Source: a virus (lineage: Duplodnaviria > Caudoviricetes). Taken from it: a stretch of DNA of 64,000 nt. The first letter of the stretch is position 1. Each line of letters begins with the position of its first letter. Shown here piece by piece: positions 1-64,000 of this stretch. Position numbers and translations under genes: made by a program. The notes beneath the pieces were generated by a model. It was not told the DNA's origin, ran no database searches, and saw nothing but the letters and a program-made list of their open reading frames with translations. The DNA lies in the IMG/VR virus record IMGVR_UViG_3300025357_000008, positions 106,262 to 170,261 of that record. One strand, given 5' to 3'.

Positions 1-16
1 TACAAATACTCCTACT

Positions 17-1612
17 ATGCAACCTGTGATGTATTTGTCAACTACCGGCGGTTCTTATACAGGTAATGCAAATCCTGGATTATTTTCAACAACATTGTCG
101 TTGAATAAATGGACACACATTGCTTATGTACGTAACGGTAATGTATTTTCTTGTTACATAAACGGTGTACAAGACCCAACAACATTTATATTACCAGGTG
201 CTTTATCATACAATTCTAGTTGCAATGCAACTGTCGGTGCAAGAGCGGCTAATGCTGGTAACTATTTCCCTGGTATTTTAAGTAATGTTAGAGTAATTAA
301 TGGTACGGCACTTTATACCAGTAATTTTACACCATCAACAACACCATTAACAGCAGTTGCAAATACTGCATTATTAACTTGTCAAAGTAATAGATTTATA
401 GATAATTCAAACAATACTTTTACTCTAACTCAACCTAATGGTGGTGTGCAAGTTGAACCGTTTTCACCATTTCCACCAGGCGTAACGTACTCAACCGCAA
501 ACAATGGGGCGTCATTGTATTTTAGTAGTTCAAGTGACTCTGTTGTACAAGGTTCAACTACTGCTTGGGTATTTGCTGGTGATTTTACAATTGAAGGATG
601 GTTCTTTTTCATGCCTTCAGGTGCAGGAACTTCTAGAGCGTTTGTTAATACCTCAGGCGGTAACATGTATTTGAATACCGATAATACATTACACTATGTG
701 TTTCAAGGCGTTACAGATTTTGGTAGTTCTCAAACAGTAAATGCAGGACAATGGGTTCACCTAGTTGTATGTCGAAACGGAGGAACTTATAGATTCTTCG
801 TAAACGGTAACATGACTACAGGTACAGGCAGTACAGCATCTATAGGTGCAACAGGAGGAATAAACGTAGGAACAGCGAGTGCGTTTTATGCTTACGGTGT
901 TAAAATTTCAAATGGTGTTTCATTATATAATTCTTCTTTTACGATTCCAAACTCATTGACTACAGTTGCATCAAACAATTCTTTGGCACTATTAGGTACA
1001 AATTCAGGTATTCAAGATGTTACTGGTAAAAATGATATTATAACATATGGTTCTCTGAAAACACAAGCCAACACAGTTAAGTTTGGTAATAATTCAATGT
1101 ATTTTGATGGTAGTACAGGTTATGCTTTAATACCAAACTCAGCATTTATGTTGGTCGGTTCTAGCAATTTTACAATCGAATATTGGTTATACCCAACAAC
1201 ATCAACGACTCAAAGTCCATTCATGTTAAATGGAAATGGATCTGGCTATGGTATACGAGCAGATATAGTTGGCACTTCAAATTACGTACAATTATTAGTT
1301 TCGACAAGTGGTAGTTCATGGGCTATCAATTCGACAAGTAGTACAGCAGTATCACTTAACAGTTGGTCGCATATAGCGATAGTGAGAAACGGAACTGCTA
1401 TGACGGTTTATCTCAATGGAAATAGCATTATTAGTACCACGATATCCGGTTCTATTGTATTAGGAACTATTAATTATGTTGGTGCATCATATTATAGTAG
1501 TGCGCCAGTTTACTTTTTTAACGGTTATATGGATGATTTTAGAATTACGAATGGTATTGCTAGATATACCGGTAACTTTACTCCACCAGCCTTTCAATTT
1601 TTAGGTCAATAA
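17..1612 (+). CDS. LamG/concanavalin-A-like domain tail fiber or virion protein (probably 5'-truncated by the window)
   Basis: Repeated LamG motifs (WTHIAYVRNG, DFTIEGW, GYMDDFRITNGIARY); T/S/N/G-rich. Confidence 0.75.
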   Translation: MQPVMYLSTTGGSYTGNANPGLFSTTLSLNKWTHIAYVRNGNVFSCYINGVQDPTTFILPGALSYNSSCNATVGARAANAGNYFPGILSNVRVINGTALYTSNFTPSTTPLTAVANTALLTCQSNRFIDNSNNTFTLTQPNGGVQVEPFSPFPPGVTYSTANNGASLYFSSSSDSVVQGSTTAWVFAGDFTIEGWFFFMPSGAGTSRAFVNTSGGNMYLNTDNTLHYVFQGVTDFGSSQTVNAGQWVHLVVCRNGGTYRFFVNGNMTTGTGSTASIGATGGINVGTASAFYAYGVKISNGVSLYNSSFTIPNSLTTVASNNSLALLGTNSGIQDVTGKNDIITYGSLKTQANTVKFGNNSMYFDGSTGYALIPNSAFMLVGSSNFTIEYWLYPTTSTTQSPFMLNGNGSGYGIRADIVGTSNYVQLLVSTSGSSWAINSTSSTAVSLNSWSHIAIVRNGTAMTVYLNGNSIISTTISGSIVLGTINYVGASYYSSAPVYFFNGYMDDFRITNGIARYTGNFTPPAFQFLGQ

Positions 1613-1638
1613 ATAGAAGATAACTCAACTAAGATATC

Positions 1639-2190
1639 ATGTCATTTCCAGTCGCAACATCAAACGGTCAAACAGCATTAGTTAACGGCATTACGTATGT
1701 CTGGAACTCTTCTATTGGCACTTGGACTCGCCAACAGGCTTACCTTGGTCAAATAATTGTTTCTAATACTGCGCCGTCAATTAACGTTGTCGGTACTCAA
1801 TGGTATTCTCAGACTGACGATGTTATCTATGAGTGGACTACAAGCAACGGAAGTAACTTCTTCTGGTTAGATATCTCATCTTCTGCGGTAGTTTCAAACG
1901 TTGCGTTGACACCATTTCTAACAAGTACTATTGCAAATAGCGCAAACACATTTGCCAATACAGCAAACGCATTAGTTCTTGCTCAAGAAACGCTTTCAAC
2001 GGCAAACGTTTCAAATTACGCAAATAATGTTGTCGCAAATTTAGCAAACGGTATATATGCATCGGCAACATTAAATGTTAATTCTGTTAATGCAAATACA
2101 TTGAGTATCGGAACTCAAAATGCTAATACATACATATTATCATACATGCAACAAAATTCTTTCAACCCATTCTTCTTAGCGGGAATGTAG
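1639..2190 (+). CDS. Virion structural/appendage protein
   Basis: N-terminus MSFP...NGITYVWN..W resembles ORF 3450; structural context. Confidence 0.55.
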   Translation: MSFPVATSNGQTALVNGITYVWNSSIGTWTRQQAYLGQIIVSNTAPSINVVGTQWYSQTDDVIYEWTTSNGSNFFWLDISSSAVVSNVALTPFLTSTIANSANTFANTANALVLAQETLSTANVSNYANNVVANLANGIYASATLNVNSVNANTLSIGTQNANTYILSYMQQNSFNPFFLAGM

Positions 2191-2199
2191 AGGTACATT

Positions 2200-2529
2200 A
2201 TGCCAATAAAATACAGAACATTAGCCCAATCAAATCCTGCCGCAAATACACCTACTGTAATCTATACAGTACCGGCAAATACACAGACTGTCGTTTCAAC
2301 ATTTCAAGTCTGTAATCAAAACGTAAATGCGGCATCTTTCTTTATTTCAACGCAAGTTGCTGGTGCATCATTAGCAAACTCTCAGTATGTTGCTTTCAAC
2401 ACAACAGTACCAGGATACGACTCAATTTCATTTACTATTGGTATGGCTTTAGGTAATACAGATACCGTAACAGTTCAAGCCAATACACCTAACGTTTCAT
2501 TTGTAATGTTTGGATCGGAAATAACCTAA
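2200..2529 (+). CDS. Small virion protein (paralog of 7502-7825)
   Basis: YRTLAQSNP..TVIYTVPANTQTVVS..SFVMFGSEI matches ORF 7502. Confidence 0.6.
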   Translation: MPIKYRTLAQSNPAANTPTVIYTVPANTQTVVSTFQVCNQNVNAASFFISTQVAGASLANSQYVAFNTTVPGYDSISFTIGMALGNTDTVTVQANTPNVSFVMFGSEIT

Positions 2530-3446
2530 TGGCAGTTAAAAGAGATTCTCAAAACTCTGTTAAGAATAGAACAATCTCTGCTATCAATAGTGGTGGTGGA
2601 GGTGGTTCTACCACATCAACTACATATCAAATTCGTTACTTAGCAGTAGCTGGTGGAGGTGGAGGTGGTTACGCACCAGGATCACCAAAAACTACAGTTG
2701 GTGGAGGAGGTGGTGGTGGCGGATTTTTACAAAGTCAAGCACTTTTAACTGTTGGTGTGCCTTATACTATAACAGTTGGTTCCGGCGGTAATAGAACACC
2801 ATCAGCATGTGGTGCACACGTAGGAGGTACTGGTTCAAACTCAACTATTTGTGGATCGGGATTTTCAGTAACTGCATATGGCGGTGGAGGTGGGGGTGCC
2901 GGTCCTGCAGTTGCTGGTACACCAGGTGGTTCTGGAGGTGGTGGAAATAGTTTAGGTGGTACAGGCGTATCGGGTCAAGGAAATCCTGGTGTTGCATGTT
3001 TTTTTCTAGCACCAACAAATCCTGGTTGTAATTATGGAAATGGTGGAGGAGGTGGCGCAGGTTCACCAGGTTTTAAATTTCCTGCAACAGGTTTTACATC
3101 ACCGACTGTTTATGGTGGTGGTCAAGGTGGCTACGGTGCAATAAGCGATATTTCAGGAACTGTACAATATTACAGTTGTGGTGGTGGTGGTGCATCTGTA
3201 AATAATGGCGTTACAGCAACTGGTGGATATGGCTTATCTACATATGGAACTGGCGGCCCTGGAAGAAGTACACCAGTAACAGGTTCAGTAGCTGGTTCAC
3301 CAGGTATTGTAATTATTTCATATGTAAGTCCGACACAAAAAGGTACAGGCGGTACGGTAACTTCTTATAGTCCGCCAACATCACCTTCAACAGTCATACA
3401 GGTTCACACATTCTCGTCAACTGGAACGTTTACGTATACAGGATAA
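2529..3446 (+). CDS. Glycine-rich tail-appendage protein
   Basis: VAGGGGGG repeats; C-terminal VHTFSSTGTF. Confidence 0.65.
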   Translation: MAVKRDSQNSVKNRTISAINSGGGGGSTTSTTYQIRYLAVAGGGGGGYAPGSPKTTVGGGGGGGGFLQSQALLTVGVPYTITVGSGGNRTPSACGAHVGGTGSNSTICGSGFSVTAYGGGGGGAGPAVAGTPGGSGGGGNSLGGTGVSGQGNPGVACFFLAPTNPGCNYGNGGGGGAGSPGFKFPATGFTSPTVYGGGQGGYGAISDISGTVQYYSCGGGGASVNNGVTATGGYGLSTYGTGGPGRSTPVTGSVAGSPGIVIISYVSPTQKGTGGTVTSYSPPTSPSTVIQVHTFSSTGTFTYTG

Positions 3447-3449
3447 TAA

Positions 3450-3956
3450 ATGGCATTTCCAACAAACCCAACAAACGGTCAACAAGCATCACTCAATGGT
3501 GTACTGTATACCTACAACTCAAACTTTAATGCTTGGAAGAAGACACAAAACGTTGCGAATATTTACACCTCAACGCAACTGACAAACTTCACAAACATAT
3601 TTGATTTTGATGACGTTTCATATCTAACTGACGGTTTCACAAATACATTTCCTTTGAGATGGAATGGTTCACCTGTGACTTGTAACTCACCTTTTACTAT
3701 TTCAGTAACTGTTAATGGTATATTACAGCCTGCTTTCGACTACAAATACGACACAGTATGGTTAGCAAATATACTTACAGGTTCAAAAGGTTACACAATT
3801 GACCTTTCAGGTAACCCAACAACTAACGGATACCTTAAGTTTGCCGATTCAGTACCGGCAGATTCACAGATTTTAGTGAGAACGGTTCTAGGTTCACCTC
3901 AAACCTCAATAAAGACGTACCCATTCAAGCCGCTTGACGTAGTAATGGGTTTTTAA
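3450..3956 (+). CDS. Virion structural protein
   Basis: MAFPTNPTNGQ N-terminal motif; DGFTNTFPL/VNGILQP motif typical of T4-like virion proteins. Confidence 0.55.
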   Translation: MAFPTNPTNGQQASLNGVLYTYNSNFNAWKKTQNVANIYTSTQLTNFTNIFDFDDVSYLTDGFTNTFPLRWNGSPVTCNSPFTISVTVNGILQPAFDYKYDTVWLANILTGSKGYTIDLSGNPTTNGYLKFADSVPADSQILVRTVLGSPQTSIKTYPFKPLDVVMGF

Positions 3957-4010
3957 GATAGATAAATATATGATTGTTACCAAACATCCGAATAACTGGA
4001 GAAACTAATA

Positions 4011-7000
4011 ATGGCAAGAAAAGTCATCCTTGATACGTACTACACGTTCATACCATCATCTAGAACGATTATTATACCGCACGTTGTACCTAAAGAACGT
4101 CTAGTTTTAATTACTGACTTGACAACAAATCAGGTTATTTTTAACTTCTCAGACCCTAACTTAACTACAACTGCATACACTATCGGTCTTGATACGACTG
4201 GTAATTATCCTAATGCGACCGTTACGACTGTTTCTTTAGCGTATAATACGACAGCACTATCTGCTACAGATAAGTTAAGTATTGTAGTTGACGAATACAA
4301 TGAGTCATTTCAGCCTTCTGAGACTCTATTAGATCCAGTTAACAAACTAAGAGTTTCAACACCACAGTCTTTGATTGATACCGACTTTGAGTATTCAACA
4401 CAAGCGACTAAGTGGGAATCTCTTTCTCGTACCAATATGAGACCGTTTTCATATTATATTACTTCAACAGGTAACCTAAACTTAATCGACTTACAAGCAG
4501 TTAACGGCTCAAGAAGTTTCACAGCAAATACAACAGGTTCAACACCACCAGCAGTTGGAACACCAATCACAATTTTAGATTCATTGTACGCTGGTGCTGA
4601 CGGTAACTATGTTGTAGATTCAAACAACAACCTGACAAACACAAACGCTTCAGGTGCCGCTAACACATTCTCATATACTGGTAAATTCTATTATACTGGT
4701 ACAACAGGTACGATTTATAATCAAAACGTAACAATTGGTTATCAAGGTTATGCATTTACAAACTCTGCAATCACAATTGCAGGTATGACAACTTCTGGTC
4801 AAAACGTATTTGTAACTACAGCAAATGCTCACGGCTTTATGCCTGGTAATGAAATTGCAGTTACTGGTGTGACAGGAACAAACCCACCAAACGGTTCATG
4901 GGTTGTTTCAACAATTATTAACCCATACAACTTCGTATATCAATGTAACGCATCTTCAATACCTTCTGGTACAATGACAGTATCAGGTGCATCTTTATAT
5001 GCAAGACCAGTCGGTACTCTAGTACATCGTTCATTTGACGGTGGTATTCGTTTCTCTACAAACTCTGGTTCACACAATCAGCAGTTTATTCGTCAGACAC
5101 GTAAGTATTTCCGTTATCAATCTGGTAAGGGTATTCAGTTGTCAACTGGTACAACATTGCAACCACAGTTTAACTTAGACGGTATCACATCAAGCGGTAC
5201 AACAGTTACAGTTACAACAAAAGACCCACACAATATTTCTGCTTCAATCGGTATTCAAATCGCTGGTTGTAACGAAGCGGCATATAACGGTAACTTTGCA
5301 ATCACAAACGTATTGAACCCATATCAGTTCACATATACAGCAAACTCTGTACCAGCAAATTCACCTGCATCTGGTAACTATGTTTGTTCTGCAACAACAT
5401 GGTATGGTTCTTCAAATCGTATCGGTATCTTCGATGACCAAAACGGCATGTTCTTTGAATATGACGGTTCTCAATTATATGCAGTAAGACGAAATGCGGT
5501 TTATCAGATTTCCGGTAACACTTGGATTAATGCTGGTTCAAATACATTAAACGGTAACAATACAATCTTTACTAAGCAGTTACAACCTAATGATTTTATT
5601 GTAATCAAAGGTATGCCACACCGTGTACACAACATTCTTACAGACTCTGTATTGACAGTTGTACCAACACTACGTGGTACTCAGAACGTCAACTCTGCTG
5701 TTATTAGTAAAGTTCAAGACGTTAAAACACCAGTTTCACAGTTTAACATTGATAGATTAGATGGAACAGGTCCTTCAGGTTATAAGATTGACTTGACAAA
5801 AGACCAAATGTTCTACATCGACTATTCATGGTACGGTGCTGGTTTTCAACGTTGGGGTGTTCGTGGACCTGATGGTAACGTAATATATGCACATAAAGTA
5901 ATTAATAATAACGTTAACTATCTTGCTTACATGCGTTCAGGTAACTTACCTGGTCGTTATGAAACTAATTCTTTCTCTAAGACTTCTGTTCTAACAGCAA
6001 ACGTTGCACCAACAGATACAACAATTACGATATCTAATGCAACTGGATGGCCAAATACCGGAGTAGCAGTAATTAGAAATACCTCTAATACTGAATACTT
6101 TGCGTATACAGGTATCACAGCACTTTCAAACGGTGCCGCACAGTTAACAGGCGCTCAACGTGGTGCCGCTTATCAAACGGGTAACACTGGTAATACATTG
6201 TATGTAACAACAGTTGCTGGTAATAATATTGTAACTATACCTGCAAGTAACACAACATATGGTTTGTCAAACGGTATGTACGTGTTTGGTCCTAACATTG
6301 CACCACAAACGTTTATTCAGAACATTGTTGCAAACACATATATTGTGTTGAATCAAGCACCAACTGCTTCTGGTAACTCGGCAGTTATTATTCCACCATT
6401 AGCAAACATTGCACAAACAGTTGTTGTATTGTCTGCAACTGGTGCTAACTCATTAACATACACTGGTAACAATCAAGGTGCTGTAGTTCCAACTGCTGTT
6501 GAGTTACATGCGCCATTATACGGACCTGAGATTAACCATTGGGGTACTTCAGCAATTATGGATGGCGGTTTCACACCAGATAAATCGTTCATTTTCTCAA
6601 AAGGTATGCAAACACCTTTAACAATTTATCCAGCCGGTGGTGCCGCTAACACAATGGCTCTTTGGAGTTTCCGTGTTGCGCCTTCTGCATCAAACGGTAT
6701 ACCAGCTTCTGCTCTTGGTGTTCGTGAGATTGTTAATCGTATGCAACAATTACCATTTGAACTTGATGCCTATTCTAACGGTGCTTGTTTGATGACTCTT
6801 GTATTGAACGGTAGCGTTTCAAATACAACAGCACAATGGCAAAACGTTGGTGGTTCTAGTTTGTCTCAATATGTTTTCCATGCACAGAATACAACAGTAT
6901 CTGGTGGTGAAACAGTTTTCGGATTCTTCTTGAATAACAACTTAGGAACATTCGGTTCAACTCAAAACGATTTGACACAATTGCTTTCACTTGGTACAAG

Positions 7001-7145
7001 TATTCAATCTGGTGGTGTTGCAAATACTGGTGTCGGTATCTATCCTGACGGACCTGACGTATTGACACTTGTTGCTACGAACGTATCATCAACGAACCTT
7101 GCAAGTATCTTAGCTCGTTATTCATGGACTGAAGCTCAAGCGTAA
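4011..7145 (+). CDS. Large virion structural protein (1044 aa)
   Basis: Beta-rich, repeated VTT..AHG modules; GATAAATA late-like promoter and GGAG RBS upstream. Confidence 0.6.
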   Translation: MARKVILDTYYTFIPSSRTIIIPHVVPKERLVLITDLTTNQVIFNFSDPNLTTTAYTIGLDTTGNYPNATVTTVSLAYNTTALSATDKLSIVVDEYNESFQPSETLLDPVNKLRVSTPQSLIDTDFEYSTQATKWESLSRTNMRPFSYYITSTGNLNLIDLQAVNGSRSFTANTTGSTPPAVGTPITILDSLYAGADGNYVVDSNNNLTNTNASGAANTFSYTGKFYYTGTTGTIYNQNVTIGYQGYAFTNSAITIAGMTTSGQNVFVTTANAHGFMPGNEIAVTGVTGTNPPNGSWVVSTIINPYNFVYQCNASSIPSGTMTVSGASLYARPVGTLVHRSFDGGIRFSTNSGSHNQQFIRQTRKYFRYQSGKGIQLSTGTTLQPQFNLDGITSSGTTVTVTTKDPHNISASIGIQIAGCNEAAYNGNFAITNVLNPYQFTYTANSVPANSPASGNYVCSATTWYGSSNRIGIFDDQNGMFFEYDGSQLYAVRRNAVYQISGNTWINAGSNTLNGNNTIFTKQLQPNDFIVIKGMPHRVHNILTDSVLTVVPTLRGTQNVNSAVISKVQDVKTPVSQFNIDRLDGTGPSGYKIDLTKDQMFYIDYSWYGAGFQRWGVRGPDGNVIYAHKVINNNVNYLAYMRSGNLPGRYETNSFSKTSVLTANVAPTDTTITISNATGWPNTGVAVIRNTSNTEYFAYTGITALSNGAAQLTGAQRGAAYQTGNTGNTLYVTTVAGNNIVTIPASNTTYGLSNGMYVFGPNIAPQTFIQNIVANTYIVLNQAPTASGNSAVIIPPLANIAQTVVVLSATGANSLTYTGNNQGAVVPTAVELHAPLYGPEINHWGTSAIMDGGFTPDKSFIFSKGMQTPLTIYPAGGAANTMALWSFRVAPSASNGIPASALGVREIVNRMQQLPFELDAYSNGACLMTLVLNGSVSNTTAQWQNVGGSSLSQYVFHAQNTTVSGGETVFGFFLNNNLGTFGSTQNDLTQLLSLGTSIQSGGVANTGVGIYPDGPDVLTLVATNVSSTNLASILARYSWTEAQA

Positions 7146-7492
7146 TGCAAACAGCCGCACAACTTCCAGTATTACCGGTAGTATCTGAGAATACTACCTT
7201 TTACATGTCTGTTCAACCATCAACGCAAGTTGGTGGTAAAACAAGTTATGAGTTTGCGGCTACTTCATTAACATTTAATCCTTCAACAAATGTAGTAACG
7301 ATGAATGTGCTTTCGACTTTAACACTCAATGCATTTACATTAAATGCAGTCACATTAAATGCGGTTACTATGAATGTTACATCGAATTTATACACTGGTT
7401 CAATTAATATTTCGACAGGCTCAAACGTATTTGTAGGAACAACAAGGGTTGAGTCTCAGATACCTCATCCATTTTTACTATCGTTTTTGTAG
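7145..7492 (+). CDS. Small virion protein
   Basis: TLNA repeats; C-terminal HPFLL like NPFFL of ORF 1639. Confidence 0.5.
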   Translation: MQTAAQLPVLPVVSENTTFYMSVQPSTQVGGKTSYEFAATSLTFNPSTNVVTMNVLSTLTLNAFTLNAVTLNAVTMNVTSNLYTGSINISTGSNVFVGTTRVESQIPHPFLLSFL

Positions 7493-7501
7493 GAACAACT
7501 C

Positions 7502-7825
7502 ATGTTATCATATAGAGTTTTAGGTCAAGCAGTACCAGGAACAACAAATACCACATTGTATGCGGTATCGACTGGTGCGAATACTATTATTTCATCAATT
7601 CTAATTGCAAACCAAGGTGCTTCTCTCGCTACTTATCAATTAGGTGTTGTACCTAACGGACAAACACTTTCAACAAAAAACTATATTGCTTATAGTGCAA
7701 ACGTGCCAGCAAACGATACAATGACATTAACACCAGGTATTACAATGGGTGCAAATGATGCTATTGTATGTTATGCTAATAATTCATCTGTTTCATTCTC
7801 AGTATTTGGTTGCGAAATATCATAA
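7502..7825 (+). CDS. Small virion protein (paralog of 2200-2529)
   Basis: YRVLGQAVP..TTLYAV..SFSVFGCEI. Confidence 0.6.
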   Translation: MLSYRVLGQAVPGTTNTTLYAVSTGANTIISSILIANQGASLATYQLGVVPNGQTLSTKNYIAYSANVPANDTMTLTPGITMGANDAIVCYANNSSVSFSVFGCEIS

Positions 7826-7840
7826 CAAAGGTGCATTGTT

Positions 7841-8953
7841 ATGGCAGTTATTAAAACAAAAAGACTCAGCACAAAAAATGTTGCCAACTTAGCCGATTCA
7901 AGTAAAAGCAGATTATCAGCATCTTGTATCAATAATACATCAACAGCATATCCTGGCGGTCCCAGTGGAAGTACCGGTCCTGTAGGTGTTCCATTAACGT
8001 TTGTGATTGTTGCGGGTGGTGGTTCTGGTGCACAACGTTGGACTGGTGGTGGTGGAGGTGGTGGTGTTATTGTTGGTGCAGTAGCGGCCGCATCAAAAGG
8101 AACACCCTACGCAATAACAGTTGGTGGTGGAGGTGCCGCACCTGTTTATCCAACAACCATATGTTATGCTTATACTTTCCGAGGCGTTAACTCAAGTGCA
8201 TTTTGTGTTACAGCAATAGGTGGAGGTGGTGGTAAAGGTTATAGTTGTTACATACCAGCTCCTACAGGGGGTTGTGTAGCACCAGGTGGTTCAGGTGGCG
8301 GTGGTGGTGGACCTACTGGTCCTCCAACAGGTGTTGCACCATTCCCTTATGCGAACAACCAAGGCGGTTCAGGTACTCAACCAGGACAACCAACACCATC
8401 CGGACCTGCTATAGTTTGGACCAATTACGGTAATCCAGGTGGTAATTATAATGGTGGAGGTGGTGGTGCTTCATCATCAGGATCAACAAGAACATTTACA
8501 GGAACTCCACAATTTCCAACACCAGGGAGTGCAGGTGGTTCCGGTCTGACCGTTTCAATAACAGGAAGTCCTTTCATCGTAGCTGGTGGTGGAGGTGCTG
8601 GTGGACGTTATGGTGCAACTCAACCACCTAACGGTTTCGTAGGAGGCCCTGGTGGTCCTGGAGGTGGTGGTAATGGTTCAGGTTATGGATGTGCATACCC
8701 AAGATTGGGAAGTCCGACACCATTACCAGGACAAAATGGCGGTACTAATACTGGAGGTGGAGGTGGTGCAGGCTCATGTAGAGCACCTATAACTCCTAGT
8801 ATAGGTGGTGCAGGAGGTTCTGGTGTAGTGTATGTTTCTGTTCCAACTCCATTAGCTGGAACTGCTGGTCCGCCAAGCGTATTTACAAGTGGACCTGATG
8901 GTGCTGGAAATACATGGTTTAAGTTTACGAGTTCTGGTACTTATACTGCTTAA
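7841..8953 (+). CDS. Glycine-rich tail-appendage protein (paralog of 2529-3446)
   Basis: VAGGGSG/GGGGGG repeats; C-terminal KFTSSGTY. Confidence 0.65.
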   Translation: MAVIKTKRLSTKNVANLADSSKSRLSASCINNTSTAYPGGPSGSTGPVGVPLTFVIVAGGGSGAQRWTGGGGGGGVIVGAVAAASKGTPYAITVGGGGAAPVYPTTICYAYTFRGVNSSAFCVTAIGGGGGKGYSCYIPAPTGGCVAPGGSGGGGGGPTGPPTGVAPFPYANNQGGSGTQPGQPTPSGPAIVWTNYGNPGGNYNGGGGGASSSGSTRTFTGTPQFPTPGSAGGSGLTVSITGSPFIVAGGGGAGGRYGATQPPNGFVGGPGGPGGGGNGSGYGCAYPRLGSPTPLPGQNGGTNTGGGGGAGSCRAPITPSIGGAGGSGVVYVSVPTPLAGTAGPPSVFTSGPDGAGNTWFKFTSSGTYTA

Positions 8954-8982
8954 CTAAATACCAGAACAAGGAGATTAATTAA

Positions 8983-9753
8983 ATGCAAGTGCAAAACAGA
9001 ACCGATTTTACTAACTATTGCTTACGTAGGCTTGGTGCACCTGTAATTGAAATTAACGTTGACCCAGACCAAATACAAGACCGTATTGACGATGCTCTTC
9101 AATATTGGCAAGATTATCACTATGATGGTATTCAAAAATGTTATTGGATTAAACAAATTGATTCTACTGATATTGCTAATCAATATCTAGATTGTTCAAA
9201 TGCGGTAGATTCAAATAACAATTCAGTTCAAATTATTGGTGTTTCAAGAATCTTTCCGTATACAGATTCACAGGCAAACGTCAATATGTTTGACTTAAGA
9301 TACCAATTACGTTTAAATGAACTGTACGATTTCACATCAGCTTCATACGTTAACTTCACATTAACACAACAGCACCTTCGTTCACTAGAACTTATGTTCA
9401 CTGGTGAAATACCAATTCGTTTTAACAGACACATGCAACGTCTTTATATTGACCAAGCATGGGGTAACGAAGAAGCTCCTGCAGGTGAAGTTATTGTTGC
9501 AGAAGCATATGCAATTATTAATCCAGACCAATATAATAAAGTTTGGGACGACCGTTGGTTAAAACTATATGCAACAGCATTAATTAAAAAACAATGGGGT
9601 AATAATCTTGCTAAATTCTCAGGTCTTCAATTACCTGGTGGTGTTAAACTAGACGGACAAAAGATTCAAGAAGATGCTGACAATGAAATTAAGTATCTAC
9701 AAGAACAAATGCAGAATGAATATGGTGCACCGTTAGAATGGTTTATGAATTAA
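8983..9753 (+). CDS. gp13: Neck protein gp13
   Basis: YCLRRLGAPVIEINV; KKQWGNNL.KFSGLQLPGGV; synteny. Confidence 0.93.
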   Translation: MQVQNRTDFTNYCLRRLGAPVIEINVDPDQIQDRIDDALQYWQDYHYDGIQKCYWIKQIDSTDIANQYLDCSNAVDSNNNSVQIIGVSRIFPYTDSQANVNMFDLRYQLRLNELYDFTSASYVNFTLTQQHLRSLELMFTGEIPIRFNRHMQRLYIDQAWGNEEAPAGEVIVAEAYAIINPDQYNKVWDDRWLKLYATALIKKQWGNNLAKFSGLQLPGGVKLDGQKIQEDADNEIKYLQEQMQNEYGAPLEWFMN

Positions 9754-9754
9754 C

Positions 9755-10642
9755 ATGGCAACTAATCATTACTTCAATAACTACGGCTCGATTGGTGAAC
9801 AAAGAGTTATTGAAGATTTAATCGTTGAGTCAATTAAAACAATGGGCTTTGATGCTCAGTATTTACCCAACAACAACGACCAAGCAAGAGATTTACTATA
9901 CGGTGAAGACCCAGTAAAACAATTCAACTCTGCATTTACAGTTGAGATGTATCTTCAAAACTCAACAGAGTACGGCGGTGAAAGAGAATTCTTTTCTAAG
10001 TTTGGCTTAGAAATTAAAAACAATGTGACAGTTCTGGTTTCAAGACGTTCATTCAACGAAAGAGTACCACAAAATACTTACAACAGACCTCGTGAAGGTG
10101 ACTTGGTTTATATACCATTTTTAAACGGTACCGGTGAACTCTATGAAATCAAATTTGTCAATCAAACAAAAGACTTCTTTATGTTGGGTAGAAAGTATCC
10201 TTATTTCTATGAACTAGAAATGGAAAAATTCAAATACTCACAAGAAGTTTTGCAGACTGGTGCACCAGATGTCGATTCTATTGTTGCACAATCTGGTTAT
10301 ACAATTGACCTTGATGTCAATATTAGCACTGGTAACGGAACTTATCAACATCAAGAAATTGCATTCCAGTCACTCGACAATACATTGTTAAACGCTTTTG
10401 CATATGGTACAGTACAAGAATGGGTGCCAAGTGCTAACGTGTTGACTGTAAGTAATATTTTTGGTGAGTTTACATCTGGTTCTAATGTGAGAGGTCAAAC
10501 AAGTAATGCATCATACAGCATCACAACTTATGATGAGATGCAAAACAATACAGAGACAGAAGTATATGATAATGAGTTGATTCTAAGCAACGCAAATACT
10601 ATTATCGACTTCTCAGAATCAAATCCTTTTGGTAGTATATAA
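9755..10642 (+). CDS. gp14: Neck protein gp14
   Basis: SKFGLEI, RPREGDLVY, DFSESNPFG. Confidence 0.92.
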   Translation: MATNHYFNNYGSIGEQRVIEDLIVESIKTMGFDAQYLPNNNDQARDLLYGEDPVKQFNSAFTVEMYLQNSTEYGGEREFFSKFGLEIKNNVTVLVSRRSFNERVPQNTYNRPREGDLVYIPFLNGTGELYEIKFVNQTKDFFMLGRKYPYFYELEMEKFKYSQEVLQTGAPDVDSIVAQSGYTIDLDVNISTGNGTYQHQEIAFQSLDNTLLNAFAYGTVQEWVPSANVLTVSNIFGEFTSGSNVRGQTSNASYSITTYDEMQNNTETEVYDNELILSNANTIIDFSESNPFGSI

Positions 10643-11625
10643 TGGCAAACGTATTTTATAATAGAGTAATCAGAAAACTTGTTGTCGGTTTTGGCAACTT
10701 GTTTAATAACATTACGCTTGTCAGATACAATCCGGATGAATCAGAGGCTCAAAGATTTCTTGTACCGATTGCTTATGCACAGAAAGAATTATACGTTCAA
10801 CGTCTAGAAGGTGATCCTAACCTTGACAAAAAAGTTCAACTAACTTTACCAAGAATGTCATTTGAGATGACAGGGTTCAAGTATGATGCAAGCAGAAAAC
10901 AAAATACAAACATCAAGAACTTTTCCCAAAACGGTTCTTCTTTGTCAACTCAATACAATCCTGTACCATACGATTTTGATTTCTCATTAAACATATATGT
11001 AAGAAATATCGAAGACGGTACTCAAATGATTGAGCATATTTTACCGTATTTCACACCAGACTATACGATTAAGTTAAACTTAATACCTGAAATGGGTATC
11101 ACAAAAGAGATACCAATTATTTTAAACTCAACAGACCAAGAAATAATCTATGAGGGCAACAGAGATGCAGACCCTAGAATGATTATCTGGACTCTTAATT
11201 TTACTGTAAAAGGTTTCATCTATGGTGGTACAACGTCTGCAAATGTTATTACGACATCAATCACAAACATTTTTAGCAATCCGACTTTTGGTGAAGATGT
11301 ACAGTTTACGATGTCTTCTTCGGGTCTTGGCGACTATCAACCAGGCGAAAAAGTATATCAGGGGTATTCTTTAAATACCGCTACCGCAACTGCTACTGCC
11401 GTCAACTGGTCAAACACGACACATACTTTAGTTGCTTCTGATGTTTCCGGCAACTTCATTTCAAATCAACCAATCATTGGTGCAGTCACAAACACAAAAA
11501 GAAATTTCATATCATTTGCATTGACACCGCATTTATATGCAAATTCTGTAACTACACCTTCACCTAACACAGCAACAGCAAACTCAAATTATACATATAA
11601 TACTGTAATAACTGAAAGACCATAG
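10642..11625 (+). CDS. gp15: Tail sheath stabilizer/terminator gp15
   Basis: FGNLFNNI, LPRMSFEM, EHILPYFTP. Confidence 0.92.
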   Translation: MANVFYNRVIRKLVVGFGNLFNNITLVRYNPDESEAQRFLVPIAYAQKELYVQRLEGDPNLDKKVQLTLPRMSFEMTGFKYDASRKQNTNIKNFSQNGSSLSTQYNPVPYDFDFSLNIYVRNIEDGTQMIEHILPYFTPDYTIKLNLIPEMGITKEIPIILNSTDQEIIYEGNRDADPRMIIWTLNFTVKGFIYGGTTSANVITTSITNIFSNPTFGEDVQFTMSSSGLGDYQPGEKVYQGYSLNTATATATAVNWSNTTHTLVASDVSGNFISNQPIIGAVTNTKRNFISFALTPHLYANSVTTPSPNTATANSNYTYNTVITERP

Positions 11626-11627
11626 CT

Positions 11628-12041
11628 ATGGACAAACTTGATAAGAACATGACTGAAATATTTGATATTGAACCTAAAGCAACAGAAATTGTTAAGGTTG
11701 AAAAACCACAAGTACCTGTTGCAACTGAAGAACTCAAACACGACTTAGAAGATGCATATCAGCAGTCTAAAGATAATCTACAACATATCATAGACCAAGG
11801 TAAAGATGCAATGGAAGAAATTCTAAACATTGCAAAAAACAGTCAGCACCCAAGAGCGTTTGAAGTTTACGGTACTCTTTTAAAAAATATGACTGAGGCA
11901 AACAAAGAACTTCTAAGCATACAGAAACAGATGAGAGAAATTAGCGGTACAAAATCAGAAGCGGCTCAAACAACTATTGACAAAGCAGTTTTTGTAGGTA
12001 CAACAGCAGACTTTAATAAGTTGCTAAAAGGTAAAGTGTAA
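11628..12041 (+). CDS. gp16: Terminase small subunit gp16
   Basis: HPRAFEV, VFVGTTAD; upstream of large subunit. Confidence 0.9.
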   Translation: MDKLDKNMTEIFDIEPKATEIVKVEKPQVPVATEELKHDLEDAYQQSKDNLQHIIDQGKDAMEEILNIAKNSQHPRAFEVYGTLLKNMTEANKELLSIQKQMREISGTKSEAAQTTIDKAVFVGTTADFNKLLKGKV

Positions 12042-13726
12042 TGGCCGTACAAAATAAAGATTCCTACCGTGACAATCCGTTACTTAAAAAAGTAGGCGTT
12101 GAACACCCCTATACACAAGAACAAGCAGAAGAATATGCAAAGTGTGCTTCAGACCCAGTATACTTTGCAATGAATTATATTAAAATTGTTAACGTTGATG
12201 AAGGTCTGATACCGTTTAAGATGTGGGACTTTCAAAAAGAAATGATTAAAGTCTACCATGAAAATCGTTTCTCAATTACAAAATGTCCTCGTCAGGTTGG
12301 TAAAACAACAACATCAGTTGCTTATCTTCTTTGGTCTACAATCTTTACCGATTCACAATCAGTTGCAGTTCTAGCTAACAAAGGTTCTCTTGCACGAGAC
12401 ATCTTAGCTAAGTATCAACTAGCATATGAAAACTTACCTATGTGGCTACAGCAAGGTGTTGTTACATGGAACAAAGGTAACGTAGAACTTGAAAATGGTT
12501 CTAAGATTATTGCCGCTTCAACATCAAGTTCTGCAATTCGAGGTGGATCATTTAACATTGTATTCTTAGATGAATTCGCTTTCGTTCCTAATAATATTGC
12601 TGAAGAATTCTTTAACTCTGTTTATCCTGTAATCTCTTCCGGTAAAACATCTAAGATTATTATAGTTTCGACACCTAACGGTATGAATCTATTCTACAAG
12701 TTATGGATGGATGCAATCGGTAAGAAGAACGGTTATAAACCTTTTGAAATTCACTGGTCAATGGTGCCTGGTAGAACTGAGGCATGGAAAGAAGAAACAA
12801 TTCGTAACACTTCTTTACGTCAGTTCCAGCAAGAGTTTGAAACAGAATTCTTAGGCTCGTCAAATACTTTGATTTCTGGCTACAAGTTAGCACAGTTAAG
12901 GTACATGGATGCGATTGCAGAACATGACCTGATGAAGATATACGAGCATCCTATTAAGACAGACGGTATTAAATACGTCAAAGATAGACTGTATTGTATT
13001 GTCGTAGACGTTTCAGAAGGCAAAAACTTAGACAGTTCTGCTTTCTCAGTCATAGATATATCAGAGTTACCATATAAACAGGTGGCAACTTATAAGAGTT
13101 CTTCTATTACACCGCTATTGTTCCCAACAGTTATCTACAATGCGGCTCGTTATTACAATGATGCTTACGTACTGGTAGAAATAAACAACACACCACAGAT
13201 TGCAGATACTTTACATGCCGATTTAGAATACGAAAATCTATGGAAAGTATTTACCGGTAACAAGAAACCACAACAATTGTCTGCCGGTTTTGCTAGAGGA
13301 GTTCAATTAGGACTTAAAATGTCACCACAAGTTAAGAAGATTGGTACTTCTAACTTGAAAACTTTGATTGAAGGTGACAAACTACTCATCAATGACTTTG
13401 CAACATACTCAGAATTGACAACATTCGTAGAAACTAAGAACACTTTTGCCGCTGAACAGGGTGCAAATGATGACTTAGTGATGGGTTTGGTGATGTTTGG
13501 GTGGGTCACAACACAACCATATTTCAAAGAAATCGTTGCCCATGACCTAAGAAAACAAGTCCAATTAGAAAATATGAATCAGTTTGACGATGAAACAGTC
13601 GTTGAACCTATCATGGATGACGGTATGTCACACAATTTAGAACTTGTCGATGGCGACTTATGGGAAGTTGCTGACGGCAGTTCGGTATACAGCAGATTTA
13701 TGCGAGATGCTATCAACAGTCTGTAA
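12041..13726 (+). CDS. gp17: Terminase large subunit gp17
   Basis: PRQVGKTT Walker A, FLDEFAF Walker B, STPNG, nuclease DVSEG...NDDLVM. Confidence 0.97.
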   Translation: MAVQNKDSYRDNPLLKKVGVEHPYTQEQAEEYAKCASDPVYFAMNYIKIVNVDEGLIPFKMWDFQKEMIKVYHENRFSITKCPRQVGKTTTSVAYLLWSTIFTDSQSVAVLANKGSLARDILAKYQLAYENLPMWLQQGVVTWNKGNVELENGSKIIAASTSSSAIRGGSFNIVFLDEFAFVPNNIAEEFFNSVYPVISSGKTSKIIIVSTPNGMNLFYKLWMDAIGKKNGYKPFEIHWSMVPGRTEAWKEETIRNTSLRQFQQEFETEFLGSSNTLISGYKLAQLRYMDAIAEHDLMKIYEHPIKTDGIKYVKDRLYCIVVDVSEGKNLDSSAFSVIDISELPYKQVATYKSSSITPLLFPTVIYNAARYYNDAYVLVEINNTPQIADTLHADLEYENLWKVFTGNKKPQQLSAGFARGVQLGLKMSPQVKKIGTSNLKTLIEGDKLLINDFATYSELTTFVETKNTFAAEQGANDDLVMGLVMFGWVTTQPYFKEIVAHDLRKQVQLENMNQFDDETVVEPIMDDGMSHNLELVDGDLWEVADGSSVYSRFMRDAINSL

Positions 13727-13797
13727 AAGTGCTGGTGCATAAATACCTTTATTGGTATAATCTGCCAAAAAGAACAAAATAATTCAAGGAGAAAACA

Positions 13798-15492
13798 ATG
13801 GCGATTCAAATCTCTCCAGGCGTAATCACTACTGAGATTGACTTAACTACAGTCGTTCCATCAGTACTTACGACTGCTGGTGCATTTGCTGGTGACTTCC
13901 AATGGGGTCCAGCCAATCACATTATGCTGGTAGACAGCGAAACAACTTTAGTAAACACATTTGGTCCTCCAGATGCAAACTCAGCAACTGCTTTCTTTAC
14001 TGCCGCTAACTTCTTAGCATACGGTAATAATCTGAACGTAGTTCGTGCTGTAGGTGCTTTAAGTAACAATGCAGTTCAGAACTCTAGTTCACCTGGTGTT
14101 CAAATTATTAATGAAGAAGTTTACTTAGTAAATTATTTCAATGGTTCAGCAAACTCTTATGGTTCTTTTGCCGCAAGATATCCTGGTACACTAGGAAACT
14201 CAATTCAAGTTTCAGTTTGCGATACTTCAACACAGTTCTCATCATGGCAATATAAATCATTGTTTTCTTCAGCACCAGGAACTTCTGCTTCTGTAGCACA
14301 AGTCGGTGGTTCACAAGATGAGATGCACATTGTTGTTGCAGACGTTGGTGGTTTAATTACTGGTAACTCTGGACAAGTTCTTGAAACATTTGGTTTTGTT
14401 TCTAAAGCAGGTGATGCACAAATTAACGGCAATTCAAATTACTGGAAACAAGTAATATTTGACAGGTCACAATACATCTATGCTATGGACCCACCAGAAT
14501 ATTCAGCAACTCATGCAACTTGGGGTTCAAATTCTGCAAACACAACGTTCGTACAACTTTCAAACGTTGAAAATGCTTTCTTATCTCTTGGTACAAATCC
14601 AAAACCATCAGATGCAAATATTGAAAATGCTTATGGTTTATTCGCTAACAAAGAGCATATCGACATTTCTTTAGTTCTAACTGGTGATGCAAACAATACA
14701 GTTCAAAACTATGTTTATAGCAACATCATTTCAACAAGACAAGATTGCGTTGGATTCTTCTCGCCACCAGCTAACACAGTTGTAAACAATTGGGGTAGCG
14801 AAGCAAGTGCTGTTACAAATTATTTCCAAAGCACATTGAATATTCAATCATCATATTTGGTTGCCGATTCAAACTGGAAATATCAATTTGACAAATACAA
14901 CAACGTATATCGTTGGATTCCATTGAACGGTGATATTGCCGGTCTATGTGTAAACACAGATGCAGTTGCAGACCCATGGTTCTCACCAGCTGGTTTCAAC
15001 CGTGGTGCAATTAAGAACGCTATCAAACTAGCATGGAATCCTACGAAACCTGCAAGAGATACTTTGTATGCGGCAGGTATTAATCCAATCGTATCATTCC
15101 CTGGACAAGGTATCGTTCTATACGGTGACAAGACTCTACAATCTAAGCCTTCTGCTTTTGACAGAATCAACGTTCGTAGATTGTTCTTAGTACTTGAGAA
15201 AGCAATTTCTACAGCCGCAAGATACTCATTGTTTGAATTCAATGATTCGTTTACACAAGCACAATTTGTTAACTTGGTAACACCATTCTTACGTGACGTT
15301 CAAGGTCGCCGTGGTATTACAAACTTCTACGTACAATGTGATTCAACTAATAACACACCACAAGTTATTAATGCAAATCAGTTTGTTGGTAGCATTTATG
15401 TTGTACCAAATCGTTCTACGAATTTCATTCAGTTGAACTTTGTTGCTGTAGATACAGGTGTTGACTTCTCAACAGTTGTTGGCTCAGTATAA
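13798..15492 (+). CDS. gp18: Tail sheath protein gp18
   Basis: SPGV..EIDLT, WFSPAGFNRG, FDRINVRRLF. Confidence 0.97.
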   Translation: MAIQISPGVITTEIDLTTVVPSVLTTAGAFAGDFQWGPANHIMLVDSETTLVNTFGPPDANSATAFFTAANFLAYGNNLNVVRAVGALSNNAVQNSSSPGVQIINEEVYLVNYFNGSANSYGSFAARYPGTLGNSIQVSVCDTSTQFSSWQYKSLFSSAPGTSASVAQVGGSQDEMHIVVADVGGLITGNSGQVLETFGFVSKAGDAQINGNSNYWKQVIFDRSQYIYAMDPPEYSATHATWGSNSANTTFVQLSNVENAFLSLGTNPKPSDANIENAYGLFANKEHIDISLVLTGDANNTVQNYVYSNIISTRQDCVGFFSPPANTVVNNWGSEASAVTNYFQSTLNIQSSYLVADSNWKYQFDKYNNVYRWIPLNGDIAGLCVNTDAVADPWFSPAGFNRGAIKNAIKLAWNPTKPARDTLYAAGINPIVSFPGQGIVLYGDKTLQSKPSAFDRINVRRLFLVLEKAISTAARYSLFEFNDSFTQAQFVNLVTPFLRDVQGRRGITNFYVQCDSTNNTPQVINANQFVGSIYVVPNRSTNFIQLNFVAVDTGVDFSTVVGSV

Positions 15493-15495
15493 ATA
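15488..15495 (+). promoter_or_regulatory. T4-type late promoter TATAAATA (also at 20652, 23366, 38146, 43360, 44019, 53190, 58659; CATAAATA variant at 13738)
   Basis: gp55 consensus just upstream of gene starts. Confidence 0.8.
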
Positions 15496-15512
15496 ACAAG
15501 TAGGAGAACACA

Positions 15513-16061
15513 ATGACATTCAACGTATCAGAATTTAGAGCACAATTGACAGGGGACGGTGCTCGTCCTAATCTGTTCAATGTGACTCTAACATTACCAA
15601 ATATTGTAAAGAACGCTACAAATGCTGGCAAGAAATTACAATTCATGGCTAAAGCCGCTCAGTTACCAGGTTCGACTGTTAACAATATACCGCTACACTA
15701 CTTTGGTCGTGAAATTAAATTTGCAGGCAATAGAACATTCGCAGACTGGACATTAACAATCATCAATGATGAAGATTTCGTTATTCGTTCAGCTATGGAG
15801 AACTGGCTAAATAATATTAATAGCCATGCCGGCAACTTACGTTCAGCAAATGCTGTAGGTCCAGCGAACTACACATGTGATGCTACTGTAACTCAGTACG
15901 GCAAAGCTGGCGACAATATTCAAGCATATGACTTTGTTGGTATGTTCCCAGTTGATGTTTCAACAATCGACTTAAATTGGGATACAACCGATTCAATTGA
16001 AGAGTACACGGTAACGTTTGCTTATCAATACTGGACAAACAAAACAAGTACAGACGCTTAA
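15513..16061 (+). CDS. gp19: Tail tube protein gp19
   Basis: GARPNLF, AGNRTFADWT, EEYTVTFAYQYW. Confidence 0.96.
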   Translation: MTFNVSEFRAQLTGDGARPNLFNVTLTLPNIVKNATNAGKKLQFMAKAAQLPGSTVNNIPLHYFGREIKFAGNRTFADWTLTIINDEDFVIRSAMENWLNNINSHAGNLRSANAVGPANYTCDATVTQYGKAGDNIQAYDFVGMFPVDVSTIDLNWDTTDSIEEYTVTFAYQYWTNKTSTDA

Positions 16062-16070
16062 TTTTTCGTT

Positions 16071-16102
16071 GAAGGCCCTTCGGGGTCTTCTTTATGTTTT
16101 TT
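16071..16102 (+). terminator. Intrinsic terminator after gp19
   Basis: GAAGGCCC-TTCG-GGGTCTTC then T-rich tract. Confidence 0.8.
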
Positions 16103-16123
16103 GTGAAATGATAAAAAGGCAAT

Positions 16124-17848
16124 ATGAACCCATTAAATAAATTTTCTTTGTTTGGTTTTACGATTTCCCGTGACAAGGAAATTCAAAATCAACAAACACA
16201 ACCATCATTCTCACCACCGAGCAATGACGATGGGGCGTTAACTATTACTTCTGCCGCTTATTACGGCACGTATGTAGACTTAGACGGTACGGCAAAAAAT
16301 GAGGTAGAATTAATATCTCGTTACCGTGAAATGGCAATGCAACCAGAAATTGAATCTGCCATTGACGATATTGTAAATGAAGCTATTTGCCAAGATGACG
16401 AAGGCAACAGTATCAAAATTGTTATGGACAATGTAAGTGCTCCAGACAAAATCAAAAAAGCAATCAAATCAGAATTTAATACAATTCTAAGATTGATGAA
16501 TTACCAGAATATGTCACAAGATATATTCAGAAGATATTACGTAGACGGTAGACTTTATTACCATGTAATCATCGACAGAGAAAATCCAGTTGCCGGTATT
16601 AAAGAACTCAGATATATTGATCCACGTAAACTTAAGAAAGTTCGTGAGATTAAAAAGACTAAAGATGAGCGTACCGGTGTTGATATTATGAACGTAGTCA
16701 ACGAATACTATATTTGGAACGACAAGGTCACTACAGGATCGTCTTCCAGCTTCGGACCAGTAGGTGTACGTATAACCACAGACTCTGTGCTTTCCATCGT
16801 CTCTGGTCTCATGGATTCACGCCGTGCAGTTGTTTTATCTTACTTGCACAAAGCAATCAAACCACTCAATCAATTACGTATGATTGAAGATGCTACAGTT
16901 ATTTACCGAATATCTAGAGCACCTGAAAGACGTATATTCTACATTGACGTTGGTAACTTACCTAAATTAAAAGCCGAACAATACCTACGTGACATCATGG
17001 TAAAGTACAAGAACAAACTTGTATATGATGCCAACACAGGTGAGGTTCGTGATGACCGTAAATTCTTGTCTATGATGGAAGACTTTTGGTTACCACGTAG
17101 AGAAGGTGGTAAAGGTACAGAAATCACTACATTACCTGGCGGACAAAACTTAGGCGAACTAGAAGACGTTAAGTACTTTGAAAAGAAGCTATATAAAGCG
17201 TTGTGTGTACCAGTTTCACGTTTGAATCCTGAGACTTCAGGTTTCTCGTTAGGTCGTACAAACGAGATTACAAGAGACGAATTAAAGTTTGCAAAATTTG
17301 TTGACCGTATGCGTCAGAAGTTTGCAGAAGTATTTGACCAAGCATTGAGAGTTCAATGTGTGCTCAAAGGTATTTGTAATGAAGAAGAATGGAAAGTCTT
17401 TAAAGAAGATATTCATTACAACTTTATTACCGATAACAACTTTTCAGAACTCAAAGATGCTGAGTTAATGAAAGAAAGATTATCATTGTTGCAAGAAGTA
17501 GACCCATATACCGGTAGATATTTTTCACAAGCATGGATACAGAAAAATGTTCTACGCTTTGACAATGACCAAATCAAGATTATGCAAACAGAGATTGAGA
17601 AAGAAAAAGAAGCTGGACTTGGTTTACCGGTTGAAGTTACTAATCAAGTTGCTCAACAAGCAATGATGAGCACAGTACCAGAACAACCGATTCATCCAAC
17701 AGACATAGAACATCAACAAGATATGGCTAAGAAAGATTTTGATAACAAGATTGAGTTAGCTAAATTGAAACCAAAACAAAAACCAGCGGTTAAAAAAGAA
17801 GAGATTGATGAACCTAATACGTTCGAAAGACTTAAAAGAATTTTATAG
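16124..17848 (+). CDS. gp20: Portal protein gp20
   Basis: YRISRAPERRIFYIDVGNLPK, EDFWLPRREGGKGTEI. Confidence 0.98.
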   Translation: MNPLNKFSLFGFTISRDKEIQNQQTQPSFSPPSNDDGALTITSAAYYGTYVDLDGTAKNEVELISRYREMAMQPEIESAIDDIVNEAICQDDEGNSIKIVMDNVSAPDKIKKAIKSEFNTILRLMNYQNMSQDIFRRYYVDGRLYYHVIIDRENPVAGIKELRYIDPRKLKKVREIKKTKDERTGVDIMNVVNEYYIWNDKVTTGSSSSFGPVGVRITTDSVLSIVSGLMDSRRAVVLSYLHKAIKPLNQLRMIEDATVIYRISRAPERRIFYIDVGNLPKLKAEQYLRDIMVKYKNKLVYDANTGEVRDDRKFLSMMEDFWLPRREGGKGTEITTLPGGQNLGELEDVKYFEKKLYKALCVPVSRLNPETSGFSLGRTNEITRDELKFAKFVDRMRQKFAEVFDQALRVQCVLKGICNEEEWKVFKEDIHYNFITDNNFSELKDAELMKERLSLLQEVDPYTGRYFSQAWIQKNVLRFDNDQIKIMQTEIEKEKEAGLGLPVEVTNQVAQQAMMSTVPEQPIHPTDIEHQQDMAKKDFDNKIELAKLKPKQKPAVKKEEIDEPNTFERLKRIL

Positions 17849-17857
17849 GAGACTTAA

Positions 17858-18412
17858 ATGACTAGCAGAGCAGTTATAGATTATACAATGGAAGACGATT
17901 CTCTTGGCGTAAGAGATGCTTTATATTCTGCAATTCAAGACCGTGTTATGGCACATATTGAAGCAAAGAAAGCAGAAATAGCGGCAAACTTTATTACACC
18001 ACATCAAGAAGAGACAGATGTTGAGGTCGATGAAGACCTAGAAAATGAGATGAAATATTATGCTAATGTACCAGAAGGTGTTGAGGTATTTGTACCAAAA
18101 CAATCTATTACAGAAGCAAAAGATAAAAAGCCTAAAGAAGAGCACCCATGGAGAATGGACAAAGACCGTGAAGGTACTGGCTACCATGAAATCAATTCTG
18201 TGCGTCCTAAGACAGCATTAGTAAATGGTGTTCCTAAGAACCTAGGTCTTGAGCATGATGGTGTTCATAGTCACGCTTTTGAGAATCAACATGAGGCAGA
18301 GAAAGCCGCATTTGATTTAGCGAGCCGTGGTCACATGTGTACTCATCACTGCCCACAAGGTTACGCTAAAGCGGTTATTCAACCACATCACTCAATGGCG
18401 ATTGGTTATTAA
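17858..18412 (+). CDS. Prohead core protein gp67-like, with extra His-rich C-terminal region
   Basis: Position after portal; acidic helical N-terminal part. Confidence 0.5.
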   Translation: MTSRAVIDYTMEDDSLGVRDALYSAIQDRVMAHIEAKKAEIAANFITPHQEETDVEVDEDLENEMKYYANVPEGVEVFVPKQSITEAKDKKPKEEHPWRMDKDREGTGYHEINSVRPKTALVNGVPKNLGLEHDGVHSHAFENQHEAEKAAFDLASRGHMCTHHCPQGYAKAVIQPHHSMAIGY

Positions 18413-18894
18413 TGAAATCAATTAGAGAGTTTATTGATATTAAATCATCCGAGGCGGAAACGCTTTCGGAGGACTCTCTATTGGAAGCCCCACAAGGTAA
18501 GGAAGTCTCTGCAACGAAGACTGACTTACCTTCTCTTTTGACGTTACAAAGAAAATCAATACGCCGTCTACCAAACGGTGAAAAGGTTGCTTTGTACTAT
18601 GCCAGTAAGATTAATAAATATGTAACAATACCATATTCAGACGTTCATTCTGAAGAATATGAAAAAGGTAACAATTTAGAATGTCTTCAAGACATAGTAG
18701 AGAGCAATAAAGCTAATGCAATTATTTTTGAAGATGGTAAAACGATGATGGTAAATATTGCAACTGCAAAGAAAGTCTTAAGACTACACGAGTCTTTAGA
18801 TGCCACAAATCGTTTAAAGATTTATAGAATGGTTGATGAGAGCAAAGAACAGTTTAAGAAAGTAGTTGGTTTTGCTTTCACACATATAAAATAA
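18412..18894 (+). CDS. Prohead core/internal protein (gp68 position)
   Basis: MKSIREF N-terminus; synteny. Confidence 0.5.
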   Translation: MKSIREFIDIKSSEAETLSEDSLLEAPQGKEVSATKTDLPSLLTLQRKSIRRLPNGEKVALYYASKINKYVTIPYSDVHSEEYEKGNNLECLQDIVESNKANAIIFEDGKTMMVNIATAKKVLRLHESLDATNRLKIYRMVDESKEQFKKVVGFAFTHIK

Positions 18895-18902
18895 GGTAAA
18901 AA

Positions 18903-19415
18903 ATGGCAAATCAATATACATACCAAATTATAAAAGATAATGTCAATCACACTATCATTAAATTGACTGGTCAGTTTGATGGTAGCGGTCAAGAATCTAA
19001 TCTTAATAGAATTCAAGCAAACACACTTTACGGCGCTTTAAATACTGCCGGTGGTGCATTGTCAGGTGGTGGTACATCATTACCATTTTACGGATTATTA
19101 ATCAATCGTGTTTGGTATGATGTTAGCGGTACAGGTAACGCACAATTAGTTTGGTCTTCAGATACAGCACAAACTATATTCTATATGACTGGCGGACACG
19201 AATATGATGCTATGGGAAATTGGGTAACTATTCCTAACAATGCATATGGTCAAGCTAACTGTAATGGAAATATTGGTATCATAACTCACGGTATGTCTGC
19301 AAACGATGGTTACAGTATTGTAGTAGAAGTACGTAAAGATAACATCTATTATCAACGTGGACATCTTGATGATCCTGCTTCATTCAATTATGGCATTTAT
19401 AGAACTACACCTTAA
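18903..19415 (+). CDS. Hypothetical virion protein (paralog of 19418-20008)
   Basis: MANQYTYQ..IKLTG.FDG.GQE...YQRG...DPA.FNYGIY shared with next ORF. Confidence 0.6.
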   Translation: MANQYTYQIIKDNVNHTIIKLTGQFDGSGQESNLNRIQANTLYGALNTAGGALSGGGTSLPFYGLLINRVWYDVSGTGNAQLVWSSDTAQTIFYMTGGHEYDAMGNWVTIPNNAYGQANCNGNIGIITHGMSANDGYSIVVEVRKDNIYYQRGHLDDPASFNYGIYRTTP

Positions 19416-19417
19416 TC

Positions 19418-20008
19418 ATGGCTAACAAATATACTTACCAAGTTTTAAGAGATACTACAACAGATGCTGTGATTAAACTCACAGGCAGTTTTGATGGTAC
19501 TGGACAAGAAGCAAACACATCTAGAATTCAAGCAAATAGTCTTGCTGGTGCGATTGCAACTAACGGTTATCTTGTAGCAAATTCTACAAATTCTTTTGCT
19601 AATACACCTTTATCATATTACGACCTTCAGTTAACCGGTTTAAAATATTTTGTCAACTTCCCAACAAATACTGTTGGTGGTGTCGAAATCTTTTGGTCTG
19701 GCAACGGCACATCATTCTCAACACAGTATGCAAACTCTGCAACGATAGTGCATTTGAATGGTCAAGGTGAGATGGGTATGGGAGAACAATTACCATCTAT
19801 TCTAAATAATTCTGGTGCAACAGCAAACGGATATATTATACCAGCAAACGTTGGTCTTGGTGATATCGGTGTTACTACACAAGGTGCAACTGCAAACTGT
19901 GCGTATACATTAATATTGCAAGTGAGAAAGAATAACGCTCAATATCAACGTGGTCAGTTCAATGATCCGGCCGCATTTAACTACGGAATATACAAACAAA
20001 TACCATGA
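19418..20008 (+). CDS. Hypothetical virion protein (paralog of 18903-19415)
   Basis: Same terminal motifs as previous ORF. Confidence 0.6.
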   Translation: MANKYTYQVLRDTTTDAVIKLTGSFDGTGQEANTSRIQANSLAGAIATNGYLVANSTNSFANTPLSYYDLQLTGLKYFVNFPTNTVGGVEIFWSGNGTSFSTQYANSATIVHLNGQGEMGMGEQLPSILNNSGATANGYIIPANVGLGDIGVTTQGATANCAYTLILQVRKNNAQYQRGQFNDPAAFNYGIYKQIP

Positions 20009-20649
20009 AACTAATCAAAGAAATTACAGAATCGGTAAACTATATTACCGAAGAAAAAGATGGAAAGAAAACTCTATTCATCGAAGGTCCTTTTTTAGTT
20101 ACTGAAAGAGAAAACAAGAATAAACGTCTGTATGAACACGGTACAATGCTTAAAGAAGTTAAGCGTTATACTGAAGAGTACATCAATAAAAACCGTGCAT
20201 ACGGTGAATTAGGTCATCCAGACACACCTTCGATTAACTTAGACCGTGTATCACACATCATTACTTCTCTCAAAGAAGACGGTCATCAGTTTATCGGAAG
20301 AGCAAAAATACTTGATACCCCAATGGGACAGATTGCCAGAAACCTTATCGAAGGTGGTGGTCAACTAGGAGTCTCATCTCGTGGTATGGGTTCATTGAAG
20401 AATGTTAATGGAGTCAACATTGTTCAAGACGATTTTTATCTAGCCACAGCGGCAGATATTGTAGCTGATCCATCAGCACCAGGTGCGTTTGTACAAGGTA
20501 TAATGGAAGGCAAAGAGTGGATGTTAGTAGACGGTGTATGGACAGAACGTCAATTAGAAGAATCTAAGAAGATGATTCGTCAAGCTACACCTAGAGAGAT
20601 TGAAGCTGTCGGCTTGAAAATCTTTGAAAACTTCATCAAAAAATTATAA
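20005..20649 (+). CDS. gp21: Prohead protease gp21
   Basis: GELGHP, GVSSRGMGSL, DIVADPSAP. Confidence 0.97.
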   Translation: MKLIKEITESVNYITEEKDGKKTLFIEGPFLVTERENKNKRLYEHGTMLKEVKRYTEEYINKNRAYGELGHPDTPSINLDRVSHIITSLKEDGHQFIGRAKILDTPMGQIARNLIEGGGQLGVSSRGMGSLKNVNGVNIVQDDFYLATAADIVADPSAPGAFVQGIMEGKEWMLVDGVWTERQLEESKKMIRQATPREIEAVGLKIFENFIKKL

Positions 20650-20689
20650 AATATAAATATACCAATACGAATCATAGGAGATTTACAAA

Positions 20690-21898
20690 ATGGGAAAATT
20701 CAATCTGTCAGATGCCGCTAAAGCTATTTTGAACGAAGGCTCAAAAGAGACTTTAGAAGGTAACGTAAAACAAAAGATGGGTCAAAGAGGATCCGACAAG
20801 CACCCAAGCGGTGAAGTTGGAAAAGATGCCGTTAAGCCAAATATTGCTTACGGTTCTAAATCTGCTGGTATGGTAGGTCAATCACCAGAAGAAATGGATG
20901 ATGCATTACCAGATTACTTAAAAGGCACACCAACAGCAACAGCACCAGGTGCAACACCACCTGTAGGTTCAGAAAAAGACGGTGTTGGTTATTCTAAGCC
21001 AAAAGGTCAACCACAAGAAACAATGGGACGCAAAGACATTATGGTACCTGCACAAGATACAGCTAATCAATACGATGCTATCCGTGACCGTGTTGCATCA
21101 AAATTAGCAAAACAAACAATGAAGCCAAATCCAGGTGCTACATTCCAATCATATGGTGAAGGTATTGACCTTTCTGATGACGTAAATGCGTTGCTAGAAG
21201 GTGAATCTTTATCTGAAGAATTCAAATTAAAAGCAACAACAATCTTTGAAGCCGCTGTTACATCACGCATCGAAGCAATTGTTGAAGAAGTTGAAGCAAG
21301 TTTAGTAGAACAATACGAAGCTGGTATCGAACAAATCAAAGAAGAACTAGCAGAAAAACTAGACCAGTATATTGATTACTTTGCAGAACAATACATGATT
21401 CAAAACGAATTGGCAATTGTTTCCGGTCTACGTGCAGAAATTGCCGAAGACTTTATGACAAGCCTGCGTAACGTATTCATGGAACACAATATTGACATTC
21501 CAGAAGAGCAAGTTCAAGTTGTCGAAGAGTTGACAACAAGAGTTGAAGAACTAGAACAAGCCTTGGATGAAGAAGTCAAAAACGCTGTTGCTTTAAAGAG
21601 AGCACTAAGCGAACAAGTAAAAATTGAGGCTATCCACACAGCTTGTGAAGGCCTAACTCAGACTCAGGAAGAAAAATTAAAATCACTCGCAGAGGGTGTT
21701 GAATTTACTACTGAAGAAGAATTTAATGCTAAACTAAACGTTTTGAAAGAATCTTATTTCAAAGCAGACGTTAAAGTTGCAGAAAGTTCTATGCTGAACG
21801 AAGGTATTGAAATTGAAGAAGAGAAGAAACAAAACGTTTCAACAGATGATTCAATCAATCAATATGTCAGAACTATTTCACAAACTTTGGTAAAATAA
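20690..21898 (+). CDS. gp22: Prohead scaffold gp22
   Basis: LSEEFKLKATTIFEAAV; KLKSLAEGVEF. Confidence 0.93.
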   Translation: MGKFNLSDAAKAILNEGSKETLEGNVKQKMGQRGSDKHPSGEVGKDAVKPNIAYGSKSAGMVGQSPEEMDDALPDYLKGTPTATAPGATPPVGSEKDGVGYSKPKGQPQETMGRKDIMVPAQDTANQYDAIRDRVASKLAKQTMKPNPGATFQSYGEGIDLSDDVNALLEGESLSEEFKLKATTIFEAAVTSRIEAIVEEVEASLVEQYEAGIEQIKEELAEKLDQYIDYFAEQYMIQNELAIVSGLRAEIAEDFMTSLRNVFMEHNIDIPEEQVQVVEELTTRVEELEQALDEEVKNAVALKRALSEQVKIEAIHTACEGLTQTQEEKLKSLAEGVEFTTEEEFNAKLNVLKESYFKADVKVAESSMLNEGIEIEEEKKQNVSTDDSINQYVRTISQTLVK

Positions 21899-21941
21899 TA
21901 AATAAACTACCAATACAAGATACTAATAAGGAGAACAACTA

Positions 21942-23306
21942 ATGTATCTATCCGAAGAACTACAAAAGAAATGGCAACCAGTTCTGGAGCACCCAGAATT
22001 AGAAGCAATTAAAGACCCATACAAGAGAGCAGTTACATCTGTTATTCTTGAGAACCAACATCAAGCGATGCAAAAAGACCGTCAGGCTTTGCATGAGACT
22101 ACAGATACTGGTCCTACAAACGTTACTGGTGGCGTTCAGAACTTTGACCCAATCTTAATCAGCTTGGTTCGCCGTTCATTACCAAACTTGATTGCATATG
22201 ACATTGCTGGTGTACAGCCAATGACAGGTCCAACAGGTTTGATTTTCGCAATGCGTGCCCGTTATACAGGCCAAGGTACTGGTAATGCTGAAGCGTTCTA
22301 TAACGAAGCAAACACAGTATTCACTGGTGCTAACACAGGTACTCAGTACAACGAATACGGATTCTCTGGTAACACAGCATCTGATACATCAAACAACTAC
22401 TTCGCATCTACATTCGGTGCTCCAAATGGTGCAAACAACTTCACAACTGGTATCGGTATTCAAACATCAATGGCTGAATACTTGGGTTCAGACTCTAATA
22501 CTGCTTTCCAACAAATGGCATTCTCTATCGAGAAAGTTACTGTTACAGCACAATCTAGAGCATTGAAAGCTGAGTACTCTTTAGAACTCGCACAAGACTT
22601 GAAAGCAATTCACGGTCTTGATGCAGAAACAGAATTGTCAAACATTCTGTCTACAGAGATTCTAGCTGAGATTAACCGTGAAGTTATCCGTACAATCTAT
22701 TTGTCTGCCGTTCCTGGTGCACAATACGGTACAGTAACAAAAGGTTATTTCGACTTAGATACTGACTCAAACGGTCGTTGGTCTGTTGAGCGTTTCAAAG
22801 GTTTGATTTTCCAAGTTGAGCGTGATGCTAACGTTATTGCAAAGCAAACTCGTCGTGGTAAAGGTAACGTGATGATTGTATCATCTGACGTTGCTTCCGC
22901 TATGGCAATGGCTGGTGTATTGTCTTATACTCCTGCTCTACAAGCTGACTTGCAAGTTGACGATACAGGTAACACATTCGCTGGATTGTTACATGGTCGT
23001 ATCAAAGTTTACATCGACCCATACTTCGGTGGTTACCAACAAAATATCGAATTGGCAACAATCGGTTACAAAGGTACATCACCATATGATGCAGGTCTAT
23101 TCTACTGCCCATACGTACCGTTACAAATGGTTCGTGCAGTTGACCAGTTCACATTCCAACCAAAAATTGGATTCAAGACTCGTTACGGCATGGTAGCAAA
23201 CCCATTTGCACAAGGTCTTAACACACCTGCAGGTAATAACAACGGCTTGATTCAAGCTGGTACAAACGTTTACTACCGAATTTTCGGTGTTAAAAACTTG
23301 ATGTAA
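21942..23306 (+). CDS. gp23: Major capsid protein gp23
   Basis: GVQPMTGPTGLIFAMR, ELAQDLKAIHGLDAE, FQPKIGFKTRYG. Confidence 0.99.
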   Translation: MYLSEELQKKWQPVLEHPELEAIKDPYKRAVTSVILENQHQAMQKDRQALHETTDTGPTNVTGGVQNFDPILISLVRRSLPNLIAYDIAGVQPMTGPTGLIFAMRARYTGQGTGNAEAFYNEANTVFTGANTGTQYNEYGFSGNTASDTSNNYFASTFGAPNGANNFTTGIGIQTSMAEYLGSDSNTAFQQMAFSIEKVTVTAQSRALKAEYSLELAQDLKAIHGLDAETELSNILSTEILAEINREVIRTIYLSAVPGAQYGTVTKGYFDLDTDSNGRWSVERFKGLIFQVERDANVIAKQTRRGKGNVMIVSSDVASAMAMAGVLSYTPALQADLQVDDTGNTFAGLLHGRIKVYIDPYFGGYQQNIELATIGYKGTSPYDAGLFYCPYVPLQMVRAVDQFTFQPKIGFKTRYGMVANPFAQGLNTPAGNNNGLIQAGTNVYYRIFGVKNLM

Positions 23307-23333
23307 TCAAGAAGCCAACGAAGATTGGCATTT

Positions 23334-23361
23334 AAAAGGGATCTTCGGATCCCTTTTTTTT
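23334..23361 (+). terminator. Intrinsic terminator after gp23
   Basis: AAAAGGGATC-TTCG-GATCCCTTTTTTTT. Confidence 0.9.
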
Positions 23362-23378
23362 GCTTTATAAATACCCCT

Positions 23379-23882
23379 ATGACAGCACTAAACAGAAACC
23401 CACAGAATACGAATCTATTACAACCTACAAAGTTCTTGTTGAACTTTACTAAGATTGATTCGGTACAATACTTTTGTCAAGGTATCAATTTACCTGGCAT
23501 TACTCTTTCAGGTCCGGCTCAACAGTCAACACCATTTCAATCTATACCGAAAGCTGGTGACGTATTAACGTATAATCCTTTAAGTGTTACGTTTACAGTT
23601 GACGAAGATTTAAAAACAATTCAAGCAATACAAAACTGGCTCAAAGGTATTGCAAACCCATCAGGATTTTCAGGTAGAAATAAAGACTACAAAGATAACT
23701 ATTCTGATGCTATTCTTACCATTCTTACTGGTTTAAACAATACCAATTTAAGAATTCAATTTATAAATTTATTTCCGACAGACATATCAGACATCGAGTT
23801 TGATACCAAAGATTCGGCAGATAATATCATTGTCGCAACGGCAACCTTTATATATGAATATTATAACATATTGACAAATTAA
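23379..23882 (+). CDS. gp3: Tail completion/tube terminator gp3 (ATG at 23379)
   Basis: YFCQGINLPG, FTVDEDL, LFPTDIS; after late promoter 23366. Confidence 0.85.
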   Translation: MTALNRNPQNTNLLQPTKFLLNFTKIDSVQYFCQGINLPGITLSGPAQQSTPFQSIPKAGDVLTYNPLSVTFTVDEDLKTIQAIQNWLKGIANPSGFSGRNKDYKDNYSDAILTILTGLNNTNLRIQFINLFPTDISDIEFDTKDSADNIIVATATFIYEYYNILTN

Positions 23883-23899
23883 TCGTTTTATGTTATACT
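23871..23899 (+). promoter_or_regulatory. Sigma70-type promoter for uvsY-uvsW
   Basis: TTGACA-17-TATACT with TG extension. Confidence 0.8.
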
Positions 23900-23923
23900 G
23901 AAATTTTGTAATTGGATTTTGAT

Positions 23924-24358
23924 ATGGAAAAACTTGATAACATTTTGAAAATGTGGGAGAATGATTCAGCAGTCGATAAGACAGAACCTAGTTCTGAACT
24001 TACCAGAGTGCCACAGCTTCATAGCAAATACCTAAATATACTAACATCACACAAGATAGCCGCAAAGAAGGCTTTCTTCGACCTTCAACGTATGAAGAAG
24101 GTGAAGTGGGAATACTATACCGGAAAGATGGACAAAGAAACATTAGACCAGTATGGGTGGGAACCGTTCCAGTTTACATTAAAATCTGATGTAAGCACTT
24201 ATATGGAAGCGGATGAAGATATGATTAGACTTAACGAGAAAAAAGTATACCACGATGAGGTGGTTTCTGTAGTTGAGTATATTATGAATGAATTGAAGTC
24301 TAGGACGTTTCAACTTAGAGACATTATATCGTGGGAGAAATTTATTGGAGGACAATGA
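23924..24358 (+). CDS. uvsY: Recombination mediator UvsY
   Basis: PQLHSKYL, WEYYTGK, IISWEKF. Confidence 0.9.
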   Translation: MEKLDNILKMWENDSAVDKTEPSSELTRVPQLHSKYLNILTSHKIAAKKAFFDLQRMKKVKWEYYTGKMDKETLDQYGWEPFQFTLKSDVSTYMEADEDMIRLNEKKVYHDEVVSVVEYIMNELKSRTFQLRDIISWEKFIGGQ

Positions 24359-25857
24359 GTGACTTAGTAATCTACAAGAAGAATGAAGCATTTCTTCAAA
24401 TTAAATGTGAGCAACATATTGCAAAAGAACTATCTGATTATTTTACGTTCTTTGTGCCAGGTCACAAGTTTACTCCAGCCTTTAGAAATAAAATATGGGA
24501 CGGTAAGATACGTCTTTTTGATTTAAGAAACAATTCTCTATATCTTGGTTTACTAGATTACGTTAAAGAATTCTGTAATGCTAGAGAATACACAATAGAA
24601 TATACTGAACCATCGGTAGATGTAGAAGATGAGTTCAGCAGATATCATGCAGAGAAGTTTGTAGATAGTTTAAAGCTACAGTCTCAAAGTAAAGATATTC
24701 TTACTCACGACCATCAATTAGATGCGTTTATTAACGTTATGCAGAGGCGTAGAGCACTTTTATTGTCTCCTACAGCATCAGGTAAGTCTTTAATCATTTA
24801 TCTCTTTATACGTCAGTTCCTTGAGTTTCAAGGACTCAAAGGACTCATTCTAGTACCGACAACATCTTTGGTAGAACAATTACATTCAGACTTTGAAGAT
24901 TATTCTACCAATAACGGCTTTAACACGGAAAAAAATACTCAGAAAATCTATTCCGGTCAAGAAAAGAACTACGATAAACCTATTACAATATCTACATGGC
25001 AATCAATGCAACGGATGCCGGATGAATTCTTTCATCAATTTGATTTTGTAATTGGTGACGAAGCACATCTTTTTAAAGCAAAAGAACTCACTAGAATTCT
25101 TGCCGCTTGTATCAATACAAAATATAGGATAGGATTAACCGGAACGCTGGATGGAACTAAAACACACAAACTGGTATTAGAAGGTTTGTTTGGTTCTGTC
25201 AAGAAAGTTATTTCAACAAAAGAACTTATTGATAAAGGTATACTATCCGGATTTGAAGTCAAATGCTTGGTGTTAAAACATTCACCTGAGATTTGTGCAG
25301 AAATGAAAGATGCTACATATCAAGAAGAATTGCAATATCTTATACTGAATGAACAACGAAATAAGTTTATTAAAAATCTTGCGGTAAGCATGAAGACAAA
25401 CACGTTGGTTCTCTATCAAATGGTTGACAAACACGGCAAAATACTGTATAATATGATTAAGGATACAGAGAAGATTGGCGATAGAAAAGTCTTCTTTGTT
25501 TCGGGTGGAACAGAAACAAGTGAACGTGAAGAAATTCGTAAAATTGTAGAGAAAGAAAATGATGCTATTATTGTGGCTAGTTTTGGGACTTTTAGTACTG
25601 GAATTAATATTCGCAACCTGCATAATATTATATTCGCATCTCCATCAAAGTCACGAGTTAGAAATCTTCAGTCTATTGGACGAGGTCTTCGGAAATCGAC
25701 TGGTAAAGAAATAGCAACTCTTTATGATATTGCTGATGACCTTAGACATAAAAAACATACTAATCATACCTTAAATCATTTCATGGAACGGGTTGATATA
25801 TATAATGAAGAGAAGTTCCCTTTTAAAATCTACAACATAGGACTTAAAAATGGATAA
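24355..25857 (+). CDS. uvsW: SF2 helicase UvsW
   Basis: SPTASGKS, GDEAH, GLTGT, QSIGRGLR. Confidence 0.95.
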   Translation: MSDLVIYKKNEAFLQIKCEQHIAKELSDYFTFFVPGHKFTPAFRNKIWDGKIRLFDLRNNSLYLGLLDYVKEFCNAREYTIEYTEPSVDVEDEFSRYHAEKFVDSLKLQSQSKDILTHDHQLDAFINVMQRRRALLLSPTASGKSLIIYLFIRQFLEFQGLKGLILVPTTSLVEQLHSDFEDYSTNNGFNTEKNTQKIYSGQEKNYDKPITISTWQSMQRMPDEFFHQFDFVIGDEAHLFKAKELTRILAACINTKYRIGLTGTLDGTKTHKLVLEGLFGSVKKVISTKELIDKGILSGFEVKCLVLKHSPEICAEMKDATYQEELQYLILNEQRNKFIKNLAVSMKTNTLVLYQMVDKHGKILYNMIKDTEKIGDRKVFFVSGGTETSEREEIRKIVEKENDAIIVASFGTFSTGINIRNLHNIIFASPSKSRVRNLQSIGRGLRKSTGKEIATLYDIADDLRHKKHTNHTLNHFMERVDIYNEEKFPFKIYNIGLKNG

Positions 25858-26239
25858 TAGCAACGTAAGGATAGTCAGACTCAAAAGCGGTGAAGACATT
25901 CTTTGTAATCTTCTTATTAATGAAGACAAGGTTCTTGTCAATTTGATGGAACCCATGTTACTTGAATATGAAACTTATGGTGATAGTCAACATCTTTGTA
26001 TTTCAAATTGGCTTCCGGTAGCATTAGTTAAAGAAAACAAATCGGTAATACCTGTTACTGAAGTTCTTTGTGTGATGCATCCGAATGAGGAATTGATTGA
26101 ATACTATAACGATACTCTTGATAAAATGAATTCTGCTTTGGTAGTTAAGCCAATGGAAGATTTAAATGAAGAAGAGATGGCTCAAATGATGGAAGTTATG
26201 GAGGAAATAAAGACTACTAAAGGATTGGTAATGCATTAA
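25850..26239 (+). CDS. Conserved hypothetical protein (Sm-like fold likely)
   Basis: IVRLKSGEDI N-terminus; usual position between uvsW and gp55. Confidence 0.55.
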   Translation: MDNSNVRIVRLKSGEDILCNLLINEDKVLVNLMEPMLLEYETYGDSQHLCISNWLPVALVKENKSVIPVTEVLCVMHPNEELIEYYNDTLDKMNSALVVKPMEDLNEEEMAQMMEVMEEIKTTKGLVMH

Positions 26240-26268
26240 TTAATCAATCTCTAACAGTCTACATAGCC

Positions 26269-26297
26269 AGTGTATCATTTGTCAAGCACTTTGTCAA
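26269..26297 (-). promoter_or_regulatory. Antisense sigma70-type promoter upstream of gp55
   Basis: Minus strand TTGACA-aagtgcttgacaaatga(17)-TACACT. Confidence 0.6.
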
Positions 26298-26318
26298 TAC
26301 TTTTTACGGTAAACTTGA

Positions 26319-26864
26319 ATGAAAAAACCAAAGGAATATGTTAATAATGCAGATTTTACTCAAGCATTAATTGATTATAAAATAGCATCGGAAGAGGCGA
26401 AACGTCTCGGCAAGCCTAAACCAAAGATCCCGAATTACATCGGTGAATGTTGGATGAAGATTGCCGAGAATTTCTCACACAAACCTAACTTTATTAATTA
26501 CCCACATCGGGAAGAAATGGTATCAGACGGTATAGAAAACTGTCTAATGTATTTCGAAAACTTTGATCCCAACAAATCTAAAAACCCATTTGCTTACTTC
26601 TCTCAAGTAGTATTCTTTGCGTTCTTACGTAGAATAGAAAAAGAGAAGAAACAGCTATACGTCAAATACAAATCTACAGAAATGCTTGGTGTCTTAGATG
26701 AACACGAGCAAAATGACTTTGAAGACGGTACTTCAAGGCAGTTTCAACTGTATGACAACATTGGCGAATTCATTTCTAATTACGAAAAATCTAAAAAGAC
26801 TAAACTTGCCAAAACTAAAAAGAAAGCAAAAGGTCTTGAAAAATATATTAAGGAGACGGTATGA
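26319..26864 (+). CDS. gp55: Late-transcription sigma factor gp55
   Basis: YVNNADF, PNYIGEC, NPFAYFSQ..FAFLRRI. Confidence 0.95.
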   Translation: MKKPKEYVNNADFTQALIDYKIASEEAKRLGKPKPKIPNYIGECWMKIAENFSHKPNFINYPHREEMVSDGIENCLMYFENFDPNKSKNPFAYFSQVVFFAFLRRIEKEKKQLYVKYKSTEMLGVLDEHEQNDFEDGTSRQFQLYDNIGEFISNYEKSKKTKLAKTKKKAKGLEKYIKETV

Positions 26865-27301
26865 TTGATTACAACGGTTTAAAAATAGGCTTCACATGTT
26901 CTTGTTTTGATTTGTTTCATGCCGGACATGTAATGATGTTGAAAGAGGCGAGAACACAATGCGACTATTTAATTGTAGGTCTACAATCTGACCCTACCAT
27001 TGATAGACCAGAAAAGAATAAACCGGTACAAACATTACTAGAACGATATATTCAACTTGAAGGTTGCAAGTACGTAGATGAAATAGTTCCCTATTCCACC
27101 GAAAAAGAGTTGATGGACATCTTGACAAGTTACCCAATTGATGTTAGAATAATAGGAGAAGAGTACAGGGACAAGCAATTTACTGGGTTTAACCTATCAA
27201 TGTCTGTGTACTTTAATTCAAGACAACACAGTTTCAGTACAACAGAACTAAGACAACGTGTATTAACAGCAAACACAAAAAACATTACACCACCTAAATG
27301 A
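26861..27301 (+). CDS. Glycerol-3-phosphate cytidylyltransferase-like (TagD family)
   Basis: FDLFHAGH (HxGH) and HSFSTTELR motifs. Confidence 0.85.
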   Translation: MIDYNGLKIGFTCSCFDLFHAGHVMMLKEARTQCDYLIVGLQSDPTIDRPEKNKPVQTLLERYIQLEGCKYVDEIVPYSTEKELMDILTSYPIDVRIIGEEYRDKQFTGFNLSMSVYFNSRQHSFSTTELRQRVLTANTKNITPPK

Positions 27302-28371
27302 AAGTTGCGATAATAACGGACCAGCATTTCGGCGTAAGAAATGACTCCCCACAATTTTTGGATTACTATGAGAAGTTTTATAAGGATACTTTTTTTCCTA
27401 CTCTTGATAATGAGCATATATCTACTGTTCTCATACTTGGGGATACGTTTGACAGGCGTAAATATGTCAACTTTAATACATTAAAACGTGCTAAAGAGAT
27501 GTTTTTTGATGAACTTGAGCGTAGAAATATACAAATTCATATGATTGTCGGTAACCATGATACGTTTTTTAAGAACACAAATGATGTGAATTCAGTTGAT
27601 TTGTTATTAGAGAACTATAAAAATATTACCATTATCGAAAACGCTAAGACGATTGATATAGATGGTTTTGAAGTTTGTATGTTGCCGTGGATTTGTGCAG
27701 AAAATTATACTGATAGTATAAACGAAATTAAAAATACAAAGGCAACTATCTGCATGGGTCATTTAGAGATTGCCGGATTTGCAATGTATCGAGGTATGCA
27801 TACAGATGAAGGTTTGGATCGTGAACTATTTAATAAGTTTGAGTATACTTTCTCAGGTCACTATCATCATAAACATAATTTTGGCAACATTTATTATTTG
27901 GGTAATCCTTATGAACTCACTTGGCAAGACTATGCCGATCCTCGTGGGTTTCATATATTCGATTTTGGTACTCTTGATGTACCGACTTTCATACAAAACC
28001 CAAACAGTATGTTTCACAAAATCATGTATGACGATAAAGCAGAATCAGTTATTGACATAAATGCCAAAGACTTATCAAAGTATACAGATACACATGTGAA
28101 AGTGGTAGTTGTAAACAAGACTAACCCTTACTTATTTGAGAAGTTTGTAAATCGTTTGTACCAGATTAATCCTGCCGATGTTACGATTGCCGAAGATTTT
28201 TCGGAGTTGACAGAAGAGTTAAATTCTGATACAATAGACCAAGCAGACGATACTTTGTCAATCCTAAATAAGTATGTCGATACTATCAAAGAAGACCATA
28301 TTGACAACAGTAAACTCAAAAACATTTTCAAAGAATTATACGTAGAAGCATTGAACCCTGATACAGAATGA
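27298..28371 (+). CDS. gp47: Recombination endonuclease gp47 (Mre11-like)
   Basis: TDQHFG, LGDTFD, GNHD, SGHYH. Confidence 0.95.
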   Translation: MKVAIITDQHFGVRNDSPQFLDYYEKFYKDTFFPTLDNEHISTVLILGDTFDRRKYVNFNTLKRAKEMFFDELERRNIQIHMIVGNHDTFFKNTNDVNSVDLLLENYKNITIIENAKTIDIDGFEVCMLPWICAENYTDSINEIKNTKATICMGHLEIAGFAMYRGMHTDEGLDRELFNKFEYTFSGHYHHKHNFGNIYYLGNPYELTWQDYADPRGFHIFDFGTLDVPTFIQNPNSMFHKIMYDDKAESVIDINAKDLSKYTDTHVKVVVVNKTNPYLFEKFVNRLYQINPADVTIAEDFSELTEELNSDTIDQADDTLSILNKYVDTIKEDHIDNSKLKNIFKELYVEALNPDTE

Positions 28372-30080
28372 TATTATTTAAAAAGATTCGATGGAAGAAT
28401 TTTCTATCCACCGGAGCGCATTTTACTGAGATTGACTTTACAAAATCTACGAACACATTAATTGTGGGGCATAACGGTGCCGGTAAGTCAACTATATTAG
28501 ATGCGTTGTGTTTCGTTTTGTTTAATAAGCCTTATCGCAAGATAAACAAGACACAGATACCGAACTCTATTAACAATTCAGATTGTCTTGTTGAAATTGA
28601 GTTTGATATTGGCACAAAGAAGTATAAAGTTATAAGAGGTATCAAACCTAATACGTTTGAAATCTATTGTAACGGTGTTTTAGTGAACCAGGATGCGAAA
28701 GCAAAAGACTATCAGGAACATTTAGAGAAGTTTATTCTCAAACTAAATTATAAGTCCTTTACGCAAGTAGTCATCCTTGGTTCCGCCTCTTTTGTTCCGT
28801 TCATGCAGTTAGAAACTAAGGACCGCAGAACAATTATTGAGGACTTATTAGACATTGAAATTTTCTCTGAGATGAATGTTATTCTTGCCGATAAGTTAAA
28901 GATTGTTAAGAGTAATCTAATACAGAACACAAGCGATAGAAAACTCAAAGCAGAATTGATTAAGACTAATGAAAGTTTTATTGAACAACAGAAACAGTCA
29001 CATGCAGAAGAGATTGAAACAAAAAGAAACGAAATCAAAGAATCATCCGGTGTTATTGAGAAGTTACAATCTGACATTAAACTTATTAATAAACACATTG
29101 AGGTTTTACAATCTAAAATACAAGACAAAGAATCAGTTGAAGCAAAGACAAAGAAACTTTTTCAGCTTGAAGCGAAGATTGAGTCTAATATAAAGAAAGT
29201 TAAAAAGGATATTGAGTTCTATGAAAAAAATGACCATTGCCCAACCTGTAGACAATCAATCGAACCAGGATTCAAAACAGACCAAGTTACCGAACGTCAA
29301 AGCAAAGTCGATGTTCAACAAAAGGGTCTTGAAGAAATTACAGAGGAAATTAACAAGCGAAACGAACGATTAACAGAAATATCTGCAATAGTTAAACATA
29401 TCAACGCACATAATAATGAAGTTATTACACATAACTCAACAATATCTGCCACACAAAGATATGTTTCAAAATTATTAAAAGAAATTGACGAACTATCAAT
29501 CAAACGAGACACTCTTGCAGAAGAGACCGGTATAAAGACATTGAGAGTTGAGTTGGAGTCCTTGCAGTCAGACCATGAAGAACTTCATAAGACGAAACAG
29601 TATTATGACTTTGCCGCCACGCTATTGAAAGATACTGGTATCAAGACTAAGATAGTTCGTCAATATTTGCCAATTATGAACAAGTTAATCAATAAGTATC
29701 TGACTGCAATGGACTTTTTTGTTAACTTTAATATAAACGAGAACTTTGAGGAGACAATTAAATCGAGACATCGTGATGAATTTAGCTATTCTAATTTCTC
29801 AGAAGGTGAAAAACTTAGAATTGATTTGGCATTATTATTTACCTGGCGTGAGATTGCTAGAATGAAGAACTCTACTAATACGAATCTATTAATATTAGAT
29901 GAAGTATTTGATTCTAGTCTTGACATTGCCGGTACGGAAGAGTTTATGAAATTACTCAATCAACTTGGTACTGATACTAATTTGTTTGTGATTTCACATA
30001 AGGGCGACCAGCTATTTGATAAGTTTAGGTCGGTGATTAAATTTGAGAAGAAAACAAACTTTAGTAGGATTGTAAAATGA
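28368..30080 (+). CDS. gp46: Recombination ATPase gp46 (Rad50-like)
   Basis: GHNGAGKS, CPTC hook, FSEGEK, LILDEVFD. Confidence 0.96.
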   Translation: MILFKKIRWKNFLSTGAHFTEIDFTKSTNTLIVGHNGAGKSTILDALCFVLFNKPYRKINKTQIPNSINNSDCLVEIEFDIGTKKYKVIRGIKPNTFEIYCNGVLVNQDAKAKDYQEHLEKFILKLNYKSFTQVVILGSASFVPFMQLETKDRRTIIEDLLDIEIFSEMNVILADKLKIVKSNLIQNTSDRKLKAELIKTNESFIEQQKQSHAEEIETKRNEIKESSGVIEKLQSDIKLINKHIEVLQSKIQDKESVEAKTKKLFQLEAKIESNIKKVKKDIEFYEKNDHCPTCRQSIEPGFKTDQVTERQSKVDVQQKGLEEITEEINKRNERLTEISAIVKHINAHNNEVITHNSTISATQRYVSKLLKEIDELSIKRDTLAEETGIKTLRVELESLQSDHEELHKTKQYYDFAATLLKDTGIKTKIVRQYLPIMNKLINKYLTAMDFFVNFNINENFEETIKSRHRDEFSYSNFSEGEKLRIDLALLFTWREIARMKNSTNTNLLILDEVFDSSLDIAGTEEFMKLLNQLGTDTNLFVISHKGDQLFDKFRSVIKFEKKTNFSRIVK

Positions 30081-30709
30081 GTGAATTTAAATTAGTCATT
30101 GAAGATGATAAAAAGACTTCAACAAAAAAGGTAGCTGATGACGTAATCAGTTTTGATACGAGCAAGGCACTAGAACTACCAAAAGTAAGAAGAACGGCAC
30201 CTTTAGTTCCTGAATATCATCCAGTTTTAAGTGAAGTTCTACCTGAGTTTGATTTCAGTAAACCTCCTATGGATCCTACAGAACTTGCTTCAATACTTGT
30301 TGATACATGCATCGAAAATAAAGGCTACGGTCTATCTGCAAATCAAATAGGTATTAAACACCGAGTATTTGTTATGGGTGCAGGTGATGAATATGTTGCG
30401 TTCTTTAACCCTAAATTGATTGCAACTCGTGGTAGCGTTCATATGGAAGAAGCATGTTTATCGTTTCCGTTACTAATGTTGCATCTTACCAGACCGGCAG
30501 AAGTTGATGTTGAATACCAAGACTACACAGGAGAGGTAAAAACAGCAACATTTCACGGTATAAGTGCAAGATGTTTCTTACATGAGCTTGACCACATGAA
30601 CGGAATAGTGTATACTAGCCTTGCAAAACCTTTAGCCTTGCAAAGCGGTTACAAGAAACGCATGAAACTTTTAGGTAAACTTGGGTATAAATTTAAGAAA
30701 AGAAAATAA
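30077..30709 (+). CDS. def: Peptide deformylase
   Basis: GLSANQIG, EACLS, HELDH. Confidence 0.92.
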   Translation: MSEFKLVIEDDKKTSTKKVADDVISFDTSKALELPKVRRTAPLVPEYHPVLSEVLPEFDFSKPPMDPTELASILVDTCIENKGYGLSANQIGIKHRVFVMGAGDEYVAFFNPKLIATRGSVHMEEACLSFPLLMLHLTRPAEVDVEYQDYTGEVKTATFHGISARCFLHELDHMNGIVYTSLAKPLALQSGYKKRMKLLGKLGYKFKKRK

Positions 30710-32289
30710 TGACACAATATTATTATGAAAAGAATCAAAAACTACTTGATTCTAATGTGAATGTGACGTTTGATGATGTCTTAAAGATGACTACTGACGA
30801 ATTTCGTCAATGGGTTATAAATCTACGCAAGACTGTTGTAGACCTATGGGACAACGAAAACTTGCCTCCTAGAGTAGGCTACAACAAGAAAGAAATTATC
30901 AAACAGTTTGCAGAGATGCCAACGTTTCCGGTTCACAAGTTTTTAGTTAAAGACCAGCTAACAGGCGAACTAGACGTAATCAGAAACACAAGTAATGTCG
31001 GTAATGCAGTCAATCAATGGTTTCCTACCATGATGAAGACACGTATTAACTACACAAAGAATGATGATGGTAAGTCTATCTATGATTATTTTGCTAAACC
31101 TGAACTATTAGATACATTTGTAACGTATGCGACAAGACACTTTAAACGTGATTCGTTCTATCATTATTCACTTGTAGTCAAATCAGAAGATACCGAAAAT
31201 ACTGGTAGTCTTCCTATATCGTCAACAGGTAAAGAATGGATACAAGAGTTCGAGCAGACATTTAGAAAACAAGGTAAGTTTGATTACTGGTTACAATCTA
31301 AAGATATAACTGCCGGTTATGATGGCTACAGCGAAGAACTGAAGAACACAAAATTTCTTTCTATAAGTAAAGCAGAAATTGAAGAACTCGGTGACCTCAT
31401 ACCAGAACTTTGTAAATCAAATCTTAACTTTGACAAGTCAGAACATGCCGTCATTAGATACTATCAGCACGGTCAGAAACTGTTTCCAATAGGTTTAAAA
31501 GCGTTCAGAGTATCTTTCTGTCAGTATGCTGTAAACTTCCCGCCATTGACAGCCAAATACTTGTATGAACGTTTTACAGATTCATTTAAAGACCAGGAAT
31601 TGATTAAAATCTACGATCCATCTTCAGGATGGGCAGGAAGACTTCTTGGTGCGATGAGTGTCAAAGATGATAGAAACGTTTTGTATATCGGTACTGATCC
31701 TAATACCGACCACACAACGACAACCGGTAGAACTAAGTATGATGAAATTGCAGACTTCTACCGCAAGAACGTTAAGAAAGGTGGTTTGTTTTCCCATCAA
31801 GTACAACAAACTAAAACTGAAATATACCAGTTAGGTTCAGAAGTCATTCAGTTTAACGAAGACTTTCAGAAACACAAAGGTACAATTGATTTAATCTTTA
31901 CTTCACCACCATACTTTGCAAAAGAAGCGTATTCAGAAGACCCTGAGCAGTCTTATAAAAAGTTCGGTCAGTATGATGAATGGCGAGAAGGCTTTTTACG
32001 TCCTACATTAGAAACTGCCGTTGCATGGTTGAAGAACGACAGATACATTCTATGGAACATTGCAGATGCCGTATTCGGTGGTGATATGTTGCCGTTAGAA
32101 AAAGATAGTCAAGACATACTAGAATCATTAGGTATGGTCTATAAAGGTAAGATTAAAATGGCTCTTGCACAGATGCCAGGTGGGAATCGTGTTGATTCGG
32201 AAACAGGATTACCCAAAGCAAAGAATTTCTGTAAGGTGAATGGTATGTGGTTAAAGTATGAACCGGTATTTGTGTTCTACAAACCTTAA
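30709..32289 (+). CDS. DNA amino-methyltransferase (N4-C/N6-A type)
   Basis: SAM motif DPSSGWAGR followed by catalytic TSPPY. Confidence 0.75.
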   Translation: MTQYYYEKNQKLLDSNVNVTFDDVLKMTTDEFRQWVINLRKTVVDLWDNENLPPRVGYNKKEIIKQFAEMPTFPVHKFLVKDQLTGELDVIRNTSNVGNAVNQWFPTMMKTRINYTKNDDGKSIYDYFAKPELLDTFVTYATRHFKRDSFYHYSLVVKSEDTENTGSLPISSTGKEWIQEFEQTFRKQGKFDYWLQSKDITAGYDGYSEELKNTKFLSISKAEIEELGDLIPELCKSNLNFDKSEHAVIRYYQHGQKLFPIGLKAFRVSFCQYAVNFPPLTAKYLYERFTDSFKDQELIKIYDPSSGWAGRLLGAMSVKDDRNVLYIGTDPNTDHTTTTGRTKYDEIADFYRKNVKKGGLFSHQVQQTKTEIYQLGSEVIQFNEDFQKHKGTIDLIFTSPPYFAKEAYSEDPEQSYKKFGQYDEWREGFLRPTLETAVAWLKNDRYILWNIADAVFGGDMLPLEKDSQDILESLGMVYKGKIKMALAQMPGGNRVDSETGLPKAKNFCKVNGMWLKYEPVFVFYKP

Positions 32290-32306
32290 GTGTACCGCAG
32301 AAATCG

Positions 32307-32335
32307 TTGACAAAAGTATTAAATAGTAGTATAAT
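32307..32335 (+). promoter_or_regulatory. Sigma70 promoter
   Basis: TTGACA-17-TATAAT. Confidence 0.85.
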
Positions 32336-32387
32336 TGTCATACTCAAGTAATTGAGCTTTATTGTTATTTTTATTATAGGAGTTAGA

Positions 32388-32675
32388 ATGACTACATTAT
32401 CAGCAAAACAAAAAATGTTGCAAGCATTGAAAAACGAGCAAACTTTTACAGTTGCACAAGCAAGAGCCCGTTTCGGTGTTGCAAACGTTCCAGCACGTAT
32501 TGAAGAACTTCGCAAAGAAGGTCATTGCATCTACACAGGTAGACGCCGTAATAGTGAAGGTAAACGTGTTAACTATTACACAATGGGACCAGCAACTAAG
32601 TCTCTAGTGCAGTATGCTTTGGCTGCCGGCTATTCTTTTAGCCGCCGTCACAATGGTAACCCATTGACAGCCTAA
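32388..32675 (+). CDS. Small winged-HTH DNA-binding protein (ATG at 32388)
   Basis: TVAQARARFGVANVPARIEELRKEG; AGGAG RBS; own promoter and terminator. Confidence 0.65.
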   Translation: MTTLSAKQKMLQALKNEQTFTVAQARARFGVANVPARIEELRKEGHCIYTGRRRNSEGKRVNYYTMGPATKSLVQYALAAGYSFSRRHNGNPLTA

Positions 32676-32681
32676 GTTCGT

Positions 32682-32706
32682 AGGATGCCTTCGGGCATCC
32701 TTTTTT
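32682..32706 (+). terminator. Intrinsic terminator
   Basis: GGATGCC-TTCG-GGCATCC-TTTTTT. Confidence 0.9.
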
Positions 32707-32722
32707 ATTATTTGGAGAGCAA

Positions 32723-33520
32723 ATGGAAATTTCAATAAAAAAAGAAGAGTTACAAAAAAAGAGTCTATTTGTAGCCACACCTATGTACGGTGGAAACAAT
32801 CACGGGTTGTATGCTAAAGCCTGTTTAGACTTGCAAGCGATTTGTATGCAGTATGGAATTCGAATTAAGTTTTCGTTTCTCTTCAATGAATCCTTAATTA
32901 CTCGTGCTAGAAATTATCTTGTTGATGAATTCTTGCATCGTTCAGACTGTTCACATCTATTATTCTTAGATGCCGATATTCACTTTAACCCACAAGACGT
33001 TATTGCTATGTTAGCAATCGACAAAGAAGTTATTGGTGCACCATATCCTAAGAAAGCAATCAAGTGGCGTTCAGTTGCAAAAGCACTTGAAAGAAACCCA
33101 AAGATAGAGCCACAAATGTTAGAGAACGTTACTGGTGACTATGTTTTTAACCCAGTAAAAGGTACTGCACAGTTTAACGTAACAGAGCCTTTAGAAGTTA
33201 TGGAAATTGGTACTGGCTTTATGATGGTTAAACGTGAAGTATTCCCTAAGTGGGAACTTGCATATCCAGAGTTTCGCTATAAGCCAGACCACGTTGGTCA
33301 AGCACACTTTGACGGTACTCGTTACATTCACGCATATTTCGATACAGTTATTGACGAGAAATCTGAAAGATATCTATCAGAAGATTATATGTTCTGTCAA
33401 TGGTGGAGAAACATCGGTGGTAAAATCTGGTTATGTCCATGGATGAAAACAGACCATATCGGTACTTATCACTTTAAAGGTGACATGCCAGCAGTCGCTA
33501 ACTTTGTTGGAGAACTGTAA
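32723..33520 (+). CDS. GT-A-fold glycosyltransferase-like protein
   Basis: ATPMYGG, ESLITRARN, FLDAD, GTGFM, LSEDY. Confidence 0.7.
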   Translation: MEISIKKEELQKKSLFVATPMYGGNNHGLYAKACLDLQAICMQYGIRIKFSFLFNESLITRARNYLVDEFLHRSDCSHLLFLDADIHFNPQDVIAMLAIDKEVIGAPYPKKAIKWRSVAKALERNPKIEPQMLENVTGDYVFNPVKGTAQFNVTEPLEVMEIGTGFMMVKREVFPKWELAYPEFRYKPDHVGQAHFDGTRYIHAYFDTVIDEKSERYLSEDYMFCQWWRNIGGKIWLCPWMKTDHIGTYHFKGDMPAVANFVGEL

Positions 33521-33879
33521 TGCAAACCGCCATTGATGTTGTAAAGGCTTCTCAAACAGCAACAACTGGCGGTCGTAAGTTTGATGGTAATAAACTAGAA
33601 TATGGTTTGTTACCGCCTCTTGCCCTAAAAGAAGTTGTGAAAGTTCTTACTTTCGGTGCACAGAAGTATGAAAGAGATAACTGGAAACATGTACCGGATT
33701 CTAAGCGCAGATACTTTGATGCAATGGAACGACATATATGGGCATGGAAAGAAGGTGAACAACTTGACCCCGAAACTGGTATGAATCATTTAGCACACGC
33801 AATGTGTTGTTTAATGTTTTTATACGAACATGACGTTAAATATTCCCTTGACACAACACATGAAAAAGGCTATAATTAA
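33520..33879 (+). CDS. dATP/dGTP diphosphohydrolase (DUF5664-like)
   Basis: KFDGNK, FGAQKY..DNW, DPETGMNHLAHA. Confidence 0.8.
   Translation: MQTAIDVVKASQTATTGGRKFDGNKLEYGLLPPLALKEVVKVLTFGAQKYERDNWKHVPDSKRRYFDAMERHIWAWKEGEQLDPETGMNHLAHAMCCLMFLYEHDVKYSLDTTHEKGYN
33848..33876 (+). promoter_or_regulatory. Sigma70 promoter for the gp45 operon
   Basis: TTGACA-17-TATAAT. Confidence 0.85.
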
Positions 33880-33900
33880 CTTTTACATTATGGAGAACAA

Positions 33901-34560
33901 ATGAAATTATCAAACGAAACAATAGATACCTTAAAGCATCTCGCTGGTATCAATCAGAACATTGAGTTCAAGAAAGGTAAAGTACTTAAAACTGTTTCAC
34001 CTTTGAAGAACATCATGGTCAAAACAACAGTCAAAGATGACTTCCCCGAAGATTTTTGCATCTATGATTTGAATGAGTTCTTAACAGTACATACATTGTA
34101 CAAAGATACTGAACTTGATTTCAAAGGTAATGATGTAGTTTTCAAGAGTGCATCTACGAAAAGCAAAATCACATATCGCAAAGCAGAAAAGAACAATATC
34201 GTTTGTGCACCGGACGGTGATTTAGAGATTGAAGAAACTCTTGCAGAAGTAACTCTGACAGAAGATAATCTAAACTCAATTATCAAAAGCGCACATGTCT
34301 TAAAACACGATTCAATTACAATCGAATCTGACGGTAAGAAAGTATATGCTACTTCTTATGAAGAAAAGAATGATGCCTCACATATCAATAAGATTGAAAT
34401 TAGTACATATGAAGGTGATGCATTTAAAGCAACATTCAAAACAGAGAATCTTAAATTGATTCCTGGTAAATATGATGTTATCTTCAGCGAAAACTTTGCC
34501 CAATTCACTAACTCTGCAATTGATTTAGTTTATTGGATTACACTTGAATCTTGGGAGTAA
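33901..34560 (+). CDS. gp45: Sliding clamp gp45
   Basis: MKLSNET, FCIYDLNEFL, ENLKLIPGKY. Confidence 0.93.
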   Translation: MKLSNETIDTLKHLAGINQNIEFKKGKVLKTVSPLKNIMVKTTVKDDFPEDFCIYDLNEFLTVHTLYKDTELDFKGNDVVFKSASTKSKITYRKAEKNNIVCAPDGDLEIEETLAEVTLTEDNLNSIIKSAHVLKHDSITIESDGKKVYATSYEEKNDASHINKIEISTYEGDAFKATFKTENLKLIPGKYDVIFSENFAQFTNSAIDLVYWITLESWE

Positions 34561-34562
34561 TT

Positions 34563-34841
34563 ATGTCATTAAAAGTAAATACGTTATACGGTACATTCGA
34601 TGAAGAACAACTCAAAGACCTAAAAGGTAACATTGAAGAGATTGTTCTTTGTATGACAAAAGTACAAGCAATTAATGAATCTATTTCAGATATTGTTAAC
34701 TTGACATTTGATTCTACAAAGATTCCTAAGAAAATCATCAAGAAAATGGCAAAAGTAAAGTTCAAACAAAACTTTAGTGCAGAAGTTGCAGAGAGTGCAG
34801 AGTTTGAAACACTTTACGGTGCTGTGCAGGAAGTAAAATGA
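34563..34841 (+). CDS. T4 DsbA-like dsDNA-binding/transcription protein
   Basis: Helical 92 aa; KIIKKMAKV.FKQNF..E..EFETLY pattern. Confidence 0.6.
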   Translation: MSLKVNTLYGTFDEEQLKDLKGNIEEIVLCMTKVQAINESISDIVNLTFDSTKIPKKIIKKMAKVKFKQNFSAEVAESAEFETLYGAVQEVK

Positions 34842-35179
34842 GTCGTAGAACTTTCTTAAGAAGTTTCGGTTTGCTAGGGGTAGCAGTTGCGGGAGCATCT
34901 GCCGCCATGGCAAATACAACTCCTGTTGTTATACCTACACCTGAGCCAATAAAGAAAGATTTTGCACACCTTGCACCTGAAGGTGATGTTACTGGCATAC
35001 TAACTCTTGCGGCTGATAATAGAGCACGACAAGAAAAAGAAGCACAATCTAACATGGGTGGTATGTATATTATACCTAGTTTCAATCCTACGAATCAAGT
35101 ATCTATGACGGTTGGTAAAGATGATAGATTGTGGCTTAAAATTGGTGATAAGTGGAAACGTGTAGCACTTGATGCTTAA
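34838..35179 (+). CDS. Exported protein with twin-arginine (Tat) signal peptide
   Basis: MSRRTFLR + hydrophobic core + AMA cleavage site. Confidence 0.7.
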   Translation: MSRRTFLRSFGLLGVAVAGASAAMANTTPVVIPTPEPIKKDFAHLAPEGDVTGILTLAADNRARQEKEAQSNMGGMYIIPSFNPTNQVSMTVGKDDRLWLKIGDKWKRVALDA

Positions 35180-35208
35180 TTTTTTATATTATATTATGGA
35201 GTATTTGA

Positions 35209-36144
35209 ATGAAAGACCACATGTTATGGGTGGAGAAGTATCGCCCACATAAAATTGAAGATTGTATCCTACATCCTTCAATCAAAGAAACTTTTCAACA
35301 ATATGTAAAAGACGGTAAGATTCCTAATCTGCTACTTGCTGGCGGTCCTGGTATCGGTAAGACAACTGTTGCAAGAGCCTTGTGTGATGAAGTCGGTTGT
35401 GATTACCTAGTTATCAACGGTTCAGACGAATCCGGTATTGATACTTTCAGAACTAAAATAAAACACTACGCATCCTCGATGAGTTTTGGGGGTGGGCGCA
35501 AGGTTATCATCATAGATGAGGCTGACTATCTAAACCCAAATTCAACTCAGCCAGCGTTGCGTGGTGCAATGGAAGAGTTCTCTAAGAACTGTTCTTTCAT
35601 CTTCACATGTAACTATAAGAATCGTATCATTGCACCGTTACATTCTAGATGTGCAGTAGTTGACTTTAAGACTAACGGTTCTAAGAAAGAACTAGCAACA
35701 CAATTCTTTAAACGAGTTGAATATATACTCGATGAAGAAAACATATCATTCAAGAAACCTGTAGTTGCCGCTTTAGTTGCAAAATACTTTCCTGACAATC
35801 GTAGAATTCTAAATGAATTACAAAGATATTCTGCCGGTGGAACTATTGACGAAGGTATCTTATCTTCTGTAGGCGAACTTCAGTTAGCTGAACTTATCAA
35901 AGCGTTCAAAGAAAAAGACTTTGGTGGTGTTCGTAAATGGGTTATTGGTAACTTAGATAATGACCCAACACGTATCTTTAGAACAATCTACGATACATTG
36001 TATGATGAATTGAAACCTAATTCTGTACCAGAACTTGTTCTAATTCTTGCAAAGTATCAATATCAAGCGGCATTTGTTGCAGACCATGAGATTAATCTGA
36101 TGGCTTGTTTTACCGAAATTATGATTAACATGGAATTTAAATAG
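35209..36144 (+). CDS. gp44: Clamp loader large subunit gp44
   Basis: WVEKYRP, GPGIGKTT, IIDEAD, SRC. Confidence 0.96.
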   Translation: MKDHMLWVEKYRPHKIEDCILHPSIKETFQQYVKDGKIPNLLLAGGPGIGKTTVARALCDEVGCDYLVINGSDESGIDTFRTKIKHYASSMSFGGGRKVIIIDEADYLNPNSTQPALRGAMEEFSKNCSFIFTCNYKNRIIAPLHSRCAVVDFKTNGSKKELATQFFKRVEYILDEENISFKKPVVAALVAKYFPDNRRILNELQRYSAGGTIDEGILSSVGELQLAELIKAFKEKDFGGVRKWVIGNLDNDPTRIFRTIYDTLYDELKPNSVPELVLILAKYQYQAAFVADHEINLMACFTEIMINMEFK

Positions 36145-36156
36145 GAGGAATATATC

Positions 36157-37299
36157 ATGGTACAATCAACATCCAAATTTAGAAAAGAACTAGCAATTTC
36201 TCAAGAGCCAGTAAAAGACTTGAAAATTATTGGTAAATATACTTATCAAAAAACAATAGATACTGATTTTTGGTTATCTATGAAAGTAACTCCAGTTCAA
36301 AGAAATACTGAAGAAAGACTTAAGAAACCAGAAATACTTGAAAATTTAAGTACTCTTCGGCCTTGTCATTTGCATGTTGCGGTGGGTATTTTAACAAAAA
36401 ATTCAGAATATCTAGGAACAAAATATAACAAAGGTCAAGTTTTTCTAATAGATGGGTGCACAAGGCAATTAGCACAACACCGTGGACTCGTTGATGCACG
36501 ACCTGAACATATCTATGCTTCAGTTTATGAAGCTGAGACCATAGAAAAAATGGAAGAAATTTATCGTACATATGATAATAAAATAGCAGTTGAAACCACT
36601 CAAGACACAGCAAGCGGCATTTTAAGAGCAATTGGTTACGAAGCAAAGAGCAGTAAAATTAAAAATGGTAAATTTATATCTGCTCTTAAAGTCGTTAATG
36701 ATATTCACTTCGGAATAAAAAAACCATTAAACAAGGATCATGCATTAAGAGATGCAATTGTTGAATTTATCAATGAATTTGTAATTGTTGACAATATTAT
36801 ATCCATTAAGAAGAAGGTTTGGGAAGGTGACCATGGTCTTCTAGCCGCCGCTCTAATGGCATATAGAACATATGCAAATACCGACAAGAGAGACAAAGTA
36901 GACCAGTTTTTTACAGATATCGCTCTTGGGAATTCCGGTGTTTGTGTAGAAGGTGTAACAGACGGTATTACTTTTGCTATCAAAGAACTTGAAACACACA
37001 AAGAAATTCCAAAAACTGCCGGTGAATGGAACAAAGGCGAAACAATGAGAAAGAGGATTTCTCATATATTATATTGCTTAGAACAACATTTAAAAGGTAA
37101 GAAGTTTAAACAGCTTGGTGGTGGTTGGGAAAAAGTTGCTAACGAATGGTTCTCAAAGCAAGACGCCATAGTAAGGAATGTACATTTAAACACTAATATG
37201 GTAGCAATGTTTAACCTACAAACTGAAGATGCCAAGTCTAAAAGAGCAAAAAATTTAGTTCAATTTATAAAGGACAAATCAAAAAAGAATTCAGTCTGA
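36157..37299 (+). CDS. Hypothetical protein, possible ParB/DGQHR-like N-terminal domain
   Basis: LIDGCTR motif; AGGAGG RBS; inserted between gp44 and gp62. Confidence 0.45.
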   Translation: MVQSTSKFRKELAISQEPVKDLKIIGKYTYQKTIDTDFWLSMKVTPVQRNTEERLKKPEILENLSTLRPCHLHVAVGILTKNSEYLGTKYNKGQVFLIDGCTRQLAQHRGLVDARPEHIYASVYEAETIEKMEEIYRTYDNKIAVETTQDTASGILRAIGYEAKSSKIKNGKFISALKVVNDIHFGIKKPLNKDHALRDAIVEFINEFVIVDNIISIKKKVWEGDHGLLAAALMAYRTYANTDKRDKVDQFFTDIALGNSGVCVEGVTDGITFAIKELETHKEIPKTAGEWNKGETMRKRISHILYCLEQHLKGKKFKQLGGGWEKVANEWFSKQDAIVRNVHLNTNMVAMFNLQTEDAKSKRAKNLVQFIKDKSKKNSV

Positions 37300-37344
37300 A
37301 GATTACATTTGTTGAAAATAAAAAATATATTATGAGGTTTTGAA

Positions 37345-37734
37345 ATGCCGGACATGTTTAAGGAGATTATACCCTCCATACTTCAAACTAAGAAATGTGT
37401 AATAAATGACGAAGTAGACCGTAAGGATTATAAGTCATTTATCATTAATCGTTCTCTGTCTTATCACAGCGATTGCGTATTGTTTGTCAATGAAATCAAC
37501 AAGTTCCCTGAACTTGATGTGGATATGCAATACCAGTATCTTCTAAATACCATCAGACCTATGAAACGAAAATTTCAACCGTGGCAAAAGTCTGATAAAG
37601 AAAAGAATATTGATGTAGTGAAAGAGTTCTTTGGCTACTCAAATGCTAAGGCCAAAGAGGCTTTACGTATTCTTACCGATGAGCAAATCGCTGAAATAAA
37701 AATAAGAATAGATAAAGGCGGAATGAAAAAATGA
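37345..37734 (+). CDS. gp62: Clamp loader small subunit gp62
   Basis: FIINRSLSY, FFGYSNAKAKEAL. Confidence 0.93.
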   Translation: MPDMFKEIIPSILQTKKCVINDEVDRKDYKSFIINRSLSYHSDCVLFVNEINKFPELDVDMQYQYLLNTIRPMKRKFQPWQKSDKEKNIDVVKEFFGYSNAKAKEALRILTDEQIAEIKIRIDKGGMKK

Positions 37735-38138
37735 TTAATATTACCGATTTAGTTGAGGTGACTTTGAATGAAAAAGATGATTTTCTCAAAGTCAGAGAGA
37801 CTCTAACTCGTATCGGTGTAGCATCCAAAAAAGACAGAACACTATACCAATCTTGTCATATCCTGCACAAGAAAGGTCTTTACTACTTAGTTCACTTCAA
37901 AGAACTATTTGCACTTGATGGAAAGCCTACCGATATCACAGAAAACGATTTATCTCGTAGGAACGCTATTGCAAACCTATTAGAAGATTGGGGTCTGATT
38001 AAGATAGTCAAAAAAGAACAAACAGCAACACCAGAGCCAATCTTTTTGTCACAAGTCAAAATTCTGTCTCACAAAGAGAAGAATGAGTGGCAATTAGTAC
38101 CGAAATATAATATCGGTAAAAAACCTCAAAAGGATTGA
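37731..38138 (+). CDS. regA: Translational repressor RegA
   Basis: DFLKVRETLTRIG, LYQSCHILHK, HFKELF. Confidence 0.97.
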   Translation: MINITDLVEVTLNEKDDFLKVRETLTRIGVASKKDRTLYQSCHILHKKGLYYLVHFKELFALDGKPTDITENDLSRRNAIANLLEDWGLIKIVKKEQTATPEPIFLSQVKILSHKEKNEWQLVPKYNIGKKPQKD

Positions 38139-38163
38139 CATCTAGTATAAATACTAATATAAT
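38135..38163 (+). promoter_or_regulatory. Nested sigma70 and late promoters for hsp20
   Basis: TTGACA-17-TATAAT with TATAAATA (38146-38153) inside the spacer. Confidence 0.8.
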
Positions 38164-38200
38164 TATGTGTCGTGCTAATTCTAGGCGACAATTTTTTAAA

Positions 38201-38226
38201 CTTGCTTTTTTAAGGAGAAAACTATG
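38201..38226 (+). promoter_or_regulatory. ROSE-like RNA thermometer hairpin over the hsp20 RBS
   Basis: CTTGCTT pairs with AAGGAG leaving a bulged G; UUGCU motif upstream of an sHsp gene. Confidence 0.6.
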
Positions 38227-38673
38227 CTATCACTAGCAGATATTAAATCGTTTCAAAAATCTTTTGACCCATTCGCTGTGGGCTTTTTTGATGACTTACA
38301 CGGTCTTGCCCAACTAGCGGCAAAAAACCTCCCCAAATATCCACCATACAATATCAAACAAGTTGACGATAACAAATTCGTCATCGAGATGGCAGTCGCC
38401 GGATTCTCAAAACAAGATATTGAAGTGACACTCAAAGGAAACTCTTTGGTTGTTAATGGTAATATCAATGACAATAAAGATGCTGAAGTTAAGGATCAAT
38501 ACCTTTATAAAGGAATTGCTGACAGAGCCTTCACGCACGAGTTCAAGATTGCCGATAAGGTTGAAATCAAGAACGCTGAAATGGTCAACGGTATGTTGAA
38601 AATTTGGTTAGAGAATATGGTAAAAGCACAAGATGCGGTCAAGAAAATAACCATAAATACCAAAGATGAATAA
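38224..38673 (+). CDS. Small heat-shock protein Hsp20 (IbpA-like)
   Basis: YPPYNI, EMAVAGF, YKGIADRAF, NGMLKI. Confidence 0.95.
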   Translation: MLSLADIKSFQKSFDPFAVGFFDDLHGLAQLAAKNLPKYPPYNIKQVDDNKFVIEMAVAGFSKQDIEVTLKGNSLVVNGNINDNKDAEVKDQYLYKGIADRAFTHEFKIADKVEIKNAEMVNGMLKIWLENMVKAQDAVKKITINTKDE

Positions 38674-38743
38674 CTACTGGCCCGTATCAGACGAAGAATG
38701 GGAACGTCTAAATTACCCTGAGAAGTTCCAAAACAAGAAGTAA
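38666..38743 (+). CDS. Possible 25-aa peptide MNNYWPVSDEEWERLNYPEKFQNKK
   Basis: ATG overlaps the hsp20 end; stop just before the terminator. Confidence 0.35.
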   Translation: MNNYWPVSDEEWERLNYPEKFQNKK

Positions 38744-38747
38744 TTCC

Positions 38748-38801
38748 TGTTGCGGAAAAACAACAAGGGGTCTTGACAGACCCCTTTTTTTATAGTAGAA
38801 T
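38748..38801 (+). promoter_or_regulatory. TGTTG-N8-CAACA palindrome plus sigma70 promoter overlapping a terminator
   Basis: TTGACA (38773)-17-TAGAAT; -35 box forms the loop of AAGGGGTC/GACCCCTT-T tract. Confidence 0.75.
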
Positions 38802-38807
38802 ACAACC

Positions 38808-39011
38808 ATGAAAACGAATAAACCAATTCTAATTGAACTGCGTTCGCTAACGAACACAAAGCAAACTTACTGGACTTACTCTAATTGGGAAGAGAAAGAG
38901 ATAGACGGTGAGATGTTTACTCCTGTTACAAAGTTTATGCCTAATCAAAAACATAATACTGAATTGCATTATGTTAGGTCAAACAGTTTGGAAAAGATAC
39001 GAGAGTTTTAA
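38808..39011 (+). CDS. Hypothetical protein, probably leaderless
   Basis: ATG 7 nt after the -10 box; no SD. Confidence 0.55.
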   Translation: MKTNKPILIELRSLTNTKQTYWTYSNWEEKEIDGEMFTPVTKFMPNQKHNTELHYVRSNSLEKIREF

Positions 39012-39014
39012 TTT

Positions 39015-39089
39015 CTGGCGTTCGTTCAATGGATAGGACAGGATTCTTCTAAAGTCTTAATAGAGGTTCGATTCCTCTACGCCGGACCA
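39015..39089 (+). tRNA. tRNA-Arg(UCU)
   Basis: Cloverleaf, loop CTTCTAA, CCA end. Confidence 0.9.
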
Positions 39090-39090
39090 A

Positions 39091-39165
39091 CCTGGTATAG
39101 CATAGTGGTAGTGCCGAGAACTCATAATTCTTACGGGAAAGGTTCGAATCCTTTTGCCAGGACCA
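39091..39165 (+). tRNA. tRNA-CAU (Ile2 or Met)
   Basis: Loop CTCATAA, CCA end; identity not resolvable by eye. Confidence 0.8.
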
Positions 39166-39206
39166 TTTATTTTCGGTAATGATGTAGTAAAAACACAACA
39201 AATGTA

Positions 39207-39235
39207 TTGACAAGAATTAAAAATTGCTATATAAT
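39207..39235 (+). promoter_or_regulatory. Sigma70 promoter of the leader/attenuator
   Basis: TTGACA-17-TATAAT; TGTAG-N8-CAACA upstream. Confidence 0.9.
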
Positions 39236-39270
39236 AGAGACTTATTAAATTAATTAAGAAAGAAATAAAA

Positions 39271-39360
39271 ATGTTTACGAAACCGACATCCCATATAAGT
39301 TATCGCACAGAGATTTGCGATAATCAATCATGGGCCTTCCCAAAAGGGGTTTCTGTATAA
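39271..39360 (+). CDS. Putative attenuator leader peptide MFTKPTSHISYRTEICDNQSWAFPKGVSV
   Basis: 29 codons, 19 amino acids, 27 distinct codons; 3' end complementary to the terminator 5' arm. Confidence 0.75.
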   Translation: MFTKPTSHISYRTEICDNQSWAFPKGVSV

Positions 39361-39385
39361 GTTTTTAATCTAAGAGATTATACAC

Positions 39386-39422
39386 AAACCCCTAGCGTAA
39401 AAACTAGGGGTTTTTTGTTTTT
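39386..39422 (+). terminator. Attenuator terminator hairpin
   Basis: AAACCCCTAG-cgtaaaaa-CTAGGGGTTT + TTTGTTTTT; excludes pairing of 39345-39360 with 39378-39393. Confidence 0.85.
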
Positions 39423-39514
39423 GGAAGTTGATGCAGGTGCGTTGGTGCGCCGACCAGCCTTGAAAACTGGGTTCTCAGAAATGGGATGGGGTTCGACTCC
39501 TCCGACTTCCGCCA
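39423..39514 (+). tRNA. tRNA-Ser(UGA), non-canonical 8/4-type fold
   Basis: Loop CTTGAAA, long variable arm, G73-CCA. Confidence 0.8.
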
Positions 39515-39521
39515 GTATTTT

Positions 39522-39608
39522 GGAAGATGTGTTGCAAGGTGCGACAGAGGTTTGCTAAACCTTCGTTCAGAAATGGGCAGATAGGTTCGATTCCTATATC
39601 TTCCGCCA
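39522..39608 (+). tRNA. tRNA-Ser(GCU)
   Basis: Loop TTGCTAA, long variable arm, G73-CCA. Confidence 0.85.
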
Positions 39609-39614
39609 GGATAT

Positions 39615-39690
39615 GTACGTGTGACCCGAAAGGCTAGGGAGCAGATTGCAAATCTGTTTTATGTAGGTTCGATTCCTATCACGTACTCCA
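39615..39690 (+). tRNA. tRNA-Cys(GCA)
   Basis: Loop TTGCAAA, U73-CCA. Confidence 0.92.
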
Positions 39691-39699
39691 AAATTATTT

Positions 39700-39773
39700 T
39701 GTTGTAATCTTGCAACAAAGTATTGACAAATGATTTTTAGTGTGTTACACTAGAGTCTGTTCTTTAAAAATTT
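39700..39773 (+). promoter_or_regulatory. TGTTG-N8-CAACA, sigma70 promoter and boxA-like element
   Basis: TTGACA (39723)-17-TACACT; TGTTCTTTAAAAATTT at 39758. Confidence 0.75.
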
Positions 39774-39785
39774 GAGGTAGTTTTT

Positions 39786-39860
39786 GCTCGGTTCGTCTAT
39801 CGGTTAGGACACCGCTCTTTCACGGCGGGAAGACCAGTTCGATTCTGGTACCGAGTACCA
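39786..39860 (+). tRNA. tRNA-Glu(UUC)
   Basis: Loop CTTTCAC, CCA. Confidence 0.92.
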
Positions 39861-39982
39861 TTTGTTTTGCTGACGTAAGCCATGGGGGAAACGTCAACCC
39901 TGAGTAACTGCGTATATAAACGGTAAGGTGGCCACTAATTCCGTTGAACGTAGCAAATAGTGCGTCAGCAAAACAAATGGTA
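39856..39982 (+). ncRNA. Structured spacer RNA closed by a 20-bp stem
   Basis: TACCATTTGTTTTGCTGACG / CGTCAGCAAAACAAATGGTA perfect inverted repeat. Confidence 0.6.
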
Positions 39983-39987
39983 TTATT

Positions 39988-40062
39988 GGGGATATAACTT
40001 AACGGCTAAAGTAACTGGCTTTTAACCAGTAAATCAGAGTTCGATTCTCTGTGTCCCTACCA
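39988..40062 (+). tRNA. tRNA-Lys(UUU)
   Basis: Loop CTTTTAA, CCA. Confidence 0.92.
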
Positions 40063-40145
40063 TATAAAAACACATTGCCCTAGAAGCGGTGAGATGAATG
40101 ACACAATAGGCTCACAAGGGGTGTCGCAATGTGTTTTTATATGGT
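40059..40145 (+). ncRNA. Structured spacer RNA closed by a 20-bp stem, with possible internal pseudoknot
   Basis: ACCATATAAAAACACATTGC / GCAATGTGTTTTTATATGGT perfect inverted repeat. Confidence 0.6.
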
Positions 40146-40219
40146 CTCATAGTATAGCCTGGTGATTACAGCGGCTTGTCACGCCGTCAACAGGGGTTCG
40201 AATCCCCTTGGGACCGCCA
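40143..40219 (+). tRNA. tRNA-Asp(GUC)
   Basis: Loop TTGTCAC, G73-CCA. Confidence 0.92.
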
Positions 40220-40276
40220 GATTTTGTGGCATTTGCACAGTCACCAAGATAGTGCATTGTAAGTCCAATCTAATAT

Positions 40277-40351
40277 TCCTCAGTAGCTCAGAGGCAGAGC
40301 AAAGCACTGTTAATGCTTGGGTCCGTGGTTCGATCCCACGCTGAGGAGCCA
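40277..40351 (+). tRNA. tRNA-Asn(GUU)
   Basis: Loop CTGTTAA, G73-CCA. Confidence 0.93.
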
Positions 40352-40356
40352 AATAA

Positions 40357-40434
40357 CTCGGTATAGGCTAGCCCGGTCAAGTCACCTGCTTTGGGAGCAG
40401 GATATCGCAAGTTCGAATCTTGCTACCGAGACCA
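40357..40434 (+). tRNA. tRNA-Pro(UGG)
   Basis: Loop TTTGGGA, CCA. Confidence 0.92.
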
Positions 40435-40441
40435 ATATAAT

Positions 40442-40526
40442 GGAGATGCCGCCGCAATGGTGTGGCAGGGGACTGTAAATCCTCCGACTTCGGTCACGAT
40501 TGGTTCGATCCCAATCATCTCCACCA
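40442..40526 (+). tRNA. tRNA-Tyr(GUA)
   Basis: Loop CTGTAAA, long variable arm, CCA. Confidence 0.92.
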
Positions 40527-40538
40527 TTTAGGAAAATT

Positions 40539-40784
40539 ATGAATTATATCATAACATTTTTAGCAGTATTCATTACAGATATCTTGTATTGTTTTTTTAT
40601 AAAAGCAATGAGCGAAGATAAAATGTTTCTTGCAAGTATCTGGAGTTGCTTAGTAACATTTGCCGCAAGTGTAGCGGCAATTAATTATATTGATGACCAT
40701 ACAATGATAATTGCATCTGTATTAGGTGCATTTTGTGGTACATATGTTGCAATGAAGTTGAGAAAAACATTATTGGGGGATTAG
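40539..40784 (+). CDS. Small multi-TM membrane protein (ATG at 40539)
   Basis: Three hydrophobic segments; AGGA RBS. Confidence 0.65.
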   Translation: MNYIITFLAVFITDILYCFFIKAMSEDKMFLASIWSCLVTFAASVAAINYIDDHTMIIASVLGAFCGTYVAMKLRKTLLGD

Positions 40785-40849
40785 TGATAATGGGAGCACA
40801 TGTGCTTTGCAAGCATGAAGTAGGAGTTCGATTCTCCTATCCTCCACCA
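40775..40849 (+). tRNA. tRNA-Ala(UGC)
   Basis: Loop TTTGCAA, G3:U70, CCA. Confidence 0.92.
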
Positions 40850-40898
40850 AATCTCACCCTTACATACGGTGTACAATAGGAAAAGTAGTATGTAATAT

Positions 40899-40973
40899 GG
40901 TGACGTAGCTCAACGGTAGAGCATTTCCTTCATACGGAAAAGGTTGTGGGCTCGGTTCCCTCCGTCACTACCA
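40899..40973 (+). tRNA. tRNA-Met(CAU), probably elongator; atypical T-loop CTCGGTT
   Basis: Loop TTCATAC, CCA. Confidence 0.8.
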
Positions 40974-40979
40974 AATTGT

Positions 40980-41053
40980 TGGGGATTAGTTAAATGGTAT
41001 AACAATGGATTTTGATTCCATCATCATAGGTTCGATTCCTATATCCCCTGCCA
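40980..41053 (+). tRNA. tRNA-Gln(UUG)
   Basis: Loop TTTTGAT, open 1:72 pair, G73-CCA. Confidence 0.9.
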
Positions 41054-41055
41054 AA

Positions 41056-41130
41056 CGGTCTTTAGTAAAATGAATATTACACCTTGCTACGAACGAGGAA
41101 GTGGGAGTTTGATTCTCTCAGGACCGTCCA
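41056..41130 (+). tRNA. tRNA-Arg(ACG)
   Basis: Loop CTACGAA, CCA. Confidence 0.85.
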
Positions 41131-41134
41131 ATTA

Positions 41135-41208
41135 GCCCTTATAGTATAGTGGTATTACAACGGATTTGTAACCCGTTGACGGGAGTTCGATTCTCTCTTG
41201 GGGCACCA
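41135..41208 (+). tRNA. tRNA-Thr(UGU)
   Basis: Loop TTTGTAA, CCA. Confidence 0.88.
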
Positions 41209-41215
41209 AATACAT

Positions 41216-41289
41216 ACCCCGTTAGCTCAATGGCAGAGCAAAGTGCTGATAACGCTGAGACAGAAGTTCGATTCTTCTACAGGGTACCA
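41216..41289 (+). tRNA. tRNA-Ile(GAU)
   Basis: Loop CTGATAA, CCA. Confidence 0.9.
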
Positions 41290-41293
41290 ATAT

Positions 41294-41367
41294 CTCTCGC
41301 AAGTGTTCCGGTAGCACAAGGTTCTCCAAAAGCCTTGGACGGGGTTCGATTCCCTGGCGAGAGGCCA
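41294..41367 (+). tRNA. tRNA-Trp(CCA)
   Basis: Loop CTCCAAA, G73-CCA. Confidence 0.9.
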
Positions 41368-41368
41368 A

Positions 41369-41959
41369 TTATCTTAGAAATCCTTGTATCTCGCTGATTG
41401 CATCTTGAATTGCATCGGATGAATAGAAGTAATCTAAAAGATTTTCCGACATAAGATTGAGAATTTCAATTCTTCTTTCCATGTTCTTACGAGTATTCTT
41501 CAAGTTGTCAATATGGTTCTGTGTGAACTTTTGCAACATGTTTTCTTTTTTCTTTGATTTGATTCGTACAACAATCAATTCAAATTTGTGTATTTGTTTA
41601 CTTATTTCGGCAATGTTATTGTTGACGTTTTTAATACCCTCAATAATATCACCTTTCATCATCATAATTAAATCATCCGTAATAGGATCCATTTTGTTTA
41701 TGAAATGGTGCAACAGATTAGCAAGTTCATTCATAACTTCGGCATTTATGTCTCTAGGTTGTTCGTAATTGCCGGTAGCATCATAATTGGCTCGTCTTTG
41801 AGGATCGCTAAGGATCTCATAAGCCATTTTAATTTTTTTAAACGTTTCTTCATCACCACCTTTGTCTGGATGATGTATTTGTGCTAAAGTTCTGTATGCA
41901 TGTTTAATTTCTTCACTTGTACAGTCTGGTGATAATTCCAGTAGTTTGTATAGGTCCAT
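41369..41959 (-). CDS. J-domain (DnaJ-like) protein with coiled coil
   Basis: DLYKLL, HPDKGG, AYEILSDP..R..YD. Confidence 0.9.
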   Translation of the reverse strand: MDLYKLLELSPDCTSEEIKHAYRTLAQIHHPDKGGDEETFKKIKMAYEILSDPQRRANYDATGNYEQPRDINAEVMNELANLLHHFINKMDPITDDLIMMMKGDIIEGIKNVNNNIAEISKQIHKFELIVVRIKSKKKENMLQKFTQNHIDNLKNTRKNMERRIEILNLMSENLLDYFYSSDAIQDAISEIQGFLR

Positions 41960-42012
41960 GATGTTTAAATAGTAGTTGTTAGTTATTTATTGTTGTAAAA
42001 GAGAGGTGTTCT

Positions 42013-42489
42013 ATGAGAGATTTCGATGTACAAAAAGTCAAAGATTTTATCTTGTCTCAAGGTCCAGATACTAGAGTATATCTTGGTGCCGACTCAGAAC
42101 GTCTTAGAGTTAATGGTGTATGGTATGCCGACTATGCACTTGCCGTTGTTGTTCATATTGATGGTTGCCATGGTTGTAAGATTTTCGGTTTTGTAGACCG
42201 TGAATTAGATTACGACCACAAGAAAAGTAAACCAGCAATGCGTTTGATGACAGAGGTATATAAAGTATCTGAATTGTTTCAAGAAATGGCAGATGTCTTA
42301 GAAGACCGCCATGTCGAAGTACATTTAGACTTAAATAAATCTGATGAATTTGGTTCTTCTTGCGTTGTGCAACAAGCAATAGGATACATCAAAGGTACAT
42401 GTGATATCACTCCTATGGTGAAACCAGATGCACCTGCCGCAAGTTTTTGCGCTGACAGATTGAAAAGAATCTTGGCAGAGCAGGAATAA
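42013..42489 (+). CDS. RNase H-like YkuK (DUF458) family protein
   Basis: YLGADS, RLMTEV, EVHLDLN, KPDAPAAS..AD. Confidence 0.75.
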   Translation: MRDFDVQKVKDFILSQGPDTRVYLGADSERLRVNGVWYADYALAVVVHIDGCHGCKIFGFVDRELDYDHKKSKPAMRLMTEVYKVSELFQEMADVLEDRHVEVHLDLNKSDEFGSSCVVQQAIGYIKGTCDITPMVKPDAPAASFCADRLKRILAEQE

Positions 42490-42494
42490 ATAAT

Positions 42495-42571
42495 GGAGAC
42501 TATAGTGTAACGGTTTAGCACCCGACTCTGTGAAAGTCGTAGAATGGGTTCGTCTCCCATTAGTCTCCCCA
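42495..42571 (+). tRNA. tRNA-His(GUG)
   Basis: Loop CTGTGAA, G-1:C73, CCA. Confidence 0.92.
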
Positions 42572-42590
42572 AACTTTGTTAAGGAAAATT

Positions 42591-42863
42591 ATGAAAATAG
42601 GTGGTATCTATTATGAGATTCTTCATAAGACAAATGAAGAAATGAATGGCAATATTGGTCTTGCTGATTTCAATAGACAAGAAATTAGCATCAATACTGA
42701 CCATACAATGCAAACTCAAAAAATTGCTTTAGTGCATGAGATTTTGCACATACTAGACAGCACCTATCATCTTAAATTAACCGAAGAACAAGTAATCTAT
42801 ACCGCACATGCGCTAATAGGTTTCATTGAAGATAACAAAGATTTTCTGACCGATTTATTATAA
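42591..42863 (+). CDS. Small HExxH metallopeptidase-like protein
   Basis: ALVHEILH; ATG at 42591 after AAGGA. Confidence 0.65.
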   Translation: MKIGGIYYEILHKTNEEMNGNIGLADFNRQEISINTDHTMQTQKIALVHEILHILDSTYHLKLTEEQVIYTAHALIGFIEDNKDFLTDLL

Positions 42864-42872
42864 AGGAATATT

Positions 42873-43133
42873 ATGTACACACCCTTGCATGACAAGATTA
42901 TCGTTCAACGACTTGAAAAAGTCAATCAAACCGCTTCCGGTATTATACTCAAATCTTCACCCGAACCAGATAGAGCAAAAGTTGTTTCTATCGGTCCTGA
43001 TGTTGAAGAAGTTGCTGTAGGAGAAGAAATTCTCGTAAACTGGAACGGAGCAATTAAAGTAAAAGATGACTTATATACTTTAAAAGTAGAACACGTTGTA
43101 GGTGTTTTTGAAGATAATGCCTCGGTAGTTTAA
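42873..43133 (+). CDS. groES: Co-chaperonin GroES/Cpn10
   Basis: PLHDKIIV, TASGIIL, VVSIGP. Confidence 0.88.
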   Translation: MYTPLHDKIIVQRLEKVNQTASGIILKSSPEPDRAKVVSIGPDVEEVAVGEEILVNWNGAIKVKDDLYTLKVEHVVGVFEDNASVV

Positions 43134-43192
43134 TGGTAGAACGGCATCCTTACACGGTGCATACGGGAGTTCGATTCTCCAACGAGGTACCA
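43119..43192 (+). tRNA. tRNA-Val(UAC)
   Basis: Loop CTTACAC, CCA. Confidence 0.88.
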
Positions 43193-43195
43193 GAT

Positions 43196-43271
43196 GCAAC
43201 TTTAGCTGATGTGGTCATAGCGGTGGTTTGAAGAGCCATTGAAACAGGTTCGATTCCTGTAGGTTGCACCA
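43196..43271 (+). tRNA. tRNA-Phe(GAA)
   Basis: Loop TTGAAGA, CCA. Confidence 0.88.
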
Positions 43272-43274
43272 GAT

Positions 43275-43358
43275 GCCCTGGTGGTGGAATTGGTAGACAC
43301 ACTGGTATTAGAAGCCAGCGCCAAAAGCATGAGAGTTCGAGTCTCTCCTAGGGCACCA
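43275..43358 (+). tRNA. tRNA-Leu(UAG)
   Basis: Loop ATTAGAA, long variable arm, CCA. Confidence 0.9.
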
Positions 43359-43390
43359 GTATAAATAAAGATTTAATAATATGCTACACC

Positions 43391-43936
43391 ATGTCACATA
43401 AAGAACAAAGAGATTTTATTACTAAACTCAAAGAAAAATTCCCAAATAATTTCAGAAACATTAAAATGCTTGAAATTGGTAGTCTAGATATAAATGGATC
43501 TATTAGAGAGTATTTTGAAAACTGCAACTATATTGGTTATGATGTAGGTGAAGGAAAACTCGTTGATGTTGTTTATGATGGGATCACATTTAGAGCAGAA
43601 GATATAGAATTTGATACTACCGGAAGTTGTAATTGTTTTGAGCATAATCCTAATTGGGTATCCAATTTTAAAGATATGCACAGAATATTAAAATCTGGTG
43701 GTTTACATTTTATATCTGTACCGACAACAGGATGCCCTGAACATGGTACTGAAAAAGAAAAATCAGATGATAGTCCTTTGACGATTGCAAAAGGTGAAGG
43801 GTGGAAAGATTATTATAAGAATCTAACCGAAGAAGACTTCAGAGAAAACTTTAATTTAGATGAAATGTTTAGTGAATATAAATTTGAAGTAAACGATGAA
43901 GCTCACGATTTATATTTTTACGGTATTAAAAAATAA
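43391..43936 (+). CDS. Class I SAM-dependent methyltransferase (late promoter)
   Basis: LEIGSLDINGS, CFEHNP, RILKSGG. Confidence 0.8.
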   Translation: MSHKEQRDFITKLKEKFPNNFRNIKMLEIGSLDINGSIREYFENCNYIGYDVGEGKLVDVVYDGITFRAEDIEFDTTGSCNCFEHNPNWVSNFKDMHRILKSGGLHFISVPTTGCPEHGTEKEKSDDSPLTIAKGEGWKDYYKNLTEEDFRENFNLDEMFSEYKFEVNDEAHDLYFYGIKK

Positions 43937-44011
43937 GCGGGTATGGTGCTAGTGGTAACACATGACTTTGCCAAAGTTAAGTTACGAGTTCGATTCTCGT
44001 TACCCGCTCCA
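43937..44011 (+). tRNA. tRNA-Gly(GCC)
   Basis: Loop TTGCCAA, U73-CCA. Confidence 0.92.
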
Positions 44012-44029
44012 AAGTCATTATAAATATAT

Positions 44030-44103
44030 TGCGGGATGGTGAAATGGTATCACAGAGGACTCATAATCCTCAGTTCCTCGTTCGAATCTTGGTCCCGCAA
44101 CCA
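44030..44103 (+). tRNA. tRNA-CAU, initiator-like acceptor (TGCGGGA)
   Basis: Loop CTCATAA; preceded by TATAAATA; anticodon stem has GGA rather than GGG. Confidence 0.75.
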
Positions 44104-44107
44104 AAAA

Positions 44108-44845
44108 CTACTTCAAATTTAATATTTGTTCAGCTTCTTGTATTCTTGTTCTGGTACTTCTGCTACCTAAGATTACAAGTATCTTATCATCCGTCAACAT
44201 TACAATACACCCACCTGCGGGAAACGTCCATCCAGTCTTACTGACTTGAATATTGGTATGTTTTTCTGTAAGTGGGTTTGTGTTTGTGTAATCTACCCAT
44301 TTATCATTGATTAGAATTTTAGTTCTATATTGTTTGCTTAATGATATCAAAGGATAATTTTTTGCTTCTTTGACGAGTAACATTAAGTCTTTTGCCGTAC
44401 TGATATTTTCTTTATCTAATCCTGTTGGCTCAATAATTTTAGTATTCTGCATACCTATTTGAATTGCTTTATTATTAATTGCCTCAATACAAGCATTTAA
44501 ACCACCGGTATAATTTTGACATAAAGTTAAAGCGGCACGATTATCTGACGATACTAATGCCATCTCTATCAAATCTTTTCTTGTAGTCTTTTGATTTTTT
44601 CTTGGTAACTTATCTCTTAGTTCTGTAGTAAGAGTTAAGACTTGTGTTAAATCTTGTTTAGCATCTATTACTACCATTGCAGTAAGTAATTTTGTGATAC
44701 TAGCGATTGAACGCACTTCATCTATATTTTGAGATGCTATAATAGTGCCATTAATATCAGCCAATAGCCATGACTTTGCTGTTAATGTTTTTGCATTACA
44801 GAATAGTGAAAACGTTAATAGACAGATAAATAATAGACGAGACAA
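44108..44845 (-). CDS. D-Ala-D-Ala endo/carboxypeptidase (peptidase S11, PBP7/PbpG-like), signal peptide
   Basis: SITK (SxxK), SDN (SxN), KTG motifs. Confidence 0.9.
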   Translation of the reverse strand: MSRLLFICLLTFSLFCNAKTLTAKSWLLADINGTIIASQNIDEVRSIASITKLLTAMVVIDAKQDLTQVLTLTTELRDKLPRKNQKTTRKDLIEMALVSSDNRAALTLCQNYTGGLNACIEAINNKAIQIGMQNTKIIEPTGLDKENISTAKDLMLLVKEAKNYPLISLSKQYRTKILINDKWVDYTNTNPLTEKHTNIQVSKTGWTFPAGGCIVMLTDDKILVILGSRSTRTRIQEAEQILNLK

Positions 44846-45022
44846 ATAAAACCTCTTTTTGCATTGATGAATGAATATTTATGGACGTTCATATACACTC
44901 ATTTCAACAATCAAATGCGCTTCACAACAAAACTTTTAGAACATTTAGAAACAATAGAAAATGTCGGTAAATTTTTTCTGATGTTTTTTATATTTGGTAT
45001 ATCAGTCACCGTTTTTGTTTTA

Positions 45023-45829
45023 CTATTCCTCTGGTGGGCTTTCAAAAGTAGGCTTCTGTGACCTTTCAATATAGTTTAGAATTTCTCTTTTACGAAGTTC
45101 TTCATAACGATATTGATTAGTGTGGTGCATTAAATCTGGATATCTTTTTTGTGCATCATTTGCAACTACAGCAAAAATGCATCCTGCGGCAAACAAAATA
45201 ATTAGAAAAAGACCACCAAAATAAGCATCAGCTTTTAGTGTTCGCATTAAGGCTTCTTTTCTTCTTAAAGCGGCCGCTTCCATTTTCATTCTCTTGGCAA
45301 TAAGAACTTTTTCTTGTTTACCAAGTTCATCCATCATTTTGTTTACATCAGACCATAGAGCACCAAGTTCCGGTGGGCTTTGGTATACAACAAGCTCACG
45401 TAAATCGACACTCATTTGTTCTAATTTCTTTTTCATTAAAACTCGTTGTAATGCACGTTTACCTATACTAGCATCACCTTCATAGATATGTGTTTGACTA
45501 TGCTTTTCTTCTTCCTCTAGGACAGTTTTGCATTTGTGGAAAGCATCAAAGAATTCGCCAAGTTTTTCACCGATTTCTGAATACACATCGTCAGTTTCAC
45601 CGCCCTTTTTATTGAGTTCGATGATTTCATTTTTCTTTTCTTGTAATTGTTTCTTTTGCTCGTATGTAGGAGGCTTATCTTTATGATTGGCGTGGAACTG
45701 CTTATCAAGGTCGTCAAGCACTTCTTTAACATTGCCTGCCGCACCTTTGATATCTTTGTAGAGTTGACAACCTTTTTTAACCGCCGCAACAGCGGCATTC
45801 GCCATAGCGAATAGTGTAATTGGATCCAT
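45023..45829 (-). CDS. Coiled-coil protein with C-terminal TM helix
   Basis: MDPITLFAMANAAVAAVKKG; hydrophobic segment near residue 205-225. Confidence 0.65.
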   Translation of the reverse strand: MDPITLFAMANAAVAAVKKGCQLYKDIKGAAGNVKEVLDDLDKQFHANHKDKPPTYEQKKQLQEKKNEIIELNKKGGETDDVYSEIGEKLGEFFDAFHKCKTVLEEEEKHSQTHIYEGDASIGKRALQRVLMKKKLEQMSVDLRELVVYQSPPELGALWSDVNKMMDELGKQEKVLIAKRMKMEAAALRRKEALMRTLKADAYFGGLFLIILFAAGCIFAVVANDAQKRYPDLMHHTNQYRYEELRKREILNYIERSQKPTFESPPEE

Positions 45830-45889
45830 GTAGCGTTATGATTACCAGATTTAATAGTCAAAATACATGGTAAAGATAACAGGAACTGC

Positions 45890-45918
45890 TTGACAGTTCG
45901 GACGATTTCATATATAAT
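45890..45918 (+). promoter_or_regulatory. Sigma70 promoter for tRNA-Gly/gp43 unit
   Basis: TTGACA-17-TATAAT. Confidence 0.85.
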
Positions 45919-45937
45919 AGATGAACTATCTATTTAT

Positions 45938-46011
45938 GCGTGGTTAGTTTAATGGTAGAATTAGAGCCTTCCAAGCTCAAGACAGGGGTTCGATTCCCCT
46001 ACCACGCTCCA
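45938..46011 (+). tRNA. tRNA-Gly(UCC)
   Basis: Loop CTTCCAA, U73-CCA. Confidence 0.92.
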
Positions 46012-46027
46012 ACATTATAAGGTTATT

Positions 46028-46333
46028 ATGATTCAAATATTGAAATTGGTTACAGGTGAAGAAGTTTTGGGTGAAATCACTAAGACCGACAAAATCCTCA
46101 CAGTTAAAAATCCGGTAGGTGTCGTTGCCGTTCGTGGTAAAGATGGGCAACCGAACATCGGATTTTCACCATTTCCACTACATGCTGATCCAGTCAAAGA
46201 TTTAACTATTGACTTTTCGGTCGATTCTGTAGTATACTCATACACACCAGCACAAGATTTTATTGATAACTACAATCAAATCTTCGGTTCAGGCATCGTA
46301 CTTCCAAAACCAAAAGAAATTATCCTAGGATGA
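46028..46333 (+). CDS. Conserved hypothetical protein (Sm-like)
   Basis: ILKLVTGEEVLG...YNQIFGSGIVLP. Confidence 0.6.
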   Translation: MIQILKLVTGEEVLGEITKTDKILTVKNPVGVVAVRGKDGQPNIGFSPFPLHADPVKDLTIDFSVDSVVYSYTPAQDFIDNYNQIFGSGIVLPKPKEIILG

Positions 46334-48879
46334 ACTTTTACACAAGCGTTCACGTTATCGGCAATAACGTAATGTTTCGAGGTATCAGAAATGGTAAAAG
46401 AGTCAGACAAAAGATTGAATACTCACCATCTCTGTATCTTGAAACAAAAAAAGATTCCAAATACAAAAGTCTGCAAGGTCTAAACTTAGAGCAAAGAAAA
46501 TTTGAAACTATCCGTGATGCTAGAGACTTTCTAGACGGTTGGCGAGATGTTTCTAATGCACCTAAGATATATGGTCAGGCTCGTTTTGAATATGCTTATA
46601 TCACAGACCATTACCCTGGTTTGATTGATTACGACTTTGAGCATGTAAGAGTTGCCGTAATTGATATCGAGGTCGGTTCAGAGAATGGTTTTCCTGACCC
46701 ATACGAAGCGACAGAACCCATCACAGCAATTTGTATTCAATGGGTCAATGGTAAGACCTATGTTTTTGGCTGTGGCGACTATGAGACTAAAGGTGACGAA
46801 ATTTATGTGAAGTGTAAAGATGAATATGACCTTTGCAAAAAATTCGTAATGCTATGGGCTGAAGATCCACCAGATATTCTATCCGGCTGGTACATGAAAG
46901 ACTTTGACGTACCATATCTCGTCAATCGTTTTAGACGTATTGTAGGCGAAGATTTCGCAAAACAACTTTCACCATGGAACATAATCAAAGAACGTAAGAC
47001 TATCATTAATGGTAAACAAGTTCTTTATTACGAATTACTTGGTGTCTCTTGTCTCGATTATATTGACCTATACAAATGGTATGCTCCTAACGGTAAGTCA
47101 CAAGAAAACTATCGTCTAGAAACTATTGCACAAGTTGAATTGGGTGAAGGTAAGTTATCGTATGATGAATATGATAATCTACACACATTGTATAGACTCG
47201 ACTATCAAAAGTTTATCGAATATAACATCAAAGACGTTGGTCTTGTAATGAGACTTGAAGAAAAGTTAAAGTTACTTGAACTTGCCATCTCTTTGACCTA
47301 TGATACGAAATCAAATTACGATGATGTGTTTGCACAGACTCGTATGTGGGATGCATTGACTTATTCTTACCTAAAAGAGAAAGATATCATTGTACCGCCA
47401 CGTATTGTTAAAGACAAAGATATGGCATTTGAAGGTGCGTATGTAAAAGAGCCTCAAGTAGGTTTCCATGAGTATGTTGTTTCGTTTGACTTGAATTCTC
47501 TGTATCCTCATTTAATGATGCAATACAATATCAGTCCTGAAACTCTTATTGAGCCTGAAGAATATGATGATGAAATGCGAGCCGTAATTTCACAAGGTAT
47601 TAATGTTGATAAACTTTTATCAAAGAGTATTGATATGTCTTCTTTACCAAAAGATGTTGTTATAACACCGAATGGTCAGTTCTTCAGTAAAAATATTCGT
47701 GGTTTCTTACCACAGATGTTGGAAGAGATGTATGAAGATAGAAAGAAGTTTAAGAAACTATACCTACAAGCAAAACAAGAACTAGAAAACGAAAAGGATG
47801 TCTCTAAACACTATGAAATTGAAAAGAAAATTGCAAGATATAATAATCTACAACTTGCAAAAAAAGTGGGTCTCAACTCTGCCTATGGTGCTCTTGGGTC
47901 TCAGTACTTTCGCTTTTTTGACCTTCGGTTGGCTCTGGCTGTTACTACGGCTGGTCAGTTAAGTATTCGTTGGATTCAAGATAAGATTAATGATTACATG
48001 AACAAACTGTTGAAGACAGAAACTGATTATGTAATTGCATCTGATACTGATTCAATCTATTTAAGACTTGGTGACTTGGTCAAAAAAGTTTATGGTGTGG
48101 ATGGTGAAGTATCTTTACCTAAAACTAAGATAATCGACTTTATGGACAAGGTTTGTAGAGACAAACTTGAGCCTTATATTGATAAGTCTTATAAAGAACT
48201 CGGTGATTATATGCAAGTGTTTGCACAAAAGATGCAAATGAAACGTGAATCACTTGCCGACAAGGGTATGTGGACTGCAAAGAAACGATATATTCTTAAT
48301 GTGTATGATAATGAAGGTGTTCGATATAATGAGCCAGACCTTAAGATTATGGGTCTAGAAGTTATTAAATCATCTACACCATCCGCTATCCGTGTTAAGA
48401 TGAAAGAGATGATTGCATTGATAATGAAAGGTACCGAAAAAGATATTCAGAAGTTCATCAAAGACTTCAAGAAAGAATTCAAAGCGATGCCAGCAGAAGA
48501 GATTTCCTTCCCAAGAGGTGTGAATGGTATAAAGAATTATTCTAATGCCGGTGGGCAACTCTATATAAAAGGTACACCTATTCATGTCAAAGGCGCAATT
48601 CTTTATAATCACTATCTAAAACAAATGAAACTTACCAAAAAGTATGAATTGATTAAAGAAGGTGAGAAGATTAAGTTTACCTATCTGAAAGAACCTAATC
48701 CATTCAAAGATTCGGTAATATCATTCCCAAGTCGTATTCCTGCCGAGTTTGGGCTTGACAAGTACATAGACTATGAGTTACAATTCGAAAAGACATTCTT
48801 AGGACCTATGCAGACAATTCTTGATTGCGTTGGCTGGAGGGCTGAGAAACTTAATACGCTAGAAGGATTCTTCAAATGA
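46330..48879 (+). CDS. gp43: Family B DNA polymerase gp43
   Basis: DIEV exonuclease, FDLNSLYP, KVGLNSAYG, SDTDS. Confidence 0.98.
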   Translation: MNFYTSVHVIGNNVMFRGIRNGKRVRQKIEYSPSLYLETKKDSKYKSLQGLNLEQRKFETIRDARDFLDGWRDVSNAPKIYGQARFEYAYITDHYPGLIDYDFEHVRVAVIDIEVGSENGFPDPYEATEPITAICIQWVNGKTYVFGCGDYETKGDEIYVKCKDEYDLCKKFVMLWAEDPPDILSGWYMKDFDVPYLVNRFRRIVGEDFAKQLSPWNIIKERKTIINGKQVLYYELLGVSCLDYIDLYKWYAPNGKSQENYRLETIAQVELGEGKLSYDEYDNLHTLYRLDYQKFIEYNIKDVGLVMRLEEKLKLLELAISLTYDTKSNYDDVFAQTRMWDALTYSYLKEKDIIVPPRIVKDKDMAFEGAYVKEPQVGFHEYVVSFDLNSLYPHLMMQYNISPETLIEPEEYDDEMRAVISQGINVDKLLSKSIDMSSLPKDVVITPNGQFFSKNIRGFLPQMLEEMYEDRKKFKKLYLQAKQELENEKDVSKHYEIEKKIARYNNLQLAKKVGLNSAYGALGSQYFRFFDLRLALAVTTAGQLSIRWIQDKINDYMNKLLKTETDYVIASDTDSIYLRLGDLVKKVYGVDGEVSLPKTKIIDFMDKVCRDKLEPYIDKSYKELGDYMQVFAQKMQMKRESLADKGMWTAKKRYILNVYDNEGVRYNEPDLKIMGLEVIKSSTPSAIRVKMKEMIALIMKGTEKDIQKFIKDFKKEFKAMPAEEISFPRGVNGIKNYSNAGGQLYIKGTPIHVKGAILYNHYLKQMKLTKKYELIKEGEKIKFTYLKEPNPFKDSVISFPSRIPAEFGLDKYIDYELQFEKTFLGPMQTILDCVGWRAEKLNTLEGFFK

Positions 48880-49859
48880 TTTTTTTAACTTTACTTACCG
48901 CTTTATCACTTTCCGGTGTAGCGGCATACTATTCAGTAATAGGACTTACTGCAATTTTCCCTGGTTCTTATTGGCCTATTATTGTAATGGGTTCTGTCTT
49001 TGAAGTGGCAAAACTTGTCACAATATCATGGACATATAGAAATTGGGAGACTGCACCGAGAAGTCTTAAAGCACCTTTTGTCACAGCAGTTGTTATTTTG
49101 ATGTTCATCACATCAATGGGTATCTTTGGGTATCTATCAAAAGCACACTTAGAACATTCAGCAGACTTAGGTCCTATTGTTGACAAAGTGGCAATCATTG
49201 ATGAGAACATAAAAGTTGAAAGGGAAAACATTGAAACTGTCCGTAAAAATCTCAAACAAATGGATGATAGCGTTGAACAAATTATGGGTAGAACGGATAC
49301 AGAAAAAGGTGCCGAGAAATCCAATTTTATACGCAACAGTCAGAAAGCAGAACGTAGCCGTCTACTTAACGAAATCACCGTTTCGCAACAGAAGATTGCT
49401 GTTCTCAATACTGAGAGAGCACCGATTGCGAACGAGCTTAGAAAGGCAGAGTCGGATTTTGGGCCGATAAAATATATTGCAGAGTTAATCTATGGTTCTG
49501 GTGACCGAGATGTGATTGACAAAGCAGTTCGTCTAGTCATAATGTTAATTATGATTGTGTTTGACCCATTAGCAGTATTGCTTTTAATTGCCGCTAATCG
49601 TTCTATCAAAGAACAATATGATGAGATGTCAGTTAAGAAGTGGTTCAAAAAAGAAGAACCTAAAGAAGAACAGAAACCAACAACGTTTGTAAATGAAGTC
49701 ACACCGAACATAACAACACCTCCGTTATGGACAACAGTTCAAGTTGATAAAGAGAATATAGCAAATATAGCATCACCTGGAGTCGCATCGACTACATATG
49801 ATTATTCAGTTCCTTTTGCCTTTGAAAAGGCGAAAGATATAGCAAGTGGTAAGTTTTAA
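48876..49859 (+). CDS. Multi-TM coiled-coil membrane protein
   Basis: Three N-terminal TMs, coiled coil, GPIKYIAE, VFDPLAVLLL. Confidence 0.65.
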   Translation: MIFLTLLTALSLSGVAAYYSVIGLTAIFPGSYWPIIVMGSVFEVAKLVTISWTYRNWETAPRSLKAPFVTAVVILMFITSMGIFGYLSKAHLEHSADLGPIVDKVAIIDENIKVERENIETVRKNLKQMDDSVEQIMGRTDTEKGAEKSNFIRNSQKAERSRLLNEITVSQQKIAVLNTERAPIANELRKAESDFGPIKYIAELIYGSGDRDVIDKAVRLVIMLIMIVFDPLAVLLLIAANRSIKEQYDEMSVKKWFKKEEPKEEQKPTTFVNEVTPNITTPPLWTTVQVDKENIANIASPGVASTTYDYSVPFAFEKAKDIASGKF

Positions 49860-49871
49860 TAGGAGAACATT

Positions 49872-50081
49872 ATGGGAAAAGCGTTAGAGAAAGCAACAAT
49901 TAGTGAGAAGTTGGCAAAAGTAAATGATAGTTTTACTGTCAACATGTATGACAATGGTTTTATGTTTGAAATCTCTGGTCGTGATGATACAGATGATTGG
50001 AAAAGCGCAAAGATTGTTGTGAATACAATTGAAGACCTAGTAGACTTAATCAATGAGGCACAAACTCTACCAAGAGATTAA
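49872..50081 (+). CDS. Small hypothetical protein
   Basis: AGGAG RBS; 69 aa. Confidence 0.6.
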   Translation: MGKALEKATISEKLAKVNDSFTVNMYDNGFMFEISGRDDTDDWKSAKIVVNTIEDLVDLINEAQTLPRD

Positions 50082-50084
50082 TCT

Positions 50085-51155
50085 ATGAGTATACTTGAGA
50101 AGTTAAAGAAGAACACCAGTATCAAGGAATCTGCTGTTCTTTCTAAATCTAAGTTCTTCACAGAGAAGGACATGATTCCTACTTCAATTCCTATCATCAA
50201 CGTTGCACTTAGCGGTGCACTTGATGGTGGGTTAACACCTGGTCTCACAATGTGGGCCGGTCCTTCAAAGCACTTTAAAACTGCTTTTAGTCTTCTAATG
50301 GCAAAATCTTACTTAGACAAATATAAAGATGCGGCTCTCTTATTCTACGATAGCGAGTTTGGAACTCCTCAGTCTTACTTTGACTCGTTTGGTATTGACA
50401 CTAATCGTGTTTTACATACACCACTTACTGACATCGAACAGTTAAAGTTTGATATTATGCAACAGTTAACTCAATTAGAACGTAAAGATAAACTGATTAT
50501 CATTATTGATTCAATCGGTAATCTTGCATCTAAGAAAGAAGTTGACGATGCATTAGAAGGTAAGTCGGTTGCTGATATGTCTCGTGCGAAACAAGTCAAA
50601 TCATTGTTTAGAATGGTAACACCTCATCTGACAATGAAAGATATACCGATGATTGTTGTAAATCATACTTACAAAGAAATCGGTATGTTCCCAAAAGACA
50701 TTGTAGGTGGTGGTACAGGTTCTTATTACTCTGCGGATAACATCTTTATTCTCGGTAGACAACAAGAGAAAGAAGGCACAGAAGTTGTAGGTTACAATTT
50801 CATTATCAACGTAGAAAAGAGTCGTTATGTCAAAGAGAAATCTAAAATACCAGTTAATGTATCTTTTGATGGTGGTATTAGCAAGTGGTCTGGCTTACTT
50901 GATATCGCTCTCGAATCTGGTCATGTAATCAAACCTTCTAACGGATGGTATTCTAAAGTTGACCTTGATGGTGTTGTAGAAGACAAAAAGTATCGTTTGA
51001 AAGAGACTGATACAAAAGAATTCTGGACACCAATTCTTAGAAATGTAACATTTCAAGACTTTATCAAACAGAAATATCGAATAGCTACTGGTAATATTAT
51101 GCGTGGTGATATTGAAGAAGCATTTGCAGTAGAAACTACTAATGGTGCTGAATGA
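50085..51155 (+). CDS. uvsX: RecA-like recombinase UvsX
   Basis: GPSKHFKT, YDSEFG, DSIGNLAS. Confidence 0.96.
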   Translation: MSILEKLKKNTSIKESAVLSKSKFFTEKDMIPTSIPIINVALSGALDGGLTPGLTMWAGPSKHFKTAFSLLMAKSYLDKYKDAALLFYDSEFGTPQSYFDSFGIDTNRVLHTPLTDIEQLKFDIMQQLTQLERKDKLIIIIDSIGNLASKKEVDDALEGKSVADMSRAKQVKSLFRMVTPHLTMKDIPMIVVNHTYKEIGMFPKDIVGGGTGSYYSADNIFILGRQQEKEGTEVVGYNFIINVEKSRYVKEKSKIPVNVSFDGGISKWSGLLDIALESGHVIKPSNGWYSKVDLDGVVEDKKYRLKETDTKEFWTPILRNVTFQDFIKQKYRIATGNIMRGDIEEAFAVETTNGAE

Positions 51156-51547
51156 TAGACTGTATGATTCTAGGTGATAGCATTGCGGTCGGGACTGAAA
51201 TGTTCCGACCTGAATGTGTTGCATACGCTAAAGGTGGTTGGAATTCTTGGCAATGGAAGAAAGATTATCTTCAAAATGATTTGACTGCTAACACAGTTAT
51301 CATTAGCCTTGGTTCTAACGACCACAAAGGTGTTAAGACTAGAGAAGAACTAGAAATCATCCGTGGTAAAATTAAAGGTAGCAGAGTATTCTGGATTCTA
51401 CCGGCAATCAAGCCTAATATTCAACAAATCGTAAAAGAAATTGCTGAAGAACATGGTGACACAGTTCTACCAATCACAAAATTACAACCAGACGGTATAC
51501 ATCCTAGTTGGGCGGGTTATAAAGAATTAGCCAGAGAAACAAAATGA
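51152..51547 (+). CDS. SGNH/GDSL hydrolase
   Basis: GDSIA, LGSND, DGIHP. Confidence 0.85.
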   Translation: MIDCMILGDSIAVGTEMFRPECVAYAKGGWNSWQWKKDYLQNDLTANTVIISLGSNDHKGVKTREELEIIRGKIKGSRVFWILPAIKPNIQQIVKEIAEEHGDTVLPITKLQPDGIHPSWAGYKELARETK

Positions 51548-51864
51548 CAGAAGGTATTGACTATTGCTTTATCTATCCTAAAAATGATAAAACGGTAACT
51601 CACATCAAACTTTTAGATGGTGAATACAAAGATACCGTTTTTAAATATGGTAAAGTAAAAATAACGGAAGAAATAGACGGACCCCATTTACATTTTGCTT
51701 TCGATGTGTTAGAATCAACAGTCAAGAAGCCTAAAAAACTACAGAATGATGTTAATTTCAAACAGTATCTTGGTGATATGTTAGTTGAATTAATGAGTGA
51801 TAATATTGACGAGGAAATAATTGATGAGACTAGAACAGACGATATTAAGGAACCTGATTTATAA
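51544..51864 (+). CDS. Conserved hypothetical protein upstream of helicase
   Basis: 106-aa ORF, translationally coupled. Confidence 0.55.
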   Translation: MTEGIDYCFIYPKNDKTVTHIKLLDGEYKDTVFKYGKVKITEEIDGPHLHFAFDVLESTVKKPKKLQNDVNFKQYLGDMLVELMSDNIDEEIIDETRTDDIKEPDL

Positions 51865-53194
51865 TGAAGAGTACATTCGCAAGGTACTCCCTTTCCTCAA
51901 AGATGAGTACTTCTCGGATTCAATTGAGAGGACAATTTTCAAAGAACTCAGCGCATTTGTTTCAAAGTACAATACTACACCAACGATTGAAGCAATTGGA
52001 TTGGCCATCAAAGAGAGGAGAAATCTCTCAGATGCTGAAGTGGAGAAGTCAGAATCTTATCTACAAGAGATTGTATCGTCTAAGGGAGAAGAATCCAAGA
52101 TTCAATGGCTTATTGAAAAGTCAGAAGCCTTTTGTCAAGAAAGGGCAATCTACAACGCAGTATTGGGGTCTATTTCTATATTGGACGGTAAGGACAAAAC
52201 AAATGACAAAGGTGCGATACCCAAAATATTATCGGACGCTTTATCGGTAAGTTTTGACAATTCAATTGGGCATGATTACTTGGAGAACTCTGATGAACGA
52301 TACGACTTCTACCACAGAAAAGAAGAACGAATTCCGTTTGACCTCGACATGTTTAATAAGATTACAAAAGGAGGTCTCCCGATTAAGACTCTTAATATTG
52401 CTCTTGCTGGCACCGGTGTTGGTAAGTCCCTTTTTATGTGTCATTGTGCCGCTGGAAATATGTCGATGGGTAGAAACGTTCTTTACATCACTATGGAAAT
52501 GGCTGAAGAACGTATTGCAGAAAGAATAGATGCAAATCTATTGAATGTGACACTTGATGATTTGTTAGATTTACCTAAAGAGACTTATGATAAGAAAGTT
52601 GCGAATCTTAAGAACAAAGTAACAGGTAAATTAATCATCAAAGAGTATCCTACCGCATCTGCATCATCACTACATTTCAGAACCCTACTTAATGAACTTA
52701 ATCTTAAAAAATCGTTTGTTCCAGATATCATCTATATTGATTATCTTAATATTTGTTGTTCTTCTCGAATTAAACCCGGTTCCAATATCAACTCCTACAC
52801 CTACGTCAAATCCATTGCAGAAGAGTTGCGAGGTCTTGCCGTTGAATTCGGAGTACCAATTGTTTCTGCTACACAAACAACACGGTCAGGATATGGTAGT
52901 TCAGATCCAGGACTCGAAGACACGAGTGAGTCTTTTGGTTTGCCAGCTACAGCCGACATGATGTTTGCCTTGATTAGTTCTGAAGAACTTGAAGGACTCG
53001 GACAGATAATGGTCAAACAGTTGAAAAATAGATACACAGACCCATCACAATTCAAAAGATTTGTTGTAGGTATTGACAAACCTAAAATGAGACTGTATGA
53101 TATTGATGATTCAGGTCAAACAGGTATCGTTGATTCAGGTATGCCATTTAAATCTGAAAGTCCTAAGAAAAAGTTTGAAGGTTTCAAGGTATAA
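51824..53194 (+). CDS. gp41: Replicative helicase gp41
   Basis: AGTGVGKS, IDYLNI, SESFGLPATAD, QLKNRY. Confidence 0.97.
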   Translation: MRLEQTILRNLIYNEEYIRKVLPFLKDEYFSDSIERTIFKELSAFVSKYNTTPTIEAIGLAIKERRNLSDAEVEKSESYLQEIVSSKGEESKIQWLIEKSEAFCQERAIYNAVLGSISILDGKDKTNDKGAIPKILSDALSVSFDNSIGHDYLENSDERYDFYHRKEERIPFDLDMFNKITKGGLPIKTLNIALAGTGVGKSLFMCHCAAGNMSMGRNVLYITMEMAEERIAERIDANLLNVTLDDLLDLPKETYDKKVANLKNKVTGKLIIKEYPTASASSLHFRTLLNELNLKKSFVPDIIYIDYLNICCSSRIKPGSNINSYTYVKSIAEELRGLAVEFGVPIVSATQTTRSGYGSSDPGLEDTSESFGLPATADMMFALISSEELEGLGQIMVKQLKNRYTDPSQFKRFVVGIDKPKMRLYDIDDSGQTGIVDSGMPFKSESPKKKFEGFKV

Positions 53195-53201
53195 ATAAAC
53201 G

Positions 53202-54026
53202 ATGGGAGTCAATACACAAGCACTAATAGACGAGAAGGCGGCCTTTAACAAGGTCAAAAAACTTCTTGGCAATCCACAAACATTTGCAGAACCTGCAGGC
53301 TTTGATGTAGGATTCCCTGACTTTGGTTTTTCAGTATTTGTCAATAAGAAACGTGTTGACTTATTCTTTGAATATAAATCAAGTTATAAGGCTCAAATGG
53401 GTTCAATGAGAAACTGGACATTTGAGAAAGGTGTTTTTGATGCACCGGATGCGGAAACTTCACAAGAAAAACAGCAACTGCTAGAAGTTATGAACGCAAC
53501 AAAAGCGGCAAAAGATAATGCTGAAAGATTGCTTGAAGACTTTCATAATTACTTTGACAATCCTAAAAAACCGATGTATAATATCACAAAGATTTCATCG
53601 GGTATGCTTTCAGTTGAAAAGAATCTTGCTATGAGAAAAGTTAGACTACAACACTTCTCAAACAATACTGAAAAGTTTTCAATTGCAAATATTGACAGCA
53701 GTAATCTTGGTGCTGAGATTCTAAATCACTATCACAAAAAGTTTATTAAGAATCTGAACAAAGAGGCAGACCATAGTATTCTTTTTATGATGCTAGATGA
53801 TACAGTTTGGTTTGTTGAAGAGACCGGTAATCTAGATTTAGCAAGTAAAAAAGATGTTGCAAAGATGTTTGGTACTGAAACAATAACTCACTTAAATACT
53901 CTTAAAGCAAAGTTAGAAGTTCGTATTCAACCTAGAGGTTTAACCGGTGGTGCAAAAGCACCTTCAATTGATGTTATGGCTTCTTTTAGATTATCAGCAA
54001 AACCAGCAGGCGGAGTTAAAATATAA
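53202..54026 (+). CDS. PD-(D/E)xK-like nuclease (late promoter)
   Basis: FPDF...FFEYK; TATAAATA at 53190. Confidence 0.5.
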   Translation: MGVNTQALIDEKAAFNKVKKLLGNPQTFAEPAGFDVGFPDFGFSVFVNKKRVDLFFEYKSSYKAQMGSMRNWTFEKGVFDAPDAETSQEKQQLLEVMNATKAAKDNAERLLEDFHNYFDNPKKPMYNITKISSGMLSVEKNLAMRKVRLQHFSNNTEKFSIANIDSSNLGAEILNHYHKKFIKNLNKEADHSILFMMLDDTVWFVEETGNLDLASKKDVAKMFGTETITHLNTLKAKLEVRIQPRGLTGGAKAPSIDVMASFRLSAKPAGGVKI

Positions 54027-54307
54027 TGGCACTAAGCGAATTCGATAAGATACTACAAGAGTATAAAGACTCTGATGATGACTTTGGCTTCTCTACAGTC
54101 AGTAAAGAAGAGTATGATGCAGTTGTAAGCAATACAAAAGCACAGACAGTTGAAGATTATCAAAAGAAACTCAAAGAACTTGAAAAGATTATTATCCCGT
54201 TTCTAAACAAACTACATAGTACAGGAGACAAAGAATATATCTTCTGGCCTAATCGTAAACCTATCATCGAAGAACAGATAAAGAGAATACTACAACTAAC
54301 ACGTTAA
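54026..54307 (+). CDS. Conserved hypothetical protein
   Basis: DDFGFS, IPFLNKL, YIFWPNR. Confidence 0.6.
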   Translation: MALSEFDKILQEYKDSDDDFGFSTVSKEEYDAVVSNTKAQTVEDYQKKLKELEKIIIPFLNKLHSTGDKEYIFWPNRKPIIEEQIKRILQLTR

Positions 54308-54311
54308 TATT

Positions 54312-55037
54312 ATGAAACCTTTGGTCACAGTCATCACGCCTACTACGGGCAATCAAGTGGTTCGACAAGCAATCGAATCAGTGAAAAATCAAACTTACGA
54401 TAACATACAACATCTAGTTGTCACAGACGGCCCTCATGGTGCCGCTAAGATAATTTTAGATGATTATCCTGAGATTGACAAAATCAAACTACCTTATTCA
54501 ACCGGTAAAGACCAATACAACGGTCACAGAATCTATGGTGCAATGACATATATTGCTAAAGGCGATTTTCTTTGTTTCTTAGATGAAGACAACTGGTACA
54601 AACATAATCATATTGAAGAACTTGTAAAAGTTATTGAGAAAGGTAATAAGTGGGCATACACGTTACGTAAAATTGTTGACCAAGAGGGTAAATATATATG
54701 TAATGATGACTGTGAATCTTTGGGTAAATGGACTTCTGTTATCAACGACCAGTTCATTGATGTTAACTGTTATATGATACCAAGAGTAGCCGCTTTAGGT
54801 TTTTCACCGTACTGGTATCGTAGAGCAAGACATCCACAAGAACAACCAGAGGTTGATAGAATTCTTTCACCGTTTATGATGCAGAATTTCAAAGAATTTG
54901 ATTGCACATATGATTATACGGTGAATTACAGAGTTGCAAGTAGAGCAGATTCTGTACAAGCAGGTTTCTTTCAAAAAGGAAATGAAGTGATGTTAAAAAA
55001 ATATAATGGGAAATTACCATGGCAACAAAAGACTTAA
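54312..55037 (+). CDS. Family 2 glycosyltransferase
   Basis: VTVITPT, SVKNQTY, FLDEDN. Confidence 0.85.
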   Translation: MKPLVTVITPTTGNQVVRQAIESVKNQTYDNIQHLVVTDGPHGAAKIILDDYPEIDKIKLPYSTGKDQYNGHRIYGAMTYIAKGDFLCFLDEDNWYKHNHIEELVKVIEKGNKWAYTLRKIVDQEGKYICNDDCESLGKWTSVINDQFIDVNCYMIPRVAALGFSPYWYRRARHPQEQPEVDRILSPFMMQNFKEFDCTYDYTVNYRVASRADSVQAGFFQKGNEVMLKKYNGKLPWQQKT

Positions 55038-55888
55038 TAATCGGTGCATTTAAAGGTTACAATTTTAAACAAGTTGAACCTTGGGTTAAATCTCTAAACG
55101 AATGTGGGTTTGAAGGCGATAAAGTAATTATCTCTATCAATTCATCTGTAGAAACAAATAAAAAACTTCAAGATGCCGGTATGACTGTGTTACCATCACA
55201 GACTCCTGGTAACATGATGTTTCACATGGAACGTTTCTTACATATCTATGACTATCTAAGAACACATGGTGAAAATTATCGCTACATACTTACTACCGAT
55301 GTTCGTGATGTAATCTTTCAATCGGACCCTATGGATTATATTTCTAAGAGGATGCAAAATCCTTTGAATAAATTTATTGCCGTATCTGAATGTATTCAAA
55401 TAGAAAACGAGCCTTGGAATCGAGATAATATTATTAAATGTTTTAATGAATATACATATAATAATATCAAAGGTGAAGAAGTCTTAAATGTAGGAACTCT
55501 TGCCGGCAAATCAGAATATATTAGAGACTTATGCGGGATGTTATTTCATATGTCTTCTAATCGTGCCGATTGGGTTGCAGACCAAGCCGCCTATAACGTA
55601 ATGATGAATTATGAGCCATATAGAAGTCAATCTTTTGTTTCAGATTTAGATGAAGAATTTGCTTGTAACTTACATGTAACAAATAAACCGGATCAGATTG
55701 AACAATTTAGACCATTCCTAACATGTGGGGTACCAGAAATTACTGAAGATGCATTTGTTGTAACTGCAAAAACAGGAAGACCATATTCTATCGTTCATCA
55801 GTATGATAGAGTACCTGAATGGAAAAAAGCAATATTGAAGAGACTTGATATTGAAGATGCTGACGAATTTTTTACTTATAAGGTGTAA
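55019..55888 (+). CDS. Glycosyltransferase-like protein
   Basis: TDVRDVIFQSDP, LNVG, DQAAYN, HQYDR. Confidence 0.7.
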   Translation: MATKDLIIGAFKGYNFKQVEPWVKSLNECGFEGDKVIISINSSVETNKKLQDAGMTVLPSQTPGNMMFHMERFLHIYDYLRTHGENYRYILTTDVRDVIFQSDPMDYISKRMQNPLNKFIAVSECIQIENEPWNRDNIIKCFNEYTYNNIKGEEVLNVGTLAGKSEYIRDLCGMLFHMSSNRADWVADQAAYNVMMNYEPYRSQSFVSDLDEEFACNLHVTNKPDQIEQFRPFLTCGVPEITEDAFVVTAKTGRPYSIVHQYDRVPEWKKAILKRLDIEDADEFFTYKV

Positions 55889-55890
55889 AC

Positions 55891-56619
55891 ATGGGAATGG
55901 TAAGAGAGAGTTTGATACTATATAAATTAATTGATGATAATGATTTTTTAGATTTCTCTACAAATATTAAAGTTGCGGATATTGGTGCCCAAACAATACA
56001 TTTTGATGATAAACCATTCTTTGATATTATTTTAGAAAGTTTTGGCCTTGATAAATCAATATCAGAAAATTTTTATCACAACATGACAGCACGTTTCATG
56101 CATGAGTCTATGGGTTATACGTATGAAAGTTTTGATTTGGATTTGATTGATGATAAAGTTCATAAGACAGACTTAAATACCGATAAATGTAAACCAGAAT
56201 TTAAAGGTTATTTTGACCTTGTTGTAAATTTTGGTACAACAGAGCATCTATGTGGGCAAACAAATGCTTTTACTTTTATGCACGACTTATGTAGACCTGG
56301 GGGAATCTTAATAAGTACACTACCTTGTAATGAGCCAAATCATGGTTTCTTTTCTTATAGTCCTGTATTTTTTGAATCTATGGCACACGATAATGGATAT
56401 AATTTAATTGGTATATACTTACATGATGTTAGTGGTCTTGAAGCAGGACAATTAAAGCCATATACTGGTGCAGTTCCAAAAAAATATTGTTACATTAATG
56501 TAATAATGCAAAAAATAAATGATGCTGATTTCGTTGTACCTAAACAAGTTTTCAATAACGGTAGTTTTCCGGTAGCTTCAGCAACACATGGCGACACAAT
56601 TATATTTAGGACAGATTAA
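55891..56619 (+). CDS. SAM-dependent methyltransferase
   Basis: DIGAQ, FDLVVNFGTTEH, RPGG. Confidence 0.75.
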   Translation: MGMVRESLILYKLIDDNDFLDFSTNIKVADIGAQTIHFDDKPFFDIILESFGLDKSISENFYHNMTARFMHESMGYTYESFDLDLIDDKVHKTDLNTDKCKPEFKGYFDLVVNFGTTEHLCGQTNAFTFMHDLCRPGGILISTLPCNEPNHGFFSYSPVFFESMAHDNGYNLIGIYLHDVSGLEAGQLKPYTGAVPKKYCYINVIMQKINDADFVVPKQVFNNGSFPVASATHGDTIIFRTD

Positions 56620-56620
56620 T

Positions 56621-57418
56621 ATGGGTAATATATCAATAGTCACGGCGTTTTTCGATATCGGTAGAGGTGATTGGACCCCCGATAAAGGTTTACCGCACTA
56701 TCTACAGAGAACAACAGATACATACATCGAAAGATTTAGTCATCTTGCAAAACTCAACAATGAATTGATTGTGTTCACTTCACAAGATTTAGTTGATAAG
56801 ATTAAAGACAAATGTCCTGATAGAAGTGCAACAACACATTTTGTCATTATTGATTTTGACAATCAATTTCAAGAACAACGAGCATTTATAAGCAAGATTC
56901 AGAAAGACCCTAACTTTCAAAGAATGATTAACCCATATCAAGTTAAGAATCCTGAATACTGGTCTGCTGATTATGTTCTTGTCAATTATCTAAAGACTTT
57001 CTTTGTAGAATATGCAATTAAAGAAGGTTTTGCAACAAACGAAACAGTTTCATGGATGGACTTTGGCTATTGCAGAGAAGAATCTACATTGAATGGTAAA
57101 ACAGAATGGGCTTACGACTTTGCTGAAGACAAGATACATTTCTTCGATTATAAAACATATAACGGGCAACCTATACAACAAATTATTGCCAACAATGACG
57201 TACACATACTAGGTGCTAAGATTGTAGCAAATAAAAACCTATGGCCTAAACTAAGAGAATTAATTAGCGGTGCATTTAAGAATCTCACCGATGCAAATCT
57301 AATTGATGACGACCAGACAATGATGTTATTAGCAACTTTGTATCAGCCGGATTTATTCGAACTACATAGAATAGTAGAGAGTGATCCATTTGTAATGTTT
57401 AGAGAATATTGTAATTAA
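56621..57418 (+). CDS. HtrL/YibB-family protein (glycan-related)
   Basis: IVTAFFDIGRG, WMDFGY, DDDQT. Confidence 0.8.
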   Translation: MGNISIVTAFFDIGRGDWTPDKGLPHYLQRTTDTYIERFSHLAKLNNELIVFTSQDLVDKIKDKCPDRSATTHFVIIDFDNQFQEQRAFISKIQKDPNFQRMINPYQVKNPEYWSADYVLVNYLKTFFVEYAIKEGFATNETVSWMDFGYCREESTLNGKTEWAYDFAEDKIHFFDYKTYNGQPIQQIIANNDVHILGAKIVANKNLWPKLRELISGAFKNLTDANLIDDDQTMMLLATLYQPDLFELHRIVESDPFVMFREYCN

Positions 57419-57426
57419 GGACTAAT

Positions 57427-57984
57427 ATGACAACAAAAGATTTTTCGAAAGTGTACGTTTCAGGTGAAGGTTTACCGCAATACATTAACCAACTCGGTGA
57501 AGGTACTGTAGGACTTGAGTTAGGTGTTTGGACCGGTGAAAACTTTGCAAATATACTTCAACAATGTCCTGGCATCAAGACATTGTATGGTATGGATCCA
57601 TATAAACCATATCAAGATTGGAACAGAATGATTACACAGGAAATGATTGATGATGTAAAACGTCAATCTATGGAAAATATTAAGTTATCCGGACATGAAG
57701 ATAAAGTTCAATTTTACTTTAATACTGCCGCTGAAGGACTTGAATTAATACCTGATGGTTCATTAGACTTTATTTTCGTTGATGGCGACCATTCATATGA
57801 GAACGCTAAACACGATATTACAAACTATTATTCTAAAGTTCGTTCTGGTGGTTTGTATGCAGGACATGATTTTAGTCTTCCTGGTGTAACTCAAGCACTC
57901 AAAGAATTTATTAAAGAAGCAAATATTGATCCTAAGTCATTAATGTTTACCGCTAATGACGTTTGGTTGTGGTTCAAACCATGA
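57427..57984 (+). CDS. Methyltransf_24-type SAM methyltransferase
   Basis: ELGVWTG, FVDGDHSY, GGLYAGHD. Confidence 0.85.
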   Translation: MTTKDFSKVYVSGEGLPQYINQLGEGTVGLELGVWTGENFANILQQCPGIKTLYGMDPYKPYQDWNRMITQEMIDDVKRQSMENIKLSGHEDKVQFYFNTAAEGLELIPDGSLDFIFVDGDHSYENAKHDITNYYSKVRSGGLYAGHDFSLPGVTQALKEFIKEANIDPKSLMFTANDVWLWFKP

Positions 57985-58652
57985 GTTATGCCTTTGTTGT
58001 AACGTCTGCATTATGCCCCAATACGGGTGTTTTCACTAAAGAACAAAGGTACGAACAAACACTAAACACAATCAAATCAATCAGAAGTAAAGTATCAAAT
58101 TCGTTTATTTTACTTTCTGATTCAGGTCCTAATGCGGTACCAGAAGAATGGGTTGAAAATCTAGCAAAATTATGTGACGATGTAATATTCGTCAAAGATT
58201 CTACGCTAGAGCAACTCAATATGTACCGTATGCAGACACCTGCTGAGATTCATAATATGAAAAATGCCTTGACCTATTTGAAACAATTAGGTCTTTATGG
58301 TGTCGACCGAGTATTCAAGATTACCGGTAGAGCAGAACTAACAGATGACTTCAACATTCTGTACTATATGACGAATACTATGCTTAAAGACAAATACGTA
58401 TTTAAGAAAAGCGTTGATTCTTGGATGGGTAAAGGTCTAAAACTGTATGATACACGAATCTGGTCATTTGACTACTCTATCATAGACGAAGTTATCAAGA
58501 TGCACGAGGGTGCTTTTAATACGGCTTGTAGTTCTGGTCTAGACCTAGAGCACGTATATTATCAACTTATTCCCCCAACAAAAGTGGTAGAAAAGGATGT
58601 TTTAGGTCTAAGATGTTTCGTAGCATCTGACGGTACGATACGTAACGATTAA
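57981..58652 (+). CDS. Glycosyltransferase-like hypothetical protein
   Basis: VTSA, RYEQTLNTI.SI, FKITGR, LEH. Confidence 0.55.
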   Translation: MSYAFVVTSALCPNTGVFTKEQRYEQTLNTIKSIRSKVSNSFILLSDSGPNAVPEEWVENLAKLCDDVIFVKDSTLEQLNMYRMQTPAEIHNMKNALTYLKQLGLYGVDRVFKITGRAELTDDFNILYYMTNTMLKDKYVFKKSVDSWMGKGLKLYDTRIWSFDYSIIDEVIKMHEGAFNTACSSGLDLEHVYYQLIPPTKVVEKDVLGLRCFVASDGTIRND

Positions 58653-58708
58653 AAAACGTATAAATACCAATACGGTAACCATAGTGTGTTACAATTCAAG
58701 GGAATTCA

Positions 58709-59638
58709 ATGTTATCATTCAAGCAATTCATTCTATTAGAAGGTGGGAACATCAAGGCTAACGGTCATTCGGCTGAGCCTATTCAGATTCCACAAGGTCA
58801 ACGCAAAGCAGTTCAAAAAGACATTCATGGGGTTGCAAAAGCGGTAGGAGATTCTTACCACAAAGCACACGGTGAGCACCTTTTTGGTAAAGACCACAAA
58901 GCATTAACAACCGGCTCTGCTTATGCAGGTTCTACACATCATACGATGGATAAGAACATTAGCGATACAGAGTTTCATCATGGTATGACAAAACCTGGTA
59001 AACCACATCCAGAATCCGGTGACGTTGACTTAAAAGTACCGCATCATACACTGGATAAGTTACATGCACACTTAGACCAACATGTTGGCAAGAAATTCGG
59101 ACCGTATACGTTACTAGGCACAAAGAAAGGTGCGGGTCAGAGACATGCTATCATGCAACACAATAAGACCAAAGCAAAACATCAAATCGACTTTGAAGGT
59201 TCTGATTATGAAAAAGATGAACCGTCAAAGGGAGACCAGTTTACACATAGTTCTAACTGGCATGATAGAAAGGCTGGTATCAAAGGCGCCCATCATAAGA
59301 TTCTTATAAATGCCGCTGGTAGAGACAAACACGTATTTTCACCACAATACGGTTTGGGTAATAGAGCAAACAAACTACCACCATCAAAGCAAACAGATAG
59401 AACAAAAGACCCCAAAGAAGTTTCTAAACGTCTATTTGGTGCTAAAGCAGACCACGAGAAGATTCATTCATTCCATGGTGTCACAGATTTAATTAAGAAA
59501 CACGTTAAACCTGAACATCATCAAGAAATCTATAATAAATTCAAAGAGAGAACCGGTAGTTCTGATGTTAAGGATGCATTTAGCCATGAACATGCGCTGA
59601 ACCATCTTAGAAAGCATCTTGACGTACATGACGAATGA
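58709..59638 (+). CDS. His-rich late protein with nucleotidyltransferase-like motif, probably packaged
   Basis: MLSFKQFILLE N-terminus; AGST...SGDVDL; late promoter 58659. Confidence 0.55.
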   Translation: MLSFKQFILLEGGNIKANGHSAEPIQIPQGQRKAVQKDIHGVAKAVGDSYHKAHGEHLFGKDHKALTTGSAYAGSTHHTMDKNISDTEFHHGMTKPGKPHPESGDVDLKVPHHTLDKLHAHLDQHVGKKFGPYTLLGTKKGAGQRHAIMQHNKTKAKHQIDFEGSDYEKDEPSKGDQFTHSSNWHDRKAGIKGAHHKILINAAGRDKHVFSPQYGLGNRANKLPPSKQTDRTKDPKEVSKRLFGAKADHEKIHSFHGVTDLIKKHVKPEHHQEIYNKFKERTGSSDVKDAFSHEHALNHLRKHLDVHDE

Positions 59639-60933
59639 AACGAACACTAAACGAATTTTTTAGAACCATATCTGAAGCCAAAAACGGTATAGTTGAGAAG
59701 TCTCACTTCAAAGCTATATTTGTTACTGGTGGACCTGGTTCTGGTAAAGATATTGTAATTAGAGAAGCGATTCCTCACGGTTCCTACACAGAGTTAAATA
59801 CTGTGCAGGCATTTAACTATTTGGCTGACAAGAAACGCCTCTCAGAGAAAACTTCTGATGCACGTAGAGAAGCCATCAGAAATCGTGAAACCCTCGTTAT
59901 AAACGGTCCTACTGACGATTATGAACGTATGGATTACATAAGAGAAGAACTATCTGAATTAGGATATGCAATTCTACCAATTTTTGTTCAGGTTTCAAAC
60001 GAAGCAAGTAAAGAACGAAATGAAAGATTGACAAGAACAATTTCCGAGTCAATTAGACAAGAAAAGTGGCAAAAGTCAAACGAGGTGCTCGGTAAGTTCA
60101 TCTACGGTGACTGGAATAATTCTTACAGTCAAACCATGATATTTGAGAATGATTCTGAACTTGATAAAATACAAGGTGAACTTAAACAACTTAGAAAAAA
60201 AATCTTCGAGTTTGTAGAAGATAGAAGTTGGTATACAAGAAATGAAGTCGCCTATAATTGGTTGGATTCTCACAATAAACTAGATATCAATGAGTCGTTT
60301 AATTACTTTGTTTCGAAGGAAGAAATAAATGAAAGCAGTAAGAAATTGGATAGTAAAAACATTCAGCTTAAAACCATCGGTAAATACAACCCAGGATTGG
60401 TCGCCGACACAAGAACCACACCCGACAATAGAGCAGGTGGTAATCGCCTCGGAAAAGGTGACGAAATCAAAGGCGGTACCTTCCCTAGAAAGAACCCTAA
60501 TGGATATTCAGTTACCGGCGGCTCCGGAGCAGGTGCCTACGCCACAAGCGAAGAAACGAAGCCCACGCTCAAAATCAGCGGACCTCCCAAAGTCAAAAAC
60601 TTTAACAAAGACAAAGAAATCAACAAAATCCTCAAAGGCGCCAAAGACGGAAACGCAGTAACGGGCGGTAGAAATACATTAGGTAGCGGTACAGGTCCTA
60701 CCTTCAGTTCACGTTCAGGACTTCAAATGGGTCTTGGGGAAAACAGTTTTAGTGCTTTTAGAAAGCAGGCAGAATCAATAGATAGTCCAGGCGAGAACGC
60801 ATGGGGTGTTTCTGGTAATGCTACAGGCGGTATGAATAAAGAACCGATGAATACATATAAGGATAGGGATCAAATTGAAAAATTAGCATCCTCTGTTAAG
60901 AATAAAAACAAAAAGAAACTAGGAGTAGCATAA
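59635..60933 (+). CDS. P-loop kinase-like late protein
   Basis: GGPGSGK Walker A; ERNERL lid-like motif; MKRTLNEF..ISE N-terminus. Confidence 0.6.
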   Translation: MKRTLNEFFRTISEAKNGIVEKSHFKAIFVTGGPGSGKDIVIREAIPHGSYTELNTVQAFNYLADKKRLSEKTSDARREAIRNRETLVINGPTDDYERMDYIREELSELGYAILPIFVQVSNEASKERNERLTRTISESIRQEKWQKSNEVLGKFIYGDWNNSYSQTMIFENDSELDKIQGELKQLRKKIFEFVEDRSWYTRNEVAYNWLDSHNKLDINESFNYFVSKEEINESSKKLDSKNIQLKTIGKYNPGLVADTRTTPDNRAGGNRLGKGDEIKGGTFPRKNPNGYSVTGGSGAGAYATSEETKPTLKISGPPKVKNFNKDKEINKILKGAKDGNAVTGGRNTLGSGTGPTFSSRSGLQMGLGENSFSAFRKQAESIDSPGENAWGVSGNATGGMNKEPMNTYKDRDQIEKLASSVKNKNKKKLGVA

Positions 60934-63380
60934 TGTTTGCAAAAGACAAAGTAACCAAATCAATGTTAGATGCAGTTAACTCTGTTATCGCTGAAGCAGA
61001 AACAAAAGAACCAACAAAGAAAAAACCAGGTTGGTTAATTGATGCTGAAAAAGCGGCAGAAGCAAGAGAGGGCAAACTAAAAGAAGATTCTAAACCAACA
61101 GGTAAAAAACCTGATTGGCTTCTTGCCGCTGAATTGAAAGCTGAAAAGAAAGCTGGAAAACTTAAAGAAGATTCTGAGCAACTAGATGAAATTGATGCTA
61201 ATGCTATTCTAGCACTTGCAAAGAAAGTAAGCCCTACTGCAAAAATGCGTGGTTCTGTTGAAGACCAGAAAAAGGAACGTGATGCTGTAATGGCACAACG
61301 TGAAAAAGATAGACCTGCAAGAGAAGCAGAAGCGGCTGAAAGAAGAAAAAAAGATACTGAAGAATTAAAGAAACAACACAAGCCTGAAGATATTAAAAAA
61401 CAAATGGATGACGTTAAGAAAAAATATGAATACAGTCATGGTTCAATTGAAAAACATGGACATCAATATGCTAATGGTTCATCTTATACACAAGGTAGAG
61501 ATTTAATGGACAAATATAATCATTTAAAAGGTTTGCATAAGAGAATTACAGAAGACAAAGACGAGCCATTCATTAATGCAGTTTCAAAAGTTATTAATGG
61601 TGAAAAAAATGTCAGAGTCGAAGAAGAAACATTAAACGAAAAGAATTGGATCAAAGGTGCTATCAAGCATCCCGGTGCATTGACAGCCGCCGCTAAGAAA
61701 GCGGGCGAATCTACTTCTGAATACGAAGAGAAACACAAACACGATTCCGGTAAAGCTGGTAAACGTGCAAGACTTGCATTGACACTTAAGAAAATGCATC
61801 ACGAAGAAGTTGAAGGTGTAGAAGAAGCTATGCGTCCTGGTTTTGATTATCAAGCGGCCGCAAAGGAAGCACAACAACGTAAAGCCGCAGGCTATGAGCG
61901 TTCTGGTCCTTATTCATGGAAAAAAATAAAGACAGAAAAGCCAGAAGAAAAGAAAACTCAAAAAGAAGAAGTTGAGCAGATGTATGAAGATGAACGTGAT
62001 CCAACTGACGATGTTGTTAAAAAGATATTAAAAAATAGAGAAAAATATGCCAAACGAAATGTAACTGGTGAAAGTGATCCAACTGACATTGCTGTTAGCC
62101 AGATATTAAAAAATAGAGAAAAAAATGCCAAAAGTAAAAAGAAAACGCAAAAAGAAGAAGTCGAACAGATTGATGAAGCAATGACAAAGAAACATTTTCA
62201 ACAAGTTGCAGACGTTATCAAAGCACATCCTGATGAAAAGAAAAGACACGAATTAGCAATTCATCATGCAGGTATTTTCAAAGCATCCAACCCACGTTTT
62301 GACCACACAAAGTTTATGAAGGCTTGTGGCGCACCTATTAAAGAAGACGTTGAACAAATGGATGAAGTAGAAAACGCATTTACTGCATACAAAAACAAGA
62401 GACCTAGTGAACTCGGTAGACATCTAACAAGAACACATGATGCTAAACGTCTTTCTGATACAAGCGTAATGTACACTAAAAAACACGGTAAAGACTTAGA
62501 ATCTGCTAAAGATGCCGGTGATGCACATAACGCAAGTGTATATGCTAAACAGAAAATGAAGAAAGAAGAATTTGATGAATTGGCATTAGAGGAAAGAAAT
62601 TGGGAAAAACGTGATAAAGATGGTAAAGTAACATCATGGGGTCACGAAGGTGATTGGAAACCAGTTTCTAAAAACAAAGAAGGTTCCGGTAAAGCATCAA
62701 ACAATGCAGGTAAAGCATTACAGAAAACAAAAGAGTTGGCAAAAGAAGATACCAAAGAATATGGGTTTGATGATGAACAGCCTAAAAAAATGACAACAGA
62801 CACTTTAGCTGGTCGTGTAAAAGTTTCAAAGAAATTTGATAATCAACACACAAGTAGAAAAGTAGAATTAAAAGCAGAAGAAGCACATCCTGATGCCGCT
62901 GAAGATAAAAAACTTATTTCTAAAATGATTAAAAAAGATGATGAGAAAGAAGAAAGAAAAGACAAAGAAAAAGATGTCAAACTAATCAAAGGTCTTATCA
63001 AAAAAGATGATGCGAGAATGAAGAAAGAAGAAACTGAATTTGAACATATTCACGGTGAACATCTAAAAGTACATTCTGGACCACATAAAGGTAAAGAAGG
63101 AACTTTACATGATATTCATGGTCATATTTTTGAAATAAAACCACATAACGCAAAATCTGAAAAAGAACATATTTACGTTCCTCAGAATCATACAACAATT
63201 ATACATCAGCATGATGAAGAATATATTCCTGAAGCATTTCACGGACCTGAAGCGGGTTCTGGTACAGGAGATTCCCCAATGGCAACTAATGATTCTAAGC
63301 CAGTAAAATTGGCAAAATATCTTGCAGTTAAGACTGCCGATAAAATGAAGAATGAAATGCTAGGAAAAATGACTAACTAA
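60933..63380 (+). CDS. Large K/E-rich modular protein, probable internal head protein
   Basis: Many [ILM]-x-E sites (LKE, LDE, ITE, LNE, IDE, MDE) between short basic modules; internal repeats. Confidence 0.55.
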   Translation: MFAKDKVTKSMLDAVNSVIAEAETKEPTKKKPGWLIDAEKAAEAREGKLKEDSKPTGKKPDWLLAAELKAEKKAGKLKEDSEQLDEIDANAILALAKKVSPTAKMRGSVEDQKKERDAVMAQREKDRPAREAEAAERRKKDTEELKKQHKPEDIKKQMDDVKKKYEYSHGSIEKHGHQYANGSSYTQGRDLMDKYNHLKGLHKRITEDKDEPFINAVSKVINGEKNVRVEEETLNEKNWIKGAIKHPGALTAAAKKAGESTSEYEEKHKHDSGKAGKRARLALTLKKMHHEEVEGVEEAMRPGFDYQAAAKEAQQRKAAGYERSGPYSWKKIKTEKPEEKKTQKEEVEQMYEDERDPTDDVVKKILKNREKYAKRNVTGESDPTDIAVSQILKNREKNAKSKKKTQKEEVEQIDEAMTKKHFQQVADVIKAHPDEKKRHELAIHHAGIFKASNPRFDHTKFMKACGAPIKEDVEQMDEVENAFTAYKNKRPSELGRHLTRTHDAKRLSDTSVMYTKKHGKDLESAKDAGDAHNASVYAKQKMKKEEFDELALEERNWEKRDKDGKVTSWGHEGDWKPVSKNKEGSGKASNNAGKALQKTKELAKEDTKEYGFDDEQPKKMTTDTLAGRVKVSKKFDNQHTSRKVELKAEEAHPDAAEDKKLISKMIKKDDEKEERKDKEKDVKLIKGLIKKDDARMKKEETEFEHIHGEHLKVHSGPHKGKEGTLHDIHGHIFEIKPHNAKSEKEHIYVPQNHTTIIHQHDEEYIPEAFHGPEAGSGTGDSPMATNDSKPVKLAKYLAVKTADKMKNEMLGKMTN
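61998..62132 (+). repeat. Intragenic imperfect direct repeat (about 57 bp x2)
   Basis: GATCCAACTGAC...GATATTAAAAAATAGAGAAAAA.ATGCCAAA at 61998 and 62076. Confidence 0.8.
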
Positions 63381-63388
63381 GGTTAAGC

Positions 63389-64000
63389 ATGTCAGATAAT
63401 TTCAAAAAAGTAAAAGCAATATTGCAAAGACCGGCTCCTCCAAAGAAATTTGGTACAGACCCAATGGAGCCTTGGTCTGCGCCTAATCAAGTTGCAGAAG
63501 ACTCTATTAAGGGGCAACGTGCAGGTACGCTTGCACGTTATCTGAAGTCTAGAGGTATCAACCCAACATTTGTTTCTAAGAATCAAAGAATTGCTCATAC
63601 AAAATCAGATTCTTATAGAAAATGGATGAGGGATCATATGTTTGAAGAGATTACAGAACCTAAGAATCCATCAGATGAAGAAATGTCAGTCACAAACAAA
63701 GCAAAACGTCAGTCTTCAACAGTCATTAAAAATCCGCCTGGAACAATGGTACGAAAGAATGTGGAATCTGTTGAACTGGATGAGGTTTTAACTAAATCGA
63801 CAACTGCTGGTGAAACTATTCACGACTTCGTACACTCAAAGAACAAGATGTTTGCCGGTGATTCTAAGGCTCAGAGAATTAAGAGAGCATTGGGCGCTTA
63901 CTATAAAAAGCAAAATGAAGAAGTTGATGCTGATATGACTGAGATGTATGGTGCATCTGCACAAGTTTACCATAACCCTCAAGAATATCTGGATTCTATT
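63389..64000 (+). CDS. Late hypothetical protein, runs off the window end
   Basis: ATG at 63389 after TAAGG; reads MSDNFKKVKAILQRPAPPKKFG... Confidence 0.6.
   Translation, partial: MSDNFKKVKAILQRPAPPKKFGTDPMEPWSAPNQVAEDSIKGQRAGTLARYLKSRGINPTFVSKNQRIAHTKSDSYRKWMRDHMFEEITEPKNPSDEEMSVTNKAKRQSSTVIKNPPGTMVRKNVESVELDEVLTKSTTAGETIHDFVHSKNKMFAGDSKAQRIKRALGAYYKKQNEEVDADMTEMYGASAQVYHNPQEYLDSI

Follow-up and report, generated by a model that had tools for sequence, protein, structure and literature searches.

A virus record of 170 kb in IMG/VR ends with the stretch of DNA that we analysed (64,000 nucleotides, called the window here). The phage's family-B DNA polymerase shares about 49 per cent identity with gp43 of T4-like cyanophages, and its genome has a G+C content of 37 per cent. 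The source is an uncultured T4-like phage. The window includes an array of 25 tRNA genes over 7 kb, flanked or interrupted by genes that Pfam identifies as encoding the RegA translational repressor (37731-38135), Hsp20 (38224-38670), a J-domain protein (41372-41959, minus strand), an RNase H-like protein (42013-42486), and Cpn10/GroES (42873-43130). At the head of this array lies a leader element of ~180 nt, present as a single copy in the 170-kb genome.

The element begins with a sigma70-type promoter on the plus strand (39207-39235), with its −35 box at 39207-39212 and its −10 box at 39230-39235. An earlier note on this DNA, whose positions and counts proved correct on checking, had called the promoter a consensus one, and it does match TTGACA-17-TATAAT at 12/12 positions. 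The −10 box has a CCTATATAAT-like context that is kept in relatives, and transcription would start at ~39242. A weak Shine-Dalgarno-like stretch of purines, AAGAAAG, can be read from the sequence at 39256-39262 (plus strand), 8 nt 5' of an ATG. Weak sites of this kind are also found at other genes of the genome; relatives either have GGAG or AGGAAG here or are leaderless.

The ATG opens a leader ORF of 29 codons plus a stop codon (39271-39360, plus strand). As the note had counted, the ORF encodes 19 of the 20 amino acids, with Leu missing, places 17 of them within the first 22 codons, and uses 27 distinct codons if the ATG is included. There is no regulatory codon run: the 28 sense codons include 26 different ones, and most residues occur once. 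The note also described a switching of synonyms between repeated residues. The listed synonym pairs are present, but the switching is not significant given the amino-acid sequence (P = 0.076), and the idea of a sampler at the codon level is not supported beyond what amino-acid diversity itself yields. The leader codons are only mildly rare (5th percentile), and their match to the phage anticodons is not distinctive (82 per cent vs 78 per cent genome-wide).

Inside the ORF is a hairpin, P1, at 39299-39324 (plus strand), which the note had recognized as a possible polymerase pause site and which we measured as 9 bp (−9.9 kcal/mol, z = −3.2). It remains a candidate RNA polymerase pause hairpin. 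Shortly after it, a Trp codon (39331-39333, plus strand) lies within the word TCATGG. The last 16 nt of the ORF (39345-39360), which encode its final codons and stop codon, can pair at 15/16 positions with 39378-39393; these are the 5' and 3' arms of an antiterminator hairpin on the plus strand, and RNAfold places a small inner stem in its apical part (39361-39377). The last 8 nt of the 3' arm (39386-39393) are also the 5' arm of an intrinsic terminator (39386-39422, plus strand). The terminator stem pairs 39386-39395 with 39404-39413 in 10 bp, including five G-C pairs, and is followed by the U-tract TTTTTTGTTTTT (39414-39422), as expected of an intrinsic (Rho-independent) terminator. It is the strongest terminator in the region and ends right before a tRNA-Ser gene, as the note had proposed.

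This first gene to be reached by read-through is tRNA-Ser(UGA), at ~39423-39514 (plus strand). ARAGORN misses it at default settings and calls it only at a relaxed threshold; its Rfam assignment is to the tRNA clan, where the best score comes from the tRNA-Sec model (35.5 bits, below threshold). In the nearest relatives (L003, L002, and L008) ARAGORN makes no call directly 3' of the terminator, and its first call is a tRNA-Ser(GCU) ~104 nt downstream. These misses, both here and in the nearest relatives, suggest an unusual arm geometry. The tRNA-Ser(UGA) gene is real but atypical. ARAGORN identifies the next two genes, tRNA-Ser(GCU) and tRNA-Cys(GCA), at 39522-39690 (plus strand). They are followed by a second promoter (39723-39751, plus strand), which the note had also pointed out; it matches the consensus at 10/12 positions with an extended TG and would drive the array independently from tRNA-Glu onward.

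We scanned positions 37500-46500 with the Rfam leader families (Trp, His, Leu, Thr, and Phe) and the T-box and found no match with E up to 1. The only Rfam match in the element is a weak one to STnc490 on the minus strand (E = 0.13). The long spacers between tRNA-Glu and tRNA-Lys (39861-39987) and between tRNA-Lys and tRNA-Asp (40063-40142) gave no Rfam family in the scan.

Relatives of the element and their reading frame

Relatives were collected in three steps. Loci found through the neighbouring Hsp20 gene were scanned with a nucleotide profile; IMG/VR was then scanned with a pattern made from the promoter, the inner hairpin, and the Trp codon; and an independent sample came from an IMG/VR pattern scan that used the two antiterminator arms only. 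Together these gave 63 distinct leader peptides in at least seventeen clusters at 60 per cent identity. A blastn search of cultured-phage records with the window element and a main-clade element returned only tRNA-like matches, and at this sensitivity none of the records carries the element.

Wherever a related locus extends downstream of the element, a tRNA array follows with the element at its head. The terminator abuts a tRNA within 3-47 nt, with no promoter between, in the window's clade and in six other lineages. The largest clade has a second promoter ~26 nt after the terminator, followed by tRNA-Gln. The earlier note had predicted that related loci would keep the ORF, the pairing, and the amino-acid diversity while the sequence drifts, and each part of this prediction was borne out.

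The ORF's frame is open in 43/43 distinct nucleotide versions, compared with 7/43 and 0/43 for the other two frames, and the length differences among leaders are multiples of three. Start codons follow the type of leader. In the twenty-three leaderless versions, where the start codon lies six bases after the −10 box, ATG is used in 23/23; the twenty versions with an upstream purine-rich or GGAG-type site include ten with ATG, eight with GTG, and two with TTG. This is the pattern that the rules of translation initiation would predict. From these comparisons we infer that the ORF is translated upstream of the genes it would regulate.

More than half of the related leaders are leaderless (e.g. 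L089, L116, L085, L075, and L050), and as predicted leaderless genes of T4-like phages they form a set of unusual clarity. The closest relative, L015 (leader 7291-7389, element 90 per cent identical to that of the window), has a one-base insertion before the antiterminator arm. Its ORF runs on in the +1 frame and ends 8 nt later, in the antiterminator loop, still with 19 amino acids.

Few residues of the peptide are conserved. They are E-Y-R-T and S-W, and their codons are invariant, with no synonymous change in about forty sequences. In the RNA, these codons make up the arms of the inner hairpin and its flank; other positions drift. The absence of synonymous change points to a constraint on the RNA and not on the peptide. 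A P1-type hairpin occurs inside the ORF in 17/17 cluster representatives, with differing inner stems and no synonymous variation in the P1 codons. Among aligned leaders, TGG is found in 40/41 and the preceding TCA in 39/42, and the Trp codon lies 8-16 nt upstream of the antiterminator arm in nearly all copies. The peptide alignment contains no conserved stretch of 7-10 residues, and four diverse leader peptides had no Pfam or PHROG family at E up to 1. The drift of the peptide and the lack of a family match argue for a cis-acting leader and against a functional micropeptide.

Amino-acid content of the leaders

The 63 distinct leaders are 25-47 amino acids long (median 36). All 20 amino acids are present in forty-five of them, 19 in fourteen, and 17 in four; for a random peptide, the chance of such a content is 2e-4 to 2e-3. 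Random peptides of phage composition have about 15 distinct amino acids on average and reach all 20 with a probability of 2e-4 to 1.4e-3; real protein windows of the genome are no better at reaching 20, and the other two reading frames of the leader DNA encode 15.3 and 16.0. The sample chosen by the switch motif alone shows the same completeness, with 20/20 amino acids in nineteen of its twenty-one leaders and 19/20 in the other two.

For the window leader by itself, the simulation of random 29-codon ORFs that the earlier note had suggested makes 19 or more amino acids uncommon (P = 0.0016; 0.0010 in the genome's real protein windows). Because a genome offers many short ORFs to pick from, this value is weak by itself and would not withstand a correction for multiple testing.

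The weight of the argument lies in the comparison with relatives. Shuffling alignment columns among the seventeen cluster representatives lowered the mean number of amino acids from 19.2 to 17.4 (sd 0.25; 0/5000 shuffles reach the observed value) and the number of complete leaders from 9 to 0.8. Between nearest neighbours, residues that occur once and vanish from their column turn up again at least six columns away in 29/45 cases (14.8 expected); these events are phylogenetically non-independent, so their P values are only indicative. The single Tyr, for example, is placed differently in the window leader and in L015, as is the single His in L077 and L113. Column shuffling and the relocation of once-only residues thus show that shared ancestry does not explain the completeness. 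In randomizations that held fixed the residues shared with the nearest relative, single lineages gave modest P values (0.002-0.9).

Alternative folds of the leader RNA

The leader RNA is strongly structured (z = −5.9). The 15/16 pairing that the earlier note had found between the end of the ORF and 39378-39393 was reproduced, and the best pairing in 20,000 shuffles of the upstream 107 nt was 13/16. The antiterminator and terminator are mutually exclusive, with 8 nt common to both helices.

RNAalifold found no consensus structure in a MAFFT alignment of forty sequences, probably reflecting gaps and the two competing helices. We therefore list pair counts for the named structures on the same alignment. 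For the antiterminator, 83 per cent of cells are paired, compared with 31-59 per cent when the partner is slid by one to three columns. Changes on both sides are found in eight of thirteen pairs, including one that is U-A in twenty-one sequences and G-C in fifteen, and the covariation score is 0.202, compared with 0.100 in shuffles (0/500 reach the observed score). The arms of the window pair GGGGTTT with AAACCCC; other leaders pair GGGTTTT with AAAACCC, GGGTCTT with AAGACCC, or GGGTTCGT with ACGAACCC. Terminator stems, which we judged by folding each sequence and listing its stem, also co-vary, with at least twelve different and perfectly complementary stems among the relatives. Only four other perfect-stem terminators occur in the genome, too few for a control.

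Which helix wins in silico differs with the part of the RNA that is folded. In transcripts cut 5' of the terminator's 3' arm, the antiterminator is the minimum-energy fold in most of the seventeen cluster representatives (L051, L015, and L125 are uninformative in these folds, as the cut point was misplaced). In the 3' part alone, from P1 to the terminator, the complete antiterminator wins for the window and for six other representatives. The full 180-nt window transcript, folded as free RNA, has 9/10 terminator pairs alongside a partial antiterminator with 7/16; in part of this fold the A-rich 5' end reaches across the molecule to pair with the U-tract. What happens in the cell would depend on the order in which the RNA is made and not on the equilibrium fold.

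A word near the start of the ORF, GAAACC (39279-39284, plus strand, codons 3-5), could act as an anti-antiterminator. It can form 6 bp with 39348-39353, it does so in the minimum-energy fold of the free RNA, and there is one compensatory pair in the comparison with L003. Across the family, pairing of the ORF's 5' word with the antiterminator arm is not significant (mean z −0.83).

We also folded the window RNA with a ribosome footprint masked. A footprint on the stop codon gives 9/10 terminator pairs and 0/16 antiterminator pairs, and one at codon 10 gives 15/16 antiterminator pairs and 0/10 terminator pairs, as the note's model predicts. When the footprint is placed at codon 21 or 23, the terminator persists at equilibrium with 9/10 pairs, beside a partial antiterminator with 7/16. 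The stop codon lies inside the 5' arm in the window; in relatives it comes 11-33 nt downstream of the first base of the arm. The ORF overlaps the switch segment, so in these models the position of the ribosome selects the fold.

The same geometry limits what could be sensed. If the footprint extends ~12 nt past the A-site codon, a stall leaves the antiterminator arm free only up to about the near-invariant Trp codon, which is codon 21 in the window leader and the last such stall position. The earlier note had proposed that a stall at almost any codon before the stop would free the arm; this would hold up to about codon 21 and fail for the later codons. The sensing zone contains 16-19 amino acids in 21-29 codons, compared with 12.6-14.6 expected. 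The arm itself encodes Val, so that in 36/43 leaders this residue is found nowhere upstream of the arm and falls outside the zone. Ala, Gly, and His are outside the zone in about a third of leaders, and an internal Met is present in only 21/63, leaving two-thirds without an elongator Met. Given the placement of Val, Ala, Gly, and His and the scarcity of Met, this simple geometry cannot sense all 20 amino acids. A single codon per amino acid would also sense less strongly than the runs of codons found in classical attenuators. The missing Leu and the weak Shine-Dalgarno-like site of the window leader likewise count against the reading.

A probable attenuator and its rivals

Taken on sequence comparisons, the element is probably a ribosome-mediated attenuator with a near-complete leader, in which slow decoding of most amino acids raises transcription of the phage tRNAs. 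Host RNA polymerase would start at the 39207 promoter and transcribe the 29-codon leader, and P1 may pause it and so synchronize it with the ribosome. Smooth translation to the stop codon would leave a ribosome covering the 3' end of the leader, where it would block the antiterminator; the terminator would fold, and transcription would end one base before tRNA-Ser. If the ribosome were absent, or stalled upstream as far as about the Trp codon, 39345-39360 would pair with 39378-39393 first. This helix would use up the 5' arm of the terminator (39386-39413), and polymerase would read through into tRNA-Ser, tRNA-Ser, and tRNA-Cys and on into the array. With nearly every amino acid present once in the leader, a delay in decoding almost any of them would raise tRNA synthesis. 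Possible triggers are a shortage of an amino acid, the loss or cleavage of host tRNAs, and a mismatch in codon usage.

The comparative tests support this reading of the earlier note, with corrections to the role of the codons, the extent of the stall zone, the reach into the array, and the second promoter. The note had suggested that strict control may extend only to the genes for Ser, Ser, and Cys. There is no terminator between tRNA-Cys and the 39723 promoter, so read-through would add to the whole array. At the same time, the second promoter (at 39723 in the window and ~26 nt after the terminator in most relatives) makes the gate a partial one, which would add to tRNA transcription and not wholly control it.

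More tentatively, the element may be a surveillance switch for the whole tRNA pool, combining counter-defence on demand with control of supply. Anticodon nucleases might cut host tRNAs, host shut-off might lead to their degradation, or the codon demand of the AT-rich phage might exceed their supply; stalls on the all-amino-acid leader would then boost the array, and the new phage tRNAs would restore termination and close the loop.

An attenuator could also sense only overall translation capacity, or the coupling of transcription and translation, in which case completeness would play no part in sensing. Such a sensor would fit with single codons being weak sensors, with several amino acids lying outside the stall zone, and with elongator Met being mostly absent; free RNA also tends to the antiterminator, so the absence of ribosomes alone would open the gate. 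We consider it unlikely, as a coupling sensor needs no completeness, yet completeness holds in leaders chosen without reference to the ORF, and once-only residues have been relocated far more often than chance in a way that keeps it. There is likewise little chance that the element is a self-contained small gene, encoding a micropeptide or a small RNA of ~180 nt, that merely adjoins the array and uses the extra helix for RNA stability or its own translation. The new promoter that follows the terminator in most relatives would suit a unit of this kind, as would the strong structure of the leader RNA, and small RNAs derived from attenuators and acting in trans are described in PMC6614838. The peptide, however, drifts freely except where RNA structure fixes the nucleotides, and the four diverse leaders compared match no Pfam or PHROG family. 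The conserved helix, moreover, takes up precisely the 5' arm of the terminator and co-varies with it, and seven lineages, that of the window among them, have a tRNA close behind the terminator and no intervening promoter.

The near-invariant S-W codons sit at the boundary of the sensing zone, where a nascent-peptide arrest sensor of the TnaC, SecM, or Erm-leader type might have a Ser-Trp motif that stalls the ribosome on a small molecule. Their invariance extends to third codon positions, however, which marks a constraint on nucleotides; the residues around S-W vary widely, and L051 and L006 have no Trp at that place. An arrest sensor is thus highly improbable. A chance ORF that happens to lie between a promoter and a terminator would find some support in the modest P of 0.0016 for the diversity in the window alone and in the abundance of short ORFs, but the comparative data effectively refute it: the frame is open in all forty-three diverged copies, the start codon tracks the type of leader, and the helix co-varies.

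Among the known systems closest to an attenuator of this sort are the leader peptides of enterobacterial amino-acid operons, including trpL, hisL, leuL, and pheL and the multivalent thrL and ilvL, which respond to two or three amino acids. Like the trpL and hisL type, the phage element has a short leader ORF, a mutually exclusive antiterminator and terminator, a choice that would be made by ribosome position, and a possible pause hairpin in the leader. Unlike them, it has about one codon each for nearly all amino acids in place of a regulatory codon run, it belongs to a phage, and the genes it would regulate encode tRNAs and not biosynthetic enzymes. A further difference may lie in the response to a lack of translation, which the truncated and 3'-part folds suggest would give read-through and not super-attenuation, although the full-length fold keeps the terminator.

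In Firmicutes, the leaders of bmrB-bmrCD and vmlR belong to a group of antibiotic-responsive attenuators of resistance genes that Term-seq has found widely. There, too, a general slowing of elongation on a short leader leads to read-through of a terminator. These leaders differ in that the ribosomes are stalled by a drug, the leader has no amino-acid completeness, and the controlled genes are for efflux or ribosome protection. By analogy, the logic of the phage element appears nearest to these general-slowdown leaders and to the multivalent thr and ilv leaders. T-box riboswitches also couple the state of the tRNA pool to a choice between antiterminator and terminator, but each of them directly binds a single uncharged tRNA, they lack an ORF, and their targets are aminoacyl-tRNA synthetase and amino-acid genes.

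The tRNA clusters of T4 and T5 contain interspersed small stable RNAs and short ORFs. Like the array here, they have tRNA genes that share early promoters with small units other than tRNAs. A full-text literature search found no leader-peptide attenuator described for the T4 and T5 clusters, nor any report that phage tRNA genes are attenuated or that a leader is made of all amino acids. The read-out of a his-leader attenuator has been used to measure the reading speed of single or multiple codons (PMC4046918); the assay described there is an engineered Salmonella reporter, not a natural all-amino-acid leader.

Why phages carry tRNA genes, and how these are regulated, is debated; according to the main proposals, they compensate for codon usage, replace host tRNAs that have been degraded, or let the phage escape defences that cleave tRNAs. 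If our reading is true, the element would be without known precedent both as an attenuator of tRNA genes and as one built as an amino-acid 'pangram'. Because the element is short (~180 nt) and has a sigma70 promoter and an intrinsic terminator, the idea of supply on demand could be tested directly in reporter constructs, and the element might be put to use as a small natural sensor for translation stress in general.

Three minor observations concern the surroundings of the leader. The gene for RegA lies beside it, and RegA could repress translation of the leader and so open the gate. A boxA-like word, TGTTCTTTAAAAATTTG, is found at 39760-39776 in the window, after the 39723 promoter, and directly after the leader terminator in L051 (~4360-4380); transcripts from read-through or from the second promoter may recruit an antitermination complex of the rRNA type. 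Last, a short inverted repeat of the TGTTG ... CAACA type is found just upstream of tRNA-region promoters, at 39701-39718 in the window and between the leader terminator and the next promoter in L067, L046, and L077, and could be an operator for some regulator.
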